From Candidatus Omnitrophota bacterium (GTDB lineage Bacteria; Omnitrophota; Gorgyraeia; Gygaellales; Profunditerraquicolaceae), in the NCBI GenBank assembly GCA_049517335.1, contig JBEKSD010000002.1, positions 85,058 to 149,057 of the forward strand: a stretch of 64,000 bases of DNA. The letters are read 5' to 3'. The notes below the pieces were generated by a model. That model was not told the origin of the DNA. It did not search any database and was given only the letters and a program-made list of their open reading frames with translations. The position numbers and the translations under genes were made by a program. The first letter of the stretch is position 1. Every line of letters starts with the position of its first letter. Positions 1-64,000 of the stretch are shown here, in pieces.

Positions 1-789
1 GGGCATATCGTAGGCTATCTGGGTGACGGCATAAACGACGCTCCGGCATTAAAAAGTTCGGATGTCGGGATTTCGGTAAATAATGCAGTAGATATTGCCA
101 AGGAATCGGCTGATATCATCTTGCTTAAAAAGAGCCTTATGGTCTTAGAGGACGGTGTAGTAGAGGGAAGAAAAGTCTTCGGTAATATTATTAAATATAT
201 TAAGATGGGTTCAAGCTCTAACTTCGGGAACATGTTTAGCATGACTGGCGGTAGCTTGTTTTTGCCGTTTTTGCCGATGTTGCCTATCCAGATTCTTTTG
301 AATAATTTCCTTTATGATGTATCGCAGATTGCGATTCCTACTGATCAGGTTGATAATGAATATATACTGAAACCTAGGCCTTGGAACGTTAAGTATATCA
401 GGAATTTTATGATGATTATTGGGCCAATCAGCTCAATTTATGATTTTCTAACTTATGGGGTTATGTTATTTATTTTTCATTCTTCAGCCGAACTTTTTCA
501 TACCGGTTGGTTTATAGAATCATTATGTACTCAGACTTTAGTTATACATATAATCCGAACAGGAAAAATTCCTTTTGTTGAGAGCCGGCCGAGTAGATTC
601 TTAATGTTGATGTCTTTGCTTATAGTTTCTATAGGCATTGCTATCCCATTTAGCCCATTAGCTAAACCTTTCGGGTTTGTAAAGCCGCCGCCTATGTATT
701 TTGTGGCACTATTTATTATGACTGTTACTTACTTGTTTCTTGTTCAATTAGTTAAGAAATGGTTTATTAGGAAGTACGGTTATGAATGA
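1..789 (+). CDS. mgtA: Mg2+-transporting P-type ATPase, C-terminal part (5' truncated by the window)
   Basis: Frame is open from base 1: GHIVGYLGDGINDAPALK...SSNFGNMFS...LPFLPMLPIQIL...FHTGWFIESLCTQTLVIHIIRT, typical MgtA motifs. Confidence 0.93.
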   Translation, partial: GHIVGYLGDGINDAPALKSSDVGISVNNAVDIAKESADIILLKKSLMVLEDGVVEGRKVFGNIIKYIKMGSSSNFGNMFSMTGGSLFLPFLPMLPIQILLNNFLYDVSQIAIPTDQVDNEYILKPRPWNVKYIRNFMMIIGPISSIYDFLTYGVMLFIFHSSAELFHTGWFIESLCTQTLVIHIIRTGKIPFVESRPSRFLMLMSLLIVSIGIAIPFSPLAKPFGFVKPPPMYFVALFIMTVTYLFLVQLVKKWFIRKYGYE

Positions 790-2153
790 TGCCTAAATTG
801 ACGTCCAAACAAGGACCCAAAGAACGGATTAAAAATTTTTTCGAAGTTGCGCTGGGTTTCTCTAAAAAAGAAGCTGAAGAGGAAGCTAAGCGCTGCCTTC
901 AATGTAAAGAGCCACTTTGCGTTAAAGGATGTCCGGTTGAAATTGATATACCGGCATTTATAAAGTTAATAAAAGAAGGCGAGCCTGAAAAGGCGCTAAA
1001 AAAAATAAAAGAAAAGAATGCCCTGCCTGCTGTCTGCGGAAGAGTTTGCCCGCAGGAAAACCAGTGTGAAGCAGTGTGCGTATTAAATAAAAAGAAAATC
1101 GCAATAAATATCGGGGCATTAGAAAGATACGCGGCAGACCATGGAATTAACAGGCCAGTCACCAACGAGCCACTCCGCAAAAATATAAAAGTGGCTGTTG
1201 TGGGAAGCGGGCCTGCAGGCCTTACCTGTGCAGCTAGCCTTGCAAAAATGGGCTATATAGTGATGCTCTTTGAATCCTTGCACCTTCCCGGCGGGGTTTT
1301 ATCTTACGGTATCCCGGAATTCCGCCTGCCTAAGGAAATAGTCCAGAGAGAGGTTGAATACATAAAAAACTTGGGCGTTGATTTAAAAACGGACATTTTA
1401 ATCGGAAGTACATACTCCTTAAACGACCTTTTTGCTGCCGGCTACAAGGCAATTTTTTTGGCTGTGGGCGCAGGTTTACCGCAGTTTTTGGGCATTCCAG
1501 GAGAAAACCTTGCCCGAGTTTATTCGGCAAATGAATTCTTAACCCGGACAAACTTAATGAAAGCCTACAAGTTTCCCGAATACGCCACGCCTATAAACAT
1601 AGGAAAGAAAGTGGCGGTTATCGGAGGAGGAAATGTGGCTTTGGATTCGGCAAGAACAGCTTTACGCCTAGGAAAACAGGTCTTCTTAGTTTACCGCCGG
1701 ACGGAACTGGAGATGCCCGGCCGACTTGAAGAGATTACAAACGCCAAAGAAGAAGGGGTTATTTTTAAATTCCTCACCCAGCCAATAAGGATACTCGGGG
1801 ATGACTCCGGATTTGTCAAAGGCTTGGAGTGCATAAAAATGGAGCTGGGAGAAATGGATTCATCCAACAGAAGAAAACCCATTCCGGTTAAAGGCTCAAA
1901 TTTTATTTTAGATGCAGATACGGTTATTGTGGCAATAGGGCAAAACCCTAATCCGCTCTTAGCAAAAACAACTGAAGGCTTAAAGATTAAAAGTAACGGC
2001 ACAGTTATAGTTGATGAAAACTATATGACTTCATTAGCAGGAGTATTTGCCGGAGGCGATATAATCACTGGCGCAGATACCGTAATTCAGGCAATGGGCG
2101 CAGGAAAGAAAGCCGCAATAGCCATAGATAAATATCTAACCCGCGGAGGATAA
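786..2153 (+). CDS. gltA: NADPH-dependent glutamate synthase small-subunit-like oxidoreductase (GltA/SudA/NfnB type)
   Basis: EAKRCLQC...GCPV...CGRVCPQENQCE Fe-S motifs; GSGPAG FAD and GGGNVA NADPH motifs. Confidence 0.88.
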   Translation: MMPKLTSKQGPKERIKNFFEVALGFSKKEAEEEAKRCLQCKEPLCVKGCPVEIDIPAFIKLIKEGEPEKALKKIKEKNALPAVCGRVCPQENQCEAVCVLNKKKIAINIGALERYAADHGINRPVTNEPLRKNIKVAVVGSGPAGLTCAASLAKMGYIVMLFESLHLPGGVLSYGIPEFRLPKEIVQREVEYIKNLGVDLKTDILIGSTYSLNDLFAAGYKAIFLAVGAGLPQFLGIPGENLARVYSANEFLTRTNLMKAYKFPEYATPINIGKKVAVIGGGNVALDSARTALRLGKQVFLVYRRTELEMPGRLEEITNAKEEGVIFKFLTQPIRILGDDSGFVKGLECIKMELGEMDSSNRRKPIPVKGSNFILDADTVIVAIGQNPNPLLAKTTEGLKIKSNGTVIVDENYMTSLAGVFAGGDIITGADTVIQAMGAGKKAAIAIDKYLTRGG

Positions 2154-2158
2154 ACGAG

Positions 2159-2989
2159 ATGCCAAAGATAACTGTTCAGGATATTCTGGCCTTAAAAGGT
2201 AAACGTAAAATAACCATGCTTACCGCTTATGATTATCCGCTTGCGGCATTAGTGGATAAAACAGGCATTGATATGATTTTAGTCGGAGACTCACTGGCTA
2301 ATGTTGTTTTAGGGCTTGATTCAACGACAAAAGTGGGTATGCCTGAAATGCTGCATCATGCAAAAGCGGTAACCCGTGCGGTAAAACACGCGCTGGTAGC
2401 CGGGGATATGCCTTATGATTCTTATCAGGTCAACCCGGAAGAATGCGTAAAGAACGCAAGAAGGTTTATCTCTGAGGCAAACTGTGACTGTGTAAAGCTT
2501 GAGTGGTTTGACAAATGCTTGGAGGTAACCGAAAAAATCATCAAGGCGGGAATTCCGGTAATCGGGCATATTGGTTTAACTCCGCAAACCGCAGAAAAAA
2601 TAGGCGGTTTTAAAGTTCAGGGAAAGGATGCAGAAGCCGCTAAACGCTTAATTGAGCAAGCACTTGAGCTGGAAAAACTAGGGGCCTTTGCGCTTGTCCT
2701 TGAATGCGTACCGGATAAGATTGCCGAAATAATCACAAAGAAGCTTAAAATCCCGAGCATCGGAATAGGCGCTGGCTCCCATTGCGACGGGCAGGTTTTG
2801 GTGATGCACGATATGCTCGGCCTTTTTGAACGCTATACCCCGAAGTTTGTAAAAAAATATATCAATCTTTCTCCCATGATCTTGAAAGCCATTGAAGAAT
2901 TTAAAACAGAAGTTGTTGAAGGGAAATTTCCTGGTCCAGAGCATACCTTCAGTATCAAAGAAGAAGAAATAAAAAAACTTAAAGCATGA
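2159..2989 (+). CDS. panB: 3-methyl-2-oxobutanoate hydroxymethyltransferase
   Basis: MLTAYD, LVGDSLA, GHIGLTPQ, GIGAG..CDGQVLV motifs. Confidence 0.97.
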   Translation: MPKITVQDILALKGKRKITMLTAYDYPLAALVDKTGIDMILVGDSLANVVLGLDSTTKVGMPEMLHHAKAVTRAVKHALVAGDMPYDSYQVNPEECVKNARRFISEANCDCVKLEWFDKCLEVTEKIIKAGIPVIGHIGLTPQTAEKIGGFKVQGKDAEAAKRLIEQALELEKLGAFALVLECVPDKIAEIITKKLKIPSIGIGAGSHCDGQVLVMHDMLGLFERYTPKFVKKYINLSPMILKAIEEFKTEVVEGKFPGPEHTFSIKEEEIKKLKA

Positions 2990-3729
2990 AAATTAAAGAT
3001 AGAATAATCAAATATTTAAGCGCAGCAATATTCCTTATTGCCGGCCTTAGCTTTATAGCCAAATTCGGAGGGCCTCAGATATTAAAGTATTACGTCCAAA
3101 CAGGCATAGGCGACTGCGAAAGAATCCCGATTTTTTGCATGTCTCCGTACGAAACGATAGACGTTTCAAAACCGAATTCCGCATACATGGCCGAACTTGT
3201 TCCTTATAAAGCTTACAAAATCTCGGCATATGTACCGAAAGGTTTTAACGTCGTGCAGGAACTGATTATGAAAACAAGCTTTAAAAAACATAAGCGCATG
3301 TTTAAGGGAGATATTATTTATATGCTTTGTCAGGATAAAGATTTTTTTACCCGACTATACCCCCAATTGAAAAAAGAGGGCGTAAACGACAACTATGAGT
3401 TCATCCGCCGCGTTATGTACGCGAAAGAGGATGAAATCAATAATATAACCGATACCTTTTTCGTAATTATGAAAGGAATATTCATTCCGGATATCGGAAA
3501 CCAGTTAAACGCAAAAATGATACGGGTAAATCTAGGCGGATTCAAAGGCTTCATAAATTACAATATGGAAAAAACGGGGAATTATTTTGACTGTAACGTT
3601 GTTGACGGAGAAGGGAAATTTTTTAAGGTATATATTAAAGATAAAAGCAGGGTTCTTAATTTGGAGAAGGTTTTTACCATTCTCTCAACCGTAAAATGCA
3701 TTGACGCGGGAATTCTCTTGCCCCGTTAG
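2986..3729 (+). CDS. Hypothetical membrane-anchored/exported protein
   Basis: 247-aa ORF with ATGA overlap with panB and an N-terminal hydrophobic segment; no recognisable family. Confidence 0.75.
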   Translation: MKIKDRIIKYLSAAIFLIAGLSFIAKFGGPQILKYYVQTGIGDCERIPIFCMSPYETIDVSKPNSAYMAELVPYKAYKISAYVPKGFNVVQELIMKTSFKKHKRMFKGDIIYMLCQDKDFFTRLYPQLKKEGVNDNYEFIRRVMYAKEDEINNITDTFFVIMKGIFIPDIGNQLNAKMIRVNLGGFKGFINYNMEKTGNYFDCNVVDGEGKFFKVYIKDKSRVLNLEKVFTILSTVKCIDAGILLPR

Positions 3730-3773
3730 AAATATTATGGTAATATATTTTTCTATTTGAGGTTATTAAATTT

Positions 3774-5087
3774 ATGCCTGAGAACTTAATGGAAAAAATA
3801 GTTTCTTTCTCTAAGCGCCGCGGGTTTATTTTCCAGTCATCGGAAATATACGGCGGCTTAAGCAATACCTGGGATTACGGACCGTACGGTATTGAGCTTA
3901 AGAACAATTTAAAACGCGCCTGGTGGAAAACAAATGTTTACGAGCAGGACGATATTTACGGTATGGACGCAGCCATCCTTATGCACCCCAAAGTCTGGGA
4001 GGCAAGCGGGCATGTTAATAATTTCTTTGATATATATTTAGATTGCCTAAACTGCAAAAAAAGAATAAAAGTTGACGACCCAACTTTCAAGAAAGTAACT
4101 AATACCTGTCCTTATTGTGGCGAGTCTGGACTCACTGATCCAAGAGAATTTAATTTAATGTTTAAAACTCATCAGGGTCCAATTGAAGAAGCAGCCAATC
4201 TGATCTATCTTCGTCCTGAAACCGCGCAGGGGATGTTTGTTAATTTCTTAAATATCCTTGATTCAAAACACTCTAAGTTGCCTTTTGGGCTGGCTCAAAT
4301 AGGAAAAGCATTCCGCAACGAAATCACTCCGGGAAATTTTACCTTCCGTACCCGGGAATTTGAACAGATGGAGATTGAGTATTTTGTCAACCCTGAAGAA
4401 GCAGATAAAAAATACGAAGAGTGGATTAATGCCCGGTTCAATTGGTATTTAGGGTTGGGGCTAAAAAGAGATAACATACGTTTAAGGCCGCACGGAAAAG
4501 AAGAACTTGCGCATTATGCCTTGGCGTGTACCGACATAGAGTATAATTTCCCGTTTGGCTGGTCTGAGCTTGAAGGGATTGCCAACCGCACGGATTTTGA
4601 CCTAAAGCAGCATGCTAAAGTGAGTGGTAAAGATCTAAGGTATTATGACGACGCAACGAAAGAAAGATTCTACCCTTATATAATTGAGCCTTCCGGCGGA
4701 GTGGACAGGAGCATTTTAGCGTTCATGGTCGATGCTTACCATGAGGAGAAAGTAAAGGGAGAAACGCGCGTAGTGATGAAATTACACAAAGAGCTGGCTC
4801 CGATAAAAGTTGCAATTTTACCGCTTTTACGCAACCGGCCTGAAATCGTAGAGCTGGCAAAAAAAATCAGCGCGGAATTAAAAAAGAAACTTGCCACTGT
4901 TTACGACGATACCGGCTCTATCGGCAAGCTTTACCGTCGGCAGGATGAAGTCGGCACGCTTTATTGTATTACGGTTGATGTACAGTCTTTGGAGGATAAA
5001 CAAATTACGGTTCGCGATCGCGACACGATGTTGCAAGAACGAGTTTCGGTCGATAAAATAAAAGAATATCTTGCAGATAAGCTATAA
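3774..5087 (+). CDS. glyS: Glycine--tRNA ligase (homodimeric GlyQS type)
   Basis: KRRGFIFQSSEIYGG, YLRPETAQG, FRNEITP, FRTREFEQME, GSIGKLYRRQDE. Confidence 0.97.
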   Translation: MPENLMEKIVSFSKRRGFIFQSSEIYGGLSNTWDYGPYGIELKNNLKRAWWKTNVYEQDDIYGMDAAILMHPKVWEASGHVNNFFDIYLDCLNCKKRIKVDDPTFKKVTNTCPYCGESGLTDPREFNLMFKTHQGPIEEAANLIYLRPETAQGMFVNFLNILDSKHSKLPFGLAQIGKAFRNEITPGNFTFRTREFEQMEIEYFVNPEEADKKYEEWINARFNWYLGLGLKRDNIRLRPHGKEELAHYALACTDIEYNFPFGWSELEGIANRTDFDLKQHAKVSGKDLRYYDDATKERFYPYIIEPSGGVDRSILAFMVDAYHEEKVKGETRVVMKLHKELAPIKVAILPLLRNRPEIVELAKKISAELKKKLATVYDDTGSIGKLYRRQDEVGTLYCITVDVQSLEDKQITVRDRDTMLQERVSVDKIKEYLADKL

Positions 5088-5107
5088 AAAGGAGGGTTTT
5101 AAAAGTA

Positions 5108-7846
5108 ATGGTAAAGAAATACGTTTACAGTTTTGGCGGAGGTAAAGCAGACGGAAATGAAAGCATGAAAAATCTTCTGGGTGGCAAAGGCGCCAACCTG
5201 GCTGAAATGGCAGGGCATAAAGATTTGAAACTTCCTGTTCCTCCGGGATTTACGCTTACTACCGAGGTTTGCACATATTATTACCAGCACCACCGGACTT
5301 ATCCTTCTACCTTAAAAACAGAAGTAAATAAGGCGTTAGCGCATGTTGAGAAATTAATGCTCAGGAAATTCGGCGACGTGGAAAGCCCGTTATTGGTTTC
5401 CGTGCGCTCGGGCGCAAGAAAGTCCATGCCCGGAATGATGGAAACGGTTTTAAACGTCGGCCTGACTGAAAGGACTATCCCCGGACTGATCAAGCAAAGC
5501 GGAGGCAATGCGCGTTTTGTTTATGATGCCTACCGCCGACTGATTATGATGTATTCCGACGTTGTTATGGAGAAAGCGGCAGGTATCGAGCCAAAAGACG
5601 AACAGGGAATACGCAAGCAGCTAGAAAGAATTATGTTGCAGATAAAGAATGAAAAAGGCTATAAGAGCGATACCGACTTAACTGCCGAAGATTTAAAGAA
5701 GCTCTGCAACCTTTTTAAGGCGAGAATCAAAGAAGTATTAAAGAAGGAATTTCCGGATGAACCTATGCAGCAATTATGGGGCGGTATAGGCGCCGTATTT
5801 GCTTCATGGAATGGCAAGCGCGCGATTTCCTACCGCCGCATTGAGAGGATTCCCGATGAATGGGGAACCGCGGTAAACGTGCAGACCATGGTATTCGGCA
5901 ATATGGGCAATGATTCCGCAACCGGCGTTGCCTTCAGCCGTAACCCCGGCACAGGAGAAAACTATTTCTACGGCGAATATTTACTTAACGCCCAGGGCGA
6001 AGACGTTGTTGCGGGCATCCGTACGCCAGCCCCCATAAATGAATTATCAAAATCAGAACACAATAAAGAACTGGTCACACTGGAAAAATCCATGCCTAAA
6101 CTCTATAAAGAACTGGTTAACTACCGTGACCGTCTGGAAAAACATTACCGCGATATGCAAGATATTGAATTCACCATAGAAAAAGGCCGCCTGTTTATGC
6201 TTCAGTGCCGCGTGGGAAAACGCAACGGCCCGGCAGCAGTATGCATGGCTATGGAGATGATAAAGGAAAAACTGATTAAACGGGAAGAAGCAGTTCTAAG
6301 AGTTTCCCCTGAGCAGCTTGACGAGCTGCTTCATCCGATTATTAATCCTAAAGCAGAATTAACCCATAAGCCGCTGGCTAAAGGTTTACCTGCAGGGCCG
6401 GGAGGAGCAACAGGGCAGATTGTTTTTTCCGCAAATGATGCAGTAGAATGGACAAAGCAGGGCAAAAAAGTAATACTGGTGCGCGAAGAAACCAACCCCG
6501 AAGATGTTGAGGGTATGCGCGCAGCTGAAGCAATTCTGACTGCCCGGGGAGGAATGACTTCACACGCCGCCTTAGTTGCCCGTGGCTGGGGAAAATGCTG
6601 CGTTGTCGGATGCTCTGCGCTACATGTTGAATTTGATAAGAAAGAAATATCTATCGGAGGTAAAACCTTAAAAGAAGGCGACTGGATTACCTTAAACGGA
6701 AGCAAAGGGAATGTCTATGAAGACAAGCTCCCGATGATGGACGCCACAAAGGAAAATAAAGTCCTTAACGCTTTCTTAAAGATTTGCGCTGACATTAAGA
6801 AACTGGGGATTCGCACTAACGCCGACACTCCAGAAGATGCGGCTAAAGCAAGGGAATTCGGCGCAGAAGGTATCGGCTTGTTCAGGACCGAGCACATGTT
6901 TTACGGCAAAGGCTCTGATGAAGCCTTGTTCCTGCTGCGTAAGATGATTATTTCAAAGACCTTGGAAGAAAGGACAAAAGCCCTTGATGAGCTGGCTCCT
7001 TATGTCAAAAAAGACATAAAAGGAACCCTTGAAGCTATGGATGGATTCCCGGTAGTTATCCGTTTACTGGACCCGCCCCTTCATGAATTCGTACCGCGCG
7101 ATTCCGAAAAGCTTGAGCACCTTGCAAAAGAGCTTAACATCAGTATGGAAGAATTGTCCGAGCGCGCAGAAAATTTACACGAATCTAACCCGATGATGGG
7201 ACACCGCGGGGTACGTTTGGGAATAACTTATCCTGAAGTAAGCAGTATGCAGGTCCGCGCGATATTTGAAGCTACGGCAGAGTTGATTAAAGAAGGCAGG
7301 AAACCTTATCCGGAGATTATGATCCCCGTTGTCTGTGACGTAAAAGAACTGACTAACCAGCTTGAGTTATGCCGCAAGGTTTATGCCGAAGTGCTGAAAA
7401 AATATGGGTTAAAAAATATCAAGCATATGTTCGGGACGATGATTGAAATTCCGCGTGCGGCATTGCTTGCGGATAAGCTTGCGGAAGTTGCTCAGTTCTT
7501 CTCATTCGGGACTAACGACTTAACCCAAATGGGATTTGGCTTTTCGCGCGATGATATTGGGGGCTTTGTTCCGGATTATCTGAAATTGGGTATTTTACCG
7601 GAAGACCCGTTCCAAAGCATTGACCAGGAAGGGATAGGCCAGCTTATTAAAATAGGCATTGAACGCGGCCGCAAGACAAATAAAAAACTTGAAGTGGGCA
7701 TTTGCGGCGAACACGGAGGAGAGCCGAAATCAGTTGAATTCTGCCATAAAGTCGGCATGAATTATGTCAGCTGCTCGCCGTTCCGTGTTCCGATTGCGAA
7801 ATTAGCTGCAGCTCAGGCGGTATTAAAAGAAAAAAGAAATAACTAA
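5108..7846 (+). CDS. ppdK: Pyruvate phosphate dikinase
   Basis: LGGKGANLAEM, SVRSGA..SMPGMM, GGMTSHAA phospho-His motif, FSFGTNDLTQ, ICGEHGG. Confidence 0.98.
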   Translation: MVKKYVYSFGGGKADGNESMKNLLGGKGANLAEMAGHKDLKLPVPPGFTLTTEVCTYYYQHHRTYPSTLKTEVNKALAHVEKLMLRKFGDVESPLLVSVRSGARKSMPGMMETVLNVGLTERTIPGLIKQSGGNARFVYDAYRRLIMMYSDVVMEKAAGIEPKDEQGIRKQLERIMLQIKNEKGYKSDTDLTAEDLKKLCNLFKARIKEVLKKEFPDEPMQQLWGGIGAVFASWNGKRAISYRRIERIPDEWGTAVNVQTMVFGNMGNDSATGVAFSRNPGTGENYFYGEYLLNAQGEDVVAGIRTPAPINELSKSEHNKELVTLEKSMPKLYKELVNYRDRLEKHYRDMQDIEFTIEKGRLFMLQCRVGKRNGPAAVCMAMEMIKEKLIKREEAVLRVSPEQLDELLHPIINPKAELTHKPLAKGLPAGPGGATGQIVFSANDAVEWTKQGKKVILVREETNPEDVEGMRAAEAILTARGGMTSHAALVARGWGKCCVVGCSALHVEFDKKEISIGGKTLKEGDWITLNGSKGNVYEDKLPMMDATKENKVLNAFLKICADIKKLGIRTNADTPEDAAKAREFGAEGIGLFRTEHMFYGKGSDEALFLLRKMIISKTLEERTKALDELAPYVKKDIKGTLEAMDGFPVVIRLLDPPLHEFVPRDSEKLEHLAKELNISMEELSERAENLHESNPMMGHRGVRLGITYPEVSSMQVRAIFEATAELIKEGRKPYPEIMIPVVCDVKELTNQLELCRKVYAEVLKKYGLKNIKHMFGTMIEIPRAALLADKLAEVAQFFSFGTNDLTQMGFGFSRDDIGGFVPDYLKLGILPEDPFQSIDQEGIGQLIKIGIERGRKTNKKLEVGICGEHGGEPKSVEFCHKVGMNYVSCSPFRVPIAKLAAAQAVLKEKRNN

Positions 7847-7848
7847 AC

Positions 7849-7924
7849 TAGGGACGGTTCTCAAGGCGAAGCTAAACTGTCCCCTAAAGGGGACAGTTTA
7901 AGATTAAGTTGAGAACCGTCCCTA
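7849..7924. repeat. REP-like doublet: two inverted copies of AGGGACGGTTCTCAA-N-TAAACTGTCCCCT
   Basis: Outer perfect 16-bp IR 7849-7864/7909-7924; inner perfect 13-bp IR 7873-7885/7888-7900. Confidence 0.85.
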
Positions 7925-7933
7925 AAACAACCT

Positions 7934-8749
7934 ATGGAATCCTTAAAATTATACCTCAAGGAAGTCAGAAACATACCTTTATTGACTCCACAGGAAGAAA
8001 TTAATCTGACCCGTAGAGTGAAGAAAGGTGATGAGCAGGCGCGTAAAGGCATGATCCGCGCAAACCTCAGACTGGTCATAAATATTGCTAAGCGCTATAT
8101 GTATTTGGGTATCCCGCTCATAGACTTAATAGAAGAGGGGAACCTCGGGCTTATCAAAGCAGTTGAAAAATTTGAACCAAAGAAAGGCTTCCGCTTTTCA
8201 ACTTATGCCGCATGGTGGATTAAACAGGGGATTACCCGTTCAATTTCAGAACAGGGAAAAATGATCCGCATACCTGTTTACATGAATGAGCTAATCTCCA
8301 AATGGCGCAAGGCCAAAGAGCGGCTTTCCCAGAAGTTAAAACGCCTGCCGAAAGATGAAGAAGTTGCCAAAAAAATCAAGCTTACAAGAGATAAAATTGA
8401 ACAGATAAACTTCTGGATGAGCTCATCCACGTCCTCACTTGATACTCCCATAGGGGATGAAGAAAACAGCCAGGTCTCTGATTTAATAGAAGATAAGACC
8501 TCCGCTTCGCCGGATGCGACCGTCGGGATTATGATGGACAAAGAAAGAGTGAACAACCTTCTTGATATAATGAGCGGGAGGGAAAAAGAAATACTTGATA
8601 TGCGCTTCGGGCTTAATGACAATAAACCGCACACACTGGCGGAAGTTGCGCAAAAGCTGGGAGTTTCCCGCGAAAGGGTACGCCAGATAGAAGAAGCGGC
8701 TTTAAAGAAACTCAAAAAATTCGTAACCGATCAGGAGGGCGAGTTATGA
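7934..8749 (+). CDS. RNA polymerase sigma-70 factor (RpoD/RpoS family, lacks region 1.1)
   Basis: YLKEV..IPLLT, ANLRLVINIAKRY, EGNLGLIKAVEKF, FSTYAAWWIKQ, SRERVRQIE. Confidence 0.95.
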   Translation: MESLKLYLKEVRNIPLLTPQEEINLTRRVKKGDEQARKGMIRANLRLVINIAKRYMYLGIPLIDLIEEGNLGLIKAVEKFEPKKGFRFSTYAAWWIKQGITRSISEQGKMIRIPVYMNELISKWRKAKERLSQKLKRLPKDEEVAKKIKLTRDKIEQINFWMSSSTSSLDTPIGDEENSQVSDLIEDKTSASPDATVGIMMDKERVNNLLDIMSGREKEILDMRFGLNDNKPHTLAEVAQKLGVSRERVRQIEEAALKKLKKFVTDQEGEL

Positions 8750-9270
8750 GCCCTAAAATCAACTTAAAAGGAATAATAAGGAATATCCCGGATTTCCCCA
8801 AGCCTGGAATTTTATTTTATGACATCACAACCCTGCTCAACGATAGAAAGGCACTTAAATACGCAGTTAATGAATTAGTAAAAAAATTTAAAAGTAAAAG
8901 AATAGATAAAGTGGTTGCCGTTGAAGCAAGGGGTTTTATTTTCGGGGGAGCGATTGCGCACCAACTGAACGCGGGATTTGTCCCAGTCAGAAAAAAAGGA
9001 AAACTCCCGTGGAAAACCAATTCGGCAACTTATGCATTAGAATACGGGACAGATACCCTTTATATGCATAATGACGCCATAAAGCCTAAAGACAATATTC
9101 TAATCGTTGATGACCTGTTGGCAACCGGCGGCACGATTAAAGCAGTAACGGATTTAGTTAACCAGCTAAAAGGTAATATAAAAGGGATAATTTTCCTCAT
9201 TGAGCTGCTGGATTTAAAAGGTAAAGAAAAGCTTAAAGGTTATCCGGTATTTTCTTTGATAAAATATTAA
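8746..9270 (+). CDS. apt: Adenine phosphoribosyltransferase
   Basis: [43 protein letters not shown]. Confidence 0.97.
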
Positions 9271-9280
9271 GCAAAATTCT

Positions 9281-9586
9281 GCAAATCGGAGGTGGAGGTA
9301 CCCAGCCTATGTTGGCAATAATAATTACCGGACGCCCCTTATTTCGCCTATTTACGCTGATTTATCCGGATTACCCCCTATGCTCATCCAGGTTGGTGAA
9401 TGGGAAATTTTGTTAAGTGGTGATTCCACCCAGCTGGCGGAGCGGGCCCGTAATGCCGGAGTTGATGTAACGCTAGAGGTGTGGGATTGTATGTGACATG
9501 TATGGTATTACTTTACGCCCTATGTACCCGAGAGCAAGCGTGCCATTAAGAAAATTGGAGAGTTTCTACGTAGCCATATAGACTAA
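9281..9586 (+). pseudogene. C-terminal remnant of an HSL/Aes-family alpha/beta hydrolase (esterase)
   Basis: Manual translation: [59 protein letters not shown]...; in-frame TGA at 9494-9496 next to the catalytic His; N-terminal part absent. Confidence 0.82.
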
Positions 9587-9686
9587 ACCTGATACGTAAA
9601 TCAGTTTAAGATAGCCCATGCATCAAAGGCGAGAAAAAGAATTAAAATCAGGTCAGGGTAGGGAATATTTAAAAATTATTTTATCT

Positions 9687-9760
9687 GCGCCTATAGCTCA
9701 TAAGGATAGAGCAGCAGTTTCCTAAACTGCGTGCGGCAGGTTCGATTCCTGCTAGGCGCA
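9687..9760 (+). tRNA. tRNA-Arg(CCT)
   Basis: Acceptor GCGCCTA/TAGGCGC, anticodon arm GCAGT-TTCCTAA-ACTGC, T-loop GGTTCGATTCC; CCA not encoded. Confidence 0.96.
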
Positions 9761-9771
9761 TCTATTTATCT

Positions 9772-10422
9772 ATGTATAACTTACACACCCATACATTATT
9801 AAGCGATGGGGTATTACTTCCTTCGGAAGTCGCGGTGCGTTATCTTGATAAGGGCTATAAGGTAATCGCGATAACCGACCACGCTGATTACTGTAACATT
9901 AAACCCCTAATAAACGCCGTTACCGCTTTCTGCAGCCATTGGCCCAAAAATTCCGGCATAACCGTCCTACCCGGCATTGAGTTAACCCATATCCCTCCCG
10001 AACAATTTAAGCCTCTGGCTAAATACGCGCGAAAAAACGGGATTAAGGTAATTGTCGCTCACGGCGAAACTACAATGGAGCCGGTAATAACGGGAACTAA
10101 CCGCGCAGCGATTATGTCCGATATTGATATCCTCGCGCACCCCGGATTAATAAACGATGGAGACACACTGCTTGCAAAGGAGAGAAATATTTTTTTGGAA
10201 CTAACCAGCCGCAGAGGGCATTCAGATACCAATAATCACGTGGCAAAACAGGCGTTAAAACACGGTGTAAAACTGATATTGAATAATGACAGTCATGAAC
10301 CGCAAGATATAATCACGCCTGAAGAATTAGCCGAAATAGGGACTAATTCGGGAGTCAGTAAAGAGGGTATTGATATTATATATAGGAACATAGAAGAATT
10401 TATAAAAAGGAGGAAAGGATAG
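9772..10422 (+). CDS. PHP-domain phosphoesterase (histidinol-phosphatase-like)
   Basis: LHTHTLLSDG, AITDH, GIELTH, VAHGET, LAHPG, NNDSH metal motifs. Confidence 0.9.
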   Translation: MYNLHTHTLLSDGVLLPSEVAVRYLDKGYKVIAITDHADYCNIKPLINAVTAFCSHWPKNSGITVLPGIELTHIPPEQFKPLAKYARKNGIKVIVAHGETTMEPVITGTNRAAIMSDIDILAHPGLINDGDTLLAKERNIFLELTSRRGHSDTNNHVAKQALKHGVKLILNNDSHEPQDIITPEELAEIGTNSGVSKEGIDIIYRNIEEFIKRRKG

Positions 10423-10423
10423 G

Positions 10424-10888
10424 ATGAAACGAAAAAATATAGTTCTCGTATTTGTGTCTTTGTGTGTCCTCGTGTTCGCCGGGTGCGCCATGATGCAGCA
10501 GGATAAATCCTTAAGCTCTAGTACCTCAACATTAGAGCCGCAGGCAATGATTAAATTTCCCGATGTCCCTGTTCCCAGCGGTTTCAAAAGCCTACCTAGC
10601 CAGTCATATTCCTTTGAAAGCTCGGGCGTGCGGGTCGGAGTCTTAAAATTCCAGGGAAAAGCTGAAATAGACCAAATCGTGAATTTTTACAAAGAACAGA
10701 TGGTAATGTATAACTGGAATCTGCTGAATGTAATTGAATACGGGGACCGCCTCTTGAATTTTGACCGCGAAAATGAAACCTGCGTCATTACCCTGATACC
10801 GAAAGGAAAAACGGTTATAATTACTGTTTCTTTGGGGCCGAAATCGCAGGCAGTTACTAAAAAAACGAAGAAAGAACCGGTAAAATAA
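10424..10888 (+). CDS. Hypothetical lipoprotein
   Basis: Lipobox FAGC after a hydrophobic signal; FPDVPVP motif; AGGA SD. Confidence 0.82.
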   Translation: MKRKNIVLVFVSLCVLVFAGCAMMQQDKSLSSSTSTLEPQAMIKFPDVPVPSGFKSLPSQSYSFESSGVRVGVLKFQGKAEIDQIVNFYKEQMVMYNWNLLNVIEYGDRLLNFDRENETCVITLIPKGKTVIITVSLGPKSQAVTKKTKKEPVK

Positions 10889-10916
10889 TATAAGGTGAGA
10901 GAAGCGTAAAAAACTC

Positions 10917-10945
10917 TTGACAAACATAGAGTTATGTGATAAAAA
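10917..10945 (+). promoter_or_regulatory. Putative sigma-70 promoter for the porin gene
   Basis: TTGACA-17 bp-TAAAAA with extended -10 TG. Confidence 0.5.
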
Positions 10946-11139
10946 GGACATAATATAATTTGGATATACCATTGGAGATGGCTTTAATGTTCGGCGGAAA
11001 GGAGGATGAAGCATATAAAATAAGCCGGAGGCCAGAGAAAATCCAGTGATATACTATAGAAAATATACCTAGGATACAATTGAAGAACCTAGTTAAGTGA
11101 TATAGTCAAGAATTTTATTTATCAAGGAGGATTAAGCAA

Positions 11140-12564
11140 ATGAGGAAACATTTAATATTAGTTCTGGCATTAGCGTTAGTAGCCGGCTTAACCGTTGGCG
11201 CCTACGCTGAAGTCCAGAATGTAAAGTTAAGCGGAGACCTAACAGTCTTGGGCTTATCCCGCGACTTATGGATTACTTCTCACCCCGCTGAAAATACTCT
11301 GGCGAGCATTGCCCGTTTAAGAGTTGATGCTGACTTAACGGATAATGTCATAGCCACGGTAAGGCTGATCAATGAAAGATATTGGGGAGCAACGATGGAG
11401 ACAGGAAGTACTTCTACGAGCGATATGTCAGAAAACACCAATATTGACCTTGATTTAGCCTATGTAACCTTAAAAGAGTTCCTGTATTCACCGCTGACCT
11501 TAACCGTTGGCCGTCAGGAACTGCATTTCGGAAACGATATGATTATTGGTGACGCTTATACCAATAACCATGCTTCCAAAGACAGCGTATTCAATAATAC
11601 CATTGACAAAGATTTAAGTATGCGCAAATCATTTGATGCTATCCGCGCAACCTTAAATTATGACCCCTTGGTTATTGATGTTGTAGGCGCGCAAATTAGA
11701 AAAAACTATACAACTTATACGAATATAGCGGGTTATACAACTAATGCCTTAACTAAAGATGACCAGGAAACCCTCATTGGTATGAACGCTAATTACGCTG
11801 TTAGTAAAACAACAGACGTAGAAGGTTATTTCTGGAGTAGAAGAATAGGTAAGGATTCTATTACTGCCGGCAACAAACAAGACACGACCAATGTCGCTGG
11901 TGCGCGCATCGTTACCAAACCTATTACAAACTTGACTTACCAATTAGAAAGCGCATTTGAGTTTGGTAGAAATACGGTTAATACCAATACTTACACTGAC
12001 CTGATAACCGCCGCTCCTTCTAAGGACTTGCAGCGCAGGGCTTGGGCACTTGAAACATCAGCAACTTATGACTTTAAAGACTACAAGAAGATTGGCCAGT
12101 ATAAGCCGACAGTAACCGCGCTTTATGCTTATTTTAGCGGTGACAGAGGTTCCGGAAGCGGTAGCAAAACCAACGGCGCTTGGGATCCGATGTATGAAAA
12201 CCAGAAGTTCGGCGACATCGCCAATGCAGCATTCAACATGAGCGACGGACACACAGCAGGCGGTATCGTAACAATGAAGCCTGTTGATGATGTCATGTTA
12301 AAAGGCGAATATTATGCTTTTTGGTTGGATAAGAGATATGCCGATGGCCAGCAAGTTGCCGTAGTAGCAACCGACGAAGTTGCAACGATGACCCATAAGA
12401 AATTCGTAGGACAGGAACTTGACCTTTCAGCAACCTATGACTACACTGAAGATGTGCAGTTCGGCATCCTCGGTGGTATGTTCTTCACCGGCTCAGCTCT
12501 CGCAAAAGATAACAACCGTAATGTGGCAAGTGAAGTTATTGGTTCAATGAAGGTAACATTCTAA
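11140..12564 (+). CDS. Outer-membrane beta-barrel, alginate-export (AlgE)-like porin
   Basis: Signal peptide AYA-E; motifs DLDLAYVTLKEFLYSPLTLTVGRQEL.FG, FDAIRATL, GQELDL; C-terminal Phe; strong SD. Confidence 0.85.
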   Translation: MRKHLILVLALALVAGLTVGAYAEVQNVKLSGDLTVLGLSRDLWITSHPAENTLASIARLRVDADLTDNVIATVRLINERYWGATMETGSTSTSDMSENTNIDLDLAYVTLKEFLYSPLTLTVGRQELHFGNDMIIGDAYTNNHASKDSVFNNTIDKDLSMRKSFDAIRATLNYDPLVIDVVGAQIRKNYTTYTNIAGYTTNALTKDDQETLIGMNANYAVSKTTDVEGYFWSRRIGKDSITAGNKQDTTNVAGARIVTKPITNLTYQLESAFEFGRNTVNTNTYTDLITAAPSKDLQRRAWALETSATYDFKDYKKIGQYKPTVTALYAYFSGDRGSGSGSKTNGAWDPMYENQKFGDIANAAFNMSDGHTAGGIVTMKPVDDVMLKGEYYAFWLDKRYADGQQVAVVATDEVATMTHKKFVGQELDLSATYDYTEDVQFGILGGMFFTGSALAKDNNRNVASEVIGSMKVTF

Positions 12565-12581
12565 TAAAAGTTATGTAACAT

Positions 12582-12621
12582 AAAAAAGCCCTTGGGGGCG
12601 TAAGTCTCCGAGGGCTTTTTT
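12582..12621 (+). terminator. Rho-independent (probably bidirectional) terminator
   Basis: AAAAAAGCCCTTGGGGGC-GTAA-GTCTCCGAGGGCTTTTTT. Confidence 0.9.
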
Positions 12622-12633
12622 ATTACCCATTAT

Positions 12634-14199
12634 ATGCTATATCTTGCTTTCATCTTCCACATGCACCAGCCATACTATAAGGATCTCCTCACCCAAGAGG
12701 CAGAGCTTCCGTGGGTGCGGCTGCACGGGGTCAAGGATTACCTTGATATGGTGCAAATCTTGGGGCAATTCCCGAAAATTAAACAGAACTTTAACCTTGT
12801 CCCGTCACTACTGGAACAAATTGAAGGCTACGCAAACGACACTTTAAAAGATAAATTCCTTCAATTATCCTCTAAGCCCACAAATGAGCTCAGTTCTTCC
12901 GATCAACAATTCATACTTGATAATTTCTTTTCTATAAATATAGAGAAAGTCATCGCAACGCACCCGCGGTATTATGCTCTCTATTTTAAGCGCCTTAATA
13001 AAGAACAATTTACTGAACAGAACTTTTTAGACCTGCAGGTTTGGTTTAATTTAGCCTGGATTGACCCCTCATTTAGAAATGAGATAGCTGAATTAAAGAA
13101 ACTTATACGCAAGGCCCGTTTTTTTAGCGAAGAAGACAAGCAGGTTGTTTTAAGCAAACAGGCTGAAATCCTACAAAATATAATCCCTGTGTATAAAAAA
13201 TTTATGCAGTCAAAACAGGTTGAATTCACGGTAACGCCTTATTACCACCCCATTCTGCCGCTTCTCTATAATACAAACATAGCAAAGGAAGCTAACAGCA
13301 AAACCATCCTGCCAAAAGTTAAATTTTCTTATCCGCAGGACGCAGAAACCCAGATAAATTTAGCGGTTGATTACTTCAAAGCAAAATTCGGCTCAGCACC
13401 AGTTGGTATGTGGCCATCTGAACAGGCGATAAGCGAACACATATTGCCTTACATAATTAAATCCGGAATAAAATGGATTGTCTTGGATGAAGCGATATTA
13501 TTTAAGTCCCTAAGAAGAAAAAAGAGGGATACTAACCTGCTTTACCAGCCGCATTTTATAAAGAGAGAGGAAGGTGAGCTTTCAATAGTATTCCGCGACA
13601 GGAATTTATCAGATTTAATCGGATTTGTATACCATAAGTGGACAGCGGAAAACGCAGTTTCAGATTTTATCAGGCACCTTGAGGAGATTGCCTCAAGTTT
13701 TAAAGACAGGGATATTTTGGTAACTATTGCTATGGACGGGGAAAACGCGTGGGAATATTATTCAAATGACGGGCATGATTTCCTTCAGCTGCTTTATCAG
13801 AGGCTTTCGGAATCAAAGATGATTCAAACAACAACGGTAAGCGAATATTTGAATCTTAAGCCTACTGCATTAAAAATTGACAGGCTTGCCGCCGGCTCAT
13901 GGATTTTTGGGGAATTCGGAAAATGGATAGGCAATCCGAAAAAGGCGAAAGCGTGGGAATACCTTGCTAAAGCCAGGCAAGAGCTAGAAGAAATCAGAAC
14001 AGGAATTAATTCCAGCTCCGCCAATATAAACTTCGAACTTGCATGGAAACAAATGTATATTTTAGAGGGGAGCGACTGGTTCTGGTGGTTTGGCGAGGAT
14101 CCCGATGGCAGTTTTGACCGCCTTTTCCGCAGGCATTTAACAAACTTCTATAATATAATAGGTAAGGAAGCCCCAGAATATACAACTCGCCCCTTATAA
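12634..14199 (+). CDS. Glycoside hydrolase family 57 (amylopullulanase-like)
   Basis: HMHQPYY, PWVRLH..KDY, PYYHPILPLL, GMWPSE (nucleophile), MDGENAWE (acid/base), EGSDWFWW. Confidence 0.93.
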   Translation: MLYLAFIFHMHQPYYKDLLTQEAELPWVRLHGVKDYLDMVQILGQFPKIKQNFNLVPSLLEQIEGYANDTLKDKFLQLSSKPTNELSSSDQQFILDNFFSINIEKVIATHPRYYALYFKRLNKEQFTEQNFLDLQVWFNLAWIDPSFRNEIAELKKLIRKARFFSEEDKQVVLSKQAEILQNIIPVYKKFMQSKQVEFTVTPYYHPILPLLYNTNIAKEANSKTILPKVKFSYPQDAETQINLAVDYFKAKFGSAPVGMWPSEQAISEHILPYIIKSGIKWIVLDEAILFKSLRRKKRDTNLLYQPHFIKREEGELSIVFRDRNLSDLIGFVYHKWTAENAVSDFIRHLEEIASSFKDRDILVTIAMDGENAWEYYSNDGHDFLQLLYQRLSESKMIQTTTVSEYLNLKPTALKIDRLAAGSWIFGEFGKWIGNPKKAKAWEYLAKARQELEEIRTGINSSSANINFELAWKQMYILEGSDWFWWFGEDPDGSFDRLFRRHLTNFYNIIGKEAPEYTTRPL

Positions 14200-14209
14200 C
14201 AGTAAACTA

Positions 14210-14238
14210 TTGACAGACAATGAGTTTTATGCTATAAA
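14210..14238 (+). promoter_or_regulatory. Putative sigma-70 promoter of the CBM/ParA-CBM48 operon
   Basis: TTGACA-17 bp-TATAAA with TGn extension; 8 nt before the ATG, suggesting a near-leaderless mRNA. Confidence 0.6.
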
Positions 14239-14246
14239 AAGCCGAT

Positions 14247-14810
14247 ATGGATAAGAAGGATATTTACGAGCATCTGGCTAAAATATATCTTGATGCTTCG
14301 TCCACAAAAAAGAAGAAAAATAAAGTTTACTCCAAAATATTCAAAAATCTTTTCTTAATCAGCCTTGTGTGTGTTTTTGGATTATCCACCGTTTTGCTTT
14401 CAAATTTACGCAGGCCTAAGATAAATAATTCTGAAGTTGCCCTCATCTTGGCTCCTGAAGCCTTAAAAATCAACTTTAATTTTGACCCCGCTAAAAAAGA
14501 AACTCTTACCCTTGATTTAAACCGACTTAATTTAAACAATTACAAAAGAATCGCCTTTTCGGTAAAGAAACTGGATATTTCCAACACAATCGCTTTAAGG
14601 GTTGAATTTATAAGCGCGTATAAAGAAAGATCGGAAGTTTACCTGAAAAATATCCCTAGCAAATGGCAGGATTATACGTTTAATCTTTCTGATTTTAAGA
14701 ATATAACTGATTGGTCGGAAACAAAAAATTTATCTTTTACGGTTGAAGAATGGAATACGAAAGAGAATAAAGGAATAGTTTATATAGATAACGTTAGAGT
14801 ATTAAAATAG
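14247..14810 (+). CDS. Single-pass membrane protein with a galactose-binding-like/CBM11/CIA30-type domain
   Basis: Basic N-terminus, one TM helix, then a beta-sandwich pattern (L.L.NYKRIAFSVK...LRVEF...WQDYTF.LSDF..ITDW...GIVYIDNV). Confidence 0.7.
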   Translation: MDKKDIYEHLAKIYLDASSTKKKKNKVYSKIFKNLFLISLVCVFGLSTVLLSNLRRPKINNSEVALILAPEALKINFNFDPAKKETLTLDLNRLNLNNYKRIAFSVKKLDISNTIALRVEFISAYKERSEVYLKNIPSKWQDYTFNLSDFKNITDWSETKNLSFTVEEWNTKENKGIVYIDNVRVLK

Positions 14811-14823
14811 AGAGGAGTGTTAG

Positions 14824-15960
14824 ATGCGTATAATCTGCGTCACCAATCAAAAGGGCGGGTGCGGTAAAACCACGACAGCGATTAATCTGGCTGCGTCTTT
14901 ATCCTTAAATGACAGGAAAGTATTGCTAATTGACCTTGACCCGCAGGCGCACGCTACTTTAGGCCTGAATATAAAAGCAGACTTAAGCATCTATAACGTC
15001 TTATCCAAAATTACCAGTAAGAAAGCTCAGCTGGAAGAAATCATTAAAAACGTAAACCCTAATTTTGACATAGCGCCTTCTGGCATGATTTTGAGCACCT
15101 TAGAACAGGAGTTGGCAGGAGAAATCGGAAGGGAATCGTGCCTAAACGATACCATTAACAATTTTAAGGGCTCTTACGATTACCTGATAATTGATTCGCC
15201 CCCCAATCTGGGGATTTTGACGGTTAACGCCATACGCGCCTCAAGCGAGGTAATCATCCCGGTTGAAGCAAGCCGTTTTTCCCTGGAAGGAGTGTCCCAG
15301 CTTTTAAGTATTATTGAATTGATTAAAGACCGCCTGAACCATAAGGTCAGGCAGCGGGTTTTAGTCGCTAATTTTGATTCGCGCCTAAGGCATTCGTTTG
15401 AAATGCTGAATAAGATAAAAGCTGATTTTAAGGATATATTGTTCAGCAATATTGTGCACGTAAACGTAAAACTGAAAGAAGCGCAAAATTCGGGGACGCA
15501 TATTTTCAATTTTGACAAGTATTGCCGGGGCGCCAAAGATTATTTCAGCCTGAGCCGGGAAATTATCACCGCGGAAACCGAAGTTCCTGAAAAATTCCCC
15601 ACGGAGCTTAAGGATATTGTAAAAAGATTCACCGAGAAAAAAATGGCTAAGGTGGAAAAACGCCTTAACGAGATATTAAAGGAGGAACTGCCTAAGCTTA
15701 ATGAAGTGGTGTTTTCAGTATCCGCACCGGCCGCAAAAGAGGTATTCCTTGTTGGTGAATTCAATAATTGGAAGGCGGATGAATCCGGGAAGATGAATAA
15801 TGTTGACGGGACCTGGATAAAAAGCCTCATGCTTCATCCGGGGAAATACCGTTACCGCTTTATCATTGACGGCTCCTGGACAGAGGATGAAAAGAACCCG
15901 CTTAAAGAAAGCAACCCTTTCGGTACGCTTGACTCATTTGTTGAGGTAGAAAAAGCATGA
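14824..15960 (+). CDS. ParA/Soj-family ATPase fused to a C-terminal CBM48 (AMPK-beta-like glycogen-binding) domain
   Basis: Deviant Walker A NQKGGCGKTT, IDLDPQAHAT, IIDSPPNLG; C-terminus AKEVFLVGEFNNW...GKYRYRFIIDGSW..D..NP..NPFG. Confidence 0.9.
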   Translation: MRIICVTNQKGGCGKTTTAINLAASLSLNDRKVLLIDLDPQAHATLGLNIKADLSIYNVLSKITSKKAQLEEIIKNVNPNFDIAPSGMILSTLEQELAGEIGRESCLNDTINNFKGSYDYLIIDSPPNLGILTVNAIRASSEVIIPVEASRFSLEGVSQLLSIIELIKDRLNHKVRQRVLVANFDSRLRHSFEMLNKIKADFKDILFSNIVHVNVKLKEAQNSGTHIFNFDKYCRGAKDYFSLSREIITAETEVPEKFPTELKDIVKRFTEKKMAKVEKRLNEILKEELPKLNEVVFSVSAPAAKEVFLVGEFNNWKADESGKMNNVDGTWIKSLMLHPGKYRYRFIIDGSWTEDEKNPLKESNPFGTLDSFVEVEKA

Positions 15961-16283
15961 ACGCTGGAAGAGAAGAAAAAGAGATACAGGAGGGAAAGTT
16001 TTTTGCCATAATTTCGTATTTAAGCTTCCTGTGTATAATTAGCCTTGTCTTAAAAAAAGACAACAAATTTTCCCTTTATCATGCCAAGCAGGGCCTTGTG
16101 CTCTTTGTTTTTGAAGTCGGCTCTTTCATATTAACCATTATCCCTATTTTGGGAGGCGTAGTGAGGGTACTCAGCCTGATAATTTTTATCCTTGCTTCCC
16201 TTTGGTGTATCTTGCAGGTTTTAATGGGCAATTACAACCGTCTGCCCGTAATCTCAGAGATAGCGGATAATATTACAATTTAA
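15957..16283 (+). CDS. DUF4870-like small membrane protein
   Basis: AIISYL...KKDNKFSLYHAKQGLVL...IPILG...LPVI; three TM segments. Confidence 0.82.
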   Translation: MNAGREEKEIQEGKFFAIISYLSFLCIISLVLKKDNKFSLYHAKQGLVLFVFEVGSFILTIIPILGGVVRVLSLIIFILASLWCILQVLMGNYNRLPVISEIADNITI

Positions 16284-16294
16284 GGAGGTGGGAT

Positions 16295-16666
16295 ATGCCT
16301 TCAAAAAAGAAAACAATAGGAAAAAAAACGGTAAAGAAAAAGGCAGTAAAGAGGAAACCGGCTGGGAAAAAAACAGGTAAGAAAACGGTTAGGAAAGTGC
16401 CTGTTGTAAAAAAACCGAAAAAAGAACCCATCATAGGTAAAGTAACGCATTATTTCCCGCACGTACGCGCGGCTGTAATCAAATTAAAGGCGCCCTTGGC
16501 AGTAGGAGATACCGTAAAAATTAAAGGCCACACAACGGATTTTAACCAGAGAGTCTCATCCTTACAGATAGACCGCACGCCAATAACCGAAGCAAAAAAA
16601 GGACAGGAGATCGGCCTTCTTGTGGATTCACGGGTAAGGCAACATGATGTGGTAATCAAAATTTAA
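16295..16666 (+). CDS. Translation-elongation-factor-domain-II-like beta-barrel with a histone-H1-like Lys-rich N-terminus
   Basis: About 45 aa of KKT/V/A repeats, then IGKVTHYF..V.AAVIKL..PLAVGDTVKIKGHTTDF.Q.V.SLQID...GQEIGL.V..RVR..D.V. Confidence 0.85.
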   Translation: MPSKKKTIGKKTVKKKAVKRKPAGKKTGKKTVRKVPVVKKPKKEPIIGKVTHYFPHVRAAVIKLKAPLAVGDTVKIKGHTTDFNQRVSSLQIDRTPITEAKKGQEIGLLVDSRVRQHDVVIKI

Positions 16667-16687
16667 ACAACAGGAGGGGAGTCAGCT

Positions 16688-16870
16688 ATGAGGCTTTTGG
16701 CAATTGAAAAGAAAGCGAAGGATTTAGGTATCACTGATACCTGGAAATACTCCAAGAGTGACTTAATTAAGCTTATCCAGAAGAAAGAAGGCAATCAGGA
16801 GTGTTTTGCCACAAAATCGCGTTCAAAATGCAACCAGTTTATTTGCTGCTGGAGGGCTGACTGCACATGA
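16688..16870 (+). CDS. Small Rho-N/SAP-like domain protein with a Cys cluster
   Basis: AKDLGI...KSDLIKLIQKKEGN..CF......C.Q..CCWR.DC; strong SD. Confidence 0.8.
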   Translation: MRLLAIEKKAKDLGITDTWKYSKSDLIKLIQKKEGNQECFATKSRSKCNQFICCWRADCT

Positions 16871-17052
16871 AATATCGCTGCCAGATCTGTGACAGGGATA
16901 TTGACGATTATGTCAGCATTGCCCATATAAAGGCCGAAGAATATCTTATTGATCTTATTCAAAAAGACCATCCGGAATGGCACGAAAGCAAGAAAACCTG
17001 CCATAAATGTATCGAATATTACCGAAAATTAGTTAAAGAAAACGAAATTTAG
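16867..17052 (+). CDS. Small putative Zn-binding protein
   Basis: CxxC...H...LI.LI.KDHPEW...CxxC; ATGA overlap with the upstream gene. Confidence 0.75.
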   Translation: MKYRCQICDRDIDDYVSIAHIKAEEYLIDLIQKDHPEWHESKKTCHKCIEYYRKLVKENEI

Positions 17053-17057
17053 ACAAT

Positions 17058-17091
17058 AAACCGGGGTCGGAATTAATTCCGACCCCGGTTT
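17058..17091. repeat. Perfect 34-bp palindrome (REP-like, may also act as a terminator)
   Basis: AAACCGGGGTCGGAATT|AATTCCGACCCCGGTTT. Confidence 0.9.
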
Positions 17092-17104
17092 TTAACCTTA
17101 TTTC

Positions 17105-17118
17105 TGAGTATATACTCA
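17105..17118. promoter_or_regulatory. Palindromic operator candidate upstream of the DUF134 gene
   Basis: Perfect palindrome TGAGTATATACTCA about 45 bp upstream of an HTH gene. Confidence 0.55.
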
Positions 17119-17161
17119 TATTAACCCCAGCGTTAAAAGTAAGTAAGTTCGAGTAAAGTAA

Positions 17162-17500
17162 ATGCAGTTACAAGGAAGGCCCAAAAAATATAGGATTGTG
17201 CGCACAGACCCCAAAATTAGCCAATTTAGCCCAAGGGGCCGTCCAGGAAGGCCTAATGAAGCGGATCTCACTATGGATGAGTACGAAGCCATACGGCTTT
17301 CAGATTATATGGGATTATCCCAGAAAGAAGCCAGCCAATCAATGCACATATCCCAGCAAACTTTCAGCAGAATCCTGAAAAAGGCCCGGAAAACAATAGC
17401 AAAAGGGCTGATTGACGGAGCAACTATAAAGATTCAGGGCGGCCAGTACGTAGTTACATCCCACAAAGATTTCCAACCAAATTCCTACAAAAAACTCTAA
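17162..17500 (+). CDS. DUF134 (UPF0251) DNA-binding protein
   Basis: GRPKK.R...LTMDEYEAIRLSDY.GLSQ.EA..MHISQQTFSRIL..AR..IA..L..G..I.I.GG. Confidence 0.9.
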   Translation: MQLQGRPKKYRIVRTDPKISQFSPRGRPGRPNEADLTMDEYEAIRLSDYMGLSQKEASQSMHISQQTFSRILKKARKTIAKGLIDGATIKIQGGQYVVTSHKDFQPNSYKKL

Positions 17501-17582
17501 AATTCCGGTAAATACAAGTAAACAACTATAGACGCTGAGCCTCAAAAGCGGTCGACTTGGTACCAAAATCGCTATTTGCTCA

Positions 17583-17610
17583 ACTTCCTATAATATACAT
17601 TATGTTAACT
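17583..17610 (+). other. dif: XerC/XerD dif site (chromosome dimer resolution site)
   Basis: ACTTCCTATAA-TATACA-TTATGTTAACT in the 11-6-11 layout; left arm close to B. subtilis dif, right arm close to the E. coli XerD arm; coincides with the gene-strand switch. Confidence 0.88.
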
Positions 17611-17785
17611 TGATGATATTGAGAAAATTACCTTATCTTATTCTATCCCAATAGGTTATATTATATTGTTTTTATGCTGTGGATAAGTCAAAAACCGTTT
17701 CCTTAAACTTACTTCTTTTTTAAAAGGTTGATATTCCGGTGGGATTACTTTCATTTTCCTATAAGGTTTTTTTGCGTTTAATCGC

Positions 17786-18180
17786 TTATTTCATCTTGCG
17801 GGTAAAACTGACTATGGCAGGATAGATTGAGTTTTCTCCAAAGCGGTCGCGTTAATCCGGTCTACGGCTTTCAATAAGCCCTCCCTCCGTTTTTGCTCAA
17901 AAAACAAGACAGGGTAGCTTTCTCGGCAAAGCTCCCACTCCCAGAGCCCTGATTTCAGGGGTTCTAGGGCCTGTTTTAGCCAGTATTTTAAGGGATCTCT
18001 GGAAATCCCTATAACTTCATTGATTGCATGAGTCGAAGTTTTCTGAGCTGAAAAACTGCCTATTTCCGGGCCATTTAGCCAAAGATGAATGGTAAAACTA
18101 AGGAGATTTTGCTCCCTGAGCTGCCTGGTAACCATAACCTATCCAGGCTCTTATAAATTGGGGGTTTCTGGAACCACTAG
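17786..18180 (-). pseudogene. dinB: Frameshifted C-terminal remnant of a Y-family DNA polymerase (DinB/Pol IV)
   Basis: RQLREQNL.SFTIHLWL...FSAQKT and KRREGLLKAVDRIN, then a frameshift to DRFGENSIYPA...*; catalytic domain absent. Confidence 0.72.
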
Positions 18181-18211
18181 GAAAGGTATACGAGTGGCCA
18201 ATTGACTTGGG

Positions 18212-18225
18212 TAAACCGGGGTCAG
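18212..18225 (+). repeat. Left 14-bp inverted repeat of the AT-rich island (half of the 17058 palindrome type)
   Basis: TAAACCGGGGTCAG is the exact reverse complement of 21371-21384. Confidence 0.8.
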
Positions 18226-18268
18226 AGTCTAAGGGTTCTAACTCTAATTAATGCGTAAAATCATTTGA

Positions 18269-19987
18269 TTATTTTGGGAGTTTTTTTAAGCTATATAAAG
18301 CTGCCTGATTTGCGGGATCTATTGTTAATGTTTTCTGCCACATCTTTCTTGCTTCATCATAATTATTCATTTTAGCATAAGTAATCCCAAGCCCGTTATA
18401 TGCCTCAGGGTATTCTTTATTTAATTCTACGGCTTTTTCGTAATACCTAATCGCATCTATATATCTTCCGTTTTGCCCTACAGCGCTGGCTAAATTATTC
18501 CATGCCCTATAAAAATTAGGGTCTAAATCCAAAGCTGCCTTAAACTCCTCAATGGCTTCTGCGGTCATCCTTTTATTGAAATAACATTTACCCAATTCAT
18601 TATGGTCTTCCGCATAATTCTTATCTAAACTTACCGCGATTTTATACTCTTTAATCGCTTCATCCAATAAACCTCTTTCAACATAAAAAGCGGCTAAGGT
18701 ACTATGAGGCAGGGAATTGGTAGGATATTTATCTACCATATTCATCCAAAAAATAATATTGTTTTTATAGTAGAAATTACCCGTGAACGTAAAAATAGCA
18801 TAAAAAATAATAATAGCTATTGCTATATTCTTAGAAAACTTCGAAATTAGCAACGCAAGGATCAAACAAAAACCTACTGCCGGTAAATATAAATAACGGG
18901 GGGCAATGTAATTTGATAACGGGTATATTATGTTAGAAACTGGAATAAGACAGGCAAAGAACCAAAATACCCCAAATGCAACCAAAGGAAGCTTCTTATG
19001 CAATTTAAACGTAGTAAAAACAATTGATATTATCAATAAAACCGAAATTATAACTTTCAGGTTAAGTAACGAGTATGAAATTAAACCTGGATCATCCGGC
19101 AACGTAGAATGAATATTAACGGGAAAGAACATCCATTGAACATATCTGGCCAAAACCCTTAGCATGGTAAGAATATTTGTATATAAATTCCTCATTGGGT
19201 ATGTAATTAACGGATTATCAATGCTAGCCATTACAAAAAACCTGATAAAAATATAAAAAATCAAAACGCCTAAATACCCCAAATAATACCTTTTAAAATG
19301 AGAAATAACGTCTTTGGGCCTTTTATTCAACAAATAATCGTAACCTAATAAAAGAATAGGGAAGGTAACAGACATTTCTTTAGAAAATAATGCCAAACAA
19401 AAAGAGACTAAAGAAGAGAAGTAAAACAACGCCCTCCTCCCTGCCTCCTCCCCCCTGCTTTTTATATAAAAAATAAAGGCTAAAATATAAAACAAGAAAG
19501 CAAGCAGATCCTTCCTAAAAGAAATACAGTTTACTGCTTCTACATTTACAGGATGAAGAGCAAAAAACAAAGATGCCAATATGGCTACTACCTCATTTCC
19601 TACTATTAAGTTTATAAACATGAAAAGAAGCAACGCATTCAACATGTGCAGGATAAGGTTTGTAAAGTGGTACCCGAAAGGGTTCAGCTTCCAAAAAGAA
19701 TAATCTAGGAAATAAGTAAAAGTCCCTATCGGTCTGTATGTAAACTCTCCGGAACCTGTATCCTTTTTTCCAAGATAATCCAAATCCGAAACTTTAGTCA
19801 GGTAACTTCTGTTAAAAAGACGGGGGAAATTATTCCAGGATTTGACAAAATCATTATTCACTATAACTGTAGAATCATCCCATATAAATGAATTTTGGAG
19901 GGAATTAGAATAAGCTAATGCCGTAAAAAACACTATGAATATAATAACCCATTTATTACCGCGTAAAATTGTATCTTTCGATATCAT
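18269..19987 (-). CDS. TMTC-like GT-C membrane glycosyltransferase with C-terminal TPRs
   Basis: FIWDD, YRP, GYHFTNLILH, FALHPVNVEAV..IS.R.D, ALFSKE, RYLYLP; TPR repeats; AT-rich. Confidence 0.88.
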   Translation of the reverse strand: MISKDTILRGNKWVIIFIVFFTALAYSNSLQNSFIWDDSTVIVNNDFVKSWNNFPRLFNRSYLTKVSDLDYLGKKDTGSGEFTYRPIGTFTYFLDYSFWKLNPFGYHFTNLILHMLNALLLFMFINLIVGNEVVAILASLFFALHPVNVEAVNCISFRKDLLAFLFYILAFIFYIKSRGEEAGRRALFYFSSLVSFCLALFSKEMSVTFPILLLGYDYLLNKRPKDVISHFKRYYLGYLGVLIFYIFIRFFVMASIDNPLITYPMRNLYTNILTMLRVLARYVQWMFFPVNIHSTLPDDPGLISYSLLNLKVIISVLLIISIVFTTFKLHKKLPLVAFGVFWFFACLIPVSNIIYPLSNYIAPRYLYLPAVGFCLILALLISKFSKNIAIAIIIFYAIFTFTGNFYYKNNIIFWMNMVDKYPTNSLPHSTLAAFYVERGLLDEAIKEYKIAVSLDKNYAEDHNELGKCYFNKRMTAEAIEEFKAALDLDPNFYRAWNNLASAVGQNGRYIDAIRYYEKAVELNKEYPEAYNGLGITYAKMNNYDEARKMWQKTLTIDPANQAALYSLKKLPK

Positions 19988-20019
19988 ATTTTAAGCCTAT
20001 TCTTTACAGTATAATTATT

Positions 20020-21228
20020 TTATAAGGATTCAACGATGGCATTATAAACCGTTTCCGGCTTAATTGTTTTAAGGCACTTATTATCGCTGCAATCAGAATT
20101 TCTATGGTTTTGGGCTGATAAGCAGGGTGAACATGGCCAATTTGAGTAAATTATGCGGCTATTCTTACCTATGGGCCCGAAAACCTGCGGGCTTTCTGGT
20201 CCAAAAAGAATAAATTTCTTGATCACAGTAAGCATTGCTAAATGCACCAGTCCGCAGTCATTTGAAATCAGAACTTCTGAAATAAGGAATAATTCCATAA
20301 GTTCTTCTAGTGAAGTTTTTCTGGTAAAATCTATACACCGGGAATTACTGATAGCTCCGCGCATTAACCCGCTCTTTTTAGTGGCACCTTCGGTTCCTAT
20401 GATAAGTATATAGTTCCTGCTATCTTGTAATAATAAATTAACAAGTGAAATAAAATTCTCCAACGGCCACTCCCTTAAAGGCAATACGCCTTCACCGGGA
20501 TTAATAAGGAATATCCTGCGTTTGCTACCGATACCAGCATCTTTTAATTTCTTTTCTATGCTTTCTTTAATCTTAACCTTTGAGGCGTATTCCGGGAATA
20601 CTAATTCTTCTTCAATTATTGCCGAATCTAATTGCGGATGATCTTTGGAGCTCGCTGAAACCGCTTGGGCAAAAGAAAGATAGGTTTTACTTACATGATT
20701 TGAAGGGTTATATTGAATTTTATGTGTGAGGAGGCTGCCTCTATATAACCCTTCAAAAGTATAATGATGCAATCCTACTCTCTTTTTAGATCCGGACAGA
20801 TAAGAAATTATTGCAGAAAAACGCGAAAAGAACTCCAAATCGAAAATAATATCTACGCCTTTTCTTCTTAATTGCCAGATTATTTTCAATGTATCCAAGA
20901 CAAAAGTCAGAGGCGTTGTTTCGTCTATCGTAAGGATGTTACTATCCGGTATTATATTTCCGAGTAATTTAAAAATATCCTTATTTTTATTAAATGTTAC
21001 AAAAAATACTTCGGCTAAAGGGTATTCTCTTTTTATATGGTTTAAAAGCGGATAGGATAAAATAACTGTGCCTAATTCTGGTAGCTTTATAAAGGCTATT
21101 TTCTCAGGCGGTTTGTTTATTTTATTTTTTATGCGCAGTATTTTAGAAATATAAACCAGGATACTTAATAAAAAACATAAGGGTATTCCCAGCCAATAAT
21201 CTATTTTTCTTGCCTTATCTATGTCCAT
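20020..21228 (-). CDS. Glycosyltransferase family 9 (ADP-heptose:LPS heptosyltransferase-like)
   Basis: LGTVIL..P, FDLEFFSR, REWPLENF, ISNDCGLVHLA, LFGPE, CSPC...C...C. Confidence 0.88.
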   Translation of the reverse strand: MDIDKARKIDYWLGIPLCFLLSILVYISKILRIKNKINKPPEKIAFIKLPELGTVILSYPLLNHIKREYPLAEVFFVTFNKNKDIFKLLGNIIPDSNILTIDETTPLTFVLDTLKIIWQLRRKGVDIIFDLEFFSRFSAIISYLSGSKKRVGLHHYTFEGLYRGSLLTHKIQYNPSNHVSKTYLSFAQAVSASSKDHPQLDSAIIEEELVFPEYASKVKIKESIEKKLKDAGIGSKRRIFLINPGEGVLPLREWPLENFISLVNLLLQDSRNYILIIGTEGATKKSGLMRGAISNSRCIDFTRKTSLEELMELFLISEVLISNDCGLVHLAMLTVIKKFILFGPESPQVFGPIGKNSRIIYSNWPCSPCLSAQNHRNSDCSDNKCLKTIKPETVYNAIVESL

Positions 21229-21370
21229 ATTGACTTTAATTATATCACAGATTCGGCAAATACGCGCCCTAACTTATTATCTTATCTAGCTGCCACCTGA
21301 GGCTGGTATTATTAAACGATATTTGATAAATGTTTACGCCGGTATCTATGGAAAAATAATATACAGATTC

Positions 21371-21384
21371 CTGACCCCGGTTTA
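21371..21384 (-). repeat. Right 14-bp inverted repeat of the AT-rich island
   Basis: CTGACCCCGGTTTA, preceded by ATTC as in the right half of the 17058 palindrome. Confidence 0.8.
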
Positions 21385-21402
21385 AAGATTTTCCTTTTGA
21401 AG

Positions 21403-22008
21403 TCAATATTTTCTTATTACTGTAATAAGCTTGCCTATAACCTTAAATTCTTCAAATATTGGCGGGTAGTTCTGATTAGCGGCTTCTAAATGGAACTTAC
21501 CGGCTTTAGTACGTAGCCTCTTTAAAGTAACTTCATTATTATCTAAGAGTGCCGCGACTATATCGTTATTACTGGCATCAGGCCGTTTTTTGATAATGGC
21601 AATATCGCCATCAAGAATTCCAGCACCAATCATACTGTCGCCTTTAACCCTTAAAGCAAAAACATCATCAAAGCCTAAGCGGCCAAGGAATAAATCATCG
21701 GCATCCACATAACCCTGGATTTCTTCATAAGCCAGATTCGGCTTACCGGCCATTATGGTGCCAATTATGGGAATCTTGTTAAAGCTGGCGCACTCAGTTA
21801 ATTCAATTGCCCGGGATTTATTGTTCATACGCCTGACCAAGCCTTTCTGCATTAAAGCCTTTAAATAGTCCCTTACTGTGCCCGTGGATTTAAACCCCAG
21901 CTCCTCCCCTATTTCACGGATTGTAGGAGGGAGCCTCTCCCCTACCTGTTTACGGATAAAATTAAGCACTTTTTCCTGCTTCGCAGTCAAATTCGGCTTC
22001 TTTTCCAT
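21403..22008 (-). CDS. lexA: SOS repressor LexA
   Basis: LT.KQ..VL.FI...PPTIREIG..LGFKS; AG cleavage site; VKGDSM catalytic Ser; VTLKR catalytic Lys; start reassigned to ATG at 22008. Confidence 0.95.
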   Translation of the reverse strand: MEKKPNLTAKQEKVLNFIRKQVGERLPPTIREIGEELGFKSTGTVRDYLKALMQKGLVRRMNNKSRAIELTECASFNKIPIIGTIMAGKPNLAYEEIQGYVDADDLFLGRLGFDDVFALRVKGDSMIGAGILDGDIAIIKKRPDASNNDIVAALLDNNEVTLKRLRTKAGKFHLEAANQNYPPIFEEFKVIGKLITVIRKY

Positions 22009-22020
22009 GCTTCCACATAT

Positions 22021-22038
22021 ACCACACATTTGTGTGGT
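22021..22038. promoter_or_regulatory. Candidate LexA operator in the lexA promoter spacer
   Basis: ACCACACA-TT-TGTGTGGT perfect IR next to a minus-strand TTGACA (22040-22045). Confidence 0.65.
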
Positions 22039-22178
22039 TTGTCAAGAAAAAAAACAAGCACCTTAAGTTTTTGTTCAGCGCAGTCTTTTGCACAAAGCGC
22101 AAAGGAAAAGTGCCTTATTATAGTAACATGAAAATATTTGAGAGTATTTCGATAAAATGGTAGACGGAATGCAGCGTC

Positions 22179-22649
22179 CTAAAATCCTTTTCTATTTACA
22201 CTTGTTACAGTTATATCGCCACTCACACGCATCCCTCTTGATTCTTTTCCTGTAGCATTAGAACTGTCCGCTTGCTTCTCCTTAATAACAATCACAAAAG
22301 ACTCTTCATTTATTGGAGGCTTACCTTTTTCCCACGGACGCACATATTTAAAAAAGATAGTCGTCTTCCCTGCCTTAAGCGCTTCGATAGTCCACAGTTG
22401 TTTTCCACCTGAACCGATAAGTTTAGGGTTGTTTCCTGAATATGAAGACCTTATCAATTCCAACATATCTTTATCTAATGACCTTGCAAATTGCCATCTG
22501 TAACCGGTAGTCGCATTTGATTCCAGCGTAATCGTGAAACTCTGGCCAGCATAGGTTTCAATAACTTTAACTTGTTTTTGCTCTTGCGCAAAACAAATCG
22601 AAGAAAAAAATAACAAAATAAATACGGATTGAATAAGCTTTTTCATCAT
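22179..22649 (-). CDS. Chagasin/I42-family cysteine protease inhibitor-like exported protein
   Basis: Signal peptide; F.I.L.SNATTGYRW, GSGG...W, YVRPWE motifs. Confidence 0.88.
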   Translation of the reverse strand: MMKKLIQSVFILLFFSSICFAQEQKQVKVIETYAGQSFTITLESNATTGYRWQFARSLDKDMLELIRSSYSGNNPKLIGSGGKQLWTIEALKAGKTTIFFKYVRPWEKGKPPINEESFVIVIKEKQADSSNATGKESRGMRVSGDITVTSVNRKGF

Positions 22650-22655
22650 TTATGG

Positions 22656-22682
22656 GGTCAGGCCCGAAGTTCGGGTCTGACC
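22656..22682. repeat. GGTCAG-type REP-like hairpin
   Basis: GGTCAGGCCCGAA-G-TTCGGGTCTGACC (one G.T pair). Confidence 0.7.
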
Positions 22683-22790
22683 ACTGTTTTGGGTAAATTA
22701 CCTATTTCCTAATTATATCACTTCCATTTCAAAATAGTAAATGATTTAGAAAAAAGGGTGGCTGAACGATTACTAAACACATCTATTTTC

Positions 22791-22936
22791 AAATTCACGA
22801 GGTGACTCCCTTGAGGACGGGCAGTAATATTGCACAAGGGGACGCCCTCTCTGTAAACAGCTATTGGCAAATTTGAGAGGTATTCCCGTTAAGGACCCCA
22901 GAAAGGAGTCACCATAGAAAGACTCTCTGTAAACAG
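22791..22936. repeat. Tandem pair of a degenerate repeat of about 77 bp (GAGGTGACTCCC...AGGAC...CTCTCTGTAAACAG)
   Basis: Units start at 22791 and 22869; GGTGACTCC(22801)/GGAGTCACC(22905) IR; third copy at 28536. Confidence 0.7.
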
Positions 22937-22966
22937 GTAGGGCAAAATTAGAGCGGACAAACTTTC

Positions 22967-23632
22967 TTAAATACATAAAGATGAATCTTCACGAGAAACA
23001 ATCCTACCATCCTTAAGATAAACCACCCTCGCTGCCTGCGAGCCGAGCTTAGGGTTATGCGTAGTCAATATAACTGTAAGGTTTTCTTTCTTATTTAAAT
23101 CAGCCAGTAGGCCAAAAATATCCTCACCGCTTTTTGTATCCAGGTTTCCCGTTGGCTCATCGGCAAAAAGGATCTTTGGCGATGTAACCAAAGCACGGGC
23201 AATAGCCACCCTCTGTTTCTCTCCTCCGGAAAGCTCTTTTGGCAAATGATTTATACGTTTTCCTAGTCCGACCCGTTCCAATAATTCTCTCGCCTGCCTA
23301 GCCTGCTGCGACATGCGCGCAAAAAGCAAAGGCAGTTGCACGTTTTCAATCGCTGTAAGCGTAGGGATAAGCAAAAAATCCTGAAACACAAATCCTAAAT
23401 ACTTACGGCGCATTGAAACAAGCACATTCTCCTTTGCCTTCGAAACATCTTTACCAAGTATACTTAAACTCCCACTTGTAATTGTAGTTAAGCAACCAAG
23501 GCTATCAAGCAACGTAGTTTTACCTGATCCGGATGGCCCCATAATAGCGATAAAATCTCCTGCCGCTACCTCAAGATTAACATCACGCACAGCATAAATC
23601 TCTTCGGCCAAGAGTTTATAAACTTTAGTCAA
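22967..23632 (-). CDS. ABC ATP-binding protein, LolD/MacB type (natural ATG at 23662 is followed by an in-frame TAA)
   Basis: GPSGSGKTT, LSGGEKQRVAIARAL, FADEPTGNLD, TTH. Confidence 0.88.
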   Translation of the reverse strand: MTKVYKLLAEEIYAVRDVNLEVAAGDFIAIMGPSGSGKTTLLDSLGCLTTITSGSLSILGKDVSKAKENVLVSMRRKYLGFVFQDFLLIPTLTAIENVQLPLLFARMSQQARQARELLERVGLGKRINHLPKELSGGEKQRVAIARALVTSPKILFADEPTGNLDTKSGEDIFGLLADLNKKENLTVILTTHNPKLGSQAARVVYLKDGRIVSREDSSLCI

Positions 23633-23664
23633 TTTATTTGCTTAAATTATATATTCTTTCATAA

Positions 23665-24852
23665 CTATTCTCCCGCGCGAATCGCTTCTACTGGTTTCAT
23701 TAGCGATGCCCGCAATGCCGGATATGCCCCGGCCATCAAACCCATAGCCACCGTGGCAAAAAAGGCTATCAAAAGAAACTCTGGTTTAATCAATACGAGT
23801 TTCCCTGACGGCGCATAAGGGAGGGTGTGACGGATGATTTTTTCTACAAGCGCGCTTCCTATAGAGGCAAGCATCACTCCAAATAACCCGCCGAATACGC
23901 AGATAAGCACTGTCTCTGCCCAGATTACCTTAAAGATATCTAGAGCCGAAGCTCCTAAAGCCTTCATTACTCCTATTTCACGTGTACGTTCAAAAACCGA
24001 CATCAGTATTGTGTTGGTTACGCCGATAACCGCAATAAAAATAGCGATTAATGCTATGGAATTAGCCATTGCCCGCGCCGAAGCCACGAGGTTGAGAATC
24101 GTTCCGCGTACCTGGGCAAGGCTGACCACCTGAATCCCCGGTTCGTTGTAAAGCGATTCTTCGAACTCACCTATCTGCTGAATATTCTTAAGCTTTATAC
24201 CAATACCAGTGAGTTTACCTGGTAAATTAAATATACGCTGTGCAGTAGCAAGCGGGATAAAAATAACTCCGTCATCTTGTGTTCCGGTACGCTCAAATAT
24301 CCCTTTCACGGTAAGCACCTTATTAATTCCGGAAACAAAAATCTTATCACCTATTAATCTCTGCTCTAATTCCGCGGCTTCATAGCCCATGATTGTCTCA
24401 TCTGCATCGGAACCGGAAAACCATCCGCCGGATTTAAACTTCGACCAAGGTTTTAACTCAATGTAAGATTTATCTATGCCCATGTAAAGAGCAAATGATC
24501 CACGGTTCTGCGGACCGCCTTCCTGATTATAAACACTGGAAACCAATTGGGGCGTGATCTTGTCTATGTGCTTGTCTTGTATTATACGCTTATAAACCGC
24601 ATCATCCATATAGCGTAGCCCGCCGCCACCTTGAAGCATCAGCGTTGCCGCCTCATAGGGACAACCCTTAGCCGTAACTAAAAGATGGTAGCCCAATTTA
24701 TCAATATCCTTATTTAACCCGTTTTGATAACCTGCATCAAAACCAAAAAGACTAACTAATACCGCAACTGCCACTGCCACGCCTCCTATGGTAAGAGCAG
24801 TGCGAATTTTCTTACGTTTCAGGTTCTTATACGCTAAAGAGATGAATTTCAT
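23665..24852 (-). CDS. FtsX/MacB-family ABC permease
   Basis: AYKNLKRKKIRTALT, NTILMSVFERTREIGVMKALGA, YPALRAS...PVEAIR; periplasmic AKGCPYE. Confidence 0.92.
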   Translation of the reverse strand: MKFISLAYKNLKRKKIRTALTIGGVAVAVAVLVSLFGFDAGYQNGLNKDIDKLGYHLLVTAKGCPYEAATLMLQGGGGLRYMDDAVYKRIIQDKHIDKITPQLVSSVYNQEGGPQNRGSFALYMGIDKSYIELKPWSKFKSGGWFSGSDADETIMGYEAAELEQRLIGDKIFVSGINKVLTVKGIFERTGTQDDGVIFIPLATAQRIFNLPGKLTGIGIKLKNIQQIGEFEESLYNEPGIQVVSLAQVRGTILNLVASARAMANSIALIAIFIAVIGVTNTILMSVFERTREIGVMKALGASALDIFKVIWAETVLICVFGGLFGVMLASIGSALVEKIIRHTLPYAPSGKLVLIKPEFLLIAFFATVAMGLMAGAYPALRASLMKPVEAIRAGE

Positions 24853-25223
24853 TTAAGCTCAACTCCTTCTCCAATAACGGAAATTTGATTATCTTCTTTT
24901 TTTACCTTGCCCTCTGCCACTACCTTGCTACCGACTGCCTGCGGTATGGCTATTTCAGAAGGATGCAAGTCAACTAATATAACTCCCGTAGCATCCTTAA
25001 GCATGAACCATCCTCCGGCAGGGCATTCCTGGACAATTTTTCCCTCTAGCCGTACGGACTTCCCGGAGAACTGATCTGATTGCTTTAAAATTTCTGTCAC
25101 GGTAGTAACTTTTGCTTGACTAAGCTGGCTGCCGTAAATTCCTGGCTTCTTAGCGCAGCCGTAGAGAACAAACCATATGGAAATACCCGAAATCAACGTA
25201 AAAACTAATAATATTTTCTTCAT
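24849..25223 (-). CDS. OB-fold lipoprotein
   Basis: Lipobox LYGC; V..IL.....F.GKSVRLEGKIVQECPAGGWFMLKD.TG. Confidence 0.78.
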   Translation of the reverse strand: MKKILLVFTLISGISIWFVLYGCAKKPGIYGSQLSQAKVTTVTEILKQSDQFSGKSVRLEGKIVQECPAGGWFMLKDATGVILVDLHPSEIAIPQAVGSKVVAEGKVKKEDNQISVIGEGVELK

Positions 25224-25235
25224 CTAAACTCTCCT

Positions 25236-25826
25236 TTATTTCTGCGAAAGTAGCAATAGATCCAAAAGAATCATATTTTTTCTCAATCCCCGTAACGTCG
25301 CCCGGAAATCCTCAGGGCTGTTTGAGCTTGGGTCTTTTACAGAAACATTCCCCTTGATAAAATCGTCCAGCGTCAGGCCTTTGAACTGTGAAGTAAATTT
25401 AGTATTCATAAACTTGCCTGCTTCTGGAGAAGACATCTTTTGGTAATAGAAATCGACTATCTTACCGTTTAAATCAGTGGCCATAATAAGCTGCATCCCC
25501 CCGTATTTGCCTTTTTGGTTTACCCCATGGACATAGCCGATTGGATCTTTACCCTTAAGCACCGTGTAAAAAACATAAGGAACATCCAAATTCTCATATA
25601 CCGGCTCAAGTTTGTCATTCAGTTTATCTTCCACTTCTTTCTTTAATGTTTCTCCACCTTTTTCCTTAATAGTAACAAAGGTGGTTTTATAGCCGGTGGA
25701 CTCTGGAAAGATCCTCGCTATGTCTCGGTCAGGGTCATTAAGGCTACAGCCCACCGCAGCCCAGGCAGAGCTGACGAATAAAAACAGCACGGCAAGAACC
25801 ATTAGAGTCTTAAATATTTTTTTCAT
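25236..25826 (-). CDS. Exported protein with an FMN-binding (RnfG/NqrC-like) fold
   Basis: Signal peptide AWA; GYV....KGKYGGMQLIMATDLNGKI...F.SQFKG.T; canonical SGAT flavinylation motif not seen; start reassigned to ATG 25826. Confidence 0.7.
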   Translation of the reverse strand: MKKIFKTLMVLAVLFLFVSSAWAAVGCSLNDPDRDIARIFPESTGYKTTFVTIKEKGGETLKKEVEDKLNDKLEPVYENLDVPYVFYTVLKGKDPIGYVHGVNQKGKYGGMQLIMATDLNGKIVDFYYQKMSSPEAGKFMNTKFTSQFKGLTLDDFIKGNVSVKDPSSNSPEDFRATLRGLRKNMILLDLLLLSQK

Positions 25827-25827
25827 C

Positions 25828-26841
25828 TTAGTCCCCCAAGAAATAGAATTGCACCACAAATCTATCTTCCGGCTTTGTATTCATCATACCAAAATCATGC
25901 AAGTATGCCGCGCTCAGCTTTGTCGACTGGCTTAGCCTGTATGTTGCACCAAGAGTAAGTGTAGGCTCATCACTAGATTTTATATGCATATCATTAATCC
26001 ATGATTTATACTGCAACTCAAACTCTATGTTCTGATGCGCAGGAAGCGTGTAAACTATCTCAGTAAGATAGCCCAATACCTCATTTTTATCATCGCGGCC
26101 ATAAGCACATTCTCCCTTAAAAAGAAACGGTCCGTAAAGATACTGTCCGTCTAAACCTACTCTATTCTTATTCATCGCATCGGGTGATAAAAGCTTATCT
26201 TCAGGAAAAGTACGCATGCCTTCGCTCTCTAGGGTGCGGCCAGATAATAATGAGAGCCCAGCTTGTAAATTTCTACCTTGGGGTGTTCCTATTCTTAACG
26301 TTGCCAGATAGCTGTCGTCCTGGCGGCGTATGCTCATGCCTGATCCTGTTTGCAGACTGGCTTCGTAATCAAACTTTGGAAATGATCCGCGCATCTGCAC
26401 ACCCCAGTCTTTGTTAAATCCAATATCCTGGTCAGCTAAAGTCTGCAGTAACGTGCTGTGCGTATCTACCACCGGCTCAAGGCCAAACGAGGGGGTAAAA
26501 TGCCCCCCTCTTATTTTAAGATACTGCGAGATTTTATACTCGAGCCAGGCATTATGAATCTCTGCTCCCCCTGCCTGGTGGGAATTCTCCCTGCTATCAT
26601 AGGCAGCGCGCATCTGCAGGTCAGCGGTAAGAAAATCTCCGTAATCTCCGGAAAACTTACGGTATAATTCAAAACCTGCGGAGCTGTTCATTGTCCCGTT
26701 TTTGTCAATCCAACCATCCCGACTGGAATAACCTCCTATAAGGTTTAGTTCCTTATAGAAAAACCCTTCAGAATCTGCAAAAGCCCAAGATACAGGAAAT
26801 AAAGCTATTAAGGCTAAGACTATTAATGATTTATAGGGCAT
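25828..26841 (-). CDS. Outer-membrane beta-barrel (porin-like)
   Basis: Signal peptide; EIHNAWLEYK...KIRGGHF.PSFGLE; DWG; alternating beta strands; terminal QFYF. Confidence 0.75.
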   Translation of the reverse strand: MPYKSLIVLALIALFPVSWAFADSEGFFYKELNLIGGYSSRDGWIDKNGTMNSSAGFELYRKFSGDYGDFLTADLQMRAAYDSRENSHQAGGAEIHNAWLEYKISQYLKIRGGHFTPSFGLEPVVDTHSTLLQTLADQDIGFNKDWGVQMRGSFPKFDYEASLQTGSGMSIRRQDDSYLATLRIGTPQGRNLQAGLSLLSGRTLESEGMRTFPEDKLLSPDAMNKNRVGLDGQYLYGPFLFKGECAYGRDDKNEVLGYLTEIVYTLPAHQNIEFELQYKSWINDMHIKSSDEPTLTLGATYRLSQSTKLSAAYLHDFGMMNTKPEDRFVVQFYFLGD

Positions 26842-26849
26842 AAATCTTT

Positions 26850-27131
26850 TTACAATTTCCTGAACTGTCGGATAAGCTGCAGTATCTCCTCAATCTTTTT
26901 TGCGCGCTCAACTCCTGACTTGCCCCGTATAGCTTCGCTGACGCAACCGTTAAAGTGTCTCTCCAAAACTTTATCTTCTACAGAAACAAGTGCTTTCATT
27001 ACCGCATGCGTCTGATTGAGGATATCCACGCAATACTTGCGCTCTTCAATCATTCTCTGTATTCCCCGCACCTGGCCCTCTATCCTCTTTAATGCCACGA
27101 TGCTCTCTGTGTGATTCGGATATTCCTTCAT
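26850..27131 (-). CDS. CsoR/RcnR-family metal-sensing repressor
   Basis: LKRIEGQVRGIQRMIEE.KYCVDILNQ...LERH..GCV; start reassigned to ATG 27131 after GGAGG. Confidence 0.92.
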   Translation of the reverse strand: MKEYPNHTESIVALKRIEGQVRGIQRMIEERKYCVDILNQTHAVMKALVSVEDKVLERHFNGCVSEAIRGKSGVERAKKIEEILQLIRQFRKL

Positions 27132-27162
27132 AATGCTTCCCTCCTTTATCGTTGTATATAGC

Positions 27163-27189
27163 ATACAATAGGGAGGTATAGTATGTCAA
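27163..27189 (-). promoter_or_regulatory. Promoter with a CsoR/RcnR-type operator
   Basis: Minus strand TTGACA-TACTATACCTCCCTATTG-TATGCT; ATAC-(C tract)-GTAT pseudo-palindrome. Confidence 0.6.
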
Positions 27190-27194
27190 GTATT

Positions 27195-27244
27195 TTATTA
27201 AGACCTGCCCGTGCAAATATTAGCTATAATTACATCCTACGGTA
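27195..27244. repeat. 50-bp direct repeat, copy 1 (3' of the MFS gene)
   Basis: 40/50 identical by hand to 28441-28490. Confidence 0.75.
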
Positions 27245-27250
27245 TTAATT

Positions 27251-28432
27251 CTAATCAGAATATGCTTTTTGTTTACTGATAGCGCTAATAAATATTGGTA
27301 AAGCGGCAATCTGTAAGACTACTGAAAAGATAATCAGGGCAGGCAGTGATTTAACATATAGAATTCCCATAATAGCGCTCCCTAAAAACCAGGCAATTCC
27401 AAATCCGGTATCAAATACACCGAATGCTGTGCTTCTCTTATCTCTGGAAATCACATTAGCGAGCGTTGCTTTAAGAAGAGATTCTTGCGCACCCAAGCCA
27501 ATACCCCAGAGTATCATGCCGATAATAATCAAAAAGAACTTGCCCAAGAAGACAAACGGAGCAAAGAATGCCCCGAGGAAAAAGGCAACTAGCATCACCT
27601 TTGGGCCTATTTTGTCTAATAAGCGGCCGAAAATAAGAGAACTGATTCCCGCCATGGCCATAGCTACCGCATAAAGAATCGGAATCCAATGCATGGGAAC
27701 ATTTTTTGTTTTATCAAAATGAAATGCGATTAAAGCAAAATCTGCGAATCCCGCTCCAATCAAGGCTCCACCTGACAGATAAAGCCAGTAAACCTTTGTT
27801 AATCCTTTGGTTTCTAAGCCTACAGCTTCTTTTTTATCTAAATCCTGAGGCTTAGGAAAAAACAATCTTGCAGCTACAAGCATTACTATACACAATAGTG
27901 CTGATATCAAAAGAACGCCATATCCGTATTTATAACTATTTTTTATAAATAACACCCAAGCCACAATTAAAGGACCTATTGTTGCACCAAACTGATCCAT
28001 GAACTCATTAAGCCCGAATACCCAGCCGATACCCATTTCTTTGCCAGCGAAGGAAAGCATGGTCTCTACCGCTGGTTTCCTGATAGCTCTTCCTGTGCGC
28101 TCTAGGATTATCAACACGCAAGCCACGGGCCAATTACCTGCTAAGGCCAAGGCAGGCACGGCAAGCATATTAATTGCATAACCAACAAAGGCAAAAATCC
28201 AATATTTGTGAGTTTTATCGGCAAAAAATCCTGCTATGGAGCGTAGCGCGTAACCGAGTAATTCTCCAAGACCAGCTACAAATCCCACTACAACGGCACT
28301 AGCGCCTAAACTGGATAAAAATGCTCCATTAATACTTCTTCCTCCTTCATAGGTAAAGTCTGCAAATAAATTTACAATGCCTATAATCAGCACAAATTCA
28401 AATGCAAGTTGAGCAATATTCTTTTTATTCAT
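27251..28432 (-). CDS. Major facilitator superfamily transporter
   Basis: About 12 TM segments; FADFTYEGGRS, ERTGRAIRKP, DQFGATIGP, RSTAFGVF. Confidence 0.92.
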   Translation of the reverse strand: MNKKNIAQLAFEFVLIIGIVNLFADFTYEGGRSINGAFLSSLGASAVVVGFVAGLGELLGYALRSIAGFFADKTHKYWIFAFVGYAINMLAVPALALAGNWPVACVLIILERTGRAIRKPAVETMLSFAGKEMGIGWVFGLNEFMDQFGATIGPLIVAWVLFIKNSYKYGYGVLLISALLCIVMLVAARLFFPKPQDLDKKEAVGLETKGLTKVYWLYLSGGALIGAGFADFALIAFHFDKTKNVPMHWIPILYAVAMAMAGISSLIFGRLLDKIGPKVMLVAFFLGAFFAPFVFLGKFFLIIIGMILWGIGLGAQESLLKATLANVISRDKRSTAFGVFDTGFGIAWFLGSAIMGILYVKSLPALIIFSVVLQIAALPIFISAISKQKAYSD

Positions 28433-28440
28433 AATTTTTA

Positions 28441-28490
28441 TTATTAAATCCTGTCCATGCAAATATTAGATATAATTATATCTTGTAGTA
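28441..28490. repeat. 50-bp direct repeat, copy 2 (overlaps the MFS promoter -10)
   Basis: Contains the -10 of a minus-strand TTGAAC-17-TATAAT; similar to 27195-27244. Confidence 0.75.
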
Positions 28491-28535
28491 AGAGATAGTT
28501 CAAGATAATCTGATGCCTTTTTTTAGACTTGTCTG

Positions 28536-28596
28536 AAATTTAAGAGGTGACTCCCGTAAGGACGCCCAGAAATACGGCGCGACAGAAAGACTCTCT
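28536..28596. repeat. Third copy of the GAGGTGACTCCC repeat
   Basis: AAATTTAAGAGGTGACTCCCGTAAGGACGCCCAGAAA...AGAAAGACTCTCT resembles both 22791-22936 units. Confidence 0.7.
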
Positions 28597-28681
28597 ATAT
28601 ATAAGCTTTTATAGTTTATATTTAACTCACTCAACACCTGTCTAACCTTCTCCCTCGAATCTCTACAGTTAAATTCCCTCT

Positions 28682-29818
28682 CTAAAACCTAACATATTTC
28701 TCCGCTTTCTTAATCATCTTAGTTTGCCTGCCTAAGTCTTTGAGAGAGTGAAGCTTTGCTCCATTTTCCCGCAACGCAAGTATCCGCTCAACCATCACCT
28801 GCCCTAAACCGGGAACGCGAAGCAGGTGGTATTTATCAGCATTATTGATATTCACGGGGAAAAACTCCGGGTGCAACCTCGCCCACATCTCTTTTGGGTC
28901 AAGGCTAAGGGATAGATTGCCGTCTGCCTCAAGAGGAATTTCATCACCTAAAAAGCCGTATTTACGGATAAGCCAGTCCGCCTGATAGAGACGGTGCTCG
29001 CGCGTTAAAAGGTCGCTGTTATTGACGCTCGATTGTTCACCGGGCAGTTCAGGAGAGCCTGCGCCGCGCTGGTAAGCGCTAAAATAGATTCGGCTTAAGC
29101 CTAATTCCTTATATAATTTCCAAGAGTAGCTGAGAATCTCCTTGTCTGTTTCTTCTGCAGCACCCACTACAAACTGGGTAGTATGTTTAACTCCTGCGTA
29201 GTAAGAGCCTTTTGCCGTAAGGCGGCTAATGAGCTGTATCGGACGAATGATATCGCGAAGATAATTTTTGGTAGTACTTAGATGCCTGAAATTATTTTCA
29301 CCAGCAGTTTCAATATTTAACGATACAGCGCTTGCCAAGGCAAGGCTTGAGCGAATAGCCGCATCAGATGCGCCGGGAATAATTTTTAAATGAATGTAAC
29401 CCCTGAACTGCTTCCTGCGCAAATTAAGCGCCACGCGGTTAATACGCTCCATAGTAGCATCAGGGCTGTTGCTTACTGCGCTGCTTAAAAAAAGGCCGCT
29501 TACCCTGCAGGTTTTGTAATAGGAAAGAAAGGTACTGGTTAACTCCTCAGGGCTCAAGGAACAGCGCTGGGCGTCTTTCCCAACTCTGAGTGGACAGTAT
29601 TTACAGTTATTGACGCACTCATTAGAAAGCAAGGTCTTAAAAAGATACATGTATCCGCCGTTAGGAAGGGTAACCGGGTATATCCATTTATTATCTTTTG
29701 AGCGCTTGCGGTGCTCATCTTCTCGGGTTGCGCAGGCACAGGCAAGATCGTATTGTGAATCCTGCGATAAAATCGTAAGCTTTTCGGTAGTATCAAGACT
29801 TCTCTTAATTAATGCCAT
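28682..29818 (-). CDS. Putative DNA modification/repair radical SAM protein with HhH
   Basis: KL.IL...SQYDLACAC, NECVNNCKYC, GLFLSS, REHRLYQADWL, LLRVPGLG. Confidence 0.9.
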   Translation of the reverse strand: MALIKRSLDTTEKLTILSQDSQYDLACACATREDEHRKRSKDNKWIYPVTLPNGGYMYLFKTLLSNECVNNCKYCPLRVGKDAQRCSLSPEELTSTFLSYYKTCRVSGLFLSSAVSNSPDATMERINRVALNLRRKQFRGYIHLKIIPGASDAAIRSSLALASAVSLNIETAGENNFRHLSTTKNYLRDIIRPIQLISRLTAKGSYYAGVKHTTQFVVGAAEETDKEILSYSWKLYKELGLSRIYFSAYQRGAGSPELPGEQSSVNNSDLLTREHRLYQADWLIRKYGFLGDEIPLEADGNLSLSLDPKEMWARLHPEFFPVNINNADKYHLLRVPGLGQVMVERILALRENGAKLHSLKDLGRQTKMIKKAEKYVRF

Positions 29819-29820
29819 TT

Positions 29821-30606
29821 TTAGCGAGAACTTACTAAATCCTCTAAGGTTATTTCAGGATTGTGATAACGTTTCCTGTTTAGAGTACTCCTTCCATACT
29901 GGATAGCCTCTTTTGGGCACCATTGAAGGCAGGCAAAGCATTGTTCGCATTTATGCAGCCATTCGGGCTTTCCGTTTACAAGCCTGACATTATTCACCGG
30001 ACAGACCCTTACGCAGATCCCGCAACTATTACATTTATCATTAACCCAGAACCCTTTATCCTGAAACGGTATTGATGGCGATGCCAGATTGTAGATTAGG
30101 CCTGAGAATATCAGGTTGGCCAGAAAATTACCTCGTTTTATCCTGCATTGTTTCCCCTCTCTGATTATCCCGGCTATCTCTTTAATCCTTTTTTTCTCTT
30201 TTTCAAACAGCTTATTTTGTTTCTCTACCGCTAGAGCTCCGTAAAGAACCGTATAATTCCCGGGCATCTGGATAAAAAATCCTGCGCTAAGCTGAATACC
30301 TAAAGATTTAAACAGCCTGGCATTTTGTCCAAGGGTATCTGCAGCCAAGCCGCCCCCTGTAGCAATGGCGAAGAAATATTTACCGGGGTTACCTTTAAAC
30401 TTCTTGATAAAGCGCGTAACGATTAAAGGCATCCCGAATTCATAAACAGGATAAATAATACCTATACAGTCTGCCGATAAATCGAGCTCATTGTTAATTA
30501 CCTGCGCTATATTGATAATACTCGTATCCCTGAGCTCTTTGGCTAAATCCCGCGCTACTTTCAGGCAGTTCCCTGTTCCCGTAAAATAAAAGATAGTTGT
30601 CTTCAA
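29821..30606 (-). CDS. EFR1-family flavodoxin-ferredoxin protein
   Basis: YFTGTGNC, PVY, MPGNY; CNSCGICVRVCP and CEQCFACLQWCP. Confidence 0.92.
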   Translation of the reverse strand: MKTTIFYFTGTGNCLKVARDLAKELRDTSIINIAQVINNELDLSADCIGIIYPVYEFGMPLIVTRFIKKFKGNPGKYFFAIATGGGLAADTLGQNARLFKSLGIQLSAGFFIQMPGNYTVLYGALAVEKQNKLFEKEKKRIKEIAGIIREGKQCRIKRGNFLANLIFSGLIYNLASPSIPFQDKGFWVNDKCNSCGICVRVCPVNNVRLVNGKPEWLHKCEQCFACLQWCPKEAIQYGRSTLNRKRYHNPEITLEDLVSSR

Positions 30607-30630
30607 TTACCCCCTCCCCTCTCCTCTTTT

Positions 30631-31125
30631 CTATCTGTAATTTCCAAATGCAAGCGGGATAGGAAAATCCAACCCCCTTAAGTGCGCGATGACAGCCTGC
30701 AGTTCGTCCTTCTTTACCGAACTTACCTTAATCTTTTCTCCTTCAATTTGAGTTTGCACTTTCAGGCCCAGCCCCTTTATGATAGCTGTCAGCTCTTTTG
30801 CCTTCTCCTTATCTATACCCATACAAATCTCAACTACCTGGCGAAGATACCCTTCAAAAGCCTTTTCAGGGTTATTATATTTTAGAACCTTAAGAGAAAC
30901 ATTCCTTTTAGCCAAACGGGTAAGCAAAATATCGGTAAGGGCACGTAGTTTGAAATCATTATCGGCAATCAAAGTAATGTTTTTCTCCTTGCGGTCATAA
31001 GCAATAGAAGCCTTGCTGTTTTTAAAATCATAGCGCTGCGAGAGCTCCTTATTTGCCTGATTTACCGCATTATCCACTTCCTGCAACTCTACCTCAGAAA
31101 CAATATCAAAAGAAAAATTTGCCAT
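30631..31125 (-). CDS. yajQ: YajQ-family cyclic-di-GMP/nucleotide-binding protein
   Basis: SFDIVSEV..QEVDNAVNQA.KE...RYDFK, KKDELQ.VI, FGNYR. Confidence 0.95.
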   Translation of the reverse strand: MANFSFDIVSEVELQEVDNAVNQANKELSQRYDFKNSKASIAYDRKEKNITLIADNDFKLRALTDILLTRLAKRNVSLKVLKYNNPEKAFEGYLRQVVEICMGIDKEKAKELTAIIKGLGLKVQTQIEGEKIKVSSVKKDELQAVIAHLRGLDFPIPLAFGNYR

Positions 31126-31138
31126 ATCCTATCTCCCG

Positions 31139-32047
31139 TTAAAATAATAAAATCCCAATATAAACAAGATTAACCCCTATATTAACCAAAATCGTGAGTA
31201 AACACATTCTCTCAAGCAGGACACGGTTGTTAAAATTCCCTGAGGCCATTATACAGATAGCTAGAAGAGAAATAACGCCAACCGGTAAATAAAATAAGCC
31301 TCCGGCTAGCGGCAAACCTTTAGTCAAAGAAATCAAAAATATTATAATTCCGCTTATCGCTACTAAGAGATAAATAAAAGCGGCCTTCTCCTTGCCAAGC
31401 CTGACCACTAAATTCCTTTTATTGGCCTGGATATCTGCCTGATAATCAGGGAATTCATTTATTAATATCACATTAAAGATCGAACAGGCAATGGGAATTG
31501 CGATCCAGTTCAGATGAGAATTTATGCTACCTGCTTGCAGGTAAAACCCCACTACCAGAGGAAGCCAACCATAGCTATAGGCTATAAATAACTCCCCAAT
31601 CCCTCTTTTTACCCAGCGCAAAGGTGGTTTTGAATAATAAAAACCGGTAATTATACCGCTTAAGCCCAGAGGTATGGTCCAAGGGCCTGTTTTAAAATAA
31701 AACTGAAGCAGTAACCCAATTGCGCATGCGCTTATTATTATTAAACGACTGGCTAAATCGACTTTGTCTGAAGAAACCAACCCGTCCACAATGACCTGGC
31801 TGCCTCCGTAAAATGGGCTTCTTCCCAGTTTCGCCGAAAACCTGTCTTCATTTATATCATATATCTCTCCGTTAAAATTTGCCGAGAGCATAATAAGCAC
31901 GACCGCGCCAAGCCCCCAAAGAAATACCGGAAAGTTGAAAACTTTTACCGTTCGTAAGGCAAGAAGTGAACCGGCCACAAAAGGCAGTGCACCTGCGAAA
32001 TGAAACGGCAAACGAGCAAGCAAAATCCATTTAATAATCGTTTTCAT
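31139..32047 (-). CDS. UbiA/MenA-family prenyltransferase
   Basis: LARLPF, N..GEIYD, YYSKPP, GIGEL, INEFPDYQAD..ANKRNLVVRLG. Confidence 0.88.
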   Translation of the reverse strand: MKTIIKWILLARLPFHFAGALPFVAGSLLALRTVKVFNFPVFLWGLGAVVLIMLSANFNGEIYDINEDRFSAKLGRSPFYGGSQVIVDGLVSSDKVDLASRLIIISACAIGLLLQFYFKTGPWTIPLGLSGIITGFYYSKPPLRWVKRGIGELFIAYSYGWLPLVVGFYLQAGSINSHLNWIAIPIACSIFNVILINEFPDYQADIQANKRNLVVRLGKEKAAFIYLLVAISGIIIFLISLTKGLPLAGGLFYLPVGVISLLAICIMASGNFNNRVLLERMCLLTILVNIGVNLVYIGILLF

Positions 32048-32438
32048 TTACCTTGGCGCGCAGGGATTTCTTTTCCGAGCGCTTGCGTTTTGCTTCCAGA
32101 ATTTTTAATTTTGCCCTGCGGGAACGCCGGCGCTTCTGCCTGCGGATTTTTTCTCTACGCCTATTTTCTTCGGAAAGCTTTCCTAAGGTCCGGGATTCAA
32201 TCTTTTTTAACAATATTCTTCTGGCGAGCAGCCTATTTGCGGATTGAATTCGTTCCTGCTGACATTTAACTTCAATGCCGGTGGGGATATGGCGCAGATA
32301 TACGCAGGTTGAAACTTTATTTACATTCTGCCCTCCGGGCCCCTGCGCACGGATGAATTTCTCAACAATATCCTTCTCCCGCACGCCCAGGCGCGCCATC
32401 AGTTCACGCGTTTCTTTTTCCTTATCCAAAGCAATCAT
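32031..32438 (-). CDS. Codon-independent release factor-like protein (ArfB/RF-1 GGQ domain)
   Basis: GPGGQNVNKVSTCV.LRHIPTGIEVKCQ.ER.Q..NR; basic C-terminal tail. Confidence 0.9.
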   Translation of the reverse strand: MIALDKEKETRELMARLGVREKDIVEKFIRAQGPGGQNVNKVSTCVYLRHIPTGIEVKCQQERIQSANRLLARRILLKKIESRTLGKLSEENRRREKIRRQKRRRSRRAKLKILEAKRKRSEKKSLRAKVNENDY

Positions 32439-32442
32439 TATT

Positions 32443-32526
32443 TCATTCCGTATTACCCTGTTTTTTTACATTTTTAAATATCATCAAAGTTATCAGGTAG
32501 GCGAAGAAGCCAAAAAGTAAACCCAA
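32443..32526 (-). CDS. Candidate 27-aa single-TM small protein (not in the ORF track)
   Basis: GGGAGG SD 9 nt before TTG; MGLLFGFFAYLITLMIFKNVKKQGNTE*. Confidence 0.35.
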   Translation of the reverse strand: MGLLFGFFAYLITLMIFKNVKKQGNTE

Positions 32527-32544
32527 TAGAATATACCTCCCTTT

Positions 32545-33519
32545 TTAAGAGCCTTCCTTTAATAACGAAGGTTTGATGTTTACTCCAGCAAACCTTTCTT
32601 CTCCGTAGGATTCCTGAATCCAGCCGTTATCCAGACCGAAATTATGCATTATATCCTGCGCCTCTGTATATTCTTTTTCCTTAAGGCGGCGACCGATATC
32701 CGAAAACTCTCTTGCTTTATAATACGGCAGGTATTGGCTCATAAGGCTGATGTAGGTCTCAGGAGAAAGTTCCTCACTTATAAATTTCATAATTGAGTGC
32801 GTTCCCGAAACACCATTGGGTAAAACCAAATGCCTTAGAATAACGCCTCTCTGGATTATGCCTTCCTTGTCAATATCGGCAATGCCTACCTGTCTGTGCA
32901 TTTCTTTAAGGGATGCCTGATTATATTCAGGGTAACTGGGCGCTGATGAATATTTAATTGCCATTGAGCTGTCGCCGTAGCGCATATCAACAAGGTAAAT
33001 ATCCACGATCCCTTCAAGCATCTTTATAATCTCCGGCAATTCATAACCAGACGTATTATAAACTAAAGGTATATTCAGGCCTTGGGGAACGGCAATCAGA
33101 AGGCTTTTTAGGATTTGCGGCATCACGTGGGTAGGCGTCACAAGGTTTATATTATGGCATCCTGACTTTTGCAGTTGCAACATAAAATCCGCCAATTCTT
33201 CAGGTGGCACTTCCCTACCTTGGCCTAATTGACTGAATTCATAGTTCTGACAATATACGCAAGCCATATTGCAGTGGGAAAAAAATATCGTCCCTGAACC
33301 GTTCTTTCCTGAAACAGCCGGCTCTTCCCCGTGATGGCCCATAAAACTACAGACCTTTGCCTTAAGACCCGTCTTACAGAACCCTACCTCACCCTTTTTA
33401 CGGTTAACTTTACATTTACGCGGGCAAATTGAACAGGACTCAAGCATACTAAACGCTTTGTTGGCAATTCTTTGTAGTTTTCCGCTATTAAATGTTTCTA
33501 AATAAGAGGGAGAGCGCAT
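32545..33519 (-). CDS. PflX-like radical SAM protein
   Basis: CSICPRKC, HHGEEP..SG..GSGTIFF.HCNMACVYCQN, HNINLVTPTH, RHLVLP. Confidence 0.92.
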   Translation of the reverse strand: MRSPSYLETFNSGKLQRIANKAFSMLESCSICPRKCKVNRKKGEVGFCKTGLKAKVCSFMGHHGEEPAVSGKNGSGTIFFSHCNMACVYCQNYEFSQLGQGREVPPEELADFMLQLQKSGCHNINLVTPTHVMPQILKSLLIAVPQGLNIPLVYNTSGYELPEIIKMLEGIVDIYLVDMRYGDSSMAIKYSSAPSYPEYNQASLKEMHRQVGIADIDKEGIIQRGVILRHLVLPNGVSGTHSIMKFISEELSPETYISLMSQYLPYYKAREFSDIGRRLKEKEYTEAQDIMHNFGLDNGWIQESYGEERFAGVNIKPSLLKEGS

Positions 33520-34043
33520 ATTTTCTTCAGTTGTTGCCCGTATATTTCCCTTATCCTGGTTAATATATCTATATATTCTTTGGTCTTATAGTCCTGGTAA
33601 GTCCATTCCCCCGGTAGAAAAGTATTATGCTTAAAATACAAAGTTATTTCCGCAAATATCCCTTTGTCCAGATAAATACGGTGGATATAATCTTTAGTAG
33701 TTGCCAAAATATATTTAGCCGAGTCCAGGTATCCCGGGTCAATATTAACCAGGCGTAGCCCAAGCCTAGAAAATTTACCTTCTACTCTGTTAGTAAATAA
33801 TTTTATTTTTACGAGTTCTTGTGGGTATATTAGGTTTGAAAAACTTAAGAATTTCTTTTTTAAGTTGCTGCCGAACTCAAACTCATAGTAATCGGTGAAA
33901 TTAAAGGGGAGGATACTGCTTTCGTAATCAACGGCACCGAATTTTCTTTTTAAGATTGTTTCGGCTTTTTTTAATACGGATTCTTCCTTAAAAATCAGGC
34001 CCATTACCAGTTTGACGGGATTTGCTTTTCTTACCTTCCCCAT
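33498..34043 (-). CDS. DUF4416 family protein
   Basis: F.FTDYY..EFG..L, K..TN..E, R.VNIDPGY, LATTKD..HRIYL..GIFAE.TL, WTY.DY. Confidence 0.88.
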   Translation of the reverse strand: MGKVRKANPVKLVMGLIFKEESVLKKAETILKRKFGAVDYESSILPFNFTDYYEFEFGSNLKKKFLSFSNLIYPQELVKIKLFTNRVEGKFSRLGLRLVNIDPGYLDSAKYILATTKDYIHRIYLDKGIFAEITLYFKHNTFLPGEWTYQDYKTKEYIDILTRIREIYGQQLKKICALPLI

Positions 34044-34423
34044 GTCACTGCGGCAGGAGCTTCCTTAGGCAGGAATTGATTCACATATTGCGAGATCTTC
34101 TTACGCTGGTCTTCCCTTATTCTGTTAAAAAATATGGCGACATTAAATCCGCTACCGTCCGGCTCATCCTGAACCCTCACAATCACGCCGTTACATTCAA
34201 TAGCCAGATGTTTTACTCCCTCACTCATGGCCACAGGGAGGCTTAATTTTATAGCTACCCGCGTAAACGGCGGGATGTACTTATCAATACGGCAATAAGT
34301 GCCGAGGCAGCTAATATTCTGGGTTGCGGTCTTGAAATCAAAGCCGTTGGCCGCTACCTTAAGCGGCAGAGAATGGTCCAGGCGCGGATGCAGCCTTTTC
34401 TCTACGCCTATTTTCTTAATCAT
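34031..34423 (-). CDS. PilZ-domain protein
   Basis: EKRLHPR (RxxxR) and NISCLG (NxSxxG). Confidence 0.88.
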   Translation of the reverse strand: MIKKIGVEKRLHPRLDHSLPLKVAANGFDFKTATQNISCLGTYCRIDKYIPPFTRVAIKLSLPVAMSEGVKHLAIECNGVIVRVQDEPDGSGFNVAIFFNRIREDQRKKISQYVNQFLPKEAPAAVTWGR

Positions 34424-34623
34424 TGTTTCTTCTCCGCTTTTTGCTTCTCCAAAAAGTCTTTATAGCATTTCTTGGCGCAATAGAATTTACCGTCGCGGTA
34501 ATAACGTTTTAGCTTCTTGATAGGTTTATTGCAGGTTATGCAATTTGCCTGTTTCTCTACTTTTGGTTGTTCTGCTACAATTACCGGAGCCGCTACCTGC
34601 GGTGCCTGTGTCTGATCTGCCAT
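34420..34623 (-). CDS. Small Cys-rich (TRASH/Zn-finger-like) protein
   Basis: CITCNKPI...YYRDGKFYCAKKCY; ATGA overlap with the PilZ gene. Confidence 0.72.
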   Translation of the reverse strand: MADQTQAPQVAAPVIVAEQPKVEKQANCITCNKPIKKLKRYYRDGKFYCAKKCYKDFLEKQKAEKKQ

Positions 34624-34648
34624 TTCTTTTTAAATTTCCTTTCGTTGT

Positions 34649-34987
34649 TTAAGCTTGTTGTGTGCTCACGTAATCCGCCAAGTATCCCTTATCAGTCAGC
34701 CCCAATTCTATGAATTCCAGCCCGATATGATTCCTGTAAGAGTGCGGCAGGGGCTGAGTACGGGTAACCTTGCCTATCGCCCTTAATGTCCGCGAAAAAA
34801 TGTTAATTTCCAGCATTAACGGAGTTGCGGGAGGTATGAAACGTTCGCTTACGAACCCTAAACCGCCTAAGCTGATATTATCACAGATTGTGTTATCAAT
34901 ACGGGACTCGCCCCTTACCTGATAAGTAACGGGGGTACGCAGTTCAACACGGGGAAAACGCCTGTTATCTTTTGTAATAGCGGCCAT
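34649..34987 (-). CDS. PilZ-domain protein
   Basis: NRRFPR, DNISLGG, GLEF; start reassigned to ATG 34987. Confidence 0.88.
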   Translation of the reverse strand: MAAITKDNRRFPRVELRTPVTYQVRGESRIDNTICDNISLGGLGFVSERFIPPATPLMLEINIFSRTLRAIGKVTRTQPLPHSYRNHIGLEFIELGLTDKGYLADYVSTQQA

Positions 34988-35041
34988 GATTTCCTTAAAA
35001 AATATTTTAAGAGAAGCCGTGGCTTTCCTTCCCTGTTGTAA

Positions 35042-35102
35042 ATAGTAACACATAATCCAACTGATGTCAATACTTTACAAGGGGGCGTAATTTTGTTATA
35101 AT
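35042..35102. promoter_or_regulatory. Divergent sigma-70 promoters (PilZ operon / exeA)
   Basis: Minus: TTGACA(35070-35065)-17-TACTAT; plus: TTTACA(35074)-17-TATAAT(35097). Confidence 0.65.
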
Positions 35103-35118
35103 CATTGATGAGGAAAAT

Positions 35119-35943
35119 ATGTATTCTGAATTTTTTCAATTAAAAGAGCGCCCCTTTAACGTCACATCAGACCCTGCTTTCTTCTATTTTAGCCGCAAAC
35201 ACAAAGAAGCCCTCTCCCATCTTCTTTACGGCGTCTCCCAGAGAAAAGGGATTATCGTTCTAACCGGAGAAATCGGTACCGGGAAAACTACGCTTTGCCG
35301 CTATTTCTTAAACCAACTCGGCTCAAACGTCAAAACAGCCTTTATCCTTAACCCCCATTTTTCAGAAATGCAATTACTGGAAGCTATAGTCAAGGATTTC
35401 GGCATTACGCCGCGCGATAATTCCCGTCTCGGCTTGGTTAAAGATTTAAATAGATTCCTGCTTAATGAGTCCGAAGCACAGAATAACGTTGTTTTGATTA
35501 TTGACGAAGCCCAGAACCTTAAGACCCAGATGCTTGAGCAGGTACGCCTGCTTTCTAACCTTGAGACCGATAAGGAGAAATTATTACAGGTATTGTTAGT
35601 GGGGCAACCTGAATTAAATAAACGGTTAAATGTTTATGATTTGCGTCAACTCAGACAAAGGATAATGGTCAGGTACCATATCGCTCCGCTAGAGGAAGAC
35701 GAAATAAAAAATTATATTTATCATCGTTTAACCGTTGCGGGCTCGGATGGAAGGATAATCTTTACAGATGAAGCCGTTAAGATGATCTGGAATTTCTCCG
35801 CCGGTACTCCCCGTTTGATTAATATGCTTTGCGATCGTTCGCTCTTAGCCGCCTTTGTCGTCGAAACGCACAAGATTGACGCAGAGATTATAAAAAGAAG
35901 CCTTGAAGAACTGGAAAGTTATTTTGTGGGAGAAAAACTTTGA
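35119..35943 (+). CDS. ExeA/GspA-family AAA ATPase
   Basis: MY..FF.LKERPF.VT.DP, GEIGTGKTT, IIDEAQNL, RLLSNLET..EKLLQ.LLVGQPEL, GTPRLIN. Confidence 0.93.
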   Translation: MYSEFFQLKERPFNVTSDPAFFYFSRKHKEALSHLLYGVSQRKGIIVLTGEIGTGKTTLCRYFLNQLGSNVKTAFILNPHFSEMQLLEAIVKDFGITPRDNSRLGLVKDLNRFLLNESEAQNNVVLIIDEAQNLKTQMLEQVRLLSNLETDKEKLLQVLLVGQPELNKRLNVYDLRQLRQRIMVRYHIAPLEEDEIKNYIYHRLTVAGSDGRIIFTDEAVKMIWNFSAGTPRLINMLCDRSLLAAFVVETHKIDAEIIKRSLEELESYFVGEKL

Positions 35944-36428
35944 GTATAATCTATGACGCTCTTAAGAAAGTTGAACAATCAGGCACTCCTCTTTTAAAAA
36001 ATAAAAGCGATAAGGAAATAACTGTGCCTAAAAATAAGGTGAAAAGATACCTTATCTATATTTTATTTATGGCGCTGGGATTATTTTTCGCGAACATTCT
36101 TTTATCTTACCTCGGACCGGCGCTCACCAAAGTTAAAGCCGTAAATGAAACCAAAAGTAACCTCACCCAAAACAAACTTCCTATTCAGCCACCCGTACAG
36201 CAAACCCTTCCTCCTCCTGCTATTATAGAAAAACCCGCACCTCCTCCTAAGCCAACGCTTGCGTTAAACGGAATATTTTTCTCAGGAGAGGAAAGTTACG
36301 CGCTTATTAATAATCAGATTGTAAAAGTGGGGGATAAAATCAGCGGGGCTGTCATTAAGAAAATTTCTTCCGATGAAGTGCTGCTTAATTTTGAAGGGTC
36401 GGAAATAAAGCTAACTACGGCCCATTAA
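35940..36428 (+). CDS. ExeB/GspB-like membrane protein
   Basis: MSIIYDALKK, TM helix, Pro-rich linker, LNGIF....ALINNQIVKVGD.I.GA. Confidence 0.82.
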   Translation: MSIIYDALKKVEQSGTPLLKNKSDKEITVPKNKVKRYLIYILFMALGLFFANILLSYLGPALTKVKAVNETKSNLTQNKLPIQPPVQQTLPPPAIIEKPAPPPKPTLALNGIFFSGEESYALINNQIVKVGDKISGAVIKKISSDEVLLNFEGSEIKLTTAH

Positions 36429-37509
36429 TCCTGTTTCTGAGCGCCTCTTTTATAATAGCAAACGGAATATTATCAACAACTTTCACCTTTCCTATTCCGG
36501 CGCAAAGCACAAACCTGTTTCTTTTCCCGGTGAATTTCTTATCTTTATAATGAGCACTAATAATATTTCCCGAGTCTATTTTCTCAATAGTTATCGGCAG
36601 ACCCGTTTCTTTTATGACCTTTTCAATACGCCCTAAAGTCTTACTATCAGTTAAACCAAGCGCAACGCTTATATCGCCTGCCACAAGCATACCTATGGCC
36701 ACCGCTTCCCCATGATTATAAGAGTTGTACCTGCCGGCTGTCTCAATCGCATGCCCCAAAGTATGGCCGAAATTTAATATAGTACGAAAACCTCTTTCTT
36801 CGCGTTCATCTTTACTTACGATATCGGCTTTGATTTTACTACAACGCTCAACAATAAACTCTAAATACGTCTGTCTCTTTTTTAAGACGGATTTATAATT
36901 TTTTGCAAGGAAAGAAAACAACTCCTTGTCTTTTATAATCCCGTATTTGATGACCTCTGCCAACCCGGTTTTCAACTGCCGGGAAGAGAGGGTCTGTAAA
37001 AAATTGGTGTCGCTAAAGACAAGCCGCGGCTGATAGAATGCTCCCACAAGGTTTTTGCCTGCTGACAGGTCTATAGCGGTCTTGCCTCCGATGGCCGAAT
37101 CCACCTGAGCCAATAATGTAGTCGGTATTTGAATATAGGGAACCCCGCGTTTATAAATAGAAGCGACGAAACCGCCTAAATCTCCTACCACTCCTCCACC
37201 GAAAGAAATTATGAAGACTCTTCTGGCTTTATCAAAGCCTGCTAAATCTTTAATTACTGCGGAAGCAGTTTCTACGGACTTACTTTTCTCGGTATCTGGA
37301 ATTATCCTGAATCTGGCAGTTATACCCGAAGCCCTTAGTGAAGATTCCAGAGCTTTACCGAATTTCGTTCTTATAAGCTTATTTGTAATTATAAAAGCAT
37401 CTGTACCTAATTTTAAAGCTCTGATTTCCCTGCTAAGGCGCTTAAGGATACCGCTTCCTACAATAATCTTATAAGAGCGCTTCTTAAGATTTACTTTTAT
37501 TATTTTCAT
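36415..37509 (-). CDS. aroB: 3-dehydroquinate synthase
   Basis: GGGVVGDL, PTTLLAQVDSAIGGKT, KNLVGAF.QP, LNFGHTLGHAIE, HGEAV. Confidence 0.97.
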   Translation of the reverse strand: MKIIKVNLKKRSYKIIVGSGILKRLSREIRALKLGTDAFIITNKLIRTKFGKALESSLRASGITARFRIIPDTEKSKSVETASAVIKDLAGFDKARRVFIISFGGGVVGDLGGFVASIYKRGVPYIQIPTTLLAQVDSAIGGKTAIDLSAGKNLVGAFYQPRLVFSDTNFLQTLSSRQLKTGLAEVIKYGIIKDKELFSFLAKNYKSVLKKRQTYLEFIVERCSKIKADIVSKDEREERGFRTILNFGHTLGHAIETAGRYNSYNHGEAVAIGMLVAGDISVALGLTDSKTLGRIEKVIKETGLPITIEKIDSGNIISAHYKDKKFTGKRNRFVLCAGIGKVKVVDNIPFAIIKEALRNRINGP

Positions 37510-37517
37510 TGTCGGTT

Positions 37518-38285
37518 TTATTCTACTGCTTCTATAGAAACAATTTCAATAATGGGGTATTTCCCTTGGTAGCCGCTGAGTTTTCCGGTGACTTTTACTT
37601 TATTATAATTAATAGCGTCCAAACTTTTTTTATTACCCTTAAGAAGGTAAGTTTTGTCTAGGGAGACGAGCTTATGGGTGGCTTGACGGCCGAATATCCT
37701 GCCGTAAGGCTGAATGATCCCTGTTATCGCGACTAAATCCGGTGAGGGCAGATCCAAAACCGGGGTAGGAATTAATTCCGGTCCCGGTTTTGACTCCGGT
37801 TTTTGCGCCGGCTTTACAAACTTCTTATTTACATAACCGAAGCTGTTGCGAATGGGCTCAATTTGAAACCAACCATTGGCATCCCCTAAAACATTTACAA
37901 TCTCATCTTTATTAACCTTCCCTAAGATTTGCGAGTTCTCAGAAGGCTTAAGCCTGACATTAATCCTGTCTTTAGTGGCTTTAGCACTGCTACAGCTGGG
38001 TTCAAGCGGAAGACACTCAAATAAAGACTTTTTTACGAAAGAAGGGGCGTTTTTAGGCAGGCGTATCCTATACCAGTCATATAATTCAGCACTTACCTCA
38101 ACTGTATCATGGCTCTTTAATACGCAAATTACTTCGGAGGAGACCGTGGTATCGGCCCTGACATTAATGTTGTCAGAAGATATTTCCCCGTTAAATTTCC
38201 GGAATTCCTGCGCGAATGTAGTTGTGGCTGACAAAACCGCCACTGTCAACAGGACGAATACTATTCTAGGCAAAAAACAGCGCAT
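37518..38285 (-). CDS. Exported tandem bacterial SH3-domain protein
   Basis: Signal peptide; two INVR...W..I repeats; Pro-rich linker; C-terminal beta domain. Confidence 0.85.
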   Translation of the reverse strand: MRCFLPRIVFVLLTVAVLSATTTFAQEFRKFNGEISSDNINVRADTTVSSEVICVLKSHDTVEVSAELYDWYRIRLPKNAPSFVKKSLFECLPLEPSCSSAKATKDRINVRLKPSENSQILGKVNKDEIVNVLGDANGWFQIEPIRNSFGYVNKKFVKPAQKPESKPGPELIPTPVLDLPSPDLVAITGIIQPYGRIFGRQATHKLVSLDKTYLLKGNKKSLDAINYNKVKVTGKLSGYQGKYPIIEIVSIEAVE

Positions 38286-38292
38286 TTTTTAG

Positions 38293-38598
38293 TTATTTCT
38301 TTTCTGCTTTCGGAGCTGCGGTTTTTGCGGGTGCGGGTTTTGCAGCTACTGCGGCGCCTGTCGCAGTCGCTGCTGCGGGAGCGCCTTCCGCTCCGGCAAC
38401 AGTTACTTCGGCAGGTTTTTCAATCTTTTCTTTCTTGATCTTAAGCCTCACAGCCTTGATTTTAGGCAGGCGGTAAACATCATCCCCTTCTTTCCACTGC
38501 CCTTTTTCCATCATTGACCTGAGGCGCTCGCTGCGCTTTAGGACGGACCTTTGTTTTTTGTCTTTTTCGGAAACTGCTAACGACGGATGAATTGACAT
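38293..38598 (-). CDS. PVC-superphylum small basic signature protein with an Ala-rich tail
   Basis: MSIHPSL.......RSVLKR.ER...M..KG.W.EG..VY.LPK. Confidence 0.85.
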   Translation of the reverse strand: MSIHPSLAVSEKDKKQRSVLKRSERLRSMMEKGQWKEGDDVYRLPKIKAVRLKIKKEKIEKPAEVTVAGAEGAPAAATATGAAVAAKPAPAKTAAPKAEKK

Positions 38599-38604
38599 TA
38601 TCCC

Positions 38605-39165
38605 TTATAACCTCCTTAAATGGCAACCCTGGTATTTTTTAGCCAATTGAGCTAATAAAGATTGCGCGGTTTCTTTGTCAGTAAATTTCCCCACACATAA
38701 TATCGTATAATTGCCTTTAGATATGATTTGCGGCGAAAAACCCTTCTTTTTCAAAAGCTCGGCTTCTTTCTGGGCGAAAGCCCTTGTTTTGTAACTTGCA
38801 AGCTGGATAGTGTATCCTGCCCCGTATTCAGCCGCCTTTTTTGTATTTTGAGCGGGACTCGTATTTACGCTTACTATCGGAAGCGGCTCAAACTGTTTAG
38901 CCTGTAATGTATTTACGGCAGCCGTAACGGCAGCCTTATCTTCCGTGCTCTCCGTATTTTTTAAAGGTGCAATACGCTTGCCTTTTTCAACCCCGATAGA
39001 AAAACATATTATGCCTGTTACGGCAATCCCTATGATTAAAATAATTTTCTTTTCATAAGCGCGGATAAAAGAATAAAAACGCTCCTGTTCATGCAAGCCT
39101 TTTACTTGGGGTTTACCGGATTGCGAAAATAAATCAAGCTGCAGGTTCTCTTCTTTTTCCATCAT
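38605..39165 (-). CDS. SPOR-domain membrane protein
   Basis: TM segment followed by GVEKGK; YTIQLASY...A......LKKKGF...VG.F. Confidence 0.88.
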   Translation of the reverse strand: MMEKEENLQLDLFSQSGKPQVKGLHEQERFYSFIRAYEKKIILIIGIAVTGIICFSIGVEKGKRIAPLKNTESTEDKAAVTAAVNTLQAKQFEPLPIVSVNTSPAQNTKKAAEYGAGYTIQLASYKTRAFAQKEAELLKKKGFSPQIISKGNYTILCVGKFTDKETAQSLLAQLAKKYQGCHLRRL

Positions 39166-39181
39166 ACGGGGTATTATATCT

Positions 39182-40249
39182 TTACTTTAATGGTAATTTC
39201 AAGTAATTTTTAGTTTTAATTTTTTTTACTACTTTAAGGAACGCCTCGACGACTTTAGGGTCAAATTGTTTATTGCTTTTCTTCTTTATCTCCCTCACCG
39301 CAGAAGCAATATCCATCCTTTCGCGGTAAGGCCGGCCGTAAACCATAGCCTCAAAAGCGTCGGCAACGGACATAATACGCGCACCCAGGGGAATCTGCAA
39401 TTTCTTCAACCGCGATGGATACCCCGTGCCGTCATATTTTTCATGGTGATGCATGATTATCGGGATAACCGGTTTCAATGTCTGGAATGACCGGAGTATA
39501 TTTGCGCCCTTTTGCGGATGGGTTTTGATTATATTATATTCTTTAGGCGTCAATTTTGTGGTTTTAGTCAGTATTTCAAGCGGGATTTCCGCTTTGCCCG
39601 CATCATGCAGCAAGCTGGCATATTTCAGGCTCTCAATCTGTTTTTCATCCAGATGCATCTGATTGCCTATTGAGGTTACCAGCCGACTGAAATACGGGGA
39701 ATGAGTAAATTCTTGTGGTACACGGGTATCCAACAAAGTAACCAGCGATTTTATGCTCCCTAACACTGTCTTTTGCTGCTCCTCGTAAAGCTGCAGGTTT
39801 TTAATCCCGATTACCGACTGTTCAATGAGGGTATTAAGTATCTGCTGGTCAAATTTTTCAAAATGCGGCTGGCCTTTTCTGCGCCGTAGGATGATAATTC
39901 CTATTATATCTTCGCAGATCATCGGGCTCGCAAGAAGTCCGTCCTTCCTAATTGTGGAAAGATTCCGCAGAATCTGTTTTTCAATACGGTTTGTAATCCT
40001 GCGTTTTTTATCACAGACAACTTTCCTTTTCCTGTCAGCGATGCATCTTATAAGCGAACACTGGTGGGCCTGATCAAGAATTAGAATTGCGCAGTATTGC
40101 GTATTGAATATCTGGCAAATTAGTTTGGTAAGGCGGGAGACCAATTCTTTAAGCTCATAAGTAGAATTAATCAGCCGGTATATACTGTGTATACCTGAAG
40201 CTAAAGTGTTATACTTTTTCGTAGGGGTAAAATAGTTTTTTATATTCAT
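39182..40249 (-). CDS. GAF + HD-GYP domain protein
   Basis: LLHDAGK, HHHEKYDGTGYP, VADAFEAM...RPYR, FDPKVV; N-terminal GAF-like region. Confidence 0.9.
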   Translation of the reverse strand: MNIKNYFTPTKKYNTLASGIHSIYRLINSTYELKELVSRLTKLICQIFNTQYCAILILDQAHQCSLIRCIADRKRKVVCDKKRRITNRIEKQILRNLSTIRKDGLLASPMICEDIIGIIILRRRKGQPHFEKFDQQILNTLIEQSVIGIKNLQLYEEQQKTVLGSIKSLVTLLDTRVPQEFTHSPYFSRLVTSIGNQMHLDEKQIESLKYASLLHDAGKAEIPLEILTKTTKLTPKEYNIIKTHPQKGANILRSFQTLKPVIPIIMHHHEKYDGTGYPSRLKKLQIPLGARIMSVADAFEAMVYGRPYRERMDIASAVREIKKKSNKQFDPKVVEAFLKVVKKIKTKNYLKLPLK

Positions 40250-41363
40250 CTAACGCGTACCTATCGGTCATGCCCGCGATATAATCGCAAACTACTCTCT
40301 TCACGCCGTCTTTTGGTATTTTCTTCTGTATTTGCGCCGGTAACTGCTCCGGTTTCTTAAGATAGTCCTTAAATAACTCGGTTATAAAACGTTTTGCTTT
40401 ATTACTCATCCTTACCACCCGGTAATGGTGATAAAGATCCGCCATAAGGAACTTCCGTAAAGGCTTCCTTAAGTCCAGCATCTCTTTACTAAAAACAACT
40501 ACTTTAATGCCGCATTTTTTTGCTTTGAATGCGGAATCCAACTTAAGCCTCTTTAGGTTATTTTCCGTCTGCGATATGAGATCGGTAACCTGAATATCAA
40601 TAAGAGACCTGATAATCTGGTATTTACGCAATTCGACATTTATTTTAGCATATTTAGAACCTATTTGTCTATTTATATTCTCCCAGATAGCCAGTCTTTC
40701 AAGTTCACCTTCCCTGATAAGTCCGGAAGTCAGGCCGTCATCTATATCGTGGTTATCGTAGGCGACCTCATCGGCAATATCAACTACCTGCGTTTCAAGT
40801 GTGGGCATCTCTTTAGCGGAAAATTCCCTGATTTTTCCGGCTTTATCAAAAAGGGAAGAATGCCTTACGATACCTTCCCTTACCTCCCAGCTTAAATTCA
40901 GGCCGGGAAAACCGGGGTATCTTTCTTCAAGATAATCCACCACTCTTAAACCATGGACATTATGATTAAAACCGCCACAGTCTTTCATTAATTCATTCAG
41001 CACCTCTTCCCCTGAATGGCCGAAAGGAGTATGGCCCAAGTCATGCGCAAGGGCAATGGCTTCGGTTAAGTCCGTGTTTAACCTCAGTGCCGAAGCTATA
41101 GTGCGGGCGATTTGAGCTACTTCTATCGTATGGGTCAGCCTTGTCCGGTAATAGTCCCCTTCATGGTTTACGAATACCTGCGTCTTATATTCAAGCCTCC
41201 TGAAAGCGGCAGAATGTATTATCCGGTCGCGGTCCCTCTGATAAACAGAGCGATAAGCATGTTCCTTTTCGGGATACTTCCTCCCTTTTGAGTTACAGCT
41301 CTTCATGGCGTAAGGCGCCAGAAAAACATCCTCGTATTCTCTAATTTGTCTTTGATTCAGCAT
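40209..41363 (-). CDS. dgt: dGTP triphosphohydrolase
   Basis: RDRDRIIHS.AFRRL..KTQVF, RTRLTH, HDLGHTPFGH.GE, DYIAGMTD. Confidence 0.95.
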   Translation of the reverse strand: MLNQRQIREYEDVFLAPYAMKSCNSKGRKYPEKEHAYRSVYQRDRDRIIHSAAFRRLEYKTQVFVNHEGDYYRTRLTHTIEVAQIARTIASALRLNTDLTEAIALAHDLGHTPFGHSGEEVLNELMKDCGGFNHNVHGLRVVDYLEERYPGFPGLNLSWEVREGIVRHSSLFDKAGKIREFSAKEMPTLETQVVDIADEVAYDNHDIDDGLTSGLIREGELERLAIWENINRQIGSKYAKINVELRKYQIIRSLIDIQVTDLISQTENNLKRLKLDSAFKAKKCGIKVVVFSKEMLDLRKPLRKFLMADLYHHYRVVRMSNKAKRFITELFKDYLKKPEQLPAQIQKKIPKDGVKRVVCDYIAGMTDRYALDEYKKLFYPYEKV

Positions 41364-41817
41364 CTCTTAAACGTTTATATAAATCTTTGAGCGACTGCGA
41401 AATCACCCTTACCTCGCCGATGGTGGCAATAAAATTAGTATCGCCTACCCAACGCGGCACGATATGCAGATGCAGGTGCTCGGTAATTCCCGCTCCTGCC
41501 GCACGCCCGAGATTTGCGCCGACATTATATCCGTCGGGTTTTAATACTGTATCGAGCAGCATCTTGGCTTTGTTTAACGCTCTTATAAGGTCCAGCATCT
41601 CTGTTTCTTTAAGCTGGGCAATATCAGGGATATGCCTCTTTGGAGAAACCATAAGGTGGCCGTTATTGTAAGGGTATAGATTCAGCATGCAAACGCAATG
41701 CCTAGTCCGAAAAACTACAAAATCCTTTTGTGAGTCGCAAAAAATACAGCGGGATTTCTTTTTCGCTTTACTGATATAGTTTATCCTCCACGGCGCCCAG
41801 AGTGTATCCATAGTCAT
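41341..41817 (-). CDS. HIT-family hydrolase (Ap4A phosphorylase-like)
   Basis: LWAPWR, CIFC, NLYPYNNGH, AGAGI..HLHLHIVPRW.GD. Confidence 0.93.
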   Translation of the reverse strand: MTMDTLWAPWRINYISKAKKKSRCIFCDSQKDFVVFRTRHCVCMLNLYPYNNGHLMVSPKRHIPDIAQLKETEMLDLIRALNKAKMLLDTVLKPDGYNVGANLGRAAGAGITEHLHLHIVPRWVGDTNFIATIGEVRVISQSLKDLYKRLRDAESKTN

Positions 41818-42302
41818 AGTTTGACGAGTTTTAACTCAATCTTATTGTTTAATTCAATTATTCCGTAGGTATTTTCTTTGGCATAAACTTTATCGGTAGG
41901 GCTGCCCGGGTTAAAAAATATAATTCCGTTCTTTTCCTGATTCAGGCCCAAGTGCGAATGGCCGAAAATAACAATGTCCACCGAATCATTCCTGAATATC
42001 TCGCTTAAAAACTCTACTAAATTTGCCGCAGCCCCATAACCGTGGTAAACGCCTATCCTGAATTTACCGGCGCTGACTATCTGCTTTTCCGGAAACTTAT
42101 TCCTGACTTCCGCCGGGTCCATATTGCCGCAAACCGCTATTACATTGGGACAAACTTTTTTTAGCTTATCTATAACACTACAATCCACTAGATCCCCGGC
42201 ATGGATTATCAAATCCGCCCCCTTAAAATCCTCAAGCATCTTCTTTGGGAGCTCCTGCGATTTATCGGTTAAATGTGTATCGGAAAGTACCCCTATTTTC
42301 AT
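41814..42302 (-). CDS. YfcE/Vps29-like metallophosphoesterase
   Basis: SDTH, HAGD, GNMD, HG, FGHSH, NPGS. Confidence 0.93.
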   Translation of the reverse strand: MKIGVLSDTHLTDKSQELPKKMLEDFKGADLIIHAGDLVDCSVIDKLKKVCPNVIAVCGNMDPAEVRNKFPEKQIVSAGKFRIGVYHGYGAAANLVEFLSEIFRNDSVDIVIFGHSHLGLNQEKNGIIFFNPGSPTDKVYAKENTYGIIELNNKIELKLVKL

Positions 42303-43891
42303 ATTATCACTCTCGGCTTATAAAATAAATCCAAAATTTGGTTTAAATTATTGGCATCCCACGTCCAGATTTTTTCTTCCAGAGCCCTTAACCGCGCATT
42401 CGTGTCAATATCGGAAAGCGTAATAATAATTTTCCTCTGTAGTTTATGGCGGTATTTTTTGCATTCTTTTGCGAAATCGGTGACGTCCTCTTCGGTAAGT
42501 ATTTCCCGTTTGACAGCCATAATCCATAAACTGTCATTAGACCTGCCGATAAGTCCGTCTTTTAAGGTTTTTGAGTTGAATTCAAACTGCTTTACTTCCC
42601 TGAAATGGTTCAGCCGTACCCGCTTTCTTTCCAGCAGGAACGTTTCATCTTCAAAAAGGCGCATCAGCTCAGTCAGGCGTTGGGAAATCGACTTTTGTGC
42701 GGCCAAGAGGAATTCTTCAATCATATCTTCTATGTGGTCGCGGAATTTTTTCTTCTGGTTCTGGGCGTCAAATGTAAGCGACTGGAGTTTTTCCTGATAC
42801 ACAAACTTAAGCCAGAATCCGAAGACACGGTCATTAATTTTTAAGAAATCCCCGCTTTTAGTTATGGTATCTGCCTCAAGCAGACGATTGATATCCGCAT
42901 TAAGCTCTTTCTGCGTCTTTTTTAAGACATGCGCGATATCCTTGATTTTATTCCTGCCGTTTGAAATTAAATAAAGCAGTGATATCAGGTCGTTTTCATG
43001 CGCCGAGTCCGAAAAACGCTTGAGGTAGTTGGAAAACCTTTGATTTAAAGCACCCGATGAGTCAAATAAAAGATTTTCCAGAATATCCGCGAGGTGATTT
43101 TTATCCGGCTTAAGGAGTGAATTGCCGACCAGTTTTAGATAAAAGGGGTAGCCTCCAGTAAAATGCACTATAAAATTCTCTAACCCCTTATCCAGATTAG
43201 GGCCTTTAAGGTTTAAGTTGAGGAATATTTCCGCATCCCTTGTGTCAAACGGCTCAACATTAATTACCTCAAAATTGCCGAATAAAAGCGAGAGGTTCCG
43301 GGAGAGTATCGAGTGCGCTTTAAACTTAAGCGAGCTTATGATTACATGCAAGGTTGATTTCTGGATAATCAAAAGTTTGGACCATTCCTTATAAAGGTTA
43401 TTGAAACCGACGTGTTCTAAATTATGGAACTCGTCAAATATTATTACGCTAAATTTTCCGGTCTCCTGATGGATGCTCTCGGTCAAAGAAAGAAGATCGG
43501 TAAATATATTAACCTTCTTCCTCTTTTCCATCGCAACCAGGATATTCCTGATTTTTTCAACTGTCTTTGGGATATACTTATCCGATTTAGAAAGGAGGAA
43601 TTCAAGATCTTCTCTTAAAGGGATACCGCTTACGGATAAGAAGTTATAAAGAAGTACCCCGATGAAACGTCGGATAAATGAATTCAAAGACTCCGGCCTT
43701 ACTTCCAGATAAAGCAGGATTACCCGGTTATCGCAGAAGACATTTAAGAATTTATGGATTATCGCGGTTTTGCCGACTAATTCATCCCCGGTGATAGCGA
43801 TATTCTGGCGGTAGCCCTCTTTTAAATCAAGGGCCCGTTTCTCCAGTATGTTCAGGTATTCAGTCCTGCCAAAAAAATTATCCTTTATCAT
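42299..43891 (-). CDS. Archaeal-type AAA ATPase with wHTH and a C-terminal restriction-endonuclease-like domain
   Basis: FFGR.E, GDELVGKT, IIFDEFH, FTGGYPFYL, KINDRVFGFWL. Confidence 0.8.
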   Translation of the reverse strand: MIKDNFFGRTEYLNILEKRALDLKEGYRQNIAITGDELVGKTAIIHKFLNVFCDNRVILLYLEVRPESLNSFIRRFIGVLLYNFLSVSGIPLREDLEFLLSKSDKYIPKTVEKIRNILVAMEKRKKVNIFTDLLSLTESIHQETGKFSVIIFDEFHNLEHVGFNNLYKEWSKLLIIQKSTLHVIISSLKFKAHSILSRNLSLLFGNFEVINVEPFDTRDAEIFLNLNLKGPNLDKGLENFIVHFTGGYPFYLKLVGNSLLKPDKNHLADILENLLFDSSGALNQRFSNYLKRFSDSAHENDLISLLYLISNGRNKIKDIAHVLKKTQKELNADINRLLEADTITKSGDFLKINDRVFGFWLKFVYQEKLQSLTFDAQNQKKKFRDHIEDMIEEFLLAAQKSISQRLTELMRLFEDETFLLERKRVRLNHFREVKQFEFNSKTLKDGLIGRSNDSLWIMAVKREILTEEDVTDFAKECKKYRHKLQRKIIITLSDIDTNARLRALEEKIWTWDANNLNQILDLFYKPRVII

Positions 43892-44562
43892 GGTAGATAA
43901 TAATAGGGATTCTCAGAGATATACCCTTTCCTAACTTCAAAATGCAAATAAACGTTTTTGTCCCTGCCGGCTGAACCTGCCTTGGCGATTAATTGGCCCT
44001 TTTGGACAACGTCTCCGGCTTTTACGAAAATCTGGCTGTTACGGGCGTAAACCGTTGAAAGGCCATCTCCGTGGTCAATAATTAGAGTTTTTCCGAACCC
44101 GCCGAAATTCCCAGATGAAAAAACCACTTTCCCGCTGCGGGATGCACTGACGTCGGAATTAGTTACCGGCCGTATATTTATCCCTTTATTGACCATATTA
44201 TTATAGACGGAACCAAACGAAGCAATCACCCTTCCTTTTATAGGCCAGATAAAATCATCTCCCGAAGAAAATACTGGAAGAGGTTCCTGTCTCTTTTGAC
44301 CCGGGATAAATATCAACTGTCCAACCTCGAGCGCGGTTGCGTCTGAAATACGGTTAAGCCTTGCCAAATTATCCAAGTCTACGCCGTAAACCTTGGAAAT
44401 CCCCCATAAAGTCTGCCCCCGCTCCACCCGGTGGTATATACCGCTTGAACCTTGAGGAAGGGCTTCCGGAGAAATTAAAGGCGTGGTTGCGCATCCAAAA
44501 AGAGTAAACGCACAAAAAATAAAGGTTAAAATTATTAAATACTTCTTGCTTTTATTCAGCAT
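43888..44562 (-). CDS. LysM + M23 (NlpD-like) lipoprotein
   Basis: Lipobox LFGC; HRVERGQTLW.I; FIWP, KGINI, LHFEVR; start reassigned to ATG 44562. Confidence 0.92.
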   Translation of the reverse strand: MLNKSKKYLIILTFIFCAFTLFGCATTPLISPEALPQGSSGIYHRVERGQTLWGISKVYGVDLDNLARLNRISDATALEVGQLIFIPGQKRQEPLPVFSSGDDFIWPIKGRVIASFGSVYNNMVNKGINIRPVTNSDVSASRSGKVVFSSGNFGGFGKTLIIDHGDGLSTVYARNSQIFVKAGDVVQKGQLIAKAGSAGRDKNVYLHFEVRKGYISENPYYYLP

Positions 44563-44576
44563 TTTTAAAAAAATCA

Positions 44577-44647
44577 AGCGGGCGAAGGGAATTGAACCCT
44601 CCTATCCAGCTTGGGAAGCTGGTGTTCTACCGATGAACTACGCCCGC
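44577..44647 (-). tRNA. tRNA-Gly(CCC)
   Basis: Minus strand GCGGGCGTAGTTCATCGGTAGAACACCAGCTTCCCAAGCTGGATAGGAGGGTTCAATTCCCTTCGCCCGCT. Confidence 0.96.
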
Positions 44648-44651
44648 AAAC

Positions 44652-45941
44652 TTACCTGCCGGTAGACAGACATTCTTCCATTACTTTTATAGAACAATAA
44701 TTCCCGCACATGGTACAGACGCCCGAAAGTCCGGGTTTTGAAGATTGCCTGTATGCCCTTGCTTTATCAGGGTCAATTGACAATGCTATTTGTTTTCTCC
44801 AGTTACGCTTTTTGCGTGACTCCGACATTAATCTATCCCAGACAACCGCCCTACTCTTAATCTTTACCAAATCAGCGGCGTGTGCTGCAATCCTTGAGGC
44901 AATTACCCCTTCCCTTACATCATCAACCGAAGGGTGCCTTAAATGTTCCGAAGGAGTTACGTAACAAAGGAAATCAGCTCCCGCGCTTGCGGCTATTGCC
45001 CCGCCTATTGCGCAGGTTATATGATCGTATCCTGCTGCGACATCCGTAACCAGCGGCCCCAATACATAAAAAGGCGCTCCCTGACAGATTTTTTTCTGGA
45101 GCGCGATATTTTTTTCTATCTGATCCAAAGGGACATGGCCCGGTCCCTCAATCATTACCTGCACATTCCTTCTTCTTGCTTCCTGCGCAAGTTCGCCTAA
45201 GATCCGTAATTCAGTAATCTGGGGTTTATCGGTTGCGTCTAAAACAGATCCCGGCCTTAAACCGTCCCCCAAGCTTATCGTAACGTCGTATTTATAACAA
45301 ATATCCAGTATTTTATCAAAATACTGGTAAAAAGGGTTCTCTTTACCGTTCCTTTTAATCCATGCTGCCAAGATTGCCCCGCCTCTTGAAACAATGCCCA
45401 TTAGCCGTTTCTGTTTAATCAGGGCGTTTAAGCTTTTTTTCGTTACGCCGGAGTGTAGGGTAAAAAAATCCACCCCTTCTTTTGCCTGAGCCTCAAGTAC
45501 GCCGAGCATATCATCAGAGTCAAATTCTAAAAAATCCTTTCTTTTCTCTTGCGCATTTACGGCGATTTCATAAACAGGGACGGTGCCGACGGGAACAGTT
45601 GAACGTTTAATAATCTCACCCCGAATTCTTTTAAGGTGTGGGCCTACGCTTAAATCCATTACCGTATCAGCCCCGTATTTAATGGCGGTGCTGAGCTTTT
45701 TTAATTCTTCATTTAGCTTTGATTTATCGGTTGAGGTGCCAATATTGGCATTGACTTTTGTAGATAGACCCAATCCGATACCGCAGGGTTTTTTAAGGCG
45801 GCGGTTAATATTCTGTGGGATTACGATCTTGCCTTTACGGATGTTCCTAAGGAGAGTAAGAAGAGGAATTTTCTCCTGCCTTGCAACTTTTCTTATTATG
45901 GGAGTTGCGATGTTTTTTTTAGCTGCTTCCAACAAAGTCAT
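44652..45941 (-). CDS. thiC: Phosphomethylpyrimidine synthase
   Basis: KVNANIGTS, GADTVMDLS, GTVPVY, VSRGG, SLGDGLRPG, MIEGPGH, CTMCG.YCS; adjacent to thiE. Confidence 0.92.
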   Translation of the reverse strand: MTLLEAAKKNIATPIIRKVARQEKIPLLTLLRNIRKGKIVIPQNINRRLKKPCGIGLGLSTKVNANIGTSTDKSKLNEELKKLSTAIKYGADTVMDLSVGPHLKRIRGEIIKRSTVPVGTVPVYEIAVNAQEKRKDFLEFDSDDMLGVLEAQAKEGVDFFTLHSGVTKKSLNALIKQKRLMGIVSRGGAILAAWIKRNGKENPFYQYFDKILDICYKYDVTISLGDGLRPGSVLDATDKPQITELRILGELAQEARRRNVQVMIEGPGHVPLDQIEKNIALQKKICQGAPFYVLGPLVTDVAAGYDHITCAIGGAIAASAGADFLCYVTPSEHLRHPSVDDVREGVIASRIAAHAADLVKIKSRAVVWDRLMSESRKKRNWRKQIALSIDPDKARAYRQSSKPGLSGVCTMCGNYCSIKVMEECLSTGR

Positions 45942-45942
45942 T

Positions 45943-46578
45943 TTAATTTAAAACCTTATAAATACGGTCTGCAATTTCCTTAAAGTTATCTTTTTCTAAT
46001 ATTGCCCTGCAAATAGCCGCCCGCTTTGCTCCCTGAGCGACTACGCTTTCTATATTGTCTTGCTTAATATCCCCTATAGCAAAATAGGGAATTTTGATTT
46101 TCCCTTCTAATTCCTTAAGGCCTCTTAAGCCGATTGGCGGATAATCGGGTTTTGTTTTTGTAGCGAACAGCGGGCCTATCCCGATGTAATCCGCACCCTG
46201 CCTCTGGGCAATTCTGGCCTGCTTTAGGCTATGACAGGAAACCCCAATTATTTTATTTTTACCCAGCAGTTTCCTTGTCTTCTTTACGGATGAGTCATTT
46301 TGCCCCAGATGCACCCCGTCGCAATCAGCAATCTTTGCTATTTCAGGGTAGTCGTTTATGATAAATATTTTTCCGGAACTCTTAAATATCCTATTCAGCC
46401 TTATAGCTTCTTTCAGAAGGTTATTTTTATTTTCGTCCTTCGCCCTAAGCTGAATGATATCAATCTTTGAATCTTTAATTTTACCGGCAATTAAGTTTAA
46501 CGGCTTATTGGCGCACGTTTTTTTATCTAATATGAGGTAAAGACGCGATTTTTTTAAGAGCTTCTTTTTCGGTTTCAT
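45943..46578 (-). CDS. thiE: Thiamine-phosphate synthase
   Basis: IQLRAK, IIND, DGVHLGQ.D, IGVSCH, GADYIGIGP.F.T.TK. Confidence 0.94.
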   Translation of the reverse strand: MKPKKKLLKKSRLYLILDKKTCANKPLNLIAGKIKDSKIDIIQLRAKDENKNNLLKEAIRLNRIFKSSGKIFIINDYPEIAKIADCDGVHLGQNDSSVKKTRKLLGKNKIIGVSCHSLKQARIAQRQGADYIGIGPLFATKTKPDYPPIGLRGLKELEGKIKIPYFAIGDIKQDNIESVVAQGAKRAAICRAILEKDNFKEIADRIYKVLN

Positions 46579-46966
46579 AAAGGCGGTAGCGCATTTTCTT
46601 AAAGCCTATGGCAGCCTGTTTATTTATAAGCTTGCTGAATTCTTCCAACACGCGGATACTCTCTTTAACCCTCTGGATGTTGGCAATGAATATATCTTCC
46701 ACATCGGCCCTTTTAAGTTCTTTAGCGAAGATATTTATACCCACGTCCTCCGCGCTGTAGCGGCATCCCAGTAAATCCTCTTTGTTGATAAGCGATTCTA
46801 TTAAACTGCTGATTTCATGCCTTGTGTTTTTTAATTCGCGGGTAAGTTTTCGGTCCTCAAGCAGGAAACGGGTAATTTCTTCGCAGACACGTAAACCTTC
46901 CTTACTGCGGTTTATGTTTGCGTCAATTATCCTGATTATTGAATTTAGCTTAATTTGTTTTCGCAA
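46523..46966 (-). CDS. ThiE N-terminal extension (ThiD2-like) helical domain as a separate ORF
   Basis: RIIDANINRSKEGLRVCEE..RF, R...DVG, AN..RVKESIRVLEEFSK, RY..Y..E. Confidence 0.88.
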   Translation of the reverse strand: MRKQIKLNSIIRIIDANINRSKEGLRVCEEITRFLLEDRKLTRELKNTRHEISSLIESLINKEDLLGCRYSAEDVGINIFAKELKRADVEDIFIANIQRVKESIRVLEEFSKLINKQAAIGFKKMRYRLYETEKEALKKIASLPHIR

Positions 46967-47429
46967 TTTTTTTGATAAGGTTTGTAGTAGAGCGGTCTTT
47001 GGCTAATTTCACCGTCTTTACCCTGCCGCCGTATGATTTAACAAAATCCGCTCCCACAATACCTCTGCCTTTCCAATCAGACCCTTTAACTAATATGTCG
47101 GGTTCTAATACCTGAATTATTTTTAAAGGGGTTTTCTCGCCGAAGACAACGACAAAATCTACGCTTTGTAAGCCGGCTAAGACTCTTGCCCTGTCAAATT
47201 CATTTACTACCGGACGGCCTAAGCCTTTTATCTTCCTGACGGAAGAGTCAGAATTTATAGCGACAACAAGACAGTCGCCTTTTGCTTTAGCTTTTTCAAG
47301 GTACATCACATGCCCGTAATGCAATATGTCAAAACAACCGTTGGTAAAAACAATTTTTTTACCTCTAGCCTTCAGGGCTCTGATTAACTTCTTAAGGCTA
47401 CCGAGTTTCTTTACTTTTGTTCCTGACAA
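46950..47429 (-). CDS. rfaE2: D-glycero-beta-D-manno-heptose 1-phosphate adenylyltransferase
   Basis: VFTNGCFDILHYGH..YL..AK, NSDSSV..IKG..RP, LVKG.DW, STT. Confidence 0.94.
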   Translation of the reverse strand: MSGTKVKKLGSLKKLIRALKARGKKIVFTNGCFDILHYGHVMYLEKAKAKGDCLVVAINSDSSVRKIKGLGRPVVNEFDRARVLAGLQSVDFVVVFGEKTPLKIIQVLEPDILVKGSDWKGRGIVGADFVKSYGGRVKTVKLAKDRSTTNLIKKIAKTN

Positions 47430-47989
47430 AGCATCTGCTCCACAAGTTCACAAATAATATGCCCTACGGTAATATGCGCTTCCTGAATTCTTGCCGTAAC
47501 AGCAGAAGGGACAATAAACGAAACATCCGCCAGTTTTGCGAGTTCCCCTCCGTCTCCGCCGGTGAGGGCGACCGTCTTTATGCTGCTTTTCTTCGCCTGT
47601 TTTAAAGCAAGTGCGACATTCTTTGCTTTCCCGCTGGTTGAAATACAGATTAATATATCGTTTTTCTGGGCCAGGGCTTCAACCTGTTTGGAAAACACCA
47701 CATCGTAACCGTAGTCATTAGCTAATGAGGTGAGCACCGAGGTGTTGGTGGTTAAAGAAACAGCTGCAAGCGCGGTTCTGTCGCGTTTAAAACGCCCAAT
47801 AAGCTCAGCTGCGATGTGCTGGGCATCGGCAGCTGAACCACCGTTACCGCAAAGGAGCACCTTGCCTCCCTTTTTAAGACAATCAATGATGAGGTCGGCG
47901 ATATTCTTAATCTGTCCGACATAGCTACGCAATAACTCTTCCTTTACCTGGATACTTTCCAATAATATGTCTTTTATTCTGTCTCTCAT
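47411..47989 (-). CDS. gmhA: Phosphoheptose isomerase
   Basis: CGNGGSAADAQHIAAEL, NDYGY, ISTSG, RIQEAHI..GH. Confidence 0.96.
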   Translation of the reverse strand: MRDRIKDILLESIQVKEELLRSYVGQIKNIADLIIDCLKKGGKVLLCGNGGSAADAQHIAAELIGRFKRDRTALAAVSLTTNTSVLTSLANDYGYDVVFSKQVEALAQKNDILICISTSGKAKNVALALKQAKKSSIKTVALTGGDGGELAKLADVSFIVPSAVTARIQEAHITVGHIICELVEQMLCQEQK

Positions 47990-48020
47990 ATTTTACCCTC
48001 TTTTTTTTAAATGGGTTCGT

Positions 48021-49055
48021 CTAGCCAAAGAATACCTTGGCAATATCATAGAGCTCTTTGTCAACGAGTTTCAGCTCTTTAACCGCATCCTGTAAAGGCA
48101 CGTCAATAATTTTTATGCCAGAAAGCGCGACCATCCTTCCGAATTTCTTGTCCTTAATCAAATCAACGGCTGCAACTCCGAAACGTGTCCCTAAAACGCG
48201 GTCAAAAGCCGTAGGCGAGCCGCCCCTCTGGATGTGGCCTAAAACGGTAACCCGGGTCTCATAACCGGTTCTTTTTTCAATTTCTTCGGCAAGGATAGCG
48301 CCGATACCCCCTAAGCGCACATGACCGAATGAATCAAGTTTCTGCTCCTGAAGTACCGTATCGCCTTCTTTAAAATGCGCACCTTCTGCAACCACCACGA
48401 TACTGAAAGTTTTCCCCCGTGAATGCCTTTTTCTTATTATATTGCATACCTCATCCATATCTATCGGCAATTCCGGGATCAATATGACATCCGCCCCTCC
48501 GGCAATGCCTGCTTCAATGGCAATCCAACCGGCATGTCTGCCCATTACTTCAGCTACCATAATCCGGTGATGGCTTTCCGCAGTCGTATGCAGCCTGTCT
48601 ATGCATTCCATTGCCACGTTTAATGCCGTATCAAAACCAAAAGTATAATCTGTTGCCGAAAGGTCATTATCAATTGTTTTGGGCACGCCGACAATATTCG
48701 GTATGCCGTCCTTGATTAATTTTGCGGCAACCCCCAAAGTATCTTCCCCTCCTATCACCACAAGGGCGCCGAGTGAGAGCTTTTTAAAATTCTCCTTAAC
48801 CCTCTTCAAGTCTTCCTCTTTTTTGTAGGGGTTGGTTCTGCTAGTGCCAAGTATGGTGCCGCCGCGAGGCAATATGCCTGAGACAGCTTCAATATTTAAA
48901 GGCATGGTATCAGCTTCAACAAGCCCCTTCCAGCCATTTTTTATACCTATAAATTCATAACCTTCTAAAAGGCCTTTTCTCACCATCGCCCGAATAACCG
49001 GATTTAACCCCGGGCAATCTCCTCCTCCTGTTAAAACTCCGACTTTCAAACTCAT
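48021..49055 (-). CDS. pfkA: 6-phosphofructokinase
   Basis: TGGGDCPGLN, GGTILGTSR, IGGEDT, PKTIDND, EVMGRHAG, LGHIQRGG. Confidence 0.95.
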   Translation of the reverse strand: MSLKVGVLTGGGDCPGLNPVIRAMVRKGLLEGYEFIGIKNGWKGLVEADTMPLNIEAVSGILPRGGTILGTSRTNPYKKEEDLKRVKENFKKLSLGALVVIGGEDTLGVAAKLIKDGIPNIVGVPKTIDNDLSATDYTFGFDTALNVAMECIDRLHTTAESHHRIMVAEVMGRHAGWIAIEAGIAGGADVILIPELPIDMDEVCNIIRKRHSRGKTFSIVVVAEGAHFKEGDTVLQEQKLDSFGHVRLGGIGAILAEEIEKRTGYETRVTVLGHIQRGGSPTAFDRVLGTRFGVAAVDLIKDKKFGRMVALSGIKIIDVPLQDAVKELKLVDKELYDIAKVFFG

Positions 49056-49080
49056 CTCTAAACCTCTCCTCTCTTAAAAA

Positions 49081-49680
49081 CTACATTCTTCCGTAGCCGC
49101 TAAACGGTATTACCGGCTGCTGTTTTTTATCTTTTTCTTCCTGCGGAACAATTTTTACGATATGTGTATTCACGAATATCTTCTCTTCTAACCCCAAAAC
49201 TTCCTGCATCTTTCCTTTGGTCATCTCTTCAAGACGTTCGGTTAAACCCGGGATATTCGCTTCGGACCTTAAAACCACGCGCAATTCTACGGTAATGCCC
49301 CTTTTGTTGGCCTTTACGTCTGGCCTTAACTCTTTCACTTCCGGCATAAAGCTAACAATCCTTTTAATCAGATCCTCAACGGCTGAAAGCGCGATAGTCA
49401 CTTCTCCGGAAGCAGTCTTAAAGGCAATTGTTTTCTCTCTCTGGAACCTCCCCAAGATTAACTGGGCCAATGAGATACTCACCAGTATAAGAAGGATACC
49501 GGAAAGTGCGATAATCACCCTCACGTGTGCATTCTGCTGAACATAAAGAATGGCGCTATTGATATACTGTGCACCCTGCGGCTGAAGGGAAGAAAAAGAA
49601 AAGATAAGAGTCAAGATAATTAAAGCTACGCCTATTAACACTAATACCGCAGTATAAAATAATATTCCCAATGTCCTCAT
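49081..49680 (-). CDS. amaP: Alkaline shock response membrane anchor protein
   Basis: Two TM segments, G.V.I...AVEDL; directly downstream of Asp23. Confidence 0.8.
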   Translation of the reverse strand: MRTLGILFYTAVLVLIGVALIILTLIFSFSSLQPQGAQYINSAILYVQQNAHVRVIIALSGILLILVSISLAQLILGRFQREKTIAFKTASGEVTIALSAVEDLIKRIVSFMPEVKELRPDVKANKRGITVELRVVLRSEANIPGLTERLEEMTKGKMQEVLGLEEKIFVNTHIVKIVPQEEKDKKQQPVIPFSGYGRM

Positions 49681-49696
49681 CTTCCCTCACTCCTTC

Positions 49697-49716
49697 CTTA
49701 CCTGCCGGTAGGCAGG
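49697..49716. repeat. Short CCTGCCGGTAGGCAGG palindromic repeat (second copy at 44651-44669)
   Basis: CTTACCTGCCGGTAG(G/A)CAG occurs twice; the 44651 copy encodes the ThiC C-terminus and stop. Confidence 0.6.
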
Positions 49717-49717
49717 C

Positions 49718-50074
49718 TTACTCTTTTTCTATCGCCTTTACTTTTATATTTATGTCCCTGACCGATAAACTGGTCATTTTCTCCACCGACTGCCTGACAT
49801 TTTCCTGAACTTTATTGGCAATCTCGGGAATATTGTATCCGTATTTTATTATTAACGGGATTTCTATGGCCGCCTCGCCGCTTTTATTTATTTCAACTTT
49901 TATCGCGGAGTAAGATTTTTTGCCGACTATTGAAAACAACCCGCTTTGCAAATTCCCTCCCACGCGCTTAACGCCTTCTATCTCTACGGCTGCGATAGCA
50001 GCAATGGAAGCAATCGCGTTTTTGTGTATTTTAATTGCGCCTAAATCCGTTATAGACTCATCCTTATGCTGCAT
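49718..50074 (-). CDS. Asp23/Gls24-family envelope stress protein
   Basis: LG.IKI...AIASIA..AA.EIEGV, YG.NIPE.A..VQ..V...VE.MT.L.V..INI.V. Confidence 0.92.
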   Translation of the reverse strand: MQHKDESITDLGAIKIHKNAIASIAAIAAVEIEGVKRVGGNLQSGLFSIVGKKSYSAIKVEINKSGEAAIEIPLIIKYGYNIPEIANKVQENVRQSVEKMTSLSVRDINIKVKAIEKE

Positions 50075-51439
50075 TTATTCCTCTCCTTTGCTTTCAATGT
50101 TAAGCATATCAGGCACAAAATGAGTGGATATGTCCCCTTTTAAGAATTGCGGGTGCTGGAGAAGCTTTAAATGGAAGGGTATCGTAGTTTTGATGGGCGC
50201 GATGGTGAATTCGTTTAAAGCCCGCGCCATCGTCTGTATGGCCTCCGCCCTGTTATTGCCGCGGGTGATCACTTTGGCGACAAGCGAATCGTAATACTGA
50301 GAAATCTCATATCCCGGGTAAATATGGGTATCCACGCGCACATTCGGACCGCCGGGCAGGATTAAAGTCTCAATTTTCCCGGGAGAAGGCATAAAATTAT
50401 TTTCAAAATCTTCGGCATTGATACGACATTCAATGGCCGCGCCTCTCATGGGTACCTGATCCTGTTGTATCTTTATTTTTTCTCCCGCAGCGATACGAAT
50501 CTGTTCCTTTATCAGGTCTATTCCGGTTACCATTTCAGTCACCGGGTGCTCTACCTGAATGCGGGTATTCATCTCCATGAAATAGAAATTATTTTGCGAA
50601 GGGTCAAACAGCAACTCTATTGTGCCTGCTGAAACATAATTTATGGACTTGATGCCTTTTAAGGCAAGCTCCCCTAAACGTTTGCGCAATTTGGCATCTA
50701 CGACCGGCGAAGGGCTCTCTTCAAGAAGTTTTTGGTGCCTCCTCTGGATACTGCAGTCCCTTTCTCCCAGATAAATCGCATGCCCGAATTTGTCGCTGAG
50801 AATTTGTATCTCAATATGGCGCGGCTTCTCGATGTATTTTTCAATATAAACGCTGGGGTTTCCGAAATTAGCCTCAGCTTCGCTTTGCGCGGTCATCAAG
50901 CTTGAAATAAGAGTCAGGTCGTTGTGGCAGACACGCATACCCCTGCCCCCTCCGCCGGCAGCAGCTTTTATAATGACGGGGTAACCGATACTTTTTGCAA
51001 TTCTAACTGCTTCTTCTTTGTTTTTGATGGCGCTGGCACTTCCGGGGATGATGGGGATGCCGGCTTTCTGCATGGTTGAGCGCGCAACCATTTTATCTCC
51101 CATTAGCCGGATATTTTCCGGGGTAGGGCCGATAAAGGTTATTTTACAAGATTCGCATATTTCGGCAAAGTGGGCGTTTTCAGAGAGAAAACCGTATCCG
51201 GGATGTATGGCCTCAACATCGGCAATTTCTGCAGCACTGATTATGGCCGGGATATTAAGATAGCTTGAACTGCTGGCAGCTTTTCCGATGCATATTGCTT
51301 CGTCCGCAAAACGCACATGCAATGAAGAACGGTCAACTTCGGAATAAACCGCAACGGTCCTAATCCCTAATTCGCGGCAGGCGCGTATAATCCTAAGGGC
51401 GATCTCGCCCCGGTTGGCAATCAGTATTTTAGAAAACAT
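50075..51439 (-). CDS. accC: Acetyl-CoA carboxylase biotin carboxylase
   Basis: [48 protein letters not shown]. Confidence 0.97.
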
Positions 51440-51447
51440 TTTATACT

Positions 51448-51909
51448 TTAGAGGGGTTCAACGAGGAGTATCGGCTGCCCAAACTCAACCGGCTCGGCAT
51501 TATCAACTAAGATTTCAAGTATCTTTCCCTTAATCTCGGATTTAATTTCATTCATCAGTTTCATCGCTTCAATGATACAAATGACCTGGCCCGGTTCCAT
51601 GACCTGGCCCACCTCCACATAAGGAGGTGCTTCCGGAGAAGGGGCGCGATAAAACGTCCCAACCATGGGCGCTTTGACTTCTACGGTCTTAAGCGACGAT
51701 TTATCCTGCTCTCCTAGAGTTTGTAGCTTCGCCTGCTGAGCTTCTATCTGGACACTCTGCCTTTCAACCAGAATAGGTCCGTTGAAACCTTCCTGAGGCG
51801 AAGAAGTCTTTTTTAACTTAATACGCATGCCGTCTTTTTCAATTTCCATCTCCATGAGGCCGTTTTCATTCATCAAAGTTATCATTTCTTTGATTTCTTT
51901 AATATTCAT
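51448..51909 (-). CDS. accB: Biotin carboxyl carrier protein
   Basis: [21 protein letters not shown]. Confidence 0.97.
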
Positions 51910-51920
51910 TTATACTCCTT

Positions 51921-52487
51921 TTAGGCAACCCTCTCTACGTAATTACCGCTGCGGGTATCCAGTTTAATTTTGTCTCCCTCGTTAATAAATAAAGGAACCT
52001 GCACTATTGCCCCGGTGTCAATTTCAGCCGGCTTGGTGCCGCTTTTTGCGGTATCGCCCTTGATGCCGGGCTCGGTATGAATGATATTAAATGCAATGAA
52101 ATTGGGAAGATTGACGGTAAGCGTGTCTCCTTTATAGAAATTACCCGCTACCTCCAGGTTATCTTTAAGGAATTTTTTTGTATTTTCGGAAAGGTTGTCT
52201 TCGGATATAGGGATATCTTCATAGGTCTCAGTGTCCATAAAGTGGTACATATTCCCAGAATGGTACTGATATTGCAGCTTCCTCTCTTCCACAAAAGCTT
52301 CATCAATCTTTTCGTCTCCGCGGAAGGTTATTTCTTGTATATTGGAAGTCTTCATATTGCGCACCTTTGCCCGCACAAAAGCCGAACCCTTGCCCGGCTT
52401 AACATGCTGCGCATCTACTACTACATAGACTATCCGCTCCACTAAAATCGTTATTCCTGATTTAATTTCATTAATTGATAGCGCCAC
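51921..52487 (-). CDS. efp: Elongation factor P
   Basis: HVKPGKGSAFVR, PGIKGDTA, VPLFI..G. Confidence 0.97.
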   Translation of the reverse strand: MALSINEIKSGITILVERIVYVVVDAQHVKPGKGSAFVRAKVRNMKTSNIQEITFRGDEKIDEAFVEERKLQYQYHSGNMYHFMDTETYEDIPISEDNLSENTKKFLKDNLEVAGNFYKGDTLTVNLPNFIAFNIIHTEPGIKGDTAKSGTKPAEIDTGAIVQVPLFINEGDKIKLDTRSGNYVERVA

Positions 52488-53538
52488 TTAAAACTTTTAC
52501 CCCTTTCTGTGTTACTAATACCATATCTTCTATTCTTACGCCGAATTTACCGGGTAAGTATATGCCCGGTTCAACGGTAAAAATCATTCCCGGCCTTAAA
52601 ATACAGTTTTCTTTTGCCGAAATACCCGGCTGCTCATGGACTTCAAGGCCTATCCCATGGCCTAAACTGTGCCCGAAAAAGTGCGCAAATCCTTTCTTTC
52701 CAATATATTGCCTTCCAGCTGCATCAACTTTTGCTGCCTTCACTCCGGGCTTAACCGCTGCAATAGCCCTTCTTTGCGCTTCTGCGACAATGCTATGGAT
52801 TTGTCTTAAGAGAACCTTAATTTTACCCAAAAAGAATACCCTTGTCAAGTCAGATTTATAGCCGTGGTAATCAATGCCTAAATCTATCAATACCAATTCA
52901 TTGTTACGGATTTTGCGGTAACCGGGAATATGGTGAGGAAGGCTTGAATTAGGACCGGAAGCGACAATAATGTCAAAGGCAGAGTTGGTTGCCCCAAAAT
53001 ACCTTATAAACCGTTCAAGTTCAGCAACCACCTCAAGTTCCGTGGTGCCAGGTTTTATGAATTTTTTGATATGTCTTAATGCTTCCCCGGTAATTTGAAC
53101 CGCCTTTTTCATTTTCGCTATTTCTGAAGGCTCCTTTACCTGCCTTAAGGCTTCAATTATGCCGTGGGATGGTATTATTTTAGTTTCTCCGGAGATCTCC
53201 TTCTTTATCCTGTTATATTCGGCATAAGGAAGATACCTTTCTTCAAAAGCAAGGCGGACCAATTTTAATTCTCTAGAGGAAGAGGCGATTAATTCAAATA
53301 CTGAGCCGTTGGCCTTTCTAACTATAGCAATATCTTTCAGTGCTCTTTGCGCTTCTTCCGTATAACGTAAGTCCGTAAAATAAATATTTCCCTTACGGGA
53401 AGCTAAAAAATAAGAATCACGGCTGGGATATTTAGTCAGATAAGTTATATTAGCGGGCGTTGAAACAAGGATGGCATCAAGCTTTAGTGCGTCTAACTCC
53501 TTAGAAAGTTTATGTAATCGTTCATTCATATCAATCAA
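52471..53538 (-). CDS. Xaa-Pro aminopeptidase (M24)
   Basis: IVASGPNS.LPH, IDLG....GY.SD.TR, HSLGHGIGLEVHE, TVEPGIY, GVRIED. Confidence 0.95.
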   Translation of the reverse strand: MIDMNERLHKLSKELDALKLDAILVSTPANITYLTKYPSRDSYFLASRKGNIYFTDLRYTEEAQRALKDIAIVRKANGSVFELIASSSRELKLVRLAFEERYLPYAEYNRIKKEISGETKIIPSHGIIEALRQVKEPSEIAKMKKAVQITGEALRHIKKFIKPGTTELEVVAELERFIRYFGATNSAFDIIVASGPNSSLPHHIPGYRKIRNNELVLIDLGIDYHGYKSDLTRVFFLGKIKVLLRQIHSIVAEAQRRAIAAVKPGVKAAKVDAAGRQYIGKKGFAHFFGHSLGHGIGLEVHEQPGISAKENCILRPGMIFTVEPGIYLPGKFGVRIEDMVLVTQKGVKVLSGAIN

Positions 53539-53579
53539 AAAAGGTAAGAGCCTTTAGGCCTTGACTCTTTTTTTTAAGT

Positions 53580-54014
53580 TTAAATAATATCTAATAAAGC
53601 TTCCAGCCCCAAAAGGTAGCTCTTATGTCCAAAACCTAGAACCGTTCCCTTAGCTACGGGGCTGATTAAGGATTGATGCCTGAATTCTTCGCGGGAGTAA
53701 ATATTGGAAAGGTGCACTTCAACAGTGGCAATTCCAGAAGCGACAATGGCATCCCTTATGGCAACGCTAGTATGGGTATATGCCGCAGGGTTTATAAGCA
53801 GGCCGTCAAATTTGCTTTTTGCTTTGCCTATCAAATCCACAATTTCGCCTTCATGGTTTGACTGTTTTATGGTGAGTTTTACTTTCTTCTTTTCCGCGAG
53901 GTTACGGAGTTTGGCGTTGATTTCTTTTAATGTCAACCGGCCGTAGGTTAGCGGTTCCCTCTGCCCCAGCAGATTCAGATTAGGACCATGTATAACTAAG
54001 ATTTTTTTTGTCAT
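53580..54014 (-). CDS. aroQ: Type II 3-dehydroquinate dehydratase
   Basis: [35 protein letters not shown]...REEFRH. Confidence 0.97.
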
Positions 54015-54025
54015 AGTCTATGCAA

Positions 54026-54181
54026 TTAACTTTCCGCCTCATCAATAAGCATAACTGGAATCCCGTCTTTTATGGGGTATTTCCTTTTGCATTTCTTGCA
54101 GACGATTTTATTCTCTTTCAATTCAACATCCCCTTTGCACGCGGGGCATATTAATATATCCAAGAGCTCTTTATCGATCAT
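54026..54181 (-). CDS. Trm112-family (YcaR-like) protein, 51 aa (below the ORF-track cutoff)
   Basis: MIDKELLDILICPACKGDV.....IVCKKCKRKYPIKDGIPVMLIDEA. Confidence 0.92.
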   Translation of the reverse strand: MIDKELLDILICPACKGDVELKENKIVCKKCKRKYPIKDGIPVMLIDEAES

Positions 54182-54525
54182 TTTATACCCTCCTGCTGCT
54201 TAGCGAGATACATAGTCCTTAGTTCATAGAGCACATTTTCAAGCAGCTTACTTTCTTCAGGGTTGAGGTTGCCTTTGGTCTTCTCCTGAAGCATACCCAA
54301 AGTATCAATTAAGAACTGCGCCTGCTGTGGCTCATATTCGGTTTTATTCGTTGCCGGGTTGGGTATCTGACCCAAGGCAATTGATGCCTGAAGGGCAAGC
54401 GTAGTGATGAAAAAATTAAAATCCGGCTCAGGTGCGTTTAATTTACCTTGGTTTTTTAGCGCTTCTTTTTCCTTATCTACTGCTTCCTTCCAGCTTTCGT
54501 CGTTTTTTTTCTGATTTTCGTCCAT
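54178..54525 (-). CDS. DUF1844 family protein
   Basis: F..FI..LA.QA..ALG.IPNP, A..LIDTL.ML.EKTKGNL..EE; start reassigned to ATG 54525. Confidence 0.9.
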   Translation of the reverse strand: MDENQKKNDESWKEAVDKEKEALKNQGKLNAPEPDFNFFITTLALQASIALGQIPNPATNKTEYEPQQAQFLIDTLGMLQEKTKGNLNPEESKLLENVLYELRTMYLAKQQEGIK

Positions 54526-54529
54526 AATT

Positions 54530-55345
54530 TTAAACGATTGTGATTCCGGCATAGCCAACGACACTTCTAAAATCTCCCGTTGACTCTCCGCTGGTTTGAT
54601 ATTTGACTAACTCACCCCTATTTGCGCCCAATGCCTTTGCCGCGCAAATCAAAGCCGTTACAGGAGCGTACCCACACATGGATATACCCAGTTTCAAGAC
54701 CCTATCCATTAATTTATCTTCGTTTAATTCCAGTATTGCTTCAATCGCAAGCTTATCTTTTTTTTCTGCCGCGTCCTGCGATTCATAATGGGTCATATCG
54801 GAAGAGGCAATTAAAAGGCATTCTTTTTTACCGCCTAAAACCCCGGCAACGGTCTTTCCGATTTCCTTTAAAGCCGTTAAATTATCACTCCTAAAAGCTA
54901 TCGGTACAATTTCAAAATTCTTTTTTAAATACTGTAATAAAGGTAGCTCTACTTCCAGAGAATGCTCATACTTGTGCGCAAGAAAATCATCTTTTAGATA
55001 CTTGGAGGCCCCTAAAATGTCCTTTGCCAGGTGGCTGTCTATTTTAACTGCGCCTAAGGGAGTCTGCCAGAGGCCTTCACTCATGATACTGAATTCCGGG
55101 CCTTCACCGGTATGGTTCGGGCCAAAGAGGATGATTTTATCCCTGATCACAATCCGGGAAAGTACAGCTGCCGCTACTTTTCCGGAATATTCATAACCGG
55201 CATGGGGTAGGACACAGCCGATAACCTCCGATTTGCGTTGCCCCTCGTCAATGAGGCCTTTAATCTGATTTTTAAGCCCAGGAGGGGAAGAAAGATAAAA
55301 TGCCCTTCCCGCCTCACCGCCTGCTACGGGTTTCCTCACGATCAT
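54530..55345 (-). CDS. amrB: AmmeMemoRadiSam system protein B (MEMO1)
   Basis: PHAGY.YSG, GPNH, WQTPLG, EHSLEVELP, ASSDMTHY, SMCG, VVGYA. Confidence 0.94.
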   Translation of the reverse strand: MIVRKPVAGGEAGRAFYLSSPPGLKNQIKGLIDEGQRKSEVIGCVLPHAGYEYSGKVAAAVLSRIVIRDKIILFGPNHTGEGPEFSIMSEGLWQTPLGAVKIDSHLAKDILGASKYLKDDFLAHKYEHSLEVELPLLQYLKKNFEIVPIAFRSDNLTALKEIGKTVAGVLGGKKECLLIASSDMTHYESQDAAEKKDKLAIEAILELNEDKLMDRVLKLGISMCGYAPVTALICAAKALGANRGELVKYQTSGESTGDFRSVVGYAGITIV

Positions 55346-55347
55346 TT

Positions 55348-56259
55348 TTACAGATTCCTTGAAAGGAATTCTTTTGCTTTACGTAACTCTTCAGGCGTAG
55401 CCGGATAATGCGCTTCAATAACTTTAATGGTTTCCTGTTTAAGGTAAGGTTTTAAACGCTTAAAATCCAGCTCTCCTTGACCCGGTGCCTGATGGTCACG
55501 GCAGCCGGTAATATCATGCAGATGTATGCCAAGCATTAAATAAGCATAAGAGCTTAAGAAGTCCAGATGTTTTCCTAGTTTGAGGTTTTCTATAAGCTGG
55601 GCATGTCCCGTATCATGCCAGTAAAAAATATTTGAACCCTTAAACCTTTTAAGGATTAATCCGATTTCTTCAAATGAAGGTATTTCACGGTAATAATAGC
55701 GGGTTTCAAGTCCGAGTAATACGCCTTTTTCTTTTGCGTATGAATTCAATTCATCCAGACTCAGGAGCGTTTTTTCAAAATAAGCATTTGCGAAAACGTT
55801 CCTCTCCCTGATTATATCATCCCGCAGCTTATTAAACTCTCCCGATTCTTTCTTGCCTGATTCGTAGAGGCTGATAAGGACTTTTGTCCGCTCTTTAAGC
55901 TCAACCCTACCGCAGTGAAGCACAACGGCTTTAGCGCCTAAGCTTACTGCGCTATCTATTGAGCGCTTTGTATATTTAAGCGCGCATTTACGTTCATCCT
56001 CATCAAGGGAAGACATGGAATAACAGTCCGGCAGCGCTTTTTCTCTTGAGAACGCTTCGGGAAGCGGGCAGTAATTGTGCACGCTGGAAACCTTAATTGA
56101 GCTGTTTTTGATTAAGCTTACGATTTCCGAAACCATCACAGGCTCAAGGTTAAAACTAAGCTCAACGCTGTCGAAACCTAACCTCCCTATTTCAAAGAGC
56201 ATCTCCCTGCCGCTTTTATGGCGGAAGGCATTCCACGAGGTTGAAAGCGCAAAATCCAT
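55348..56259 (-). CDS. Xylose isomerase-like/AP endonuclease 2 TIM-barrel protein
   Basis: VEL, SVHN.CP, VVLH.G, LETR...REIP, WHDTGHA, HLHD, DH.APG.G. Confidence 0.88.
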   Translation of the reverse strand: MDFALSTSWNAFRHKSGREMLFEIGRLGFDSVELSFNLEPVMVSEIVSLIKNSSIKVSSVHNYCPLPEAFSREKALPDCYSMSSLDEDERKCALKYTKRSIDSAVSLGAKAVVLHCGRVELKERTKVLISLYESGKKESGEFNKLRDDIIRERNVFANAYFEKTLLSLDELNSYAKEKGVLLGLETRYYYREIPSFEEIGLILKRFKGSNIFYWHDTGHAQLIENLKLGKHLDFLSSYAYLMLGIHLHDITGCRDHQAPGQGELDFKRLKPYLKQETIKVIEAHYPATPEELRKAKEFLSRNL

Positions 56260-56264
56260 TTTTA

Positions 56265-56426
56265 CTATCTTCTTCCTTTGGCTTTCTTGCGTTTACGCTC
56301 GCTGGGCTTTTCGTAGTATTTACGGTCGCGGACTTCCCTTAAAACCCCTTCCTGTTCAATCTTTTTCTTAAAACGCCTTAAAGCCGACTCAAACGACTCG
56401 TCTTTTTTAACTTCTATTTCGGACAA
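56265..56426 (-). CDS. rpsU: 30S ribosomal protein bS21 (TTG start, not in the ORF track)
   Basis: [53 protein letters not shown]; AAGGAG SD. Confidence 0.95.
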
Positions 56427-56553
56427 TATAATCATCTCCTTTCTTAAATTAAGCCATAACTTACGCCTGGCTACTCGCTCTCCCTAATTTGAAACAAAGG
56501 ATAAGATAATTATATTATCACTTATTTTCTAGGGTGTCAACCCCGCATCGCTC

Positions 56554-57255
56554 CTACTCAATCTCAAAGGAAATCACCACATTAAAGGATAATTCCCGGT
56601 AATCCAGCTCCTTGGGGAAATTCGGAAAAGGAGAAGCATCTTTTACGCTCTTGAGGGCTATTTCGCGTAGGTACCCTGCTGCGGTTGATTTCTCCGCAAC
56701 TAAACGTGATTCCCTAAGGTAACCGTCATTTGAAATCACAAAGGTTATATAAACCTCTCCCGTATCGGCGTGAATGTAATTCTGGTAGGCAGCACGGCGG
56801 ATTTTCTCTCTAACAATCTGATAATAACTTATGTAGGAAGGGTTATTTATTTTATCCAGGTCAACCGGAGGAAGACTTATTTTTTTCCGGATTGAGATCA
56901 CGTCCAGCTTAACTAAAGCAGGCTTCATTAATGCAGAATCGCGTAAATTAAACTGCTTTTCCTCTTGGTTAAAAAACTTTTCCTTATCAAGATAAGCAGG
57001 CGGAACGCGGTTATCAACAGTTATTTTTGAGGGTATCTTCAGAAAGGGTTCGCTCTTATTAGGTAAAACCGGCCTGATATTTAGGCTGGGTCTTTTCTCT
57101 TTAATCACGCGAGGTTTTAAATAAGTAACCTCAATTTTCGTTTCTTTTTTGCTAAAGAATGGTGAAAGAGAAAAAGAAGTATTTTGCGACAATACCGCAA
57201 TGTGCACTGCCGTAGAAATTACTAATGTAGCTATAAGTAAGCGTTCTAAATACAT
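56554..57255 (-). CDS. TonB/TolA C-terminal-domain protein
   Basis: N-terminal TM with S...H; Y...VREKI, GEV..F.I..DG, A...V..ASPFP.FP. Confidence 0.85.
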   Translation of the reverse strand: MYLERLLIATLVISTAVHIAVLSQNTSFSLSPFFSKKETKIEVTYLKPRVIKEKRPSLNIRPVLPNKSEPFLKIPSKITVDNRVPPAYLDKEKFFNQEEKQFNLRDSALMKPALVKLDVISIRKKISLPPVDLDKINNPSYISYYQIVREKIRRAAYQNYIHADTGEVYITFVISNDGYLRESRLVAEKSTAAGYLREIALKSVKDASPFPNFPKELDYRELSFNVVISFEIE

Positions 57256-57290
57256 GCTAATAGTATACCAAGCGATGGCTTTTGAAACAA

Positions 57291-57342
57291 GAAGAAAACA
57301 GGGGCGTTTAGCTTTAAGGATAGTTAAGAAACGCCCCTGTTT
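57291..57342 (-). terminator. Hairpin terminator of btuB, related in sequence to the 7849 REP unit
   Basis: 14-bp IR AAACAGGGGCGTTT/AAACGCCCCTGTTT followed by T residues on the minus strand. Confidence 0.72.
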
Positions 57343-57360
57343 GAGCTTTGACTTTGATTT

Positions 57361-59412
57361 TTAAAAAGTATAGTCGATTTTTAAACTAAAATTTCTCCCC
57401 GGGTTAGGGTAATAGAATTTGTCCCCTATCGTATGTCCAGAGGAGAAAGACGAAAGGATACCGGCAAACTCAGAGTATTGCTTATCAAAAAGATTATTGA
57501 TGCCGAAGGTAACGGTTAAATCCTTATGGCGCCAGGATAGATTCGTATCTGCAATCATATAGCCGTTAAGCCGGGAATAGGCATTGGCTTGGTCATTAAG
57601 AAAGTATCTCTGGCCAACATAAGTACCTGTTAGATTAAGCATGAAATTTCCGGGTAGGGCCCATCTTAGGCCAACGCTCCCCTTATGCTGCGGCACCATC
57701 GGTATTGCGTTATTATCATATTGCCCGCCGTCAAAATAAGCATTCGTAAAAGTATAGTTCCCATAAAGATTAATATCGGTGTTGAGTTTTGCGTCTAAAG
57801 AAAACTCAAATCCCTGATGAACAGTTTTATCGTAGTTTCCATTCCGGTTATTCCCTAACGGATCGCCATTAAAATAAAGTTCATCCTTAACATTCATCCT
57901 AAAGAGAGAAATACTAGCCTTGAAACGTTCGGAGAACTTTTGCCTCAAGCCCAGCTGATAATTGATCGCAGACTGCGGTTGCAATTCGGTATTAAGCTGG
58001 GTGTGCCAAGAGCTATCGAGATAGGTAAATTCATCAACTTCGGGAAAACGAAAACTCTTTCCGGCATTAAAAAAAACGCTAGAATCACCGTTATAGTTAT
58101 AGATCAGCCCAGTATTAAAGGCGTTCATCTTAGCATATAACTTAGTATCCTGATCGGGGCTACCCCAATAATTATCGTGATAGCTGAATCCGTAACGGGC
58201 AATTTCGTAGCGATAACCACCGGTTAAAACTAACTGCTTAAAAATGGAAAATTCATCCTGCAAATATCCGGCAAGAGAAGTCTTACAAATATTTGTGAAA
58301 TTTATTATATCGCTATCATTGGCTTGATTAAACTGGTCTGAATTATAGAAACTCCGGTAGTAATCAAACCCCGCCAACAGCTTATTTTCACGGTCAAAAA
58401 TATCATGCCCGAGCGTATATTTAGGCGTTACGCCGAAAGTTTCGATTTTGTTCCTTTCAGTATATAATCCTGAAGATAAAAAATAGGAATCGGTATCTTT
58501 TATACGGTATGAAAAATCAACGTTAAAATCGCCCCATCCGATGGGCTTACTATCAACTCCCGTCACAAAGTAATAGTCTTTGTTATTAACGTGGTCATTG
58601 GCGTACCTGGCGTAACTTCTTCCGTGCTCGTCTATATCATTTTGGAACAAGGCACCGGGCAAACCGAAAGTTGCAGCATGAAATCCTGAATTAAAATGTG
58701 TAGAAAATATATCATTAAATTTATATTCAAGATTAGAGGCAAAATCATTATTCTTGTCAAAAGTATTATTGCGATAGCCATTTGTTGCATCGCGCCCAAG
58801 ATTAAACAAATAAGAAAACTTATTATCGATACTCCCTCCAAGAGATAGCTTTTGCGCGTTTTTATCATAGCTGCCGTATTCAACCTTTAAATTTACCTTT
58901 GGTTTACCCTCTCCTTTTTTAGTAATAATATTGATTACGCCGCTTGAGGCATTGTCCCCATATAGCACAGCGGCAGCCCCCCCCCGTATAATTTCAATAC
59001 GCTCCACCTGATCTAAAGGAATCTGCTTCCAGTCAACCCCGCTTAAGTCAACGTCGTTGACCCGCCTGCCGTCAACTAAGACTAATACGTTAAGCGCCGC
59101 CTGTTCTCCAAAGCCATGTATATCTACGGCAACCTTAGTGCCATTGCCATAGAGATCTCGCACTGTCAATCCCGGGATCGACCTAAACATGTCCACTGTT
59201 TCCTCGGCATTCGAGTTTCTTATGTCTGCCGGTGTTATCACGCTGACGCTTGAAGGGGTCTTACTTAAAACTTCCGAATAGCCGTATGGCGTAACTACTA
59301 TTTTTTGCAAATTTATTTCATCCGAACCAGTCTCGGCCAAAAGCGCCGAATAACTCAGCACTGCCAATAAAAAACTCAGCCCAACTACTCTTAAAAATCT
59401 TGCTCCAAACAT
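57361..59412 (-). CDS. btuB: TonB-dependent receptor, probably for cobalamin
   Basis: TonB box IVVT, plug LVLVDG...ERIEIIRG.....YG....GVINIITK, NNLFDK.Y, GRNF, terminal F; preceded by a cobalamin riboswitch; start reassigned to 59412. Confidence 0.88.
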   Translation of the reverse strand: MFGARFLRVVGLSFLLAVLSYSALLAETGSDEINLQKIVVTPYGYSEVLSKTPSSVSVITPADIRNSNAEETVDMFRSIPGLTVRDLYGNGTKVAVDIHGFGEQAALNVLVLVDGRRVNDVDLSGVDWKQIPLDQVERIEIIRGGAAAVLYGDNASSGVINIITKKGEGKPKVNLKVEYGSYDKNAQKLSLGGSIDNKFSYLFNLGRDATNGYRNNTFDKNNDFASNLEYKFNDIFSTHFNSGFHAATFGLPGALFQNDIDEHGRSYARYANDHVNNKDYYFVTGVDSKPIGWGDFNVDFSYRIKDTDSYFLSSGLYTERNKIETFGVTPKYTLGHDIFDRENKLLAGFDYYRSFYNSDQFNQANDSDIINFTNICKTSLAGYLQDEFSIFKQLVLTGGYRYEIARYGFSYHDNYWGSPDQDTKLYAKMNAFNTGLIYNYNGDSSVFFNAGKSFRFPEVDEFTYLDSSWHTQLNTELQPQSAINYQLGLRQKFSERFKASISLFRMNVKDELYFNGDPLGNNRNGNYDKTVHQGFEFSLDAKLNTDINLYGNYTFTNAYFDGGQYDNNAIPMVPQHKGSVGLRWALPGNFMLNLTGTYVGQRYFLNDQANAYSRLNGYMIADTNLSWRHKDLTVTFGINNLFDKQYSEFAGILSSFSSGHTIGDKFYYPNPGRNFSLKIDYTF

Positions 59413-59443
59413 GTGTTTCTGCCTTTCCCGGACCCAGATAAAC

Positions 59444-59482
59444 AAAAAACCCTTAACGCGAAAAAGACTGGCATTAAGGGTT
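59444..59482 (-). terminator. Riboswitch expression-platform terminator
   Basis: Minus strand AACCCTTAATGC...GCGTTAAGGGTT followed by a T run, between the aptamer and btuB. Confidence 0.7.
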
Positions 59483-59546
59483 ACCCTGTTTTATCCCCTT
59501 CTCCGGTCTGTCCGCGGACCGGATATCGGATTGAACTTAAAAAATC

Positions 59547-59700
59547 AACACGGTCTAGGTCTTCTGACTTAAGAGATCATCCTACTTTCCTGCGCCTTCC
59601 CATCCAAAAAATCAGGATAGTGGCAATTACGCGGGATTTCGTCCCTCTGTTACAGCAGCGGGTCTGTGGTTGATTTTCACAACCTTCCCTTATACCGTAT
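59547..59700 (-). ncRNA. Cobalamin riboswitch
   Basis: Minus strand AAGGGAAGGTTGTGAAAATCAACC..CCCGCTGCTGTAA...GCCACT...GGGAAGG...AGTCAGAAGACCT (B12 box). Confidence 0.93.
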
Positions 59701-59714
59701 AACTTTTTAAGTTT

Positions 59715-60221
59715 CTATTTACTCAAAAGAACGGTTGCTAACTTTGTATTCTTAACACGGTGCGCAATTAACTCATAAGCGCCGAAAAATGCGCAGGAAT
59801 AAATTATTGTTGCCAAAGTAAAATCGCGGAAAAACGGTAGTCCCAATATATAAGAATTGGCTAAACCGCTAAGTGTATTTGGGTACCATCCCATGGCCCA
59901 TACGCCGAAATTCGTAATCAGGTAGAAAATGACCGAAGAAAGAAATGAAGTTACTAATACCCTAGAAATACTTTTCTGTTTTCGTAAAAAATAACCAAAA
60001 AATGTTATCACAATAAACGCTCCCCAGACAAAAAGGAAAAGATTATGAAACCCGATAAAAAAGTCGCTTATTACCATAAGTAAAAGAGGGATTATAACTG
60101 AATATTTTTTATTTAAATATGCTCCTGAGAAAAGTGCAATTGCTGCAACCGGGGTAAAATTCGGCGTATGCGGTACAAACCTTAATAATATGCCTACTAG
60201 AATTAATAAAATAGCTAGCAT
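59715..60221 (-). CDS. DUF6580-like putative ECF S-component transporter
   Basis: RFVPH.PNFTPVAAIALFSG, ISD, FYLITNFGVW...YP.T..GL...Y..GLPF. Confidence 0.82.
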   Translation of the reverse strand: MLAILLILVGILLRFVPHTPNFTPVAAIALFSGAYLNKKYSVIIPLLLMVISDFFIGFHNLFLFVWGAFIVITFFGYFLRKQKSISRVLVTSFLSSVIFYLITNFGVWAMGWYPNTLSGLANSYILGLPFFRDFTLATIIYSCAFFGAYELIAHRVKNTKLATVLLSK

Positions 60222-60285
60222 GAACCCTCCTTGTTAATTTACTTAGCGTATATTATTGCAAAATAAGTTTTATGTCAAGTCAATT

Positions 60286-60789
60286 TTAACACTCTATACC
60301 TATTCTCGCTTTTATTCCTTTATTATAATAATGCTTTATCTCCCTAATTTCGCTGACTAAATCCGCCTCCTTTATAATCCGTTTTGAAGCATCCCTGCCG
60401 GTCAAAACTATTTCCGTATTTTTAGGCACGAGTTTAATCAGCGTTAATACGTCATTTACCTTTAAAAGTCCGAGTTTCATGGCGACATTTACTTCGTCAA
60501 GAATAATCAAATCAAATTTTTTTTCAGTTACGGCCTTTTTTATTTTATTTATGCCTTTATTTGCCGATTCAATGTCTTTAGCCGAAAGTTTTCTCTTAAT
60601 AAAATATCCCCGGCCAAACTGCTCCACTTTTATATTCTTAAACTTCTTTAAAGCAACCAGTTCGCTGTAACATTTTCCTTTAATGAATTGGGCAAAATAT
60701 ACCTTAAGGCCTGCACCGCTGGCCCTCAGCGCAAGGCCTAACGCGGCGGTAGTTTTACCTTTCCCGTTACCAGTATAGACATGGATCAT
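60286..60789 (-). CDS. cobO: Cob(I)alamin adenosyltransferase
   Basis: VYTGNGKGKTTAALG, QFIKG, ILDE, LTGR, ADLVSE...KH...GI.AR.GIE. Confidence 0.95.
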   Translation of the reverse strand: MIHVYTGNGKGKTTAALGLALRASGAGLKVYFAQFIKGKCYSELVALKKFKNIKVEQFGRGYFIKRKLSAKDIESANKGINKIKKAVTEKKFDLIILDEVNVAMKLGLLKVNDVLTLIKLVPKNTEIVLTGRDASKRIIKEADLVSEIREIKHYYNKGIKARIGIEC

Positions 60790-61451
60790 TTTCTTTTTAA
60801 TTCCTTAAAGATAAAGTTGATAAACCTCAGTGTATCAAGAAAGGGGTTTATCTGGCTCTTTTCCCCGGCATATACCGTTTTAATGGGGAGAGACTCAATT
60901 TTGAATCCAAACCTGCTTGCCTGAATTAAGAGTTCCGATTCTATTTCAAATTTTGAAGCTTTTAAGCTGACCTTTTTTAAGACATCGCTCTTAATCAGGC
61001 GAAAACCGCACTGGGTATCGTATATTTTCTGTTTTGCAACTAGCGATATAAGCCAGGACATAAATCTATTGGTTAGCATCCTGACAAAGGGCATGCCTTT
61101 AAGATTAGTCATCCTGTTTCCCACAAACAGACCGCTTGAGGAATTTTCCGCAGCCTGGATAAAAGAAGGGATATCTTCGGGCAGGTGCTGGCCGTCGCCG
61201 TCCATGCATATTACGGCGTCAAAACCTTTATCCAGGACATAATTAAACCCCTTGATTAAAGCTGCCCCCTTGCCTTGATTCTTTTCATTGTGAATAAGTA
61301 CTGCTCCTTTGTCCTGCGCTATTTTTGCCGTATTGTCGGTTGAGCCGTCATCGATAATAACAACATCAAGACCCTGCTTACGGATTTTATCAATCAAGGC
61401 ACTGATAGTTTTCTCCTCATTATAGGCTGGAATAACAACGCAGGCTTTCAT
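60786..61451 (-). CDS. GT2 glycosyltransferase (DPM1-like)
   Basis: IPAYNEE, DDGSTD, NQGKG, MDGDGQH, DTQCGFR, FEIESE. Confidence 0.93.
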   Translation of the reverse strand: MKACVVIPAYNEEKTISALIDKIRKQGLDVVIIDDGSTDNTAKIAQDKGAVLIHNEKNQGKGAALIKGFNYVLDKGFDAVICMDGDGQHLPEDIPSFIQAAENSSSGLFVGNRMTNLKGMPFVRMLTNRFMSWLISLVAKQKIYDTQCGFRLIKSDVLKKVSLKASKFEIESELLIQASRFGFKIESLPIKTVYAGEKSQINPFLDTLRFINFIFKELKRK

Positions 61452-61454
61452 AGC

Positions 61455-62309
61455 TTAAATCCAAAACCTTCTGAAAATATACCACTGCTCAGGATACTTA
61501 CGGATATAGTCCTCAAATATTTTTACGTATTCGCGGATGCACATTTTTATGTCTTCCTTTTTATCCCCTCGAGAAACAAGCTGGAATGGCTTTTCTATCT
61601 TTAAGGTAAAACTGTCATCGGGGTTCCTGACCATAAAACACGGTAGGATAGATGCCCCGGTCTTTAAAGCAAAGGCGGCCGGACCGTCGGGGAAACGCGC
61701 TTTTTTTCCAAAAAAGTCAGTAATTACACCCTTACCCGTAAAATCCCTATCCCCGACAAGCGCGATTATTTTATTATCATTTAAGAGGTCCAGGCACTGC
61801 CTTACCGCCTTACTAAAAGGAATGACATTGACCCCTTTACTTTTTCTCTGTGAATCAAAGAAGTCATTTACCTCTTTCTCCTTATGCTCAAGCGCAACCG
61901 CCCATAAAGGATACCCTGAAAGCGCGACAACCACCGCCCCCAGTTCCCAATTCCCGATATGGGCTGACAAAATAATCGCCCCTTTACCGTTTTTTAAGGC
62001 ATCTTCAAAATGGTTCAAATTCTCTATGCGGATATTTTTATTTATATATTCGTTATCCAGCTTTTCATAGCGGAAGAAATCTACGAGGTATTTTGCGAAA
62101 TTCCTGAACAACCAGGTTCTAATCTTGCGGATTTCTTCGGCTGATTTTTCGGGAAAAATGGCTTTCAGGTTTTCAGTCACAAACCTGCGGTCGCGGAAAG
62201 CAAAGATATGACGCAGGTCGGCAATAAATACGGCAATGCTGTAGGCTAATTTTAACGGCAGGTGTAGCGCAATAGACTGCCCCAGCCGATAAAAAAAATA
62301 GTTGACCAC
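61455..62309 (-). CDS. Lysophospholipid/lipid A acyltransferase (HtrB/PatA family)
   Basis: SAHIGNWE, LVGDR, FFG, GPA.FA, PEQWY. Confidence 0.92.
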   Translation of the reverse strand: MVNYFFYRLGQSIALHLPLKLAYSIAVFIADLRHIFAFRDRRFVTENLKAIFPEKSAEEIRKIRTWLFRNFAKYLVDFFRYEKLDNEYINKNIRIENLNHFEDALKNGKGAIILSAHIGNWELGAVVVALSGYPLWAVALEHKEKEVNDFFDSQRKSKGVNVIPFSKAVRQCLDLLNDNKIIALVGDRDFTGKGVITDFFGKKARFPDGPAAFALKTGASILPCFMVRNPDDSFTLKIEKPFQLVSRGDKKEDIKMCIREYVKIFEDYIRKYPEQWYIFRRFWI

Positions 62310-62311
62310 GT

Positions 62312-63469
62312 TTATAAATTTAAAATTAATTTTGCGATATCCAGGCTGGCATTAGGCTTGCTTATTTTCCCGGCAGCTTCACGCATCCGGTTCATTTTCT
62401 CCGGATTATTCAACAGGCCTTCTATGATACCGCCTATCTCTTTAGGCTCATCAACTTTTAACGCAGCGCCCTTCCCGGTCAGGTAATCCGAATTGCTCAC
62501 CTCCTGCCCGGGGATAGGCTTGATTATTAGCATAGGTATCCTCTTTGAAAGGACTTCCGCGGTTGTAACTCCTCCGGGTTTGGATATTATCACATCGCAG
62601 ATATCCATAAGCTCATTGATAAAATTTACGAAGCCGAAGAGAAGGATTTTTTTATTTGATTTTTTTATTTTTCGTTTTAATGAATTATAAAGCTTTTTAT
62701 TCATACCGGCAACGATTATCTCCTGCAGCGGACGCCTTACCTTTTCCAGGGACTTAACGATTGCCTTAATCGGGCCTAAACCCTGTCCGCCTCCCATGAT
62801 CAATAGCGTAGGGATATCGGGATTAAGCCTGTATTTCTGGAATAATTTATTCTGCTCAAGCGGTTCATTAAATTTATGATCAAAGGGTATGCCTAAGGAG
62901 CGGATCTTACCGGTAGGAATACCTTTCTTAACCAGGCGGTCGGTTACGTCTTCAGAGGGAGTAATGTAGTAATCAACCGTATCATAAACCCAGAAAGCAT
63001 GGGGGATATAATCCGTAAGCACGGCAACCAGCGAAAGAGGCGAAGGATAATCTTTTTTATAGTACGCGACCATGCCGCAGGGAAAGGCCTGCGTGCAGAC
63101 GACTATATCCGGATTGAATTTTTCAAAAAGCCGGCGCAATTTCGGCGAATTCATCTTATGGATGTTATTCTTTATTTTTTCAAGTTTCTTGACCACGTTC
63201 GGGTTGTCATAAAGGTAGCTCCATAACTGGGGAACGCTTTTTATTACCCCCATATAGAGCCGGTTAATTATCTTCTCAGAGACGGGGTTTGTATAATTAA
63301 AGGCATTTATATTCATAATCTCGGTCTCAGGCGCGAGCGCTTTAATAGCTTTTCCAATTGCCATGGTCGCGCTGCGATGGCCCGACACTTCCGATATGTA
63401 CATTAAAATAATACGTTTTGGCTTCAGTAAAGCTTCCCTTCTTTGTATAGCTGGACAAAAACCTTGCAA
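62312..63469 (-). CDS. MGDG synthase/UgtP-like GT28 glycosyltransferase (start uncertain)
   Basis: SGHR.A, CTQAFP, LTDY..H..W, GIP, MGGGQGLG, KPGGVT..E, PIPGQE..N. Confidence 0.9.
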   Translation of the reverse strand: MQGFCPAIQRREALLKPKRIILMYISEVSGHRSATMAIGKAIKALAPETEIMNINAFNYTNPVSEKIINRLYMGVIKSVPQLWSYLYDNPNVVKKLEKIKNNIHKMNSPKLRRLFEKFNPDIVVCTQAFPCGMVAYYKKDYPSPLSLVAVLTDYIPHAFWVYDTVDYYITPSEDVTDRLVKKGIPTGKIRSLGIPFDHKFNEPLEQNKLFQKYRLNPDIPTLLIMGGGQGLGPIKAIVKSLEKVRRPLQEIIVAGMNKKLYNSLKRKIKKSNKKILLFGFVNFINELMDICDVIISKPGGVTTAEVLSKRIPMLIIKPIPGQEVSNSDYLTGKGAALKVDEPKEIGGIIEGLLNNPEKMNRMREAAGKISKPNASLDIAKLILNL

Positions 63470-64000
63470 ATTTGCGGATGCAACTGCTTGCCGCTCACCC
63501 TTTCTATTTCTTTAACCGCTTCCTCTTTAGACAGCCCCTTCCTGTAAGGCCTGTCTCTGGTCATAGCGTCAAAGCTATCGGCAACGGAAATAATTGAGGC
63601 GATTAAAGGAATCTCTTCCCCTTTTAACCCTTCCGGGTAACCGGAGCCGTCATAATTTTCATGATGGTATTTCACACCCTGAATACACTCGTGTAATTCT
63701 TTGATCGGGTTCAATATTACCGCTCCGATATGCGGATGGCCCATAATGAGTTTTTTCTCTTCTTCATTCAGGGCACCGTCTTTATTCAGGATAGACTCAG
63801 GGATGCCGATTTTACCGATATCGTGGAGCAGGCTTGCTATATGCAGGTGCTCGAGAAACTCTTCGTTGAATTCCTCTTTATTTATTTCGGCGAGCCTTTT
63901 GGCGAGGGCAAGGCTTAAATTAGTTACGCGTGCCGTATGGCCGTGGGTGTAATGGTCCTTGGCGTCTATTGCCGCAGCCAAGGCAACTGTAGTATTAATA
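63424..64000 (-). CDS. HD-GYP domain protein (5' truncated by the window)
   Basis: DAKDHYTHGH..RV, LLHDIGKIGIP, HHENYDGSGYP, VADSFDAMT..RPYR; frame open to the window end. Confidence 0.92.
   Translation of the reverse strand, partial: INTTVALAAAIDAKDHYTHGHTARVTNLSLALAKRLAEINKEEFNEEFLEHLHIASLLHDIGKIGIPESILNKDGALNEEEKKLIMGHPHIGAVILNPIKELHECIQGVKYHHENYDGSGYPEGLKGEEIPLIASIISVADSFDAMTRDRPYRKGLSKEEAVKEIERVSGKQLHPQICKVFVQLYKEGKLY

Follow-up and report, generated by a model that had tools for sequence, protein, structure and literature searches.

Orphan ATPases of the ParA/MinD type such as McdA/McdB (carboxysome), PpfA/TlpT, ParC/ParP and PomXYZ act on non-DNA cargo beside lineage-specific partners, and the N-terminal region of the partner is the usual contact site for the ATPase, as described in two reviews (PMC11407121; PMC10241942). 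In these systems the cargo adaptor is separate from the ATPase, and the word glycogen occurs in neither review; a functional description of a glycogen-binding ParA system was not found in print. For chromosomal ParA, a study of M. xanthus reports that this species has canonical ParA and ParB, that the ParB residues L11, L15, L18 and I19 bind ParA and that the binding pocket on ParA is formed by V116, L150, L152, L155, L187 and L192 (PMC12462528). In AMPK, the glycogen-binding domain of the beta subunit (1Z0N, 1Z0M) acts as an allosteric glycogen sensor, and in beta1 the residues W100, K126, W133, L146 and T148 are reported to contact the carbohydrate and their mutation to lower glycogen binding (PMC2642990).

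Here, we describe a locus in which a ParA-type ATPase and a CBM48 are fused in a single protein, with a polysaccharide as proposed cargo. The fusion has the same fold as the chromosomal proteins M. xanthus ParA (8RAY), T. thermophilus Soj (2BEK) and H. pylori Soj (6IUB) and shares with them the deviant Walker A motif with its signature lysine, a basic residue at the position of the DNA-binding arginine and the hydrophobic pocket at the dimer edge. It differs from them in its C-terminal linker and CBM48, in an invariant Walker A cysteine (KGGCGKT), in Q95 at the position of a pocket valine and in lacking an adjacent parB; moreover, its partner, instead of being a CTPase clamp, is either a membrane protein or a pseudo-ATPase. 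As in the orphan systems, a ParA-type ATPase, proposed here to serve non-DNA cargo, lies beside a lineage-specific partner, but the carbohydrate-binding module is part of the ATPase itself. Like its relative of the same CBM48 family in AMPK beta, the module retains the two stacking tryptophans as well as a hydrophobic residue at the L146 position and has R, K or Q for K126, whereas the T148 position is not kept, an extra invariant W331 replaces a Phe of AMPK beta1 and the domain sits on a P-loop ATPase instead of a kinase scaffold. Finally, BcsQ/BcsR/BcsE of bacterial cellulose secretion likewise combine a ParA/MinD ATPase with membrane-associated partners in a polysaccharide context, but the identity is only 13–15%, the fusion locus holds no synthase and the CBM48 of the fusion is predicted to be cytoplasmic and alpha-glucan-specific.

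The ParA-CBM48 fusion and its family

The analysed stretch of DNA, called the window in the following, comprises 64 kb and its relevant features are collected in Table 1. A sequence-only reading had delimited the genes for GH57, p187, the fusion and p108, had seen a complete Soj-like ATPase at 14824–15960 and had assigned to the fusion an AMPK-beta-type CBM48 with both sugar-stacking tryptophans. The list of open reading frames reproduces these boundaries, all quoted strings are present in the fusion (KGGCGKTT, FDSRLRHS, NVKLKE, FNNW, DGSW), and both domain assignments are borne out by the matches given below.

Table 1. Features of the locus, with positions in the window.
Feature	Positions	Strand	Residues	Remarks
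Porin, Alginate_exp family	11140–12564	+		outer-membrane beta-barrel, signal peptide; PF13372, E = 5.9e-24
GH57 amylopullulanase-type alpha-glucan hydrolase	12634–14199	+	521 aa	cytoplasmic; PF03065 (Glyco_hydro_57), E = 1.2e-66
p187	14247–14810	+	187 aa	single-pass inner-membrane protein, predicted ParA partner
p187, cytoplasmic N-terminal amphipathic helix			3–18	AlphaFold2
p187, conserved helix motif	14259–14294	+	5–16	
p187, lysine-rich linker			19–29	
p187, membrane helix	14334–14408	+	30–54	
p187, CBM11/CIA30-like beta-sandwich	14439–14804	+	65–186	probably periplasmic
ParA-CBM48 fusion	14824–15960	+	378 aa	
Fusion, ParA/Soj-type deviant Walker A ATPase domain	14824–15579	+	1–252	
Fusion, charged linker	15580–15699	+	253–292	flexible, length very variable in the family
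Fusion, CBM48/AMPK-beta-type glycogen-binding domain	15700–15960	+	293–378	followed by stop codon
p108	15957–16283	+	108 aa	membrane protein
p123	16295–16666	+	123 aa	downstream of p108

The N-terminal part of the fusion (residues 1–175) matches the Pfam family AAA_31 (E = 1.7e-53), and its best sequence match is M. xanthus ParA (8ray_B, E = 5e-50), with 38–39% identity and a TM score by target of 0.92 in Foldseek; across Soj/ParA structures, identities of 35–39% and TM scores by target of 0.89–0.95 were obtained. The residues N8, Q9, K10, G11, G12, C13, G14, K15 and T16 are invariant in all 49 aligned fusions, as are D37, D39 and D124, which we take to be the aspartates of motif 2 and Walker B. 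The counterpart of the DNA-binding R238 of M. xanthus ParA is K216, a position with K or R in 40/49 fusions. The residues of the M. xanthus ParB pocket align, in order, with Q95, L129, I131, V134, L166 and L171, i.e., five of the six positions are hydrophobic and the invariant Q95 takes the place of V116. Of the four residues that receive R13 of ParB, only Y57 and E96 seem to be kept, as judged partly by eye.

The C-terminal part matches AMPK1_CBM (residues 303–377, E = 1.1e-12, 48.5 bits, cut-off 26.8) and CBM_48 (residues 291–352, E = 1.4e-6, 29 bits, cut-off 22.4) in Pfam and the glycogen-binding domain of AMPK beta1 (1z0n_A, E = 8.9e-11), and it is modelled by AlphaFold2 as a beta-sandwich with pLDDT above 90. 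W316, W331 and W352 are invariant (49/49), W316 and W352 aligning with W100 and W133 of AMPK. K126 aligns with R345 (R in 21, K in 16 and Q in 12 of the 49 fusions), L146 with F366 (F in 25, Y in 18) and T148 with T368, a variable position. The ligand could also be another alpha-glucan or a protein. The connection between both domains is modelled with low confidence (pLDDT 52–60 over residues 251–290, with a helix at 260–288) and aligns poorly in the alignment of the fusions (A2). The linker spans about 30 to more than 300 residues, and in 102 representatives of the fusion the CBM lies between 264 and 617 residues away from Walker A.

The fusion is carried by more than 1,000 protein clusters from Omnitrophota, Myxococcota and other MAG lineages, so that the possibility of a sporadic fusion, which the sequence-only reading had named as an objection to itself, does not apply. 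Starting from the window fusion, 260 candidates were obtained, of which 154 are relatives at E ≤ 1e-3; for the Myxococcota-type branch there were 1,062 relatives in a set of 1,886; both domains are present in 118/120 and 119/120 of the matches listed, respectively, which excludes chance. With clustering at 50% identity, at least 102 of the 150 best representatives are fusions, and the match runs through the CBM48 in 69/80 fetched loci. One MAG (contig prefix CAZOKO01) has both a CBM48-type ParA (L046) and a ParA with an acidic tail (L054), which fits cargo-specific paralogues.

Predicted partner proteins and genomic neighbourhood

In 41/41 Omnitrophota-type loci and in the window, the gene immediately upstream of the fusion is that of p187; the spacing of the two, which share one strand, is −80 to 228 bases. 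A distant homologue of p187 (f18) is found upstream of the fusion in 7 further deep Omnitrophota loci. p187 has no Pfam or NCBIfam family match, and its clusters in the Atlas are found only in Omnitrophota, all annotated as 'hypothetical protein'. A single hydrophobic helix is seen in the sequence profile (residues 31–55), the AlphaFold2 model has a pLDDT of 90.4, and the sandwich finds its best PDB fold matches in CBM11, CBM30 and CBM8 (6r31_A, a CBM11, E = 2.3e-7, Foldseek), in agreement with the earlier proposal of a single-pass protein with a carbohydrate-binding-like domain. That proposal also included a basic N-terminus, of which the amphipathic helix proved to be the most conserved part of the protein in an alignment of 44 sequences (A1), while conservation does not extend to the lysine stretch that follows. 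L10, A11 and Y14 are each found in at least 90% of these sequences and W140 is invariant. I6, L10, I13 and Y14 show the i, i+4, i+7, i+8 spacing of L11/L15/L18/I19 in M. xanthus ParB; with the hydrophobic positions in register, E8 stands opposite the activating R13 of ParB. Taken as a whole, the gene order and the conservation support p187 as a predicted dedicated, invariant partner of the fusion in Omnitrophota.

The adjacent partner differs from lineage to lineage. In other phyla the gene adjoining the fusion starts with a ParB-like LGRGL peptide (type II), e.g., KKLGRGLEDISHLFLS. An HMM built from 9 of these peptides and searched against 1,345 ORFs found 11 proteins at E ≤ 3e-6, of which 10 are encoded next to ParA. 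The remaining one, a DUF4912 protein, has a GH57 branching enzyme beside it and belongs to a locus that also holds one of the ten (L062); two motif-bearing proteins in one locus recall the two activators of PomZ (PMC13170346). The partners of the type II modules are soluble, and these modules keep the CBM48 without a porin or a membrane partner. A relationship to p187 is not demonstrable: its best match to the type II HMM is only E = 4.2, and that of the type II peptides to an HMM of the p187 peptide is E = 3.1.

Upstream of p187, the presence of a GH57 amylopullulanase, already recognized in the sequence-only reading, was confirmed by Pfam and by the nearest solved structure, the enzyme of Aquifex aeolicus (8zyi/9iht, E about 1e-88), which hydrolyses glycogen, pullulan and starch (PMC12106739). 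The conserved regions HMHQP at 9, WPSEQ at 260, DGENAW at 368 and EGSDW at 478 are present, with E263 and D368 as predicted nucleophile and acid/base, and the sequence holds neither a signal peptide nor a membrane helix. The gene is directly upstream of that of p187 in 22/33 assessable loci and missing in 11/33; thus, the linkage is frequent but not obligatory. Linkage to glucan genes, as had been proposed, recurs elsewhere, with a GH57 branching enzyme and DUF4912 (L046, L062), a branching enzyme and GHL15 (L043) or GH15 (L059), and apparently arose more than once in unrelated lineages. A scan of the window and of the frequent neighbour families revealed none of glgA, glgB, glgC and glgP; MAGs of Omnitrophota are reported to encode glycogen synthesis (PMC8542988). 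Further upstream, the window encodes the porin, with an N-terminal hydrophobic stretch at residues 1–26; a member of its family lies within 2.5 kb upstream of the p187 gene in 23/26 loci with sufficient sequence on this side.

Downstream, p108 and the ParA gene are translationally coupled, the ATG of p108 overlapping the ParA stop codon by 4 bases (ATGA). The overlap and the membrane nature (hydrophobic stretches at residues 12–34 and 44–93) had been correctly recognized. The label DUF4870 was not confirmed, as neither Pfam nor NCBIfam yields a match to p108 even at E ≤ 10. It directly follows the fusion in 21/39 loci and is an optional member. More constant than GH57 is p123, which the sequence-only reading does not mention and which is encoded within 1.5 kb downstream in 30/35 loci and preceded by a GGAGG ribosome-binding site in a gap of 11 bases. 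It consists of a K/R-rich, histone-H1-like N-terminal tail of variable length (about 45–50% K+R) and a conserved C-terminal 78-aa small beta-barrel, with weak Pfam matches to GTP_EFTU_D2 (E = 3.5e-4) and HC2 (E = 0.03), and is possibly nucleoid-binding. PhaM and PhaF tether PHB granules to the nucleoid and thereby distribute a carbon store at division; they bind polyester granules, are not known to include an ATPase and have lysine-rich, histone-like tails. The tail of p123 resembles these tails, with no relation in sequence.

The absence of parB from the window, stated in the sequence-only reading, was upheld: no ParBc domain was detected by Pfam in 74/78 non-overlapping ORFs of at least 60 aa and two small ORFs, the four ORFs outside the scan being of at most 85 aa each, and a second ParA-like gene was not found in these 64 kb. 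Among the neighbour proteins scanned in related genomes (sets of 23, 76 and 16; about 21 kb of each genome) no ParBc was found either, and no conserved ParB-sized family adjoins the fusion in 72 loci with the gene recovered. Gene orientation and GC skew meet near 17.6 kb in the window, as would be expected for a terminus rather than an origin, although this evidence is weak.

Proposed positioning or sensing of glycogen

The reading we prefer, tentatively and with a confidence somewhat short of even, is a ParA/MinD positioning or tethering module in which the ATPase holds glycogen via its own CBM48 and p187 acts as the partner. The ParA domain would form ATP-bound dimers, probably on the nucleoid via the conserved basic surface, and the CBM48 on its flexible linker would hold alpha-glucan (glycogen) particles, so that the ATP-bound dimers are proposed to bridge glycogen to the nucleoid. 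p187 would present its amphipathic helix at the cytoplasmic face of the inner membrane, and this helix might dock in the partner pocket on the rim of the ParA dimer and switch the ATPase, a step modelled on the peptides of ParB, McdB, MinE and PomX. As a result, bound glycogen would be set free, moved elsewhere or passed on to the membrane side, and glycogen granules would be distributed or tethered and so inherited at division; the neighbouring GH57 enzyme may act on the same polymer.

A glycogen-positioning system had also been the central proposal of the sequence-only reading, and the family, the sugar-contact residues, the lack of an adjacent parB, the glucan linkage and the partner agree with it, giving it partial support. 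It is weakened by the loci without GH57 (11/33) and by further observations. The ATPase is closer to chromosomal Soj/ParA than to the orphan positioner McdA (22% identity), none of the four glg genes was seen in the window or the neighbour families covered, and whereas the partner normally marks the cargo, this ParA is permanently fused to its adaptor. Moreover, the large domain of p187 is probably periplasmic, so p187 would not sit on glycogen, its peptide has no demonstrable relation to the ParB-like peptides and carries E8 opposite R13, and in the CBM48 position 345 is Q in some fusions and position 368 varies.

Glycogen might instead be a signal and not the cargo, which we regard as unlikely. 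The CBM48 would be a sensor, as is the same domain in AMPK, altering dimerisation, ATPase activity or location of ParA, and the positioned object could be an envelope complex containing p187, the division site or the chromosome, tied in this way to the carbon store. This would fit the invariant partner being a protein of the membrane rather than of glycogen, the dispensable GH57 and the Soj-like DNA and partner surfaces of the ATPase. On the other side, the long, variable, low-confidence linker is easier to reconcile with a tether than with an allosteric contact, and the soluble type II partners with the DUF4912 protein beside the branching enzyme point to the glycogen particle itself.

Quite improbable is an envelope machine for glucan uptake or export, in which the porin and p108 form a trans-envelope unit together with the periplasmic CBM-like domain of p187, the ATPase organises or gates it in analogy to BcsQ in cellulose secretion, and imported dextrin is received by the CBM48 and cut by GH57. 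The close porin, the CBM11/CBM30-like sandwich beyond the membrane helix and the BcsQ similarity (CBP_BcsQ, E = 9.5e-12 in Pfam; BcsQ among the fold matches) favour it, and GH57, having no signal peptide, would act on imported glucan; but the conserved core is devoid of a transporter, synthase or glycosyltransferase, the type II modules do without porin and membrane partner, BcsQ is far less similar than Soj, and the family name Alginate_exp says little on the substrate. That the fusion is the chromosomal ParA (Soj), with ParB encoded elsewhere, the CBM48 as accessory anchor and p187 as membrane-bound second regulator in the manner of the polar landmark proteins that other ParAs have, appears very doubtful, since the best sequence and fold matches (TM 0.92–0.95 for the latter), the mostly hydrophobic ParB pocket, the basic DNA-binding position, the window's single ParA-like gene and the name 'chromosome partitioning protein' given by public pipelines are set against the failure to find ParBc or a conserved ParB-sized family among the neighbours scanned, an own adjacent partner in every lineage, two paralogues with different C-terminal modules in one MAG, the invariant Q95 and Walker A cysteine, the terminus-like (weak) signal of GC skew and gene orientation and the Myxococcota, where, judging from M. 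xanthus, the fusion is likely an extra ParA.

If the preferred reading of a positioning or tethering module is true, sugar stores would be actively placed or tethered, a process so far not described. The ParA-CBM48 protein always lies beside a small membrane protein in the Omnitrophota-type loci, suggesting that such placing or tethering of sugar stores may occur in many uncultured bacteria.

The ParA-CBM48 fusion and its gene module

The sequence-only reading had named four ORFs here, i.e., those of the GH57 enzyme, the 187-aa membrane protein p187, the ParA-CBM48 fusion and the small membrane protein p108, and all four were recovered at their coordinates on the plus strand (Table). The genes are closely spaced: 47 bases separate GH57 from p187, 13 bases containing AGGAG separate p187 from the fusion, the fusion overlaps p108 by four bases (ATGA), and 11 bases containing GGAGG lie between p108 and the next small gene, p123. 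In a consensus scan of window positions 10800-18300 neither promoter-like sites (10 versus a mean of 17.8) nor terminator-like sites (8 versus 8.0) were more frequent than in shuffled sequences, so that we infer an operon from gene spacing only. The assignment of p108 to DUF4870 is the only label that was not borne out, as no Pfam or NCBIfam match was obtained even at E ≤ 10, a search in which the HMMER filters drop most matches above about 0.1. The protein p123 may bind the nucleoid and may be part of the ParA-CBM48 system.

Downstream of the module a set of small ORFs, recurs in several related loci as f25, f26 and DUF134. The window also contains a LexA gene, and in several relatives a DinB-type polymerase gene of the IMS family lies on the opposite strand just past the module; LexA and DinB-type genes are ordinary SOS genes, apparently unrelated to the module. 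Gene orientation switches from plus to minus at about 17.6 kb, where the GC skew also turns from positive to negative, and the two arms converging there look like a replication terminus.

Table. Coordinates of the features discussed (window, or locus handle for related loci).
Feature	Sequence	Position	Strand	Remark
GH57	window	12634-14199	+	ORF as named by the sequence-only reading
p187	window	14247-14810	+	187 aa, ORF call
ParA-CBM48 fusion	window	14824-15960	+	378 aa, ORF call
Cys13 codon	window	14860-14862		Walker A
Gln95 codon	window	15106-15108		pocket position
p108 membrane protein	window	15957-16283	+	108 aa, ORF call
p123	window	16295-16666	+	K/R tail, histone-H1-like, variable length; then conserved 78-aa barrel
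small-ORF set	window	16688-17500		60-aa Rho_N-like ORF, 61-aa zinc-ribbon-like ORF, then DUF134 regulator
skew and orientation change	window	about 17500-18300
LexA gene	window	21403-22029
DinB-type polymerase	L001	12671-13831
f22	L043	11089-11949		directly downstream of ParA
f22	L044	3339-4277		directly downstream of ParA
f22	L046	4476-5462		directly downstream of ParA
f22	L059	10995-11993		directly downstream of ParA
f22	L062	11128-12045		directly downstream of ParA
f22	L070	10900-11817		directly downstream of ParA
f22	L075	11070-12251		directly downstream of ParA
DUF4912 protein	L062	13725-15608		partner peptide at residues 44-60
DUF4912 protein	L046	8249-9343	-	partner peptide absent
fusion	L053	10001-11134		labelled 'delta proteobacterium'
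fusion	L061	10001-11134		labelled 'delta proteobacterium'

The N-terminal part of the fusion matches AAA_31 (residues 1-175, E 1.7e-53, Pfam), and the sequence NQKGGCGKT at residues 8-16 conforms to the deviant Walker A pattern KGGxGK[ST]. Both lysines of this signature-lysine Walker A, K10 and K15, are kept in 49/49 fusions of an alignment of relatives (A2), throughout which D37, D39 and D124 are invariant as well; we take these three residues to be the catalytic aspartates of motif 2 and Walker B. The closest solved sequence to the ATPase part is Myxococcus xanthus ParA (8ray_B, E 5e-50). An AlphaFold2 model calculated from 49 relatives (mean pLDDT 90) comprises a confident ATPase domain (residues 1-252), a helical linker (251-290, pLDDT 52-60) and a confident beta-sandwich (293-375). 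The best fold matches are chromosomal Soj/ParA proteins with 35-39% identity and TM scores by target of 0.89-0.95, followed by McdA (22% identity), MinD and finally BcsQ (13-15%). The description of the protein as a Soj-like ATPase is supported by the domain, sequence and fold matches alike; for the fusion all NCBIfam equivalogs stayed below their cut-offs, ParA_partition with 107 bits where 180 are required. Two residues mark this clade, i.e., the invariant Gln95, which stands for a pocket valine of M. xanthus ParA, and Cys13 within the Walker A sequence KGGCGKT, which is present in 49/49 aligned fusions and in 125 of 136 top cluster representatives. Moreover, the counterpart of the DNA-binding R238 of M. 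xanthus ParA in the alignment is K216, a position held by K or R in 40/49 fusions, making the nucleoid the likely matrix of ParA-CBM48.

The C-terminal part (residues 291-377) matches AMPK1_CBM with 48.5 bits (cut-off 26.8, E 1.1e-12) and CBM_48 with 29.0 bits (cut-off 22.4, E 1.4e-6) in Pfam, and its closest solved sequence is the glycogen-binding domain of AMPK beta1 (1z0n_A, E 8.9e-11). For rat AMPK beta1 the available text describes W100, K126, W133, L146 and T148 as carbohydrate contacts, mutants of which bind glycogen markedly less (PMC2642990). In the HMMER alignment with 1z0n_A these residues correspond to W316, R345, W352, F366 and T368 of the fusion. Both sugar-stacking tryptophans are kept, as had been read from the single sequence, and W316 and W352 are invariant in all 49 fusions of A2, the stacking platform thus being maintained by selection across a wide divergence. 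Position 345 is R in 21, K in 16 and Q in 12 sequences, position 366 is aromatic in 43/49 (F 25, Y 18), and position 368 is not conserved across the 49 sequences. This conservation of the stacking platform is as expected of a functional alpha-glucan-binding module, and binding is predicted.

Distribution of the family and its neighbourhood

Using the C-terminal 124 residues of the window fusion as query, 154 relatives were found among 260 candidates, and both AAA_31 and AMPK1_CBM are present in 118 of the 120 listed relatives; the organism names among the listed matches, where the source gives one, are all Candidatus Omnitrophota/Omnitrophica. A Myxococcota-type fusion as query yielded 1,062 relatives among 1,886 candidates, with both domains in 119 of the 120 listed relatives, and all organisms named among the listed matches are Myxococcota or Deltaproteobacteria MAGs. 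These counts show a fusion that is not sporadic, sporadic occurrence being what the sequence-only reading had regarded as speaking against its own proposal. A profile search was conducted over 1.84 billion cluster representatives. A pattern test recognised at least 102 fusions among its best 150 matches, none of which has an E-value above 7e-88. In these fusion representatives Walker A and CBM48 lie between 264 and 617 residues apart, suggesting that the linker would act as a tether of free length. Seven proteins among the best matches of the fusion profile (P0121, P0149, P0157, P0213, P0216, P0240 and P0267) lack a ParA domain and contain 5 to 18 CBM48-like repeats in 685-1812 aa.

In a genome scan 599 candidate stretches were obtained and 586 of them confirmed, and 80 loci were kept: 69 match via CBM48, 2 are truncated at a contig end, and the other 9 are relatives that lack CBM48. 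The titles of the records name Omnitrophota, Planctomycetales/Planctomycetia, Myxococcota, Thermodesulfobacteriota, Eisenbacteria, Phycisphaerae, Tepidisphaeraceae and Spirochaetaceae, these being taxon names of MAG records whose labels are possibly unreliable, and all family members found are from uncultured MAGs. In a tree of the ParA domains (FastTree, midpoint root, support values not printed) the Omnitrophota fusions form a single group, whereas those of other phyla are paraphyletic and have ParAs carrying an acidic tail nested among them; a tree without printed support is too weak to tell one gain of the CBM48 fusion from several. Two fusions (L053 and L061) group with the ParAs of deep Omnitrophota, which have the distant p187 homologue f18, while neither p187 nor f18 is adjacent to the fusion in these two loci; their placement could be due to gene transfer or a binning error.

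Seven close relatives of the KGGCGKT clade in Desulfobacterales and Thermodesulfobacteriota MAGs lack CBM48 (L042, L045, L049, L050, L052, L054 and L058, the gene mostly near locus position 10000). Five of them (L045, L050, L052, L054 and L058) end in an acidic tail whose conserved SSYSxMIE-like motif has a near variant in L042 and was not matched in L049. The acidic tail may be another cargo adaptor.

For the gene-order comparison ORFs were called in the 80 loci and the window and clustered by all-against-all BLASTP; the ParA gene was identified in the window and 72 loci, and 8 high-GC loci were left out. A p187 homologue is found directly upstream of the fusion on the same strand in all 41 Omnitrophota-type loci (L001-L041), at gaps of -80 to 228 bases. 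Counting only loci with enough flanking DNA, GH57 adjoins p187 in 22/33, a porin lies within 2.5 kb in 23/26, p108 directly follows the fusion in 21/39 and p123 is encoded downstream within 1.5 kb in 30/35 loci. In seven deeper Omnitrophota loci f18, a protein of 240-290 aa with p187-like build that aligns with p187, is encoded upstream of the fusion. A second type of module (type II) is present in seven loci of other lineages (L043, L044, L046, L059, L062, L070 and L075), in which ParA is always immediately followed by f22 (286-393 aa) and then by f44 (roughly 190-400 aa), the latter with a weak NucS_C-like match. The type II module of L070 is without CBM48, and a MerR-type gene is located upstream in L070, L073 and L075.

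The window GH57 is closest to the amylopullulanase AaApu of Aquifex aeolicus (E about 1e-88), which, according to the accessible parts of its description, hydrolyses glycogen, pullulan and starch with E256/D352 as catalytic pair (PMC12106739). This pair corresponds to E263/D368 of the window GH57, in which the conserved regions HMHQP at 9, WPSEQ at 260 (E263), DGENAW at 368 (D368) and EGSDW at 478 were found, and the second GH57 region (GKGSV in AaApu) was not located. The enzyme has no signal peptide, suggesting that it acts in the cytoplasm. Furthermore, within a few kb of the fusion, L046 and L062 encode a GH57 branching enzyme (Glyco_hydro_57 and BE_C) along with a DUF4912 protein, L043 a member of that branching-enzyme family and a GHL15 protein, and L059 a GH15, so that glucan genes are near the fusion in 4 of the 15 distant loci included in the neighbour scan. 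Glucan genes of such kinds are rare in genomes, and on this informal judgement their recurrence in unrelated module types is meaningful. None of glgA, glgB, glgC and glgP is found in the window or among the frequent neighbour families of the type I (p187-bearing) loci. Glycogen synthesis was reported to be encoded in Omnitrophota MAGs, as stated in the accessible text (PMC8542988).

Putative partner proteins and the ParA pocket

The protein p187 belongs to no Pfam or NCBIfam family, and its sequence clusters in the Atlas are Omnitrophota hypothetical proteins. Its AlphaFold2 model (pLDDT 90.4) runs from a helix (residues 3-18) through a lysine-rich linker and a membrane helix (30-54) to a beta-sandwich (65-186, pLDDT above 95). 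Foldseek comparison of the sandwich with the PDB yielded 6r31_A (E 2.3e-7), 1wzx_A (E 1.5e-5) and 7t7y (E 2.4e-5), the best matches being CBM11, CBM30, CBM8 and CBM16 modules plus the complex I assembly intermediate 7zkq, and the Atlas structure rows CBM_11 and CIA30 match p187 with TM scores of 0.61-0.62. The carbohydrate-binding-like domain proposed for p187 thus stands as a CBM11-type fold; with identities to the matched modules of only 13-16% and a best Pfam match at E 0.02, the modelled domain is CBM11/CBM30/CIA30-like at the level of the fold only. Residues 1-29 contain 8 K+R and 4 D+E, and from this excess of basic residues a topology with the N-terminus inside and the C-terminus outside is likely.

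The best conserved segment of p187 in the 44-sequence alignment with f18 (A1) is the N-terminal motif KK[DE]IYEHLAxIYLD, in which L10, A11 and Y14 are conserved at 90% or more including the f18 group, which shares only 17-20% identity overall with p187. A short, probably cytoplasmic N-terminal peptide conserved above the folded domain of its protein is, as judged from the alignment, the signature of a binding motif. Partners of ParA/MinD ATPases generally act via an N-terminal region, as outlined in the accessible parts of two overviews (PMC11407121; PMC10241942). For M. xanthus the available text describes that L11, L15, L18 and I19 of ParB form a short helix docking into a hydrophobic ParA pocket lined by V116, L150, L152, L155, L187 and L192, and that ParB R13 is required for stimulation of the ATPase (PMC12462528). 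In the 8ray_B alignment (numbered as chain index plus 19, with G151 as the check) the pocket positions are taken in the fusion by Q95, L129, I131, V134, L166 and L171, so that five out of six remain hydrophobic. Moreover, I6, L10, I13 and Y14 of p187 show the same i, i+4, i+7, i+8 spacing as the four ParB residues; with the hydrophobic positions in register, E8 of p187 stands at the position of ParB R13.

The N-terminal consensus of ParB is LGRGL. The type II neighbour of ParA starts with a ParB-like peptide, e.g., KKLGRGLEDISHLFLS, in which ParB L11, R13, L15 and L18 are matched by L, R, L and I, respectively; in f22 it reads LGRGLxD.SH.FLS and the protein has a CbiA/ParA-like P-loop domain (E 7e-8, Pfam) with degenerate Walker A. 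A search of PDB sequences with the f22 N-terminal peptide returned no ParB, the single match being unrelated (E 1.6). When 1,345 ORFs were searched with an HMM built from nine type II peptides, eleven proteins matched at E ≤ 3e-6, and for ten of these the gene adjoins ParA. The eleventh is a 627-aa DUF4912 protein of L062, which adjoins the GH57 branching enzyme and carries long lysine/alanine-rich repeats after the partner peptide; the DUF4912 protein of L046 lacks the peptide.

A relationship between the type I and type II peptides was considered and is unsupported by HMMs in either direction: the type II HMM misses p187 (best E 4.2), and the p187/f18 HMM recovers all 49 p187/f18 peptides and no type II partner better than E 3.1. 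A regular expression for a shared partner motif matches 49 of 1,345 ORFs, all adjoining ParA, with chance matches roughly estimated at about 1.5; the pattern was written post hoc and is therefore not independent. Pocket position 134 is V or I in 34/34 p187-type ParAs, and F in 6/6 f18-type and 9/9 type II ParAs, a pattern that is compatible with partner-specific tuning and confounded by phylogeny. A prediction of the complex of two ParA-CBM48 with ATP/Mg and p187 residues 1-32, using A2 and A1, scored 0.00 (mark 0.32) with the controls unfolded; the fold of the partner peptide is uncertain, and the prediction has no bearing on binding either way.

Candidate cargo and implications

The best-supported reading of these data is a ParA/MinD-type organiser, i.e., an ATPase which would carry its own glycogen adaptor and work with a lineage-specific partner, p187 in the present case. 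The chance that glycogen is the object tethered or positioned by ParA-CBM48 falls just short of even. It is unlikely that glycogen instead serves as a regulatory signal for the positioning of another cargo, and an envelope glucan machine is quite improbable. Least probable is a chromosomal ParA working with a distant ParB, since parB is adjacent in none of the loci, which cover 64 kb of this genome and about 21 kb of each related one, each lineage has its own adjacent partner and one MAG contains two paralogues, one with CBM48 (L046) and one with the acidic tail (L054). The absence of parB from the window was confirmed by scanning 74 of 78 ORFs plus two small ORFs, none of which has a ParBc domain; this domain is also absent from 115 neighbour proteins scanned across the related loci, and none of the gene families mapped in 72 loci is ParB-like.

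For the organiser with built-in adaptor, partners might be interchangeable across phyla, with the membrane protein p187, the pseudo-ParA f22 or the DUF4912 protein beside the branching enzyme taking this role, and in sister ParAs of the KGGCGKT clade different C-terminal modules, for instance the acidic SSYSxMIE tail, would serve other cargos. Taken jointly, ParA-CBM48 and its partners may form a widespread and undescribed glycogen-granule partition system with partners exchanged per phylum and sister-ParA tails for other cargos, a tentative proposal with the odds leaning somewhat against it.

Each component is of a known kind, be it the Soj-type ATPase, the CBM48 or the partner that has an N-terminal peptide; new are the combination of ParA and CBM48, the proposed polysaccharide cargo and the partner families. 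In the openly accessible papers searched, neither a ParA fused to CBM48 nor a ParA/MinD system for glycogen is described, and nothing on DUF4912 function was found. ParA/MinD ATPases have known roles in organising DNA and protein-based cargos, and in the accessible text of the two field overviews that describe this the word 'glycogen' is absent (PMC11407121; PMC10241942).

If the proposal is true, ParA-CBM48 would be the first case among ParA/MinD systems both of a polysaccharide cargo and of a cargo adaptor built into the ATPase; it would also be a natural example of an ATPase-adaptor fusion. Moreover, it would provide a first functional context for the unannotated families p187, f22 and p123 and possibly for DUF4912. 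To our knowledge, the placement and inheritance of glycogen granules in bacteria is essentially unexplained, and with a large ATPase family that brings its own module for alpha-glucan binding, the ParA principle would come to cover a carbohydrate store.
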